NCBI GenBank assembly: GCA_036265245.1
Contig: DATAPK010000624.1
Coordinates: 1 to 33,188 of the forward strand
Origin: Tepidisphaeraceae bacterium
Lineage (GTDB): Bacteria > Planctomycetota > Phycisphaerae > Tepidisphaerales > Tepidisphaeraceae
Direction of reading: 5' to 3'
DNA: 33,188 nt
In this document: positions 1 to 33,188 of the stretch, piece by piece
Layout of the letters: every line of letters begins with the position of its first letter
How positions within the stretch are numbered: the first letter of the stretch is position 1
Position numbers and translations under genes: made by a program
The notes under the pieces: model-generated
What the model saw: the letters and a program-made list of their open reading frames with translations, nothing else
Told to the model about the DNA's origin: nothing
The model's database searches: none

Positions 1-264
1 GGCGGCGATGAAGAAGATTTTGTCGGTGGAATCGCCCTTGAGCGGGGGAAATTGCCAGGTGGGGTATTTGAGTCCCGGGAAGGCGATGAGGAAGGCGAGA
101 GCGATGGCGAGGGGGGCAAGTGAAGCGATGGGGCGCAGGCGGGAGATTAACAGAATCACCAAAGCGATGATGGCGGGGAGGAGGATGGACCAGAGGATGT
201 CGTGGGGGGTGAACACGAGGTGTGAAGCGCGAAGATTTGTAGCCGCGACGTCTGCATCGCTCAT
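1..264 (-). CDS. Partial CDS (5' end only, continues past left edge): membrane protein of unknown function
   Basis: Absent from the ORF track because no stop lies in the window. Reverse-strand ATG at 264-262 is the first start after an in-frame TAG (297-295). My translation: MSDADVAATNLRASHLVFTPHDILWSILLPAIIALVILLISRLRPIASLAPLAIALAFLIAFPGLKYPTWQFPPLKGDSTDKIFFIAA. It has two hydrophobic helices and GC-rich third codon positions like its neighbours. Same strand as marR-yceI. Confidence 0.45.
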   Translation of the reverse strand, partial: MSDADVAATNLRASHLVFTPHDILWSILLPAIIALVILLISRLRPIASLAPLAIALAFLIAFPGLKYPTWQFPPLKGDSTDKIFFIAA

Positions 265-317
265 CAGTGGGAAGAGGCGACGCAGGCGTCGCGGCTACAG
301 TGTATAGCTCGCTAGTC

Positions 318-887
318 TTACTTCACACCTTCCAGGCTGATGGTGATGCGGACTTCGTCGCCGACGGCGCCTTGCATGGCGTTCATGCCGAAGTCGCTGC
401 GCTTGATGGTGAAGGTGCCTTCGTAGCCGATGCGATGGCCCATCTGGGGGGTGTCGGAAGTGCCGGTGTGGTCGAGGGTGACGGTGAGGGGCTTGGTTTG
501 GCCGTGGATGGTGATATTGCCGGTGACTTCGAGTTTGTTATCGCCGGCGGCTTTAACGGCGGTGCTTTTGAAGGTGAGGGTGGGGAATTCCTCGGCGGAG
601 AAGAAGGTGGGGCTTTTGAGGTGCGTATCGCGCTGGGCGTTGTTGGTGTCGACGTTTTTTACCTGGAGGGTGACGTCGAAGGCGGTTTTGGTGGGGTCGG
701 CTTCATCGACGTTGATGGTTCCTTCGGGGCCGTTGATTCGGCCGTAGAGGAAGCCGGCGCCGGCGTGCTGGATGCGGAAAAGGGCGGTGGAGTGCACGGG
801 ATCGACCTTGTAAGAATCGGCGGCGTGCACGACGGTAGCAAAGATCATCACGCCCAACAGCGCAGCCATAGCACGTTGAATCGACAT
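318..887 (-). CDS. YceI-family periplasmic lipid/polyisoprenoid-binding protein
   Basis: 189-aa ORF. ATG at 887 has a GGAG a few nt upstream on the coding strand. Signal peptide MSIQRAMAALLGVMIFATVVHA. The body shows YceI-like patterns (HSTALFRIQH, VDTNNAQRDTHLKSPTFF, FPTLTFKS). Confidence 0.88.
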   Translation of the reverse strand: MSIQRAMAALLGVMIFATVVHAADSYKVDPVHSTALFRIQHAGAGFLYGRINGPEGTINVDEADPTKTAFDVTLQVKNVDTNNAQRDTHLKSPTFFSAEEFPTLTFKSTAVKAAGDNKLEVTGNITIHGQTKPLTVTLDHTGTSDTPQMGHRIGYEGTFTIKRSDFGMNAMQGAVGDEVRITISLEGVK

Positions 888-918
888 AGGAATCTCCTTC
901 CAGAATGAGATTTGAAAT

Positions 919-1389
919 TTATTCGATCGTCTGCTCTCGAACCGACTCGAGGAGGCGGACGAGCAAGCTTAGGCGCTTCTCGCTGAGATGTCCAAGTTGG
1001 CGGCGATGGAGGGAGCGGACGGGTTCGTCGAGCTCTTTGAGGAGCTTGAGGCCGGTGGGGCTGACGCGGATGCGGATGACGCGGCGGTCTTGGCGCTCGC
1101 GGGCGCGGACGACGAGATCGCGGTCTTCGAGGCGGTCGAGGAGACGGGTCATGTCGGGGTCGCGGGTGATCATACGTTCGCCGATCTCGTGGCAGGCCAT
1201 CCCGACGGGGCCGGCAGTGCGGAGGATTCGGAGGACGTTGTATTGTGCGGGGGAGAGGGTGTCGTCTTTGAGGATTTCCTCGAGCTCGCGCATGAGCCAG
1301 TCGGCGTTGCGCTGGAGGCTCATGAAGACTTCCTGCTCGAGCAAGGGGGCTGGTTTGGTGAAGGACTTTTCGTCCTTGAGGCGAATCAT
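919..1389 (-). CDS. MarR-family transcriptional regulator
   Basis: 156-aa ORF with ATG at 1389. Winged-helix MarR pattern: LSPAQYNVLRIL, EIGERMITRDPDMTRLLDRLEDRDLVVRARERQDRRV. Lies 31 nt upstream of, and co-directional with, the YceI gene. Confidence 0.88.
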   Translation of the reverse strand: MIRLKDEKSFTKPAPLLEQEVFMSLQRNADWLMRELEEILKDDTLSPAQYNVLRILRTAGPVGMACHEIGERMITRDPDMTRLLDRLEDRDLVVRARERQDRRVIRIRVSPTGLKLLKELDEPVRSLHRRQLGHLSEKRLSLLVRLLESVREQTIE

Positions 1390-1712
1390 ACGAAGGAATT
1401 ATTTATACGTTCCAACAACTATTGTCAAGAGGATATCTGTTTGAACCACTTCTTGGGCGACAACGCCTCCGTATAAACCCTTGGCACTGATAGCGCGATT
1501 CGGGTTGACGATTCAATTGAAGATGAGAATCGAATCCTTTCGAATTCTGATTTTGCTCCCCGGCGAAACAAAGCATAGCAGGCGGAAGTCCAATAACAAA
1601 GGGGGATATCCTCATTTTACCAAAAGCCCCCAAATTAACAAAAGTAGGTCATTTCGACGGACGATACAAATACCAACGAGACGCAAATACCCCAGATCAA
1701 CAGGAGACGCAT

Positions 1713-2159
1713 ATGACGACACTCATCGAAAAAGCCCAGAAGAGCGCGACCAAGTCAGGTGCGGAGCGTCGGCAATATCGCCGGCACGACCTGGAGCGGC
1801 AGGGATTGCCGATCGATCGTTGGGATGGGGCACGCCGGGTGGGCAAGGCGTTCGGGCAGATCGTGGACATCTCGGCGGGCGGAGTGCGGATTCGCACGGA
1901 TCAGACCGACGTTCGGACGGATCATCAGATCCGGGTACGCCTGGAGTTGCCGGAGTTCGCGGGCATCAGCCCGTTTATCGATAACAGCAACAGCGATGGG
2001 ATGAAGCCCAAGCGTGAATGGGTGGGTTGGATGACGGTCACGCGAGTTGCGCCAACCGGCGGCAAGCAGGTGGAGGTTGCGGGGAAACTGGTGGATATGG
2101 ACGAGGTCGATCGAGGGATGCTGGGGTTGTATCTTTCGACGCAGCCGTTGGCTGCTTGA
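1713..2159 (+). CDS. Stand-alone PilZ-domain protein (predicted c-di-GMP receptor)
   Basis: 148-aa ORF. ATG at 1713 with AGGAG about 8 nt upstream. Both canonical PilZ motifs are present: RRxxxR (RRQYRRH) and DxSxxG (DISAGG). Confidence 0.85.
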   Translation: MTTLIEKAQKSATKSGAERRQYRRHDLERQGLPIDRWDGARRVGKAFGQIVDISAGGVRIRTDQTDVRTDHQIRVRLELPEFAGISPFIDNSNSDGMKPKREWVGWMTVTRVAPTGGKQVEVAGKLVDMDEVDRGMLGLYLSTQPLAA

Positions 2160-2179
2160 GCTTTGTAAGTTTGTGGGAA

Positions 2180-2197
2180 CCGCGAGCAAGCTCGCGG
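2180..2197 (+). terminator. GC-rich hairpin just after the PilZ stop (possible terminator, no T-tract)
   Basis: ccgcgagc-aa-gctcgcgg gives a 7-8 bp stem starting 21 nt after the TGA at 2157-2159. No U-run follows, so intrinsic-terminator status is uncertain. Confidence 0.3.
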
Positions 2198-2402
2198 CTA
2201 CACGAAGAGCAATTGAGAAGCCGCCGGTATGTGGGATCAATTTGTTTCGATCCCTGTGCCGGCGGTTTCTATTTGCGCGGAGGAGTGGGTGGGGATTGCG
2301 ACGGGCGCGTGATCGCTGCGGCAAGGCGGGGAAGGCAAACTGCAAAAGTTGGTCCACACCTCACGCATCGCAGTGCGCACGCAGCGAATCCTCACAATGT
2401 CA

Positions 2403-2967
2403 TTGGTTTGAAGCTTCAGCGGCGAGAGGCAGGGACCGTGAATCCAGCGGAAATTCGGTGTTGCGCGATTTTTTGGACGGTGTGCGCTTCGAAGCGGCGC
2501 AGGTGCGGAATGAAGCGGAACGCGCCCGCATAGCATCGCAGACGCGCATTGCGCTGCGGGCGCGTTGCGATGCGCTGTGTCGGGGGTGCGAAGCGCTCCG
2601 CATCAGGTGGCCAGCGCGGGGGACATTCACTTGAGCGCTGCGCACGCAACGCGCTCCCCTGCGGGCGCAATCGGGAAGCCTGCGGCACGAATCCGATTCC
2701 CTCTGCCGCGCGCCCGATTCAAAGCGTCCCGCATCGGCATTGCGTGCCAGTCTTCCGGCATCGAATGCGATGGTGCGCGATTGGAATCCGAGTTGCTCGG
2801 CTTCCAAGCCGATGCCCCGAACATTGAAGCGGGCGCGCCCGGCATCCAAGGCCCGTCGCTCGGCAGTGATGGCGACTGCTTCGGCATTGAATCTGAATGT
2901 CCGGGAATCGAAGCGGGGATGCGCGGGGCGGCGTGAAGGTGGGCGGGTTTCAAATCTTTTGGCCGGT
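2403..2967. repeat. GC-rich degenerate tandem array with 21-nt periodicity (array L), non-coding
   Basis: Ten consecutive 21-nt units read directly. 2716 gattcaaagcgtcccgcatcg, 2737 gcattgcgtgccagtcttccg, 2758 gcatcgaatgcgatggtgcgc, 2779 gattggaatccgagttgctcg, 2800 gcttccaagccgatgccccga. 2821 acattgaagcgggcgcgcccg, 2842 gcatccaaggcccgtcgctcg, 2863 gcagtgatggcgactgcttcg, 2884 gcattgaatctgaatgtccgg, 2905 gaatcgaagcggggatgcgcg. Further 21-nt-spaced pairs and triplets occur upstream: 2491/2512 gaagcgg, 2550/2571 tgcgctg, 2592/2613/2634 agcgc. Seven overlapping ORFs in different frames and strands cover it, typical of a stop-poor repeat rather than a gene. Confidence 0.7.
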
Positions 2968-3027
2968 GGGGGTTGGTGGGGCGGGGGTGAGGTTGAGGGC
3001 GTATGGGCCAAACTTTGGGCGTTAGAC

Positions 3028-5517
3028 ATGGGCGAGTATACTAGTGCATCTATGACGGAATCCGAAGCTATCGCGCTAGCCCTAGACGGCCAGGGTGTCC
3101 TCTTTTTGGGTTCAGGCTTCAGCCTTGGAGCGAAGACGGCGAAGCGGGAGGACGGACACGATGATATTCTGTCGGCGCCTGGATTTGCACGTTATCTCGG
3201 AAAGGCGGCAGGTATAGGCGAAGATGCGGGGCTAGAGGACGCATCTGATGAATTTGAACGGCTACGGGGTCCGGAGCAGCTTGTTGCGACGATAAAGCAA
3301 CACTTCATTGCAGCTGAAGTTGCTGCGTTTCACCGTACGATTTTATCGATACCTTGGAAGCGGATTTATACTACAAACTACGACAACGTAGCTGAGTTGG
3401 CTTCCGAGGACGAAAAGAAGGCGCTTAAGCCTTGTGGCGCTCGGGACGATTTCAACTCGTTACGAGGCGGGCCTACGCTCTCAATTCACCTGAACGGTTA
3501 TGCCCCGACGCTCCAGACGAGCGATCTGCGACGCGACTTCAAGTTAACAGAAGGTAGTTATGCGGCGGCGACGATCACGGATACGCCCGGAGTTGCATAT
3601 TTTCGTCAAGATATCCGCATGGCGGATGTCGTGATTTTTTTGGGCTACGGAATGTCTGACTTAGATATCAAGCGACTTCTAGCGGAGCATCCAGCCAGCA
3701 TTGCGAAGACTCTTTTCTTTGTCGGTAACAATCCGACTGCCGAATGCGATCGACGCGTTCGGCGTTACGGGACGCCGATCCACAGCACTGCGGAGGAATT
3801 CGCATCGGCCGTTTCAACGCAGAAAACGACCCATGTGCGATCGGCAAGTGCTGATCGGCTGCGTTACCTTGCCGAGTACGTTGCCAGCGGACCTCCTGCT
3901 ACAATTTCCGACTCCGATGTGATCAACCTGTTATTATGGGGAAAGCACACGACGGACCAGATTGCTGCGTCTATGGTCGGGGGAGTGCGTTATTATCAGG
4001 AAAGACCGGAGCTAAATAAGATTCTTGACTCGATTAGTGCCGGCAAACGCATGGTGGTACTTCACTCTCGCCTCGGTAATGGTAAGACGTTGCTAATCGA
4101 GGGTCTAAAGGTTCGCCTCAGGGAAATCGGCTATCGAGTGCTCCAAGCACGGGATGCCGATCCAAGTATTCAAAGGGAACTGGAAGCCGTTGCGCGTTCC
4201 GGAAAAAAAGTCGCGCTATTTTTCGAGCGGTATTCGACGTGGCTGAGCGAAATCGAGCTGTTTTGGAGAAATTGCGATCCCAGTTCGCTCGTTGTGGCAA
4301 CAGATCGCTCACACGCTCATGACTTTTTCTCGAACGAGCTTGAGCACTTTTGCGGAGAAGATTCAATTGTTGAATTCGCCTGCGATCGTATGCGCGACAA
4401 TGAAATTAGGTGGATAGTCAGCTTTCTCGATCAATATGGGCTCTGGGGGGAACTTGCTGGCGCAAAAACCTATGTGAAAGTGAAACACGTCGAGACAATG
4501 TGCCTCGGTCAATGGCATGGGGTGTTGTTGGAAATAATGAAATCGCCGGACATCGCCACGAGAATATCAAAGATTACAAGCCGCTTGCTCACAATTCGGC
4601 GAGATCAGGGCCCGATCTACGCAATCTTGATCCTCGCGGTGCTTGGTGAGCCTGCAACATATGACGTACTAACAGATTTGTATGACACAAGCACTATTAC
4701 CCGACGTAGCGTTGAAGCAGATCCTGCAATGTCGGAGTTATTCGAAGTTGACAGCTATGAGTGTCGTGTGCGTTCGGCTGTCGTGGCAAACTATATTCTT
4801 GCAGCCACTGACGACGGGGAATCGATTATTCAGACGCTTGTTCATATGGCAGAGCGATTCCATCGGCTTTCCGGTGTACGCCCGCTCTACAAGAAGCTAT
4901 CGATACAGCTATTACGCGTTAGCGTGGTTGCTCCGTTGTTTCCTGAAAAGCAGCCTAAGTTGAGCATATTGGATTATTATGAAAGATTGCGTGCCGCTAT
5001 TCCTTTCCAAAGAGAACCTCAATTTTGGCTGCAATATGCGATCGCAGCATTAGTATGTAAAGACTTAGAGCGCTCAAAGACGTATTTCGAAACAGCATAT
5101 TCGATTGGGGAAAGCATTCCAAATTACGACACGTTTAAGATAGATAATCATTACGTGCGTTATCTCATGGCAAAGGCGCAAGAAGTTGATAGTGTTGACG
5201 TGTTCTGGCCAATGTTCCTTGAGAGCTCTCGCATTATCGATCGTCAGATGCGTAAAGAGCGAGGCGATTTTCCGTTTAAGGTCGCGCGTGATCTACCTCT
5301 ACCCGTCAACCGATTCAAAACAGTTCTGAAGCCTCCACAAAAACGGACGATCATTGCCTTCGCCCGGCGCGTTCATGACCAAATAAAGGCGCTTCCAGGC
5401 TACCGGCAATCCAACAAATGGGTTCAGCATTGTAAGCGTTCTATGGAGGAAGTCATTGTGGTTTTGAGTGCAGACAACATCGAGCCAGAGAGCGACACAC
5501 CAAGTCTTGGTGAGTAA
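3028..5517 (+). CDS. SIR2_2-like domain + P-loop STAND-like NTPase + helical/TPR-like C-terminal region (Avs-like candidate defence protein), ~829 aa
   Basis: The track ORF 2740-5517 begins at a TTG inside the repeat array. The first ATGs are 3028 (MGEYTSAS) and 3052 (MTESEA). SIR2_2 hallmarks: GVLFLGSGFS, RIYTTNYD (3361-3384), IHLNGY with the candidate catalytic His codon at 3487-3489, and FLGYGMSDLDI. Walker A is LHSRLGNGKTLL (GNGKT at 4076-4090), with a Walker-B-like KVALFFE. The C-terminal ~430 aa is helical with TPR-like stretches (FWLQYAIAALVCKDLERSKTYFETAYSI). The gene is visibly more AT-rich than its flanks. Confidence 0.8.
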   Translation: MGEYTSASMTESEAIALALDGQGVLFLGSGFSLGAKTAKREDGHDDILSAPGFARYLGKAAGIGEDAGLEDASDEFERLRGPEQLVATIKQHFIAAEVAAFHRTILSIPWKRIYTTNYDNVAELASEDEKKALKPCGARDDFNSLRGGPTLSIHLNGYAPTLQTSDLRRDFKLTEGSYAAATITDTPGVAYFRQDIRMADVVIFLGYGMSDLDIKRLLAEHPASIAKTLFFVGNNPTAECDRRVRRYGTPIHSTAEEFASAVSTQKTTHVRSASADRLRYLAEYVASGPPATISDSDVINLLLWGKHTTDQIAASMVGGVRYYQERPELNKILDSISAGKRMVVLHSRLGNGKTLLIEGLKVRLREIGYRVLQARDADPSIQRELEAVARSGKKVALFFERYSTWLSEIELFWRNCDPSSLVVATDRSHAHDFFSNELEHFCGEDSIVEFACDRMRDNEIRWIVSFLDQYGLWGELAGAKTYVKVKHVETMCLGQWHGVLLEIMKSPDIATRISKITSRLLTIRRDQGPIYAILILAVLGEPATYDVLTDLYDTSTITRRSVEADPAMSELFEVDSYECRVRSAVVANYILAATDDGESIIQTLVHMAERFHRLSGVRPLYKKLSIQLLRVSVVAPLFPEKQPKLSILDYYERLRAAIPFQREPQFWLQYAIAALVCKDLERSKTYFETAYSIGESIPNYDTFKIDNHYVRYLMAKAQEVDSVDVFWPMFLESSRIIDRQMRKERGDFPFKVARDLPLPVNRFKTVLKPPQKRTIIAFARRVHDQIKALPGYRQSNKWVQHCKRSMEEVIVVLSADNIEPESDTPSLGE

Positions 5518-5694
5518 ACGCGATGTAGAATGGGCCATTTTCCAACATACTCGCCATCGCCATCCGCCAACCCCGCGCCGAGTTGATCCATCGTGGGATT
5601 AAGACCCTTCGATTTCACTCAGGGCAGGCAGTCGAGTACCCCATCGCGTCCGACACGGCTTCTCCCTGCATGATCTGTTGATGCGGACAGAATG

Positions 5695-6381
5695 TTACGA
5701 GCGTGGGCGTCGGCGGAGCAGGGAGGCGGCGAGCGCGATCGCGGCGAGGGAGGAGGGTTCTGGGACGGCCGGTGTAAGGGAGATGATGTTGTAGCGATGG
5801 GCGATGCCGGGCGGGTCGTTGTTCAATGCGCCAATCACGTTATTGTTCACCACGGTTTGCAGATCGTAGCCAACGCCGGGCACGAGGTTGAAGTTGGTTG
5901 AACCGGAGCCGGCGCCGTCCACGCGGGTTCCATCGAAAATCCAGAAACTGTTGCCCGAATTGACGCCGCCGCTTTCGATGACCGTGTTCGTCCATGCCAG
6001 CGTATACGTCTTGGGAGCATCGACCGAAAAGAGAAAATGCAGGCTCACTTGCGCTTCGGCGCCCTGAAATGCCGTGTTTTGATCCGCCCCAAAGGCTGCT
6101 TCCTCGGCGGACAGGAGGAGTTCATCGGTGCTGGGGTTGAAGTGGATATTGCCGACGGCTTCGGTGAGGCCGCCGTCGAGGGTGAGAGTAATGGATCGCT
6201 GGGTGTCGTTCAGATCGCCGATGGTTCCCTCGGTGAAGGTGGTGGCTCGCACGTCATTGATCACGGCTGTCGTGCCGGTGTCGATAATCGTCGCCCGCGA
6301 TGTCGCAGGCCAAACGCTTAAGACGCACACAAAGGCAATCGCGCAGAACCACCGCACACGTCCCATTTGCCCATTCAACAT
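5695..6381 (-). CDS. PEP-CTERM sorting-domain secreted protein
   Basis: 228-aa ORF with ATG at 6381 and an N-terminal signal sequence (RWFCAIAFVCVLSVWPATSRA). The C-terminus VPEPSSLAAIALAASLLRRRPRS is a PEP motif, a hydrophobic helix and an Arg-rich tail. Confidence 0.85.
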   Translation of the reverse strand: MLNGQMGRVRWFCAIAFVCVLSVWPATSRATIIDTGTTAVINDVRATTFTEGTIGDLNDTQRSITLTLDGGLTEAVGNIHFNPSTDELLLSAEEAAFGADQNTAFQGAEAQVSLHFLFSVDAPKTYTLAWTNTVIESGGVNSGNSFWIFDGTRVDGAGSGSTNFNLVPGVGYDLQTVVNNNVIGALNNDPPGIAHRYNIISLTPAVPEPSSLAAIALAASLLRRRPRS

Positions 6382-6580
6382 TGCACTTTCCCTTCTCCTG
6401 AATCACCACTTTGACATGCACCCGGCAAGGCGAGTGTAAGGTTTTGGCGGGGTGGATGGCAAGCGGATTGTGTATCGCATCGAGGGTCTAATAAGAGGTG
6501 GATTCTTGATGATATGGATCGATGCAGGCGTGGCGGCCGGACCTCGATTCTGAAAGATCGCGGAGCGAGTTGAGCGGGAA

Positions 6581-6740
6581 ATTAAGGAAGGACAAAAGAA
6601 AACAAGAAAGGGAGCGGCAAATTAAGCAGCGGAAAGACTAGTTAGCGAAGGATGCCGTGAATTAGCCAAGTAAGCGGCGAATTAGCGAAGGGTGTGGTGA
6701 ATTAGCGAGCGGGGCGGCGGATTTTCAAAGACTCCCGACC
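6581..6740. repeat. Eight tandem 20-bp units with conserved ATTAGCGAAG half (possible phased protein-binding sites)
   Basis: Units at exact 20-bp spacing. 6581 attaaggaag, 6601 aacaagaaag, 6621 attaagcagc, 6641 gttagcgaag, 6661 attagccaag, 6681 attagcgaag, 6701 attagcgagc, 6721 attttcaaag. Each is followed by 10 variable nt. The array lies in the divergent intergenic region between the starts at 6381 (-) and 6843 (+). Confidence 0.75.
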
Positions 6741-6842
6741 CATTTCCGCCTTCACGAAATCAAAGACATTTTAACGTCTGGAGAGGGGGAAAGAGGCACG
6801 TTACATTGAATCTTTCGCGTTTCGTCCGCCCTAGGATTCAAC

Positions 6843-8513
6843 ATGATTCGTACGGTTCCCTTTTTCGTCGCGGTTTGCGTTGTCGCGATGTTCGCGCGAT
6901 CGAGTATAGCCGAGGCCGTCCTCGAGACGCGTGACACGGAGTCGCTTGCGATCGAATCGAGGTTGATCATCGAGGCGACGATCGATTGCGATTGGACCGA
7001 GGGTACTCGAGGTGGTGCCAAGGCAGACGTCGCGCGTGTGGTGGTCGATCGCCTCATCGCGGGGCCTCGCGACACGATCGGACCGTGGGACGGTGCCGAC
7101 ACTGTGAAGCGAGATTACTCCGCGTTCAAGCTCGCCGCCGGCGATCATCTCGATGTCGCCGGCTTAGGCCTTTATGCGATTTCGCCCGACCTTGCAGGTG
7201 GCAAACGGCGAGGGCTGGCTAAAGGCGATCGGCTCGTTCTCTTTCTGATGGACAAGCGTGATCGAGCCGATCTCTTCGTCGCCTGGCAGGAGACGTCGGC
7301 AAACTGGGCGGTACCGTTTAATGCGTTACGGCTGATCGTCGGCACGGACACGTACGCGTTCGTGCAGCATTGGGGCGGTCGATCCAACGAGTTCCGAATG
7401 TCGAGCACGATTGAAACGGCGACCCCGGTTCTATTCCCGGAGGTTAAGCCGCTACCGTTGGACGAACTCGATCGCCGGATTCTCAAGGCCATCACCGACG
7501 AACCCGCACTGCAGCAGACGATCGACAGTGCGACGCGCGCCGATGCGCCTGCTCTGCTGGAGATATGCCGATCGCGCAAGGACGCCGCGCCGGGCGAAGT
7601 CGTCGCAGCCAAGCATTGGCCCTTGTGGGCCGGTGCAAAGATCCAACAGGTCGCCGATGCGCAGATGCTCGTTGACTACTTCGTCTCCGAGGAGCGGATG
7701 CGTGAGGACAACTTCCATCCCCAATATGGATTTGGTGGATCGGTGGATACCCACGAACTCATCCTGCGGAAGTTGGAAGATGGCGCGATTCCGGCAGCGC
7801 GGCTGCGAGATGCATTCGACGTTTTCAGTGATGGCCGCAACTATCGTACGCCGCTAAAGCAGTCGTCCATTAAGGGTTCGCCGCCTCCGCACGGTGGCCG
7901 GCTCGCGACGCGGCTTGCGAAGGTCGCGTTGCGGGTCAGCGATCCACGGCAACTGTGGTTCGCTTACGGCGCAATCCGCGATTGCATGCCCTTTGCCGAC
8001 GAGCGATCGTTTCCGGCATTGGACGACGACTTGGCGGCCGCTGCGGACGTTCTCGTCGAGGGCTGGCCGAAGCTGAACAACGACCAGCGTTGCGAAGCGG
8101 CGATCACGCTTGCCTTCATCGACGTGAAGCAAGTCCAACGCGTGATGCCCTCCGGCGGTCTATTCATCTCGCTCCTCAAGCCTCGGTCGTATGGCAAGGT
8201 ACTCGATCAAAAGGGACAACTGCACCTGGAGTACAAGTACAATAACGTCCTGAAGAAGTCGGATCCGCCGATGACGCTCTCGCTTGTCCTGCGTTCGGCT
8301 GACGGGAAGCGTGAGTTCGAACGGGACTTCGAGAACGAGCACGCCCAACTCCGCGAGAACGGTGGACGCGGGAGTGGCGGCCAGATGTCCTTGGACATCG
8401 CCTTGCCCGACGGCGTGACGGCCGGCACGTACCATGCCTTTATTCGCGCACGCAGCGAAGGCAAGCTGCTCGCCGACGGCATCGGCTGCGACGTCGTGGT
8501 CCCTGAGAATTAG
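6843..8513 (+). CDS. Hypothetical secreted protein, 556 aa, no recognisable domain
   Basis: Long ORF with ATG at 6843 and signal peptide MIRTVPFFVAVCVVAMFARSSIAEA. Codon bias resembles the neighbours. The antisense ORFs over it are low-complexity shadows. Confidence 0.7.
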   Translation: MIRTVPFFVAVCVVAMFARSSIAEAVLETRDTESLAIESRLIIEATIDCDWTEGTRGGAKADVARVVVDRLIAGPRDTIGPWDGADTVKRDYSAFKLAAGDHLDVAGLGLYAISPDLAGGKRRGLAKGDRLVLFLMDKRDRADLFVAWQETSANWAVPFNALRLIVGTDTYAFVQHWGGRSNEFRMSSTIETATPVLFPEVKPLPLDELDRRILKAITDEPALQQTIDSATRADAPALLEICRSRKDAAPGEVVAAKHWPLWAGAKIQQVADAQMLVDYFVSEERMREDNFHPQYGFGGSVDTHELILRKLEDGAIPAARLRDAFDVFSDGRNYRTPLKQSSIKGSPPPHGGRLATRLAKVALRVSDPRQLWFAYGAIRDCMPFADERSFPALDDDLAAAADVLVEGWPKLNNDQRCEAAITLAFIDVKQVQRVMPSGGLFISLLKPRSYGKVLDQKGQLHLEYKYNNVLKKSDPPMTLSLVLRSADGKREFERDFENEHAQLRENGGRGSGGQMSLDIALPDGVTAGTYHAFIRARSEGKLLADGIGCDVVVPEN

Positions 8514-8561
8514 TCTAGTAGGGAAATCTCCAGGGATAAGTCAAAAGACCGTCACCCAAAA

Positions 8562-8580
8562 CCTCTCCCGAGGGAAGAGG
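8562..8580. terminator. Imperfect hairpin between convergent genes (possible bidirectional terminator)
   Basis: cctctcccgagggaagagg forms about 7 bp of stem with one mismatch. It sits in the 98-nt gap between the stop at 8513 (+) and the stop at 8612 (-). Confidence 0.25.
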
Positions 8581-8611
8581 CGATGAGAGCATCCTGTGGT
8601 CGATTTAGTTT

Positions 8612-9607
8612 TTAGAAATGGAATTGATCGATGTTGTCTTTGGTGAAGGCGACGGGGGGGCCGGTGATGACGACGCCTTTGTCGCGGAAGGTGCGTTCGC
8701 CCATGGTGCCGGCGGTGAATTTGGCGCCGGCTTCGGGTTTGACTTTGCCGTTGGCGAGGGCGATGCCGAGGTTGCCGGCGACGTAGCCTTCATCCTTGGG
8801 GCTCCAGAGGGCGAAGGCTTTGACGGTGCCGTCGGTGACGAAGCGGCGCATCTGGTTGGGTGTGCCTAAGCCCGTCACCGCGATCTGCGATGCTTTGTTG
8901 GCGGATTCGACGACCTGGGCGCAGGCGGCGACACCGACGGTGGTGGGGGAGATGATTCCCTTGAGATCAGGATATTTGGTCAGAAGGGCCTGGGCTTCGG
9001 TGGTGCTTTTTTCGGGTTGGTCGTCGCCGTAGACGACATCGACCAACTGCATGTCTTTGTACTTGGCATCCTTGAGGGCTTCCTTCATCCACTTGATCCA
9101 CTCGTTTTGGTTTGGGGCGTCGGTGGTGGCGGAGAGGATGGCGATTTTGCCTTTGTAGTCGATGAGCGATCCGAGCAGTTCGATCTGGCCGCGGCCGACC
9201 ATTTCGGGGTCGGTGGGCAGGACGCCGGCGGTGCGGTATTTCTCGTTGCCGGTGAGATCGGAATCGACGCAGATGACGGTTACGCCCTTGGCCATGGCTT
9301 CTTTGAAGGTTTCGTTGAGGGCGTCGGGGCTGTTGGGGGAGATGGCGATGACTTTCACGCCACGCTGCACCTGGGCTTCGATGAGGGGAAGCTGGCTGGT
9401 GGCGTCGGCGGTGGCGGGGGCGACTTGCTCGAAGGAGACGTTGGCTTCCTTGGCGGCCTGAGCGAAGCCATCGACCATCGGATCGAAATACGGATTGCCG
9501 GTGTTCTTGGGGATATAGACCATGAACGGCGGCGCTGATTTGTTGCAGGAAGTGAGGGTGAAGGTGAAGAGGGTGACGAGGAGCAAACCGAGGGATCGCT
9601 TAAGCAT
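8612..9607 (-). CDS. Sugar ABC transporter substrate-binding lipoprotein (rhamnose-type, RhaS-like of the Rhizobium RhaSTPQ system)
   Basis: 331 aa with lipoprotein signal LLLVTLFTFTLTSC. Periplasmic-binding-protein pattern: VYIPKNTGNPYFDPMVDGF, GVKVIAISPNS, VTVICVDSD. Last gene of the rhaM-ABC cluster, and its start overlaps the upstream permease stop. Confidence 0.8.
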   Translation of the reverse strand: MLKRSLGLLLVTLFTFTLTSCNKSAPPFMVYIPKNTGNPYFDPMVDGFAQAAKEANVSFEQVAPATADATSQLPLIEAQVQRGVKVIAISPNSPDALNETFKEAMAKGVTVICVDSDLTGNEKYRTAGVLPTDPEMVGRGQIELLGSLIDYKGKIAILSATTDAPNQNEWIKWMKEALKDAKYKDMQLVDVVYGDDQPEKSTTEAQALLTKYPDLKGIISPTTVGVAACAQVVESANKASQIAVTGLGTPNQMRRFVTDGTVKAFALWSPKDEGYVAGNLGIALANGKVKPEAGAKFTAGTMGERTFRDKGVVITGPPVAFTKDNIDQFHF

Positions 9608-10598
9608 GTTTCAATTCTCCGCCAGAAGGATTTGCAGCGGGGCGCTTGGGCGCCGGGGTCCGCGTGCTGAGCTTGCCGGTTAGATTAGCCAAAATCACGG
9701 AAACCACCAAGAGGGAGCCGGTGACGGTCAGTTGGGTTTCAGCGCTGATGCCTTGGAGGATCATCCCCTGCTGGACAATCATGAGGAGGAAGAGGGCGAG
9801 GACGGTTCCGATGATGGAGCCGCGGCCGCCGAAGATGTCGGTGCCGCCGAGGACGACGGCGGTGATGACGGAAAGCTCGTAGCCGGGGGCGTGGTCAAAG
9901 CGGGCGATGGCGAGGCGGGACATCATCATGAGAGCGCCGACAGCCATCATCAGGCCGGAGAGGACGAAGATGGAGAGTTTGGCGCGATCGACCTGCAGGC
10001 CGGAGAAGCGGGCGCCGGGTTCGTTGGTGCCGATGGCGTAGACGCAGCGACCGAAAACCATTTTGTGGAGGATGATGCCGAAGATCAGGGCGAGGACGAG
10101 GAAGATAATCAGGGGGGCGGGGATCAGGCCGAAGGCTTTGACGTTATCAACGCGGACAAACCATGAGGGGAAGTTGCCGATGGAGCGGTCGCCGAGCAGA
10201 CGTTGTGCGAGGCCGCGATAGAGGGCGAGGGTGCCGAGCGTGACGGTGAGGGAGGGCAGGCCGAGCTTGGTGATGAGCAGGCCGTTGAATAGGCCGAGGA
10301 TGATGCCCATGAGAATCGCCAGCACCATGACCCATTGCATCGGGACGCCTGCTTCAAAAAGTCTTGCGGAGCAGACGACGATCAGAGCCAGGCCGGAGGC
10401 GACGGAGAGATCGATGTTGCCGCTGATGATGACGAAGGTCATGGCCAGCGCCATCACGCCGATTTCCATGTGGGGGGAGCTGATCTTGAGAAGGTATCGC
10501 GCGTCGAGAAATGAAGGGGTGCCCACTGCGCTGATGCCGAAGGCGATCAGCAGCAGAAGCAGCGTGATGATTTCCGGGCGGCGCAGGATCGCTTTCAT
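9600..10598 (-). CDS. Sugar ABC transporter permease (CUT2/RbsC-like, RhaQ-like)
   Basis: 332 aa and multi-TM. BPD_transp_2-type motifs are present: GNIDLSVAS, TAVVLGGTDIFGGRGSIIGT. A 4-nt overlap with the upstream fused gene indicates translational coupling. Confidence 0.88.
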   Translation of the reverse strand: MKAILRRPEIITLLLLLIAFGISAVGTPSFLDARYLLKISSPHMEIGVMALAMTFVIISGNIDLSVASGLALIVVCSARLFEAGVPMQWVMVLAILMGIILGLFNGLLITKLGLPSLTVTLGTLALYRGLAQRLLGDRSIGNFPSWFVRVDNVKAFGLIPAPLIIFLVLALIFGIILHKMVFGRCVYAIGTNEPGARFSGLQVDRAKLSIFVLSGLMMAVGALMMMSRLAIARFDHAPGYELSVITAVVLGGTDIFGGRGSIIGTVLALFLLMIVQQGMILQGISAETQLTVTGSLLVVSVILANLTGKLSTRTPAPKRPAANPSGGELKHA

Positions 10599-13162
10599 GC
10601 GGACTTTCCGAAACGCTTTTGAATGATGGTATCGAGTGAGGCGGCGGCGAGGATGGCCACGCCATAAACCGCTTTTTGCCAGAACGGGTTAATGCCGACG
10701 ACGGGCATCGCCTGATTGACGAGGCCGAGGAAGAGGCAGCCGAAGAGGACGCCAAGGACGGTGCCCGATCCGCCGAAGACGTTGGTGCCGCCGATGACGG
10801 CGGCGGAGATGGTGATGAGTTCCATTTCCACGCCGGTCTTGCTGGGGTTGATGAAAGTGAATTTGGAAGCGTAGAAGATTCCGGCCAGGCCGGAGAGGGC
10901 GCCGGTGAGGGTGAAGATGAGGAGGAGGACGCGGTTGATGGGGATGCCACGCATCTGGGCGGCGTGGGGGTTGCTGCCGATGGCGTAAATCTCGCGGCCG
11001 GTGCGGGTGTAACGAAGGAAGAGGGCGGTGAGCACCGCGATCATGGCGGCGAAGACGATGATCCAGGGGATGTAAATGGCGGATCGGTTGGAGAGGTCAA
11101 TCAATGCTTCGGGAATGTAGTTGGAATCCACCTGGCGGCCGCCGGAGTAAATGAAGACCAGGCCGCGATAGGCGCTGAGTGTGCCGAGGGTTGTGATGAT
11201 GGCGGGGACGCGCAGATAAGCGATGAGGGTGCCGTTGATCGCGCCCATGGCGGCACCGATGACAGTTGCTAAAAGCGCGGCTAGGGGGAGCGGGAAACCG
11301 GGATGCGTGACGAAGATTCCGCAGGTTGCGATCGACGCGAACGCGAGGATCGAGCCGACGGAGAGATCGATGTTTCGGCTGATGATAACCATCATCTGGC
11401 CCATCGCGACGACGATGATGATGGGGGTGAAAAGGAGAATGTTGCTGAGGGTTTCGGGGGCGAGCATGCTGCGGGTCTTCAGGGTGGCAGCGAAGAAGGT
11501 GAGGAGGACGAAGAGGGCGATGCCGAGTTCGCGGAAGCGGAGGAGGCTGGAGGAAGCATCGGTTTTTCGGAGACGGACGGGGTGGGGGGTGGCGGGAGAC
11601 CCCGGCCCTGAAGGGCCGGGCTTTGCTTCCAAGGTAGAGTGTTGTCCTGTTGCGGCGGCCATGATTTTTTCTTGGGTGGCTTCGGAGCGATCGAAGCGGC
11701 CGGTGATTCGGCCTTCGCGCATGACGATGATTCGGTCGCTCATCGCCAAAACCTCCGGGAGGTCGCTGCTGATCATCAGGATCGATTTGCCTTGCCGTGC
11801 GAGTTCGCCCATGAGGTGGTGGACTTCGGCTTTTGCGCCGACGTCGATGCCTCGTGTGGGTTCATCGAGGATGAGAACCTGGGGCTCGGTGAGGAGCCAT
11901 TTGCTGAGGACGACTTTTTGCTGGTTTCCGCCGGACAGTTCGCGGGCGGGCTGGGAGACATCGCGGAGGCGCGTGCGGAGTTTGTCTCGCCATTCTTCAG
12001 CGATATGACGATCTTTTTTGCGGGAGAGCCAGCCGAATTTCGAGACTTTTTTCAGTTCGGCGATGGACGTATTGGTGGCGATCGACATGGGGAGGAGCAG
12101 GCCATGGTGGGCGCGGTCTTCGGGGACGTAGGCGATGCCCTGGTCGATGGCTTGTCGAGGAGAGGAGATATTTAAGGGCTTGCCGTCGAGGGTGACTTTG
12201 CCGGCGGATTGGGAGTGGATGCCGAAGATGGATTGGCCGACGTCGGTGCGGCCCGCGCCGACGAGGCCGGCGACGCCGAGGATTTCGCCGCGGCGGACTT
12301 CGAAGGTGATGTCGGCGAAGCGGCCTTCGCTGCTGAGGTTTTCGACTTTCAATCTTGGTTCGCCGATTTGGGCTGGGGGTTTTTCGAAGAATTTGCCGAG
12401 TTCTCGGCCGACCATCATGCGGATGATTTCGTCGGTTGTCGTTTCCTTCACGTTGCGCGTGCCGATGCAGTGGCCGTCGCGAAGGACGGTGATGCGGTCG
12501 GAGATGGAGAAGACTTCTTCGAGGCGATGGCTGATGAAGACGATGGCGGTGCCGGCATCGCGGAGGCGGCGGACGATGCGGAAGAGATCGCCGACTTCTT
12601 CGGGTGTGAGGGCGGCGGTGGGTTCGTCCATCAATAGCACTTTTGCTTTTTGCGAGAGGGCGGCGGCGAGTTCGACCATTTGCTGGTCGGCGATGGATAG
12701 GCCGCGGACTTTGGCTTTGGGGTCGAGCTTGACGCCGAGGGATTCGAGAATCTTGGCGGCTTCGGAATACATGGCCGACCAGTTCACGAACCATGACGGG
12801 GACGCTTGCGACTTCCCTTCTTTTTGTGGCGATCCGCCGCTCATGAAAATATTTTCGGCGACGCTGAGATCGGGGAAGCTGAGTGGTTCCTGGTGGATCA
12901 GTGCGATGCCGAGTTTCTGGGCGGCGAGGGGTGAGGGGACATTGACGGGGACGTTATCGAGCAATAGTTCGCCCGAGCCGGGGCGGTGGACGCCGGCGAG
13001 GATTTTCATGAGGGTGCTTTTGCCGGCGCCGTTTTCGCCCATGAGGGTGTGGACTTCGCCGGGGCGGAGGTCGAAGTCGACGCTTTCGAGCACGGTGACG
13101 CCGGCGAAGGATTTGCCGACGGCTCGGCAGATGATGATGGGGTTGGTGGTTGGGTCGGACAT
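10595..13162 (-). CDS. Fused sugar ABC ATPase (two NBDs, RhaT/RbsA-like) + permease (RhaP/RbsC-like), ~855 aa
   Basis: The start is taken at ATG 13162 (MSDPTTNPIIICRAVGKSF). The track start at 13255 runs through a palindromic repeat. NBD1: GENGAGKST and LLMDEPTAAL. NBD2: GLVGAGRTD, LSGGNQQKVVLSKWL and LILDEPTRGID. A Pro/Gly linker EAKPGPSGPGSPATPHP follows (about 11570-11640). Then comes a 10-TM-type permease (RNIDLSVGS, GGTNVFGGSGTVLG) with no internal start codon near the junction. Confidence 0.85.
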   Translation of the reverse strand: MSDPTTNPIIICRAVGKSFAGVTVLESVDFDLRPGEVHTLMGENGAGKSTLMKILAGVHRPGSGELLLDNVPVNVPSPLAAQKLGIALIHQEPLSFPDLSVAENIFMSGGSPQKEGKSQASPSWFVNWSAMYSEAAKILESLGVKLDPKAKVRGLSIADQQMVELAAALSQKAKVLLMDEPTAALTPEEVGDLFRIVRRLRDAGTAIVFISHRLEEVFSISDRITVLRDGHCIGTRNVKETTTDEIIRMMVGRELGKFFEKPPAQIGEPRLKVENLSSEGRFADITFEVRRGEILGVAGLVGAGRTDVGQSIFGIHSQSAGKVTLDGKPLNISSPRQAIDQGIAYVPEDRAHHGLLLPMSIATNTSIAELKKVSKFGWLSRKKDRHIAEEWRDKLRTRLRDVSQPARELSGGNQQKVVLSKWLLTEPQVLILDEPTRGIDVGAKAEVHHLMGELARQGKSILMISSDLPEVLAMSDRIIVMREGRITGRFDRSEATQEKIMAAATGQHSTLEAKPGPSGPGSPATPHPVRLRKTDASSSLLRFRELGIALFVLLTFFAATLKTRSMLAPETLSNILLFTPIIIVVAMGQMMVIISRNIDLSVGSILAFASIATCGIFVTHPGFPLPLAALLATVIGAAMGAINGTLIAYLRVPAIITTLGTLSAYRGLVFIYSGGRQVDSNYIPEALIDLSNRSAIYIPWIIVFAAMIAVLTALFLRYTRTGREIYAIGSNPHAAQMRGIPINRVLLLIFTLTGALSGLAGIFYASKFTFINPSKTGVEMELITISAAVIGGTNVFGGSGTVLGVLFGCLFLGLVNQAMPVVGINPFWQKAVYGVAILAAASLDTIIQKRFGKSA

Positions 13163-13214
13163 TTGCGGGTGGGAGGATAACGGGTGGAGGAGAAGGATTG
13201 TAGAGGGTTGGATC

Positions 13215-13324
13215 AATGACCAATGACCAAATCCGAATGACCAATGAATGACCAATACCCAATCTCCAATTGGTCATTGGGATTTGGGATTTCATTGGTC
13301 ATTCGGGCTTGGTCATTGGTCATT
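13215..13324. repeat. Palindromic intergenic repeat, family A copy 1 (AATGACCAA / TTGGTCATT arms)
   Basis: Left arm: aatgaccaatgaccaaatccgaatgaccaatgaatgaccaatacccaatctccaa. Right arm: ttggtcattgggatttgggatttcattggtcattcgggcttggtcattggtcatt. Together they form a ~110-nt imperfect hairpin centred near 13269/13270. It lies between the rhaM stop (13334) and the fused ABC gene start (13162). Confidence 0.8.
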
Positions 13325-13333
13325 TTGTGAATG

Positions 13334-13654
13334 TCATTCCAAATGGAAGACCTCCGGGAGGGTGAACATGGCTTCGTCCGGTCGCTGGCCCTCGAGTTTT
13401 TCGAAGAAGGGGGACATTTCGCGTTGCCATTTTTCGTTGATGGGTTGCTTGGCCATTCCGTCGAGGCAGGCTTGGAAATTGTCGCATTCCAGGTAGCCGA
13501 TGAGCAGGCCGTCGTCACGCAGAAAGAGAGAGTAGTTTTTCCAGCCGGTGTCGCGCAGGGCTTGTTGCATTTCGGGCCACACGTGCTCGTGGCGACGTTT
13601 GTATTCGTCTAGGCGGTCGGGGCGAACTTTCAGGAGGAAGCAGACTCTTGGCAT
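13334..13654 (-). CDS. rhaM: L-rhamnose mutarotase
   Basis: The 106-aa protein aligns by eye with E. coli RhaM/YiiL. Matching stretches: LKVRPDRLDEYKRRHEHVWPEMQQALRDTGWKNYSLFL and LPEVFHLE at the C-terminus. Confidence 0.9.
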   Translation of the reverse strand: MPRVCFLLKVRPDRLDEYKRRHEHVWPEMQQALRDTGWKNYSLFLRDDGLLIGYLECDNFQACLDGMAKQPINEKWQREMSPFFEKLEGQRPDEAMFTLPEVFHLE

Positions 13655-13689
13655 AGGAGGCTCGTGTCGAAGTACGCACTAAGAGGTTG

Positions 13690-13795
13690 GCCACAGAGGC
13701 ACAGAGGCACAGAGGACACAGAGATAAGAGGAGATAAATCAAATCATTTTGTTTTCTCTTTGTGTTTTTCTCTGTGATCTCTGTTCCTCTGTGGC
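13690..13795. repeat. Palindromic intergenic repeat, family B copy 1 (CACAGAGG / CCTCTGTG arms)
   Basis: gccacagaggcacagaggcacagaggacacagagataagagg pairs with ttctctttgtgtttttctctgtgatctctgttcctctgtggc across a short AT-rich loop. It lies between the stop at 13811 and the rhaM start at 13654. Confidence 0.8.
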
Positions 13796-13810
13796 AAATC
13801 ATCTTTTTTG

Positions 13811-14989
13811 TTATGGGGCGACGTTTACTTCGATGGGCGAGGCGGCGCCCTGGGCGGATTGATCGACGTAGGTTTTCCAAGTGGCGTCGTCCTTGAAGGG
13901 GCCGAACTTATCCCAGCAGAAGCCGGCCCAGTAGGAGACGGAATTGGTGTCGGGGGAGACTTTGGTGAGGATCAGGTCGTTCTGTTTGTCTTCAGTTTGT
14001 TTTTCGATGAGCTTGGGGTCGATGACGACGGCGACGCCCTGCATGCCGCCGTTCTTTTCCATTTTTTCCCATTTGGAAAGCCAGCCATGCTCGGCGTTGA
14101 AATCTTTTTTATCGCCGGGCATTTTTCGCAGGCCGATGGCGGCGGTGAGGGGTTGGCCGGGGGCTTTGGGTTGATATTTGATTTCGTAATGATCGAGGTT
14201 TTGGCCGGCGTCGAGGGAGATTCGGCGGATTTCGGTGACGGGCGTGCCGTTGACGTCAAACGCATCGTACATCAGCTCGAACATCACGCGGATTGGGCCG
14301 GCGGCGAGGGTGTGAGAATCGACGAAATTGCTGGCGACCCAGAGTTTGTCGGCGGCCCAGAGACCGTCGCCGCCGTCGCCGCGGGTCGCGCCGGCGGAGT
14401 AGTCGTCGTAGCCTTCGCCGTTGTCGTGATGGTAGTTGTCGACCATGTACCACTGATCGACGACCATCTTCGGCGTGCGTTTGCTCCAGATGTCGATTGA
14501 GCTGCTGGTGAGGGGTTCGCCTTTCCAGGTTATCAGCGCTTTGCCGTAGGTGCGGTGGGCGATGCGGTCGTTTTCCCAGACGTAGTCGTCGAAACGCTCG
14601 CGATTGAATCGGCCATAGGCTTTGAAATCTTCGGGCTTGTATTCGATCTTTTCGCCGGCGGAGACGGTGAAGGTTTTGGATTCGTTGGGGGCGAAGTCGG
14701 ATTGGAAGATGACGATGTCGGGTTTGTGGAGTTCGTCAAAGTCGGTATCGACGGCCTGGGTGAGAAGCTCTTTGCCGGATTGGTCTTTCACGTGAACCAT
14801 GTGCAGGTCTTTGACGTTGAGGGCGGCGATGTCGATGCCTTTGAGCTCGATGGTTTGGGAAGGGCGGGCGAAGGGGAGTTTGTTGGCAGCTTTGATGGTG
14901 ATGTCGGCGTGGGCGGTAGTCGCGATCAAAATAGATGCGGCCATGAAGAAAGATTTACCACGGAGGCGCAGAGGGCTCAGAGAAAACAT
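13811..14989 (-). CDS. Secreted DUF4861-like protein (family often next to kduI in uronate/pectin loci); start uncertain
   Basis: There is a long ORF to 15115. Candidate ATGs are 15061 (GGAG 7 nt upstream), 14989 (best signal peptide, MFSLSPLRLRGKSFFMAASILIATTAHA) and 14944. The body (FNRERFDDYVWENDRIAHRTYGKAL, IDIWSKRT) resembles DUF4861 from memory only. The family assignment needs an HMM search. Confidence 0.55.
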   Translation of the reverse strand: MFSLSPLRLRGKSFFMAASILIATTAHADITIKAANKLPFARPSQTIELKGIDIAALNVKDLHMVHVKDQSGKELLTQAVDTDFDELHKPDIVIFQSDFAPNESKTFTVSAGEKIEYKPEDFKAYGRFNRERFDDYVWENDRIAHRTYGKALITWKGEPLTSSSIDIWSKRTPKMVVDQWYMVDNYHHDNGEGYDDYSAGATRGDGGDGLWAADKLWVASNFVDSHTLAAGPIRVMFELMYDAFDVNGTPVTEIRRISLDAGQNLDHYEIKYQPKAPGQPLTAAIGLRKMPGDKKDFNAEHGWLSKWEKMEKNGGMQGVAVVIDPKLIEKQTEDKQNDLILTKVSPDTNSVSYWAGFCWDKFGPFKDDATWKTYVDQSAQGAASPIEVNVAP

Positions 14990-15033
14990 AGATTGAATTT
15001 TTTGTGTTCTCTGTGTGCTTTGTGTCTCTGTGG
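14958..15033. repeat. Palindromic repeat, family B copy 2
   Basis: ccacggaggcgcagagggctcagagaaaaca pairs with tgtgttctctgtgtgctttgtgtctctgtgg. It lies between the kduI stop (15122) and the mature part of the DUF4861-like protein. The candidate ATG at 14989 sits at the edge of the loop. Confidence 0.75.
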
Positions 15034-15121
15034 CTAGTTTGTTTGACGCGATCGCTTTCATGTTAGTTCTCCGCAATCGAGATATTTTGAAGGCACGGGC
15101 AAGACGCCCATGCAATGTTTA

Positions 15122-15919
15122 TCAGCGTAATTCGAGCATACCGAATTTGTCCATGTCATCGAAGGTCTGATTTTCGCCGCCCATGGACCAGATGAATTTG
15201 TAGGCACTGGTGCCGCAGCCGCAGTGGATGGACCAGGGGGGCGAGAGGGCGCATTGTTCATTGGCGATCCAGAGATGCCGGGAGTTTTGCGGGGGCCCGA
15301 GGAAATGGGAGACGACGTTTTCGCCGAGGTTGAAATAGAAATAGATTTCGCTGCGGCGAAGGTGCGTGTGGGGCGGCATGGTGTTCCAGACGCTGCCTTC
15401 GTATAGCTCGGTGAAACCCATGACAAGCTGGCAACTTTTGATGCCTTTGGCGTGGATCATCTGATAGATCGTGCGCTTGTTGGCGGTGGCGGGGCTGCCC
15501 AGGTGCACCGCGTTGCATTCGCTTTTACGGACCAGGGTTGTGGGATAAGCGTGATGGGCGGGGCAACTGTTGATGTAGAACTTGGCGAGTTCTTTCTTGC
15601 CTTTGCTGGCGAAGGTGACGTCGCGGCTGCCCATGGCGATGTAGAGGCAGGCGAGGTTTTCGAGATCGTATTTTTTGCCATCGACGGTGATCACGCCGGG
15701 GCCGCCGACGTTGATGATGCCCATCTCGCGGCGTTCGAGGAAGAAGTCGGCACCGGTCTGCTTGAAGTTTTCGAGCTTGACGGGGGACGCTGGGGAGACG
15801 CCGGCGACGGCGAGGCGATCGAGGTCGGTAAACGTCCAATTGAGCTTGTTGGCGTCGAAGATTTTGTCGATCAGGAATGTCGCCCGCAGGTCTTCGGTGG
15901 TCATTGACTGGACGTCCAT
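15122..15919 (-). CDS. kduI: 5-dehydro-4-deoxy-D-glucuronate isomerase (4-deoxy-L-threo-5-hexosulose-uronate ketol-isomerase)
   Basis: Strong by-eye match to E. coli KduI along the whole length. Matching stretches: MDV start, FFLERREMGIINVGG, FYINSCPAHHAYPT, CQLVMGFTEL, WNTMPPHTH, RSEIYFYFN, FIWSMGGENQTFDDMD. ATG 15919 matches the E. coli N-terminus. The track start at 15967 is a TTG with a GGAG upstream and cannot be excluded. Confidence 0.9.
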   Translation of the reverse strand: MDVQSMTTEDLRATFLIDKIFDANKLNWTFTDLDRLAVAGVSPASPVKLENFKQTGADFFLERREMGIINVGGPGVITVDGKKYDLENLACLYIAMGSRDVTFASKGKKELAKFYINSCPAHHAYPTTLVRKSECNAVHLGSPATANKRTIYQMIHAKGIKSCQLVMGFTELYEGSVWNTMPPHTHLRRSEIYFYFNLGENVVSHFLGPPQNSRHLWIANEQCALSPPWSIHCGCGTSAYKFIWSMGGENQTFDDMDKFGMLELR

Positions 15920-16026
15920 CGGCCTGGGGGAAGAAAGCACCGGCGGTTGTATTACTGGCTTTGGCAAGGGAAACTCCGCTTGAATTAAAGTGGCGACATC
16001 ATAGAAAAGTCGGCGGAGAAATACAC

Positions 16027-17973
16027 ATGCTGAGAAGAGTTTGTCGAAGGGTGGTGATCGGGATAGGGATTGCCTGTGGTTCGGTGGGGTGCCAGGCGCA
16101 GGATGCGGCTCGGATTCCGGCGTCTCATCCGGCGTCGGCGGCGCTCAAGAAGCTGTTTTCGACGCCAGCCGCCACCGATTTTCGAGCCACTTCAGTTCAT
16201 CGCGACGATTATCTAACTCTTGTGGCGGCGGATATCGACTTCTTCAAGCAGTATCAGAATGAGGCCGGCGCGATCATCGATCCGGTTCGTCATGAGGAGA
16301 TACAGTATTCGACGCCGGCCTTTGCGCTGGCGGCGGCGACGCTGGCAGCGGAGAGAAATCGCGAAGATTTGCTGGACCCCGCGGTGCGGGCGATGACGTT
16401 TGCGACGCACGCCCTGGCTAATCACACCAGCGCGAACGGGCACGCGGATTTTTATATCCCGCTGCTGATGCACACCCGGCGGATTCTCAAGGATCATGTC
16501 GCCAAAGAGACGTTGGCCAAATGGGATGCGGATTTTGGGCAGATCGTGCCGGAAACACATTATCACGACGCCGCCGCCCAGATGAACTGGAATATCGTGA
16601 ACGTTGACGGCGAATCGCAGCGGCGAACGGAGGGATTGGTGGTGGCGGATCAATTGCCCGCCCAGGAGAAGTACATTGAGCGATCGTTGGCGAAACAACA
16701 ATCACATTTTACCCGGTTTGGGATGTATGACGATCCGAATGGGCCGCTGGCATATGACGCGTTTCCGCGATTGTGGCTGGAAGACCTGATGGCGGGCGGA
16801 CAGTTTCAGGGGGCGCATGCGCAGGACATTCGCGATTTTCTTTTGGCGGGCGGGTTGTCTTCTTTGTTGATGCTTTCGCCGACGGGGGAATGGGCGGAGG
16901 GTGGGCGATCGGCGCAACATCAGTGGAATGAAGCGCAGATGGTGGTGATTTTTGAGATTAATGCGCAAAAGTGGCATGCAATGGGATGCGAGCAAATCGC
17001 GGGAGCGATGAAACGGAGTGCGCATCTGGCGTTCGGATCGATGCTTCGATGGCAGCGGCCCAGCGGGGAACTTTGGATTATCAAAAATCATGCCGAGCCT
17101 CAGACTCGGCTGGGATTCGAGGACTATTCGTCGCATTCGCAATACAACCTCCTGCCGATGGCGATGCTTTGCATGGCGTTTGGGTATGCAAACGAATCGA
17201 TTCACGAGCAGCCAGCGCCGTGCGAAGTTGGCGGATTTGTTTTTGATGTTCGCGAGACGTTCCACAAGGTTTTTGCAAATGCGGGCGGGATGTATGTCGA
17301 GATCGATACTGCGGCCGATGCGCACTACAACGCGACGGGATTGCAGCGGGTGCATCGCAAGGATGTGCCGCTGTCGCCACTGTCGGATAGCACGGCGGCC
17401 GAACGAGCTTATGGGCCGAATGGGGATGCGAACCGAGCGGCGATGTCGCCGGGGATTCAGTGGATGAGCGAAGGCAAGGACACAAATGGGCGGTGGATGT
17501 CGTTGGGGGATTTTGTCAATGCAACGCAGCCCAAGCCAGAGCGCGGCGAGGGTGTAGTCGCTTCGACGGATCTGGCGATTCAGACCCAGGCGCCGCGCCG
17601 AGTTTCATTTAATTTAACTTACCATTTGCTCGGGGCGGGGGACGTGGCAGAGTCTTATTCGATCTCGCCGGATCAGGTGGAGGGCAAGAGCGAATTGCGC
17701 GGGAATAGGACAGGCAAGACGCGGGTTTTATTTCCTGTTCTTGTGAATGATGGATCGCAGGATCTTCCAGTGAAAGTGTCGGCGGGACGAATTACGGAGA
17801 AGCGGGATGATTCGGTGTTGAATTGGCAAATCATCTCGCCGCTTGATATCTCGCTCTCTGTTCAGGGGCCTCGTATTCCATGTCACAATGGGTATATGCA
17901 GGCGGCGATAGGGGATTTGCCGGATAAAACGGGCAGGTTTACCTGGCGGCTGACGCTGGAGCGTGCGAAGTAA
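16027..17973 (+). CDS. Hypothetical secreted protein, ~648 aa (candidate carbohydrate-active enzyme by context only)
   Basis: ATG at 16027 with GGAG 8 nt upstream. Signal-like N-terminus MLRRVCRRVVIGIGIACGSVGCQA. Divergent from kduI. No motif I can name. The track start at 15877 overlaps the kduI 5' end. Confidence 0.6.
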   Translation: MLRRVCRRVVIGIGIACGSVGCQAQDAARIPASHPASAALKKLFSTPAATDFRATSVHRDDYLTLVAADIDFFKQYQNEAGAIIDPVRHEEIQYSTPAFALAAATLAAERNREDLLDPAVRAMTFATHALANHTSANGHADFYIPLLMHTRRILKDHVAKETLAKWDADFGQIVPETHYHDAAAQMNWNIVNVDGESQRRTEGLVVADQLPAQEKYIERSLAKQQSHFTRFGMYDDPNGPLAYDAFPRLWLEDLMAGGQFQGAHAQDIRDFLLAGGLSSLLMLSPTGEWAEGGRSAQHQWNEAQMVVIFEINAQKWHAMGCEQIAGAMKRSAHLAFGSMLRWQRPSGELWIIKNHAEPQTRLGFEDYSSHSQYNLLPMAMLCMAFGYANESIHEQPAPCEVGGFVFDVRETFHKVFANAGGMYVEIDTAADAHYNATGLQRVHRKDVPLSPLSDSTAAERAYGPNGDANRAAMSPGIQWMSEGKDTNGRWMSLGDFVNATQPKPERGEGVVASTDLAIQTQAPRRVSFNLTYHLLGAGDVAESYSISPDQVEGKSELRGNRTGKTRVLFPVLVNDGSQDLPVKVSAGRITEKRDDSVLNWQIISPLDISLSVQGPRIPCHNGYMQAAIGDLPDKTGRFTWRLTLERAK

Positions 17974-17999
17974 ATCAACAGTAACTATCATTCTGCCCA

Positions 18000-20057
18000 A
18001 TGACTGACACCCTTGCTGCCCTTGATGATTCCGTCTCGCAAAACTATTGGTTTGGCGTTGCCGCGCTGTTTGTGCTGGTGCTGATCGCTTATTGGCCATC
18101 AATGGGCGGGCAATTTTTGTGGGATGACGATTATTACGTGACGCATAATTCGGCGCTGAATCATCCCGATGGGATCGAGCAGATTTGGGCGGGGATTCGC
18201 AGTCCGCAAATCTACCCGGTGCCGCAGTATTATCCGATGACCATCACCAGCTTCTGGGCACAGACGCGAGCGCATAATTTTGACCAGCCGCTGGCGCCGG
18301 GGCCGTTTCATTTGATCAATGTGCTGCTGCATGTGGCGAGCGCGTGGATGCTCTGGACGATTTTGCGACGGCTGAAGATTCCGGGCGCTTTTGTGGCGGC
18401 GGCGATCTGGGCGCTGCATCCGGTGCAGGTGGAATCGGTCGCATGGATCACTGAGCGGAAAAATGTGCTGTCGGGATTTTTCGCATTCGCGTCGTTGCTG
18501 ATCTACTTGCGCTTCTGCGGGCTTGATGTGCCCGCGGAGGGCGAACAGCGCACGCCGATGTCGCTGCCGACGGAGCAGTGGAAGCTTTATGCCTTGGCGC
18601 TGGTGCTGTTTATCTGCTCGATTCTGAGCAAATCGGTGACGGGTTCGTTGCCTGCGGTCATCTTGCTGTTGATTTGGTGGAAGCGCGGGACGATCAAGGC
18701 GGCGGATGTGCTGGAGCTGATTCCATTTTTTGTGCTGGCGATCGGGATGGGGATTGTGACACATATTTTTGAAAAAAATGTGGTTGGCGCGCAGGGGCCG
18801 GAATGGGATTCGATTTCCGCAGGGCAGCGATTTTTGATCGCGGGCGGGGCGGTTTGGTTTTATCTGTGGAAGCTATTTTGGCCGGCGAATCTGGTGTTTG
18901 TGTATCCGCGATGGGATTTGCATTCGCCGATCCTGGTGGGGGCGCTAATTGCGGGGATAGCGGGATTGGTGGCGTTGTTTGCGGCGCGGGGACGGATTGG
19001 AAAAGGGCCGGCTGTGGTGGCGATGATCTTTGCGGGGTCGCTGTTTCCGGCGCTGGGGTTCATCAATGTGTTTCCGATGCGATACTCGTTTGTCGCGGAT
19101 CACTTTCAATATCTGGCGTGCTGCGCGGTGATTGTGGGCGTGGTGTGGTGTCTGCATCGATTTTTTACGTCGGCCATGCGATTTGCCGTTGCATCGGGGT
19201 TGATCCTGGGAGCGTTGACCGCGATTACCTGGGGCCAGAATCATATTTATGCCAGCCCCGCGAATCTCTGGACGGATACGGTCAACAAAAATCCCAATGC
19301 GTGGATCGCGCACAACAACCTTGGCGTGGTTTATCTGAACGAAGACAAGCTCGATGATGCCGAGCGCCAATTTAATCGTGCTCTTGAACTGAAGCCCGAT
19401 CATGTGGAAGCGTTGATGAATCTGGGGTTGATTGCGGACAAACGCGGTGATGTGAATAAGGCGATTGAATTCATGCGGAATGCGATCAGGGCGTCCGAAA
19501 ATGACCCGATCCATCAGAAGGAATATGCCCAGGTTTATTTCCAAATCGGGCAACTGTTTCAGGAGCAGCACGATCCCGTCGCTGCGTTTGCCGCCTATCG
19601 AACCGGCATCGATGCGAACCATCGCGATCTGCCATTGCTCAATGCGATGGGAGCGTTGCTGATGGACCGGGGTGATCTGGAACACGCAAAGGCCTGGTTT
19701 CAGCGGGCGATCGATATCGATCCGCTATTTTTGCTCGCGCATACGAACATGGGCACGGTTTGGGATCGGCAGGGCGATCAGGAAAAGGCGATGCGAGAAT
19801 GGACGTTGGTGCTGATGCACAATCCCAAGGACGTGGTGGCTCTCAATAGTCTGGGGGCGCTGTTTGCATCCAACGGGCAATACGATACGGCGATGTCGTT
19901 TTTCAAGAAGGCACTGCAATTTCAACCGGATTTCACGCCTGCGCAGCAGAATCTGGTGTTGGTTGTTCGCAAAAAACAGGCGGCGGCGAGCCAGCCGGCG
20001 ACGACGAGGACAACGACGATGCAGGCGACCCCTACTCAGCCGACGACGGTGCCGTAA
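18000..20057 (+). CDS. Multi-pass membrane GT-C-like protein with C-terminal TPR repeats (TMTC/PMT-like glycosyltransferase family)
   Basis: 685 aa. The N-terminal half has ~10 hydrophobic helices and an early acidic loop FLWDDDYYV, typical of GT-C enzymes. The C-terminal ~250 aa carry repeated TPR signatures (AHNNLGVVYLNEDKLDDAERQFNRALELKPDH, ALMNLGLIADKRGD, ALNSLGALFASNGQYDTAMSFFKKALQFQPDF). Confidence 0.75.
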   Translation: MTDTLAALDDSVSQNYWFGVAALFVLVLIAYWPSMGGQFLWDDDYYVTHNSALNHPDGIEQIWAGIRSPQIYPVPQYYPMTITSFWAQTRAHNFDQPLAPGPFHLINVLLHVASAWMLWTILRRLKIPGAFVAAAIWALHPVQVESVAWITERKNVLSGFFAFASLLIYLRFCGLDVPAEGEQRTPMSLPTEQWKLYALALVLFICSILSKSVTGSLPAVILLLIWWKRGTIKAADVLELIPFFVLAIGMGIVTHIFEKNVVGAQGPEWDSISAGQRFLIAGGAVWFYLWKLFWPANLVFVYPRWDLHSPILVGALIAGIAGLVALFAARGRIGKGPAVVAMIFAGSLFPALGFINVFPMRYSFVADHFQYLACCAVIVGVVWCLHRFFTSAMRFAVASGLILGALTAITWGQNHIYASPANLWTDTVNKNPNAWIAHNNLGVVYLNEDKLDDAERQFNRALELKPDHVEALMNLGLIADKRGDVNKAIEFMRNAIRASENDPIHQKEYAQVYFQIGQLFQEQHDPVAAFAAYRTGIDANHRDLPLLNAMGALLMDRGDLEHAKAWFQRAIDIDPLFLLAHTNMGTVWDRQGDQEKAMREWTLVLMHNPKDVVALNSLGALFASNGQYDTAMSFFKKALQFQPDFTPAQQNLVLVVRKKQAAASQPATTRTTTMQATPTQPTTVP

Positions 20058-20103
20058 AGGGAGGTTGTTGATTTGTTTAGTGAGGTTGGTTGGGACGTGA
20101 TTT

Positions 20104-20122
20104 CCGCGACCGATGGTCGCGG
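20104..20122 (+). terminator. GC-rich hairpin downstream of the TPR gene (possible terminator)
   Basis: ccgcgacc-gat-ggtcgcgg gives an 8-bp stem 47 nt after the stop at 20057, followed by ctttataa. It shares the GTCGCGGCT arm with the hairpins at 287-299 and 2190-2197. Confidence 0.35.
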
Positions 20123-20223
20123 CTTTATAAGGGGGCGCTGTTTGAGATAGAGCGCGGTGTTGGGAATCAATAATTGGCCTGACAGCGCATTTTCCTTCAG
20201 CCCGGCTTACAATATTGCCGCTC

Positions 20224-21279
20224 ATGACTTCGGTTCATCTCGATCATATTTTCAAGCGATTCGGCGCGACGGTGGCCCTGAATGACATCAACCTGAAAAT
20301 CAACGCGGGCGAATTGTTTTTCCTGCTCGGGCCGAGTGGATGTGGGAAGAGCACGCTGCTGCGATTGATCGCGGGCTTGCACGAGCCCAGCGAGGGGCGA
20401 ATTTATTTTAACGATCGCGATGTGACGAATCTGCCGACCGAGCAGCGCAATGCGGTGATGTGTTTTCAGAGTTATGCGCTTTGGCCGCACATGAGCGTGC
20501 GGGAGAACGTGCGGTTTGGGTTGGACGTGCGCGCTCTGGAGCGCACGCAGCGGGAAAAACGGGTGGACGAGGTTCTTGCGCTGGTGCAGATGGAAAAGTT
20601 TGCGGATCGAAAGCCCAACCAGCTTTCGGGTGGGCAGCAGCAGCGCGTTGCCCTGGCACGGGCGCTGGCGGTGAATCCGGATTGTTTGTTGCTGGATGAG
20701 CCGCTGTCGAATCTGGATGCGCAGCTTCGGCTGGAGATGCGAAGCGAGATTCGCCGCATCTGCAAGACCGGGGGATTCACCACGATCTACGTGACGCACG
20801 ATCAGAAAGAGGCGCTGAGCGTGGCGGATCGAATCGCGGTGCTGAAAGACGGCAAGCTGGCGCAGATGGGCACGCCGGGCGAACTTTATCATCGTCCGAA
20901 TAGCGCATTTGTCGCGTCGTTCATGGGGCAGACGAATCTTTTGAGCGGCAAGGTGATCGAGCGGCACGCGACCACGGTGCGCGTGGAGACGGCGGTTGGT
21001 AAATTCGTCGCCAGCAGCAATGTCGGCGTGCCGGATCGAGTGACCATCAGCATCCGCCCGGAGCAAATGCAGATCGTTCGCGGCGACATGATTCATCACG
21101 GACGCAATCGACTGACCGGCCAGCCGACAGAGATGACCTTTCTGGGCGAGGCGTCGGAGCATGTGCTGAAGGTGAAGGATCAGACATTGAAAGTGATTAG
21201 CGCGCCACCGCTATTTGATGTGCCGGCGGAATTGACCGTGGAGTTTGATCCGGAGGACGTGGTAGTGTTGGCGGAGTAA
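20224..21279 (+). CDS. ABC transporter ATP-binding protein (PotA/FbpC-type importer ATPase)
   Basis: Walker A GPSGCGKST, signature LSGGQQQRVALARAL, Walker B LLLDEPLS, H-loop YVTHD, plus a C-terminal regulatory/TOBE-like extension. The first ATG is 20224 (MTSVHLDHIFKRFG). The track start at 20215 is a TTG. Confidence 0.9.
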   Translation: MTSVHLDHIFKRFGATVALNDINLKINAGELFFLLGPSGCGKSTLLRLIAGLHEPSEGRIYFNDRDVTNLPTEQRNAVMCFQSYALWPHMSVRENVRFGLDVRALERTQREKRVDEVLALVQMEKFADRKPNQLSGGQQQRVALARALAVNPDCLLLDEPLSNLDAQLRLEMRSEIRRICKTGGFTTIYVTHDQKEALSVADRIAVLKDGKLAQMGTPGELYHRPNSAFVASFMGQTNLLSGKVIERHATTVRVETAVGKFVASSNVGVPDRVTISIRPEQMQIVRGDMIHHGRNRLTGQPTEMTFLGEASEHVLKVKDQTLKVISAPPLFDVPAELTVEFDPEDVVVLAE

Positions 21280-21338
21280 GGCAAGTTGACGATTTCGCTT
21301 GCGAGCGAAACGAGAGAATCTGTTGTTGGAGGTTTGTT

Positions 21339-22832
21339 ATGAGCGTAACTATGACTGAAGCGGCCCCGATCGTCCCTAATTTTATTGGCGGGCAATGGAA
21401 TCGGCCTAAGCTCGAAACATACGGCAACGTTTACAATCCTTCGACCGGCGAAGTGATCGGCCAGGTGCCGTTTTGCGGCGTGAAGGAAGTGGACGAAGCG
21501 GTTGAGGCGGCAAGCAAGGCGTTTGTGTCTTGGTCGAATATGCCGGTCATGAAACGCTCGGCGATTTTGTTTCGCTATCGCGAGTTGATGCATCAGTACG
21601 CCGACGAGTTGATTCGACTGGTGACCAAGGAGAACGGCAAAACAATCGAAGAATCGAAAGGGGATGTTCGCCGTGGGATTGAAGTGATCGAATTTTGTTG
21701 CGGCATCGCGCATCTAAGCAAGGGGGAAAGCGTTCAGCAATTGGCGGATGAACTGGATGCGGTGACGATGCGCGAAGCGATCGGCGTTTGCGCTGGCATC
21801 ACGCCGTTCAATTTCCCCGCGATGGTGCCGCTGTGGATGTATCCGATGGCGATCGCGTGTGGAAATACGTTTATCCTTAAGCCCAGCGAAAAAGTGCCGC
21901 TGACCGCGGTGCGCATGGCGGAGCTTTTTCAGGAAGCGGGATTGCCGGATGGCGTGTTGAATATCGTTCATGGCGGGCGAGAAGTGGTGGATGCGCTGTG
22001 CACGCATCCGAAGATCGCGGCGGTGAGTTTTGTCGGATCGACTCGCGTGGCCAAGCACGTTTATGAAACTTCATCTAAACATGGCAAGCGGTGCCAGTCT
22101 GCGGGTGGGGCGAAGAATGTGTTGCTCGTGATGCCCGACGCCGAGCCGGAATCGACGATGCGTGCGGTGATGGGAAGCGCCTTTGGCAACGCGGGGCAGC
22201 GTTGCATGGCGGGTAGTGTCATCATGGGCATCGGCAAAGAGCAGGACGATCTTCGCGATCTGGTTCTGGATTCGATGCGGAAGCTGAAGATGGACGACAC
22301 GCTGGCGAACCCCAAGGCGGACATGGGGCCGGTGATTGACGGAGTGTCGCGAGATCGCATCCGCAAGATCATCGCGGCGGCGCCGAGCGAGGGGGCAAAG
22401 GTGGTGGAAGATGGGACGAAGGCGACGCGCGATCGCGGATTTTTTGTCGGGCCGACGCTCATCGATCATGTGCAGCCGCCGATGAGCCTGTTTCGTGAAG
22501 AGATTTTCGGCCCGGTGCTTTCGATGCTCCGTCCGCAGACGCTGGATGAGGCGATCAAGATCATGAACAGCGTTGAATACGGCAACGGCGCGAGCATCTT
22601 TACAACCAGCGGCGCGCCGGCCAGGAAATTCGTCCGCGACATTCAATGCGGCATGCTGGGCGTGAACATCGGCGTGCCGGCGGCCATGGCATTGTTCAGT
22701 TTTAGCGGCTGGAATCAGTCCTTCTTCGGTGACCTGCACGTGCAGGGAATCGAAGGGATGATGTTTTATACACGGCAGAAGACCGTGATGAGCCGGTGGG
22801 ATAGTGCGTATGTGAGGCAGCACGGGTGGTAG
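21339..22832 (+). CDS. mmsA: CoA-acylating methylmalonate-/malonate-semialdehyde dehydrogenase
   Basis: 497 aa, with ATG 21339 preceded by GGAGG. Aldehyde dehydrogenase fold with MMSDH-type motifs: NFIGGQW, FNFPAMVPLWM, ILKPSE, and the catalytic Cys context AGQRCMA. The C-terminus is YTRQKTVMSRW. Confidence 0.88.
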   Translation: MSVTMTEAAPIVPNFIGGQWNRPKLETYGNVYNPSTGEVIGQVPFCGVKEVDEAVEAASKAFVSWSNMPVMKRSAILFRYRELMHQYADELIRLVTKENGKTIEESKGDVRRGIEVIEFCCGIAHLSKGESVQQLADELDAVTMREAIGVCAGITPFNFPAMVPLWMYPMAIACGNTFILKPSEKVPLTAVRMAELFQEAGLPDGVLNIVHGGREVVDALCTHPKIAAVSFVGSTRVAKHVYETSSKHGKRCQSAGGAKNVLLVMPDAEPESTMRAVMGSAFGNAGQRCMAGSVIMGIGKEQDDLRDLVLDSMRKLKMDDTLANPKADMGPVIDGVSRDRIRKIIAAAPSEGAKVVEDGTKATRDRGFFVGPTLIDHVQPPMSLFREEIFGPVLSMLRPQTLDEAIKIMNSVEYGNGASIFTTSGAPARKFVRDIQCGMLGVNIGVPAAMALFSFSGWNQSFFGDLHVQGIEGMMFYTRQKTVMSRWDSAYVRQHGW

Positions 22833-22840
22833 AGGCGTGT

Positions 22841-22963
22841 AAATCCGAATGACCAAACCAGAATGACCAATGAATGACCAAATCCGAATGACGAAAATGA
22901 AATTTGTTGAGTCATTGGGGCTTGGGCATTCATTGGTCACTCGGATTTGGGAATTCGGGTTTC
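22841..22963. repeat. Palindromic intergenic repeat, family A copy 2
   Basis: aaatccgaatgaccaaaccagaatgaccaatgaatgaccaaatccgaatgac pairs with gtcattggggcttgggcattcattggtcactcggatttgggaattcgggtttc across an AT-rich loop. It lies between the mmsA stop (22832) and the MBL gene start (22980). Confidence 0.8.
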
Positions 22964-22979
22964 AGATCGGGGACGGACT

Positions 22980-23837
22980 ATGAGGCCAATGACTCTCAAG
23001 CTCTGGGGCGTGCGCGGGTCGATTCCCAGTCCTGGGCCGAGCACGGTGCGATATGGCGGCAACACTTCCTGCGCGTCGGTGCATTTTGGCGATGATCTGA
23101 CGATCGTTCTCGACACCGGCTCGGGCGCGCGGATGCTTGGCAAATCGCTGCTGGGGAAAAAATCGCCAATCTACATGCTACTGACGCACGATCATTGGGA
23201 TCACATTCAGGGCTTCCCGTTTTTTGCGCCAATTTATGAGGCGGAGCGGGAGATCTACACGTTTCCGGCCAAGAGCGGGCACGCGATGATGTGTACGCTG
23301 GTGATGCAGATGGACGGGGCGCGGTTTCCGATCACGGAAGATGAACTGCGCAGCGTGCAGCATTGCGTGACGAACATTCACGCCGAGGCGTGGTTCGCCA
23401 GCAAGGGTTTGGAGATGCGCCGCATTGCTACGAATCACCCTGGCGGGGCGTATGGCATTCGCATCGACGATGAAGGGCGGTCGATCGTCTATATCCCTGA
23501 CAACGAGATGAATCCGCCGCGAGAGCAGGATCGGGTGACGTCGTTTGATGCGTTTGTGAAGTTTTGCAAGGGAGCGGATGTTCTGATTCACGATTCGCAA
23601 TACACGCCTGCCGATTTTCCGCTGAAGAAGGGATGGGGGCATAGCCTTTGGGTGGAAGGGTGCGAACTGGCGGCAGCGGCCAATGTGAAGCAGCATCTGA
23701 TTTTTCATCACGATCCCGAGCGGACCGACGATCAACTGGATGCCATCGAAGCTGAGGCGAAGGCGTGGATGCAGAAGAAGAATTCGTCGGTGAAAGTCGC
23801 GGTGGCGCGCGAGGGGATGACGTTTGATTTGGGGTGA
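22980..23837 (+). CDS. MBL-fold metallo-hydrolase
   Basis: The start is taken at ATG 22980 (MRPMTLKLWGVRGSIPSPG). The track start at 22947 lies in the family A repeat. Metal-binding motif LLTHDHWDH, plus later H/D residues (HPGGAYG, DSQY, FHHD). Confidence 0.85.
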   Translation: MRPMTLKLWGVRGSIPSPGPSTVRYGGNTSCASVHFGDDLTIVLDTGSGARMLGKSLLGKKSPIYMLLTHDHWDHIQGFPFFAPIYEAEREIYTFPAKSGHAMMCTLVMQMDGARFPITEDELRSVQHCVTNIHAEAWFASKGLEMRRIATNHPGGAYGIRIDDEGRSIVYIPDNEMNPPREQDRVTSFDAFVKFCKGADVLIHDSQYTPADFPLKKGWGHSLWVEGCELAAAANVKQHLIFHHDPERTDDQLDAIEAEAKAWMQKKNSSVKVAVAREGMTFDLG

Positions 23838-23881
23838 GCGGATGTGCGATTGGGGGATATGTATTGACGTGTTGCGTTTTT

Positions 23882-23940
23882 CATCGCTTGTGATTTCGTG
23901 TGTTTTTTTGCTGAAAACGGACGCGAAATCGCAAGCGATG
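23882..23940 (+). other. 59-nt near-perfect hairpin / inverted repeat of unknown function
   Basis: catcgcttgtgatttcgtgt (23882-23901) pairs with acgcgaaatcgcaagcgatg (23921-23940). That is 20 consecutive pairs including two G-T positions, plus a further tttt/aaaa extension around the loop tgctg. It lies in the 193-nt gap between the MBL gene and the solute-binding protein gene. Confidence 0.5.
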
Positions 23941-24030
23941 GATAAGCGTGGCTTGATGCTTATAAATCGGCTCGGTCATTGTCTTTGTTAGCATTCCATC
24001 AAGAAATTCGCCCATTTGGCTGCGTCAGCT

Positions 24031-25503
24031 ATGATCCCGCCGCCGATGCGACGATATGTTTTTCTCATCCTCTTTCTGTTTGTGTTGGTCACGCCTTTCG
24101 CGTTGCGGAGGCTTTATGGCACGGCGAAGGAAGCGAATTCGAGCGGACGGGAATTGGTGATACTTTCATCGCACGTTGAAGGCATCCGCCGCGAGTTTGC
24201 TGAGGCGTTTTGCCGATGGCACGAGCAGAACTTTGGCCAGCCAGTTAATGTCGTTTATCTGAACTACGGCGGCTCGGCGGATATTCTCAAATACTTTCGC
24301 AATTCCGAGCAGACGATTTTCAAATCGTTCGGCACTTACAAAATCGATCTAGTTTGGGGCGGCGGCGATTATCTTTTTGAGAACCAGCTCAAATATTTTG
24401 TCGACGAGAATAAAGTGCGCCGCCCGGGGTGTCTGGAATCGATCAAGCTGCCGGATGAGACGATGCGATTTGCGTTCCCGAAGCCGATGCTCAACGGCAT
24501 CCAGCTTTATGACACGCACGACAACACGTGGTTCGGCACGGCGTTGTCGTCGTTCGGGATTTGCTACAACAAGGATGTTTGCCGCACGCTCGGCGTGGAT
24601 GAACCGAAGACGTGGGGCGACCTGAGCGATGCGAGGTGGTCGCGCTGGGTGGTGATGGCCGACCCGAGCAGCAGCACGTCGGCGGGGACCGCATTCATGA
24701 TCGTTGTGGAGCGTGCGATGCTCGACGCCAAAGCGCAGGGCCGCAGCGAAGATCAAGGGTGGGCCGAGGGAATGGGGCGCGTGCGGTTGATTGCTTCAAA
24801 CGCGAAGATGTTTACCGATTCCGCCGCGGTGGTTCCCAGTTTGATCGGCGCGGGCGACGCCGGGGCGGGGATGGTCATCGACTTTTATGGACGAAGCCAG
24901 GTTGAAGCGGTGGGATCGAATCGCATGGGTTATCTCGAACCCGCCGGCGCCACCGCGATCAATCCTGATCCGATCGCCATGGTGCGCGGCGCCGAGCATC
25001 GCGAATTGGCGATGCGTTTCATTGAGTTCGTCCTCAGTGAGCAGGGGCAGAAATTATGGAACACCCGCGCCGGCGCGCCGGGCGGGCCGAGCAAAACATC
25101 GCTTCGCCGGCTCCCGATCGCGCCGTCGGTTTACAACGATCGGAGCAATTTCACCGATCCCGTTGATCCCTTCACGGGCAATCTGGCCTTCGACACCAGC
25201 AACGCGCGGCGAAAAACGTTCCCGATCCTCGGCGAGCTGATCCGCATGAGTTGCATCGATCTGCTGGACGATTTGCGTGAAACGCGGGCAGAGATTGATC
25301 GCGCCGGCCGAAAAGATTTGGAGGCGAAGCTCGGAATGTTTCCGTTCGATCAGGCTGAAGCATTGCGGCGGTTATCCGCGTGGTCGAGAGCGACGCCGCT
25401 CGAACGAATCGCCTTGGAACAAAAATGGAAGGCGGAGTTTCGAGAGGAATATCGGCGATTGCGTGAAGAGGCGGAGAAAGGAGAAATGGCCAAGGACCCA
25501 TGA
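24031..25503 (+). CDS. ABC transporter extracellular solute-binding protein (Fe3+/polyamine-type family)
   Basis: The first ATG is 24031 (MIPPPMRRYVFLILFLFVLVTPFAL); the track start at 24016 is a TTG. At ~490 aa it has SBP_bac-like patterns: VVYLNYGGSADI, DLVWGGGDY, FGICYNKD, GYLEPAGATAINPDPIAMV. It is followed by a cognate-type permease. Confidence 0.75.
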   Translation: MIPPPMRRYVFLILFLFVLVTPFALRRLYGTAKEANSSGRELVILSSHVEGIRREFAEAFCRWHEQNFGQPVNVVYLNYGGSADILKYFRNSEQTIFKSFGTYKIDLVWGGGDYLFENQLKYFVDENKVRRPGCLESIKLPDETMRFAFPKPMLNGIQLYDTHDNTWFGTALSSFGICYNKDVCRTLGVDEPKTWGDLSDARWSRWVVMADPSSSTSAGTAFMIVVERAMLDAKAQGRSEDQGWAEGMGRVRLIASNAKMFTDSAAVVPSLIGAGDAGAGMVIDFYGRSQVEAVGSNRMGYLEPAGATAINPDPIAMVRGAEHRELAMRFIEFVLSEQGQKLWNTRAGAPGGPSKTSLRRLPIAPSVYNDRSNFTDPVDPFTGNLAFDTSNARRKTFPILGELIRMSCIDLLDDLRETRAEIDRAGRKDLEAKLGMFPFDQAEALRRLSAWSRATPLERIALEQKWKAEFREEYRRLREEAEKGEMAKDP

Positions 25504-25507
25504 ACAA

Positions 25508-25585
25508 CGAAATCCCAATGACCGAATCCCAACATTTGGGGTTTTTGAGATTTGGTCATTTGCTGGTCATTGGCCCCTGGTCATT
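25508..25585. repeat. Palindromic intergenic repeat, family A copy 3 (shorter)
   Basis: cgaaatcccaatgaccgaatcccaaca pairs with tttggggtttttgagatttggtcatttgctggtcattggcccctggtcatt. It lies between the solute-binding protein stop (25503) and the permease ATG (25599). Confidence 0.7.
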
Positions 25586-25598
25586 CAAATTTTGCACC

Positions 25599-27344
25599 AT
25601 GTTAAGACTTCGCCAGATCGTCTTCTTCGTCCTTTCCCTCGCTGTCTTCGCCGCGTTTCTTGGCTGGCCGATCGTGCAGGTGGTGCGCGTCGGCTTTCAG
25701 GGGATCTCAACCGACGGCAAATCCGGGTCGTTCACGCTCGCTTATATCGCGGCGGTTTTTCAGGATCAGAATCTACGTCAGGGCCTTTTCAACAGTTTCA
25801 CTATCGCGGTATTGGTGACGCTCGTTTGCACGCTGATTTCAGTGCCGCTGGCGTTGATCGCCGTGCGGTATGAATTTCGTGGCAAGGGGTTGGTCAATTC
25901 GCTTCTGCTTGTTCCGCTGATTTTGCCGCCATTTGTCGGCGCGATCGGGATGCGGCAAATCCTTGGACGCTTTGGCGTGCTTACGAGCGTGATGCAAAGC
26001 GCGGGGCTGGTCGCGCATGGACATCCGGTGGACTGGATGGGCATCAATCGGCTGCTTGGCATCGTGCTGGTCGAATCGCTGAGTCTGTATCCGATCCTCT
26101 TTCTCAATCTTTCCGCAGCGCTGGCCAACCTCGATCCTGCGATGGAGCAGGCGGCGGCTAATCTTGGCGCCAATCGCTGGACGATTTTCAGGCGGATCAC
26201 TTTGCCGCTCATGCGCCCCGGATTATTCGCCGGCGGAACGATCGTGCTGATCTGGAGCTTCACCGAGCTCGGCACGCCGCTCATGTTTGATTATTACGAT
26301 GTGACGCCGGTGCAGATTTTCCATCGCCTCAATCAGGTTGCCGGCAACCCGATGCCTTACGCGCTGGTCGTCGTCATGTTGCTCGGCAGCACGCTGTTGT
26401 ATGTCATTGGCAAATTGGTTCTTGGCCAGCGGCACGATGCCAGTGTCACCAAAGCTTCCATACAATCGACCGCAAAGACGCTGAGGGGTATCAAAGCTTT
26501 CACCGCACTCTTGCCGTTTCTTCTTGTCATCGGCCTGGCGTTGCTGCCGCATATTGGCGTGATTTTGACCAGCGTTAGCGGCATCGGGCAGTGGTACGAT
26601 TCCGCCCTGCCGCGCGTTTTCACGCTTGCCCATTACAAAACCAGTCTCAGCCACGAGCTGACGATTCCCTCGGTCGGCAACAGCGTTAAGTTCGCCAGCT
26701 TTTCGGTGGCGATCGATCTGGTGCTAGGCCTGATGATCGCGCAGCTCATCGTGCGCTCGAATCTCCCGCGCGTGCTGCGGCAATTGATCGATGCGATGTC
26801 GATGATTCCGCTGGCCGTGCCGGGCCTGGTGCTGGCGTTCGGATATATCGCGATAAGCCTGCAACTTCAGACGATCTTCAAGGATTATAAGCGGGTGCGC
26901 GATCTGGTGGATGTGACTGAAAATCCGACGCTTCTGCTGGTGATCGCCTACGCAATCCGGCGGTTGCCTTATGTCGTCCGCAGCGCCGTTGCGGGTTTGG
27001 AGCAAACACCAATCGATCTCGAACTCGCGGCGCGGAACCTGGGCGCATCCAGCTTCCTGACGATGCGCCGAATCACCTTGCCGCTGATCGGCGCCAGCCT
27101 GATCGCCGGCGGCCTGCTCGCGTTCGCGTTCGCGATGCTCGAGGTAAGCGATTCGCTGATCCTCGCCCAACGCCAGCAATATTTCCCGATCACCAAGGCG
27201 ATCTACGAGCTCTTCCAGCGGTTGGGCGACGGGCCTTATATCGCGAGCGCGTTAGGCGTCTGGGCGATGGTGCTGCTGATGCTGACGGTGCTGTCGGCCA
27301 GCTCGCTGTTGGGGAAGCGGATGGGGGCGATATTTCGGGTATAA
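25599..27344 (+). CDS. ABC transporter permease with duplicated transmembrane domain (FbpB/ThiP-like double permease)
   Basis: The start is taken at ATG 25599 (MLRLRQIVFFVLSLAVFAAFLGWP); the track start at 25500 reads through the family A repeat. About 581 aa with two BPD_transp_1-type halves. Each half carries an EAA-like loop (MEQAAANLGANRWTIFRRITLPLMRPG and LELAARNLGASSFLTMRRITLPLIGAS). Confidence 0.85.
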   Translation: MLRLRQIVFFVLSLAVFAAFLGWPIVQVVRVGFQGISTDGKSGSFTLAYIAAVFQDQNLRQGLFNSFTIAVLVTLVCTLISVPLALIAVRYEFRGKGLVNSLLLVPLILPPFVGAIGMRQILGRFGVLTSVMQSAGLVAHGHPVDWMGINRLLGIVLVESLSLYPILFLNLSAALANLDPAMEQAAANLGANRWTIFRRITLPLMRPGLFAGGTIVLIWSFTELGTPLMFDYYDVTPVQIFHRLNQVAGNPMPYALVVVMLLGSTLLYVIGKLVLGQRHDASVTKASIQSTAKTLRGIKAFTALLPFLLVIGLALLPHIGVILTSVSGIGQWYDSALPRVFTLAHYKTSLSHELTIPSVGNSVKFASFSVAIDLVLGLMIAQLIVRSNLPRVLRQLIDAMSMIPLAVPGLVLAFGYIAISLQLQTIFKDYKRVRDLVDVTENPTLLLVIAYAIRRLPYVVRSAVAGLEQTPIDLELAARNLGASSFLTMRRITLPLIGASLIAGGLLAFAFAMLEVSDSLILAQRQQYFPITKAIYELFQRLGDGPYIASALGVWAMVLLMLTVLSASSLLGKRMGAIFRV

Positions 27345-27415
27345 GTGAGTAAGCGACATAAAGCGGTGTCGTTGGAATGATGCCCACATAATGCATAGGC
27401 AGCCATGGTCGAGAG

Positions 27416-28006
27416 ATGAACAAGATTCTCCACCAGATGATCGAAGTTGAACAATCAGGCCGCGAAGCGGTTGATGCTCTCGCGGCGCAACGCGCAGCCG
27501 AAAACCCTCTAACTCGAGATTGTGCTGTCTGTCAGTCCTGTGGAAGGAGTGCGTCATCAGCCGATCTCTGGAGCGCGACTTGGAGTTATTATTATTTTCC
27601 CAATCGTGCGGTCGGAGCGTTGATTACGCTTGCTGCTGCCACGGGCATCGCGTTTGTCCATCATTACATGCGACAGGCACGACATCAGACATACCATGTC
27701 ATTTGTAATCGTTGTTCATCATCGGTTCGGCGGAATCGAATCATCGGCGGTTTGCTTCGCTTTGTCGGCCTATTCATCGCGATATGCGGATTGGGGATGA
27801 GCTTGGCAGGTATTTGTTGGTGGGCCATTGCGAACGCCCATGACCGTCAAATGATTCAAACGTGGATCGCAGTTCCTGTTGGCGGATTGGTGCTTGGCTC
27901 GGTTCTGGCTCACTTGGCGACAGGCGTGGGTACGCCATCGATGCTTCGGCCCATCCAGCAACGTCCGTTTATTTTAACTTCATTCAAGCACGTGGGCGGT
28001 GCATAA
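27416..28006 (+). CDS. Hypothetical membrane protein with split Cys-rich (CxxC ... CxxC) element
   Basis: 196-aa ORF with ATG at 27416. It contains CAVCQSC and VICNRCSS pairs and 3-4 hydrophobic helices. It is more AT-rich than the flanks. No family recognised. Confidence 0.5.
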   Translation: MNKILHQMIEVEQSGREAVDALAAQRAAENPLTRDCAVCQSCGRSASSADLWSATWSYYYFPNRAVGALITLAAATGIAFVHHYMRQARHQTYHVICNRCSSSVRRNRIIGGLLRFVGLFIAICGLGMSLAGICWWAIANAHDRQMIQTWIAVPVGGLVLGSVLAHLATGVGTPSMLRPIQQRPFILTSFKHVGGA

Positions 28007-28250
28007 ACCCTCTCACTTCGAACTTTAAACTGGGTTCACTTTGGAGAAGCGGATGAGCGCCGATATTCAGGGTGCAAATTCATTTTGGCGAGGCGAACGT
28101 CCTGATTATCCGATCCGCAGCAACTAACAAAATAAAGAGGATGTAACAGGCTTGAATCCGACGGGGCATGAACGCGCATTTCACCACCCTGATTGCTGTG
28201 TCGTTGGGATGAATGTGGAAGTGTCTCTCAACACTTTCGCCGGTATTCCC

Positions 28251-28565
28251 GCGCGGATCGGGCGCGCTGCGCATCGAATCGCACTCGTGCCGCAGAGGAA
28301 CGGATTGCGCCCCGCGTGGTGGGTGTTCCGTGTACAGCGCGTGAGACATCGTTCCAAGTGCTTGTCACGCCGTGCAGAGCGCTCCTGACCCCCGGCGCAG
28401 CGAATGGGAGCGCGCCCGCAGCGCACTGCGCGCCTGCGATTCAAAGCGGACGCGTTCCGCTTCACTCCGCATGCGCGCCGCTTCGGTCCGCACACAATAA
28501 AGGAGCCAACGTGCGCAGCGTGCGGAGGAGCGCGGCGAATGCACAGCGACGAGTGCTTTGAGGGT
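28251..28565. repeat. GC-rich degenerate array with 21-nt periodicity (array R), related to array L
   Basis: Exact 21-nt spacing holds across the array. 28272 catcgaat, 28293 cagagg, 28335 cagcgc, 28377 gagcgc, 28398 cagcga, 28419 cagcgc, 28440 ttcaaag, 28461 ttcactc, 28482 ttcggtc. By manual ungapped alignment, 28377-28487 matches the reverse complement of 2488-2598 at 90 of 111 positions. Confidence 0.7.
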
Positions 28566-28606
28566 TCTGGATTGGCAATCCACCCACAAAATGCGCAACA
28601 CCAAAC

Positions 28607-28966
28607 TTATTTTTCTGTGTCTTTGGGTCGAAACGCCAGCCGGGCCTGATCGACGTCGGGATAAATATCGACGAGCTTGGCGATTCGGGCGAGGGTGAGG
28701 GCTTTGATGACGAAGCTGTGGGGTGGAGCGGCGATTTTGACGTCGCCGCCGTGCTTGGCGAGCTTTTTGTGCAGGCGGACGAGCACGCCGATGCCGTAGC
28801 TGGAGATGTAATCGAGGTGCGAGCAATCAACGATGATCTTGCTCACGCCGGCGTCGACGAGTGACTCAAGCTGCTCGACGAACGGCTTGGCGGTTTCGCC
28901 ATTCAATCCGCCGTCGGCGCTGAGGATCATGACGGCCTTGTCGATCTCGTGAAAAAAGAATTCCAT
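28607..28966 (-). CDS. STAS-domain protein (anti-sigma-factor antagonist, SpoIIAA/RsbV-like)
   Basis: 119 aa. Typical STAS layout: LSADGGLNGETAKPFVEQLESLVDAGVSKIIVDCSHLDYISSYGIGVLVRLHKKL. No partner kinase or phosphatase lies in the window. Confidence 0.82.
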   Translation of the reverse strand: MEFFFHEIDKAVMILSADGGLNGETAKPFVEQLESLVDAGVSKIIVDCSHLDYISSYGIGVLVRLHKKLAKHGGDVKIAAPPHSFVIKALTLARIAKLVDIYPDVDQARLAFRPKDTEK

Positions 28967-29091
28967 GACGAATCTCCGGATGGGCGGCAGGATGATACCC
29001 GCGTGAGACGGGTTTGGGAGAGGCGGGCGATGGGGATTTGGAGTTTATTTGTGAATCGGGTGGTTGAAAATCAAGCAGTGGGCTAGTCGCC

Positions 29092-29370
29092 TCACGCTGC
29101 GATCGGCTTGATGCGTTTGATGCTGCCGCGTTTGACCTGGGCGAGTTCCCAGTTCTTCTGGAGGTTCAGCCAGAACTGCGGGCTCGCGCCAAGGGCGAGG
29201 GAGAGCTTGACGGCCATTTCGGCGCTGATGCCGCGTTTGCCTCGGCAGATTTCGTTGATGGTTTTGCTGAGAACGCCGATGTGCTGCGCCAGCGCGGATT
29301 GTGTGATATCGCGTTCTTCCAGTTCGTCAGCCAGCACTTTCCCGGGATGGATGGCAATTGTGTGTGTCAT
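29092..29370 (-). CDS. higA: HigA-family antitoxin (XRE-type HTH)
   Basis: MTHTIAIHPGKVLADELEERDITQSALAQHIGVLSKTINEICRGKRGISAEMAVKLSLALGASPQFWLNLQ is the classic HigA/VapI pattern. ATG 29370 has GGAG 6 nt upstream. ATG 29382 and the TTG at 29388 are alternative starts. Confidence 0.85.
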   Translation of the reverse strand: MTHTIAIHPGKVLADELEERDITQSALAQHIGVLSKTINEICRGKRGISAEMAVKLSLALGASPQFWLNLQKNWELAQVKRGSIKRIKPIAA

Positions 29371-29384
29371 TGGAAACTCCATGG

Positions 29385-29681
29385 TCAATGATAATCAACG
29401 ATCTCGACATCTTCCGCGCCCGAATTTAGCCATCTAAAGCAGATGCGATACCGATCATTCAGGCGAATGCTATGCTGATCGGCGCGATTACCCTTCAACT
29501 TTTCCAAGCGATTACCGGGCAAAGTTGACAAATCATTCAACGAATCCGTTGCGTGTAGGCGAGCCAGCTTGACCTGTGCTTTGCCGTGCAGCAATGCAGG
29601 TAATAATTTTATCGCGGCTTTTGTCGGGCGACCGTAGTTGATGTCCTCCGTCGCCTGATTCCGAAAGCTGCGGATCGCCAT
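29385..29681 (-). CDS. higB: HigB-like toxin (RelE/ParE superfamily, plasmid maintenance system killer type)
   Basis: 98 aa with ATG at 29681. Patterns: IRSFRNQATEDI, LLPALLHGKAQVKLARLHATDSLNDLSTLPGNRLEKLKGNRADQHSIRLNDRYRICF, VEIVDYH. Toxin-first order immediately upstream of higA is typical of HigBA. Confidence 0.85.
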   Translation of the reverse strand: MAIRSFRNQATEDINYGRPTKAAIKLLPALLHGKAQVKLARLHATDSLNDLSTLPGNRLEKLKGNRADQHSIRLNDRYRICFRWLNSGAEDVEIVDYH

Positions 29682-29726
29682 TTTGATAGATTATACCGAA
29701 TACCGGGATGGCGGTATAGAGAAAAA

Positions 29727-31046
29727 TTACCCGATCGCCACGTCCGTCTCATCCGCGTGGCGCAGAACCCACCAGAGAATCGCAATCGGCAGAATGCGTC
29801 CCAGCAGCATCGTCAGGGTCAGGACGCTCATGCCGGCCCCGACGATGCCGATGCGGTCGTGGGCCATGCCGACGTTGGCGGCGGCGCTGGTGGCGATGAA
29901 GAGGAGGCGGTCGGCGTCCAGGCCGGGCTCGGTGGAGAGCAGCAGCAGCAGGGAGATGAAAATCAGGGTGAGGAAGGCGAGCAGCCAGATGACGGCGATG
30001 CCGAAGATTCGGCCGGGATAGCGGCCCGCGAAGATGTCGCGCAGGCCGGTGAGAAGTTGGCCGACGGTGGTGACTTTCAGGCCGCCGCCCGTGCCGCCGG
30101 GGGCGGCGCCGATCAGCATCAGCAAGATCAGAATCCACTGCACATATCGCGGAAAATCAGCGGCGTATTCGATCGGCAACCCGGCGGAGCGCGCATTGAT
30201 CGCGGCGGCGGAACTGGAGGCGAGCGCGATTCGCGCATAATTTACATTAGTCGGCCAGCGCAGGATGAAGCAAAGCACCAGTCCGGCAAGATAAACGATC
30301 GCGGAAAGCTTCAGCACGGTGAACGTGTGATTTGAGAGAGCACGTTTTCGACGAACCGCATCGAACAAATCCATCAGGATTGGCAATCCAAAACCGCCGA
30401 GCACTGCCAGCGGCAGATAAATCAGATTCGTTCGCCCGCCCGTGAGCGTTGGTTCGGCACCCATCCACAGGCCGCTGTTTCCGAAGGCGCTGGCGGATCG
30501 AAGCAGCGTTCCGACGAGCGCGTGATGTGGATCGCGAGGATAAAGCGTCGCCAGCCCGATCAGCAAAACGATCGCTTGCGAAATCACCGAAGCGAGAACG
30601 ATCTGCCAGTCGCGGTAGGGGAGTCTGGCGATGCGCGAGACGGCGATCCCGCCGACGATCATGGCGAATTGCGTTCCGCCGACCGTCAGCAGGAAAATCA
30701 TCCACTGGCCGGGCGGATTATATTGATCGATGCCCCACGAAGTTTGCTGGAATCCGGTGAGCGTGGCGGCGTTGACCACCGCGAACATCGCGCGGTCTTT
30801 GCTCATCATGTTTCCGGGCGGCAGTGTGCCTTCGGTGCGAAAGGTGATGAAGCCGATGAGAACGAGTGAGATAAACAGCCACGCCACGACGCCTGCGACG
30901 GCACTGGTCGGTGCGGGTTTTGGAAGCGGCACAACCTTGGCCATCATGACGCGCGCCTGGGGCATGCTCGGGGCGGAGTCTGTGGAGTTCCGTCCCGGTT
31001 GCTTCTGTTTGTTTTTGTTTCGCTTGGAAGCCAAGACGGGTGTCAC
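29727..31046 (-). CDS. TrkH/KtrB-family cation (K+) transporter membrane subunit
   Basis: 439 aa and multi-TM. Four pore-loop-like glycine motifs fall at the expected spacing: [37 protein letters not shown]. The GTG start at 31046 overlaps the hisI stop (GTGA). An alternative ATG lies at 30965. Confidence 0.8.
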
Positions 31047-31432
31047 TTTTTATAGACTTTTTCCGGATCGAACATGCGCGTCGCATTGATCTTCCAGTCC
31101 TTCTTATCGGTTTCGTAATCGCGGAAGAAGCAGCTTTGATATCCCTCGTGGCATGCCGCCCCGATCTGCTCCACGCCTATCAGCAGCACATCGGCGTCGC
31201 AGTCGGTGGAGATCGATTTGACATGCTGCACGTGCCCGCTGCTTTCACCTTTCAGCCAGAGCTTGTTTCGGCTGCGACTGAAGAAATGGGTCTTCTTTGT
31301 TTCGAGAGTTTTTTCCAGCGACTGGCGATTCATCCAGGCCATCATCAAAACCTGCTGGGTTTTGTGATCCTGAATGATCGCCGGAATGAGTCCGGCGGAA
31401 TCAAATTTAAGCGTATCAAGCAGCGCGTTCAT
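31043..31432 (-). CDS. hisI: Phosphoribosyl-AMP cyclohydrolase
   Basis: 129 aa. Patterns: [80 protein letters not shown]. These are HisI signatures including the Cys metal ligands. Confidence 0.9.
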
Positions 31433-31602
31433 GCGATTACTTCTCCGTGTTTATCTGTGATTTGTCAAACCTCGATTGTCTTGACTTGCGCGCCTGTTCC
31501 CCTAGGCTCTGTCAGAAGCCGCTTTGAAGCGGGGTTACAGGCGTTTCAGTCAGAGTATAGGATTGCTCCCGGCGTGAAGCTGCCACGAAGGAATGATGCA
31601 AA

Positions 31603-32787
31603 ATGGCAAAAAAAACGATTGCTGATGTCGATGTGAAGAACAAATGTGTGCTGATGCGGGCGGATTTTAACGTGCCGCTGGATGGGAGCCGGATTACAGA
31701 CGATCGGCGAATCGTGCAGGCGATGCCAACCATCAAAAGCATCATTGATCGTGGCGGAAAGCTGATTTTGATGTCGCATCTGGGACGTCCCAAGGGTGGG
31801 CCTGAGGCGAAGTATTCACTCAAGCCCGTGGCCGATCGTTTGAAAGAGTTGACCGGAGTAGATGTAAAATTTGCAGACGATTGCATCGGCCCGCAGGTGG
31901 AGCAGGCGGCGAATGATCTGAAAGACGGCCAGATTCTGCTGCTGGAAAATCTCCGCTTCCATAAAGAAGAGGAAAAGAATGATCCGAACTTCGCCAAGCA
32001 ACTCGCCAAGCTCGGCGATGTATATGTGAACGATGCATTCGGCACCGCCCATCGCGAGCACGCTTCGACATTTGGCGTGCCGCAGGCGATGCAGGGCAAG
32101 CCGCGGGTGATTGGTTTTCTGATTCAGAAGGAACTCAAATTTCTCGGCGACGCCGTCACCCATCCGCAGCGGCCCTTCGTGGCGATCCTCGGCGGCGCGA
32201 AAGTCTCCGACAAAATCCAGGTCATCCAGCAACTACTCAGCAAAGCCGACACGCTGCTGATCGGTGGGGCGATGGCGTACACGTTCTTCCTTGCTCAGGG
32301 CAAAGAAGTCGGCAAGAGCCTCGTCGAAAAAGACAAAGTCGAACTCGCGGCGAGCCTGCTTCAGCAGGCGGGAGGAAAAATCAAACTCCCCGTCGATACC
32401 GTGATCTCCGATAAGATGACCGACGACGCCGATACGACGGTTGTCGAAGGCAACATCCCCGCCGACATGGAAGGCTTCGACATCGGCCCGAAGACCTGCA
32501 AAATCTATCGCGACGAAATCGTCAAATCCAAAACGATCATCTGGAACGGCCCGATGGGCGTGTTCGAGAAAGAGCCGTTCGAGGACGGCACGCAAGCCAT
32601 CGCCGAGGCCGTCACGGAGGCGACTGAAAAGAACGGCGCCACCAGCATCATCGGCGGCGGCGACAGCGCGGCGGCCATCGAAAAGCTGGGATTAAGCGAC
32701 CAGGTCAGCCACGTCAGCACGGGCGGCGGGGCATCGCTGGAATTCCTGGAGAACGGGCATTTCAGCACGCTGGATATTCTGGATTAA
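31603..32787 (+). CDS. pgk: Phosphoglycerate kinase
   Basis: 394 aa. Patterns: VLMRADFNVPL, ITDDRRI, ILMSHLGRPKG, LLENLRFH, YVNDAFGTAHR, AILGGAKVSDKI, IWNGPMGVFE, IIGGGDS. These are canonical PGK motifs. Confidence 0.95.
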   Translation: MAKKTIADVDVKNKCVLMRADFNVPLDGSRITDDRRIVQAMPTIKSIIDRGGKLILMSHLGRPKGGPEAKYSLKPVADRLKELTGVDVKFADDCIGPQVEQAANDLKDGQILLLENLRFHKEEEKNDPNFAKQLAKLGDVYVNDAFGTAHREHASTFGVPQAMQGKPRVIGFLIQKELKFLGDAVTHPQRPFVAILGGAKVSDKIQVIQQLLSKADTLLIGGAMAYTFFLAQGKEVGKSLVEKDKVELAASLLQQAGGKIKLPVDTVISDKMTDDADTTVVEGNIPADMEGFDIGPKTCKIYRDEIVKSKTIIWNGPMGVFEKEPFEDGTQAIAEAVTEATEKNGATSIIGGGDSAAAIEKLGLSDQVSHVSTGGGASLEFLENGHFSTLDILD

Positions 32788-32791
32788 GTTC

Positions 32792-33188
32792 ATGCCGAAC
32801 GAACGGTCAATTTTTCGTGTTGACCTTGAAAATCGTAGCCTTCAACAGGTCGGACGGAAGGCTCCACAAGAACTTGGTGCGCGCGAAAAGGATATTGAAG
32901 ATCTGCTGGTAAAAAAGCCGGAAATGATTTTCTCAGATCCCGATGCTGTCCTGATCATCGGGCGAGAAGTATCTGGGGAATCGATAGCGGATGTACTCGC
33001 CGTTGATAGCCAAGGCGATCTTATTGTTGTTGAACTCAAAAGAGCCGATTCGGACCGTAGCACAGTTGCTCAATTACTAGACTACGCCTCACGTCTCACG
33101 GATTGGGCATACGATCAATTTAACGAGCGATGGAAAAGAATTCGTGAAGGAAGCACTCGGAAGATTTATTCGAGGACTTCAAAGTTTT
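32792..33188 (+). CDS. Partial CDS (5' part only, runs off right edge): PD-(D/E)xK nuclease-like protein (NucS/DUF91-like core)
   Basis: Absent from the ORF track because it has no stop. ATG at 32792, 4 nt after the pgk stop. My translation: MPNERSIFRVDLENRSLQQVGRKAPQELGAREKDIEDLLVKKPEMIFSDPDAVLIIGREVSGESIADVLAVDSQGDLIVVELKRADSDRSTVAQLLDYASRLTDWAYDQFNERWKRIREGSTRKIYSRTSKF. The stretch IADVLAVD..G.LIVVELKR....V.QLL.Y matches the D...(D/E)xK nuclease-core pattern. The gene is more AT-rich than pgk. Confidence 0.6.
   Translation, partial: MPNERSIFRVDLENRSLQQVGRKAPQELGAREKDIEDLLVKKPEMIFSDPDAVLIIGREVSGESIADVLAVDSQGDLIVVELKRADSDRSTVAQLLDYASRLTDWAYDQFNERWKRIREGSTRKIYSRTSKF

Follow-up and report, generated by a model that had tools for sequence, protein, structure and literature searches.

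The window analysed in this work (33,188 nt of contig DATAPK010000624.1 from a Tepidisphaeraceae bacterium) raises the question of whether one of its genes encodes an NAD+-depleting anti-phage sensor and, if so, whether of a known or a new kind. The original prediction described this gene as a single-gene combination of a SIR2 domain, a STAND-like NTPase and a helical sensor, of the SIR2-fused Avs type, considered this class of architecture probably not new, and proposed HMM searches, structure prediction followed by Foldseek, and an analysis of composition and codon usage as checks. Our results agree on the architecture and on its lack of novelty: as judged from sequence comparisons, the gene very probably encodes Avs5 (AVAST type 5), a single-polypeptide, NLR-like anti-phage sensor that depletes NAD+.

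The gene and its relationship to EfAvs5

The gene spans positions 3052..5517 of the plus strand (821 codons and a stop) and is a real, intact open reading frame. An in-frame ATG at 3028, previously taken as the start, would yield 829 aa, but ATG 3052 is likely the genuine start, because the N-termini of the homologues line up with MTESEAI (Met at 3052) and the gene call on the same contig in the protein database (P0001, 821 aa) also begins there. P0001, an identical protein, was called on two JGI metagenome contigs.

The 821-aa protein, found on a planctomycete metagenome contig, is a full-length homologue of EfAvs5, an experimentally characterised protein of similar size (849 aa) from the enterobacterium Escherichia fergusonii, with a structure determined by cryo-EM (PDB 9JAP; Wang et al., Nat Commun 2025, PMC11897194). 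A phmmer search of PDB sequences aligned residues 72-712 of the query with positions 115-758 of the EfAvs5 chain (9jap_A, E=8e-68), while the profile built on 48 homologues, on which the conservation figures given below also rest, matched EfAvs5 with E=9.5e-166 over profile positions 10-775 of 809, spanning the SIR2, NTPase and sensor modules. AF2 modelled the protein with confidence (pLDDT 85.9, pTM 0.83), and Foldseek reported 9jap_A as the top match of the model (E=1.2e-37, 844 columns), followed by the Avs5 filament 9nc9 (E about 1e-16). The identity to EfAvs5 is ~27%, and the order of modules is common to both proteins: SIR2, FISNA-like linker, NBD-HD-WHD and helical C-terminal sensor. 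Among about 5.8 billion sequences, the best full-length homologue is 39% identical; the homologues comprise ~800-830 aa, align end to end with 96-99% coverage, and come from hosts that include KSB1, Anaerolineales, Acidobacteria and Bacteroidota. Every residue invariant in the family is found in the 821-aa protein. Since it is a full-length relative of an already characterised Avs5, it is a divergent addition to a known family and not a new kind of system.

PaAvs5-1/-2/-3 and EcAvs5 represent Avs5 clades 1-3 (Muralidharan et al., Mol Cell 2026, PMC12931631), and EfAvs5 has been placed in clade 3 (PMC12931631). The 821-aa protein shares with PaAvs5 and EcAvs5 the SIR2-STAND-repeat layout, NG in place of HG, a single-Glu Walker B followed by Arg, and the Arg finger. 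9nc9 was not detected by sequence with the 48-homologue profile, thus the protein appears nearer to EfAvs5, as judged by profile search. In the HMM searches proposed earlier, SIR2_2 scored above its cut-off and the STAND models stayed under theirs. With PADLOC-DB 2.0.0 no Avs match was obtained for the 821-aa protein, and likewise none for three homologues and for the control, a 644-aa stretch of EfAvs5 (chain positions 115-758) reconstructed from the phmmer alignment, which makes this negative uninformative.

Modules and conserved residues

The SIR2 domain (3052..3837, ~residues 1-262), the predicted NADase effector, was identified by Pfam as PF13289 (SIR2_2; 37.4 bits against a cut-off of 24.5, E=3e-9). 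The four motifs originally read from the translation are all present in the frame given for them: GVLFLGSGFS (3094-3123, with GSGFS at 3109-3123), RIYTTNYD (3361-3384, with TTNYD at 3370-3384 and the Asn codon at 3376-3378), IHLNGY (3484-3501, with HLNG at 3487-3498) and FLGYGMSDLDI (3637-3669); the positions noted for RIYTTNYD and for the His codon of IHLNGY (CAC, 3487-3489) were exact. The protein thus combines PF13289 with the GxGxS, TTNxD and HG-or-NG signatures characteristic of the SIR2 domain of Avs5. The position of the canonical sirtuin HG is occupied by Asn (AAC, 3493-3495) and not by the His at 3487-3489, i.e. it is the NG variant, and the replacement of the sirtuin HG by NG is a described hallmark of Avs5 (PMC12931631). 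A Trp, YTTNYD, the His and NG show no variation across the 48 homologues. T140/N141/Y142, N180 and Y202 of EfAvs5 correspond to identical residues here (N141 to N117, N180 to N156 and Y202 to Y178). Defence is abolished by N141A in EfAvs5 (PMC11897194) and by N110A and N153A in PaAvs5-1 (PMC12931631). The His of HLNG, proposed earlier as the catalytic residue for an H-to-A mutant, is therefore the wrong target, as it is Asn156 of this motif that matches N180 of EfAvs5 and N153 of PaAvs5.

The SIR2-NTPase linker (3838..4041; approximate limits drawn from the AF2 secondary structure) matches the FISNA-like region of EfAvs5 (residues 300-366) and is the least conserved segment in the alignment of homologues (majority frequency 0.37). 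It is followed by the STAND nucleotide-binding domain (4042..4386), which contains the Walker A motif LGNGKT (4072-4089, Lys codon 4084-4086; the P-loop had been correctly recognised but placed a few nucleotides off, at 4076-4090), the Walker B motif VALFFE-R (4210-4230, with the predicted VALFFE at 4210-4227 and its Glu codon at 4225-4227) and the Arg of a T-D-R motif (4306-4308), aligned to R453 of EfAvs5 as the Arg finger. K379, S380, D426 and R453 of EfAvs5 are equivalent to K353, Thr, E400 and R427, respectively; the Walker A Lys, the Walker B acid and the TTR-motif Arg of EfAvs5 are thus kept, while its FIDD Walker B reads FFER here. A single acid followed by Arg (FFE-R) is found also in PaAvs5-1, and hhhhE-R has been described as a hallmark of the Avs5 Walker B (PMC12931631). 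The Pfam STAND matches are both under the curated cut-offs (nSTAND_NTPase5, E=3e-5; nSTAND3, E=0.11), and the same two models are matched by EfAvs5 itself.

In the STAND module (NOD), the helical and winged-helix subdomains, delimited at 4387..4866 by the alignment to EfAvs5, are modelled by AF2 as helical with short strands. They contain R512 (codon 4561-4563), the counterpart of R537, which contacts the ATP phosphate in EfAvs5. K552 and H622/K623, which belong to the WHD interface of EfAvs5, also fall within this segment and are not conserved. The predicted STAND-like NTPase is thus supported by motifs that align to EfAvs5 and by the alignment of the whole module to 9jap, with the nSTAND3-type NOD, Walker A, Walker B and Arg finger of Avs5 all in place. 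EfAvs5 or PaAvs5-1 mutants at these catalytic and nucleotide-binding positions lose defence (PMC11897194, PMC12931631).

The C-terminal domain (4867..5514, ~215 aa), delineated from the AF2 model and the profile alignment to EfAvs5, is the all-helical putative sensor. Its helices (residues 611 to 806) are modelled with pLDDT mostly 87-96, and it carries two family-wide motifs, FWLQYAIA (5023-5046) and IDNHY (5140-5154); W659, D698 and N699 are unvaried in the 48 homologues, and the FW.QYA, Y..TAYS and ID motifs of EfAvs5 are kept. Disorder is predicted for the last 10 residues, and the final 12 form an acidic tail with a net charge of -4. The original prediction assigned ~430 aa to a helical sensor region; the region is indeed helical, but ~160 aa of it make up the STAND helical and winged-helix subdomains, and the sensor proper accounts for ~215 aa. 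The suggestion that this sensor may represent an undescribed lineage did not hold: the family profile reaches position 827 of 869 in the 9jap chain, sensor included, so that the helical C-terminus is homologous to that of a validated Avs5, and the C-terminal 222 aa as the sole query retrieved 623 protein clusters, among which the full-length clusters in the matches listed all have ~800-830 aa and the same layout.

Genomic context and origin

The gene is AT-richer than its neighbours, as predicted: its GC content is 50.2% versus 57.4% in the rest of the window, its GC3 is 0.51 versus 0.63-0.82 in the 19 other genes, and its 60-nt lines have a median GC of 0.50, compared with 0.60 for those of the flanking sequence. 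The RSCU codon-usage distance, the remaining part of the compositional check, did not separate the gene from its neighbours because of gene-length noise, whereas GC3 did discriminate. The immediate neighbours encode a PilZ protein and, downstream and convergent as originally noted, a protein with a weak PEP-CTERM match (5695-6381, minus strand); MarR, YceI, an orphan 556-aa protein and an ABC transporter are encoded further among the flanking genes. In three loci of homologues the neighbours are unrelated and none is conserved, i.e. the homologues stand alone and, like the gene studied here, have no obligatory partner. Some family members are found on IMG/VR viral contigs.

The phosphoglycerate kinase (PGK) encoded in the same window has more than 100 relatives at 78-93% identity in Tepidisphaeraceae and Planctomycetota. 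The foreign GC3 of the Avs5-type gene and the 39% identity of its best homologue, compared with up to 93% for PGK, support its accessory status, and the gene was probably acquired horizontally. The proposed accessory "islet" is supported by composition and sporadic distribution, the two grounds on which it stands. Searches for tRNA genes and for direct repeats flanking the gene as marks of an integration site found none. In the search for an empty site, the contig of the closest PGK relative (93%) proved to stop before the region of the Avs5-type gene; loci with relatives of the periplasmic binding protein (at most 71% identity) have the ABC operon alone in common with the window, and a match of 87% lies on a 1-kb contig, too short for this comparison. 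For the orphan 556-aa neighbour, no relatives were found in genome or metagenome contigs, and the protein database gave one partial, non-syntenic homologue.

The upstream intergenic region (2160..3051) is the presumed location of the promoter, and its link to the function of the gene is putative. The "0.55-kb repeat array" reported there proved to be a degenerate 21-nt periodicity at ~2396-2940, detected by autocorrelation (lag-21 match 0.425, z=7.4) and not reported by Tandem Repeats Finder, whose sole match in this place is a 31-nt, two-copy period-16 repeat at 2544-2574. The left part of the tract is one copy (2480-2718) of a dispersed ~240-nt repeat, of which the second copy in the window lies inverted at 28257-28495. 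GC is flat over the codon positions in all six frames of the tract, which argues against coding, and Pfam identified nothing in a 209-aa minus-strand and a 123-aa plus-strand ORF of the region. Rfam gave no match at the gathering threshold (matches with E<=1 are at chance level), and RNAalifold found no supporting covariation with either two or three copies. A sigma-70 consensus scan, with a consensus not calibrated for Planctomycetota, revealed no plus-strand promoter-like site upstream of the gene; no terminator-like site was found downstream, the three plus-strand terminator-like matches all lying within the coding sequence of the gene.

Alternative readings and predicted mode of action

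It is extremely improbable that the gene encodes another SIR2 defence protein, sharing just the SIR2 domain with Avs5 (DSR1/DSR2-like, ThsA-like, or a SIR2 partner of HerA, pAgo or Kongming). Around TTNYD, PADLOC and NCBIfam give weak matches to Dsr2 and ThsA (E=1e-4 to 7e-4), and these speak for such an identity together with Foldseek matches to DSR2, ThsA and KomC (E about 1e-7 to 1e-8), but they stay within the SIR2 domain (query ~83-135; profile ~6-221 versus KomC and ThsA), whereas the match to EfAvs5 spans three modules with an E-value that excludes spurious homology of the NTPase and C-terminal parts. DSR1 and DSR2 sense phage proteins and in response deplete NAD+. They too have an N-terminal SIR2 NADase on a long helical sensor, encoded by a single gene (Foldseek: E about 1e-8), but they lack the P-loop STAND NTPase, and the likeness is limited to the SIR2 domain; the Dsr2 models match ~30 residues around TTNYD (PADLOC: 18.4 bits; NCBIfam: 17.8 bits against a cut-off of 1400). 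With no full-length Dsr match and a P-loop NTPase present, this identity was rejected. ThsA and KomC are small-molecule-activated effectors, the former via its SLOG domain and the latter in the KomBC complex with dITP; they share the SIR2 fold and catalytic motifs with the 821-aa protein (profile E 1e-7 to 1e-21 over the first ~210 residues) but belong to multi-gene systems. Thoeris ThsA was rejected, as its model covers residues 83-135 only, Pfam detects no SLOG domain, and there is no TIR neighbour; SIR2-HerA, SIR2-pAgo (SPARSA) and Kongming were rejected, as no HerA, short pAgo-APAZ or KomA/KomB gene adjoins. Human SAMD9/SAMD9L resemble the SIR2-like and STAND-like core of the model (Foldseek: E about 4e-12, TM(query) 0.40-0.42), a resemblance noted also in the published comparison of PaAvs5; these proteins are eukaryotic and much larger, with extra domains, ~10-11% identity and other effector chemistry.

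The absence of further defence genes, integrases and transposases within the 33 kb, and the metabolic and transport functions of the neighbours, would agree with a non-immune role in the host, as a STAND regulator or a housekeeping sirtuin, for instance as a signalling ATPase that carries an NAD-dependent deacylase domain. Such a role is nevertheless highly improbable, given a SIR2_2 domain of NADase type that lacks the canonical HG, a full-length homologue with demonstrated anti-phage function, the foreign GC3 and a sporadic distribution that contrasts with that of PGK, and homologues scattered over many phyla among unrelated neighbours, also on viral contigs. We also consider it very unlikely that the gene is an inactive relic, i.e. 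an Avs5 gene acquired horizontally that has lost its function or expression. The upstream region with its degenerate repeat tract and no promoter-like site, and a composition not ameliorated toward that of the host, would be compatible with decay, but all 821 codons are intact, the homologues are covered to 96-99%, all invariant residues of the family are kept and the same sequence occurs in two metagenomes; moreover, the promoter consensus used is the uncalibrated one.

By homology with EfAvs5 and PaAvs5, the protein would rest as an autoinhibited monomer, with ATP held in the STAND module by the Lys of Walker A together with the Glu of Walker B and the Arg finger. Early in infection, the C-terminal helical domain would recognise a phage-encoded protein and thereby free the STAND and SIR2 domains for oligomerisation, through which the SIR2 domains would adopt an active dimeric arrangement and split NAD+ into ADP-ribose and nicotinamide; with NAD+ lost, phage replication would halt. 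In EfAvs5 the trigger is T7 gp1.7, the oligomers are helical filaments, and a basic C-terminal tail (844-849) is essential for their bundling (PMC11897194); the jumbo-phage JADA trigger of PaAvs5 is specific to Pseudomonas phages (PMC12931631). Most dimer and filament contacts of EfAvs5 are replaced in the alignment, including residues tested by mutation (R185 to T, H362 to S, K461 to L, K552 to Q, H622/K623 to G/E), and the tail is acidic here, a basic tail not being a family-wide feature; therefore, the assembly geometry may differ from that of EfAvs5. It is possible, if on balance doubtful, that this Avs5 homologue assembles into separate dimers or tetramers, or into single filaments that do not bundle, maybe with another class of trigger, as phage specificity varies between Avs5 clades. 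Against this, D164, T262 and K241 (as R) are retained, interface residues often drift while the geometry stays, and 9nc9, an Avs5 of a more distant clade, is according to its PDB title also filamentous.

We regard it as unlikely, if somewhat less so than a relic, that the gene represents a separate environmental sub-lineage within the EfAvs5 clade, so far uncharacterised, which might assemble differently, given its diverged interfaces and tail, and sense an unfamiliar planctomycete-phage protein, and for which the upstream tract and repeat could mark a hotspot of recombination or insertion or a regulatory element. As a very probable Avs5, the gene leaves the understanding of how such systems work unchanged. 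It exposes an annotation gap: the PADLOC 2.0.0 models miss this clade, including the tested stretch of EfAvs5, and the Pfam STAND scores fall under the cut-offs, so that such genes are annotated only as "SIR2 family protein". It also adds a Tepidisphaeraceae-like planctomycete, from a group with a poorly known defence repertoire and poorly known phages, to the hosts of Avs5, a characterised NLR-like NAD+-depleting sensor, and indicates a wide spread of the EfAvs5-type clade among environmental phyla.

Assignment of the SIR2-STAND protein to Avs5

The gene occupies a long ORF on the forward strand (2740-5517 in the ORF listing of the window), in which an ATG at 3028 gives a protein of 829 aa and an ATG at 3052 one of 821 aa. 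The start at 3052 is the likely one, because the database gene call from the same contig (P0001, the 821-aa form) begins there and the N-termini of homologues (MEVKEAI..., MEIQEAI...) align to this Met. The motifs quoted in the original prediction are all present in the translation, in the places proposed for them or a few nucleotides away: RIYTTNYD (3361-3384), the His codon of IHLNGY (3487-3489; H154 in the 829-aa form, H146 in the 821-aa form), the Walker A motif LGNGKT (4072-4089) and the Walker B motif VALFFE (4210-4227), all on the forward strand. The profile HMM analysis bore out the predicted SIR2_2 domain (Pfam, residues 112-227 in the 829-aa numbering, 37.4 bits, cut-off 24.5); the proposed STAND-type NTPase was matched by nSTAND_NTPase5 (residues 324-428, same numbering, E=3e-5), although below the Pfam cut-off. 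Both matches are far above chance level.

The phmmer search of PDB sequences reported a single strong full-length match, namely EfAvs5, an Escherichia fergusonii protein of AVAST type 5 whose filament was solved by cryo-EM (9jap_A, E=8e-68; query residues 72-712 versus chain positions 115-758). A search of the protein database identified 168 homologues, nearly all of 800-845 aa and with alike Pfam content, 48 of which were used to build a profile (A1). A1 aligned with EfAvs5 at E=9.5e-166, from position 10 to 775 of its 809 and from 50 to 827 of the 869 in the EfAvs5 chain. The alignment thus takes in all three modules, from the SIR2 domain through STAND to the C-terminal sensor; the expectation that this architecture would not be new was borne out. 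A confident AlphaFold2 model calculated from A1 (mean pLDDT 85.9, pTM 0.83) was compared with the PDB by Foldseek, as had been proposed. The best match was again EfAvs5 (9jap_A, E=1.2e-37, 844 aligned columns), followed by 9nc9, "Helical assembly of AVAST5 filament" (E about 1e-16), human SAMD9 (E about 4e-12), and DSR2, ThsA and KomC (E 1e-7 to 1e-8), these last in line with the sequence matches of A1, which cover only SIR2 in these proteins. The global TM-score of the model against 9jap is low (0.35); possibly, the model and the filament structure differ in conformation. For PaAvs5, AlphaFold3 is reported to give a compact "closed" state (Muralidharan et al., PMC12931631).

The protein thus has the architecture of EfAvs5 and is homologous to it over its full length. 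The residues for catalysis and nucleotide binding are intact, and the organization is the single-gene SIR2, STAND and helical sensor one that had been read from the sequence. It has every Avs5 trait that can be tested in sequence. The defining features of DSR1/2, of ThsA and of the SIR2 systems that depend on partner genes were not found in it, and these candidates were rejected.

Predicted active sites, sensor and assembly

Residues named for EfAvs5 were mapped onto the window protein (829-aa numbering), taking the 9jap chain index as the native number plus 20, an offset with which all 24 of the paper-named residues examined fall on the correct amino acid. In the NAD pocket, T140, N141, Y142 and Y202 correspond to T116, N117, Y118 and Y178, and N180 of the NG motif to N156. 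In the STAND module, K379 and S380 of Walker A correspond to K353 and T354, D426 of Walker B to E400, R453 of the TTR motif to R427, and R537, which contacts the ATP phosphate, to R512. N141A, K379A and D426A are reported to abolish EfAvs5 defence (PMC11897194).

The original prediction had singled out the His of IHLNGY for a catalytic H-to-A mutant, but this residue lies two positions upstream of the canonical HG position, which is taken by Asn (H-L-N-G). According to PMC12931631, about half of the Avs5 homologues carry NG instead of the canonical catalytic HG, and the N153A mutant of PaAvs5-1 is dead; the Walker B motif of PaAvs5-1, IIFIE-R, combines a single Glu with a following Arg, as does ALFFE-R here. 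The NG motif and the single-Glu Walker B, odd for a sirtuin-NTPase, are published Avs5 traits. All 48 homologues in the alignment share the His two residues before NG, as does EfAvs5 (LHING), which gives HxNG as a signature of this clade; the portions of PMC11897194 and PMC12931631 considered here state no role for it.

The C-terminal region of ~430 aa is helical, as had been predicted, but is not one unit: its first part belongs to the STAND module as the helical and winged-helix subdomains (query 527 and 597/598 correspond to K552 and H622/K623 of the EfAvs5 winged-helix domain), and its second part is the sensor, about 215 aa long (~606-821, 821-aa numbering). The sensor aligns with that of EfAvs5, with FW.QYA, Y..TAYS and ID in common, and within the family it is conserved to the same degree as the remaining domains (majority-residue frequency 0.49, versus 0.46 for the NBD and 0.53 for SIR2). 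Used alone as a query, it retrieved 623 clusters (50% identity clustering, E<=1e-3); among the 150 listed, the full-length matches are all of ~760-840 aa with the matched part at ~600-800, while shorter matches look like gene fragments. By these comparisons the sensor is not the undescribed lineage that it had been suggested it might be.

By analogy with EfAvs5 and PaAvs5, the resting protein would be an ATP-bound, autoinhibited monomer whose C-terminal domain would recognize a phage protein; oligomerization driven by SIR2 and the NOD (the NBD with the helical and winged-helix subdomains) would then switch on NAD+ hydrolysis and so arrest the phage. The EfAvs5 residues whose mutation is reported to break dimers or filaments (PMC11897194) are mostly replaced (R185 to T, H362 to S, K461 to L, K552 to Q, H622/K623 to G/E), and the C-terminal tail is acidic, in contrast to the basic tail that EfAvs5 bundling requires according to the same paper. 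Because of these differences the assembly mode is uncertain.

Origin, neighbourhood and repeats

The window comes from a JGI metagenome contig of 103 kb, and its sequence was recovered from a second sample as well. Its genes other than Avs5 have ordinary chromosomal roles (ABC transporters, KduI, aldehyde dehydrogenase, PGK and a HigBA pair); no integrase, transposase, further recognizable defence gene or tRNA gene was found in its 33 kb, and no direct repeats flank the Avs5 gene. The predicted AT-shift of the gene was evident in its GC content (50.2% vs 57.4% for the rest of the window) and its GC3 (0.51 versus 0.63-0.82 in all 19 other genes examined). The closest full-length homologue is just 39% identical (one 190-aa fragment reaches 64%). 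For the PGK of the window, by contrast, over 100 relatives are 78-93% identical, and a conserved lineage gene is incompatible with this difference. The PGK relatives that carry a name all come from Tepidisphaeraceae, Phycisphaerae or Phycisphaerales, which places the host in the Planctomycetota. Composition and homologue identity jointly support horizontal acquisition. At other loci the homologues stand alone among unrelated neighbours, one of them beside an HTH_17 gene and a toxin-antitoxin pair of the PhdYeFM/PIN type. Full-length relatives (21-28% identity) on IMG/VR viral or prophage contigs (L085-L098), several from isolate genomes, suggest that the family travels on mobile elements.

Downstream of the Avs5 gene, a 556-aa ORF (6843-8513, +) is an orphan with no Pfam match and a single partial, non-syntenic homologue among ~5.8 billion proteins (65% identical along one third of the ORF); its neighbour, a 228-aa ORF (5695-6381, -), has a weak sub-threshold PEP-CTERM match. 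Their GC3 is host-like (0.72-0.73). Possibly the entire stretch from PilZ to the ABC operon is variable.

The predicted 0.55-kb repeat array, immediately upstream of Avs5, corresponds to a tract at ~2396-2940 of about 25 units of 21 nt with the weak consensus GCTCGGCATCGAAGCGGACGC. Its periodicity is real (lag-21 match 0.425, z=7.4 versus shuffles, the strongest such signal in the window) but very degenerate, and Tandem Repeats Finder did not report it at 2396-2940. In each of the six frames GC is 0.64 at every codon position (GC1, GC2, GC3); the tract therefore has no coding signature, and the overlapping 209-aa ORF (2400-3029, -), where the source contig carries a 149-aa gene call, is probably not a gene. 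The left part of the tract (2480-2718, +) is a dispersed GC-rich repeat of ~240 nt with an inverted copy 25.5 kb away (28257-28495, -; 73.6% identity, E=1e-37); a third copy, 86% identical to the latter, lies at 548-759 of L111, the contig of a close relative whose PGK is 93% identical. Neither tract nor repeat gave an Rfam match or supporting covariation. Units resembling GAATGACCAAT (inverse TCATTGG), short tandem and dispersed, occur at the ends of, or shortly beyond, the ABC-transporter ORF (13222-13270, 13292-13324) and the aldehyde dehydrogenase ORF (22847-22896), and may be another small repeat family.

The HigB-like toxin (29092-29388, -; PF05015, E=6e-13) and HTH_3 antitoxin (29385-29681, -) genes form an overlapping type II pair, adjoined by a STAS-domain gene (28607-28966, -); on L111 the HTH gene is present and HigB is not called. 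Two further ORFs have no significant Pfam family, one of 698 aa (15877-17973, +), overlapping the 5' end of the KduI gene by ~90 nt, and one of 321 aa (20197-21162, -).

Annotation and place in the family

PADLOC-DB 2.0.0 made no Avs call for the window protein, three homologues or a control 644-aa stretch of EfAvs5, and the NCBI product name of the homologues is only "SIR2 family protein". The gene is not a new kind of system; it adds a new and divergent member, of environmental origin, to a known family whose mechanism has been characterized.
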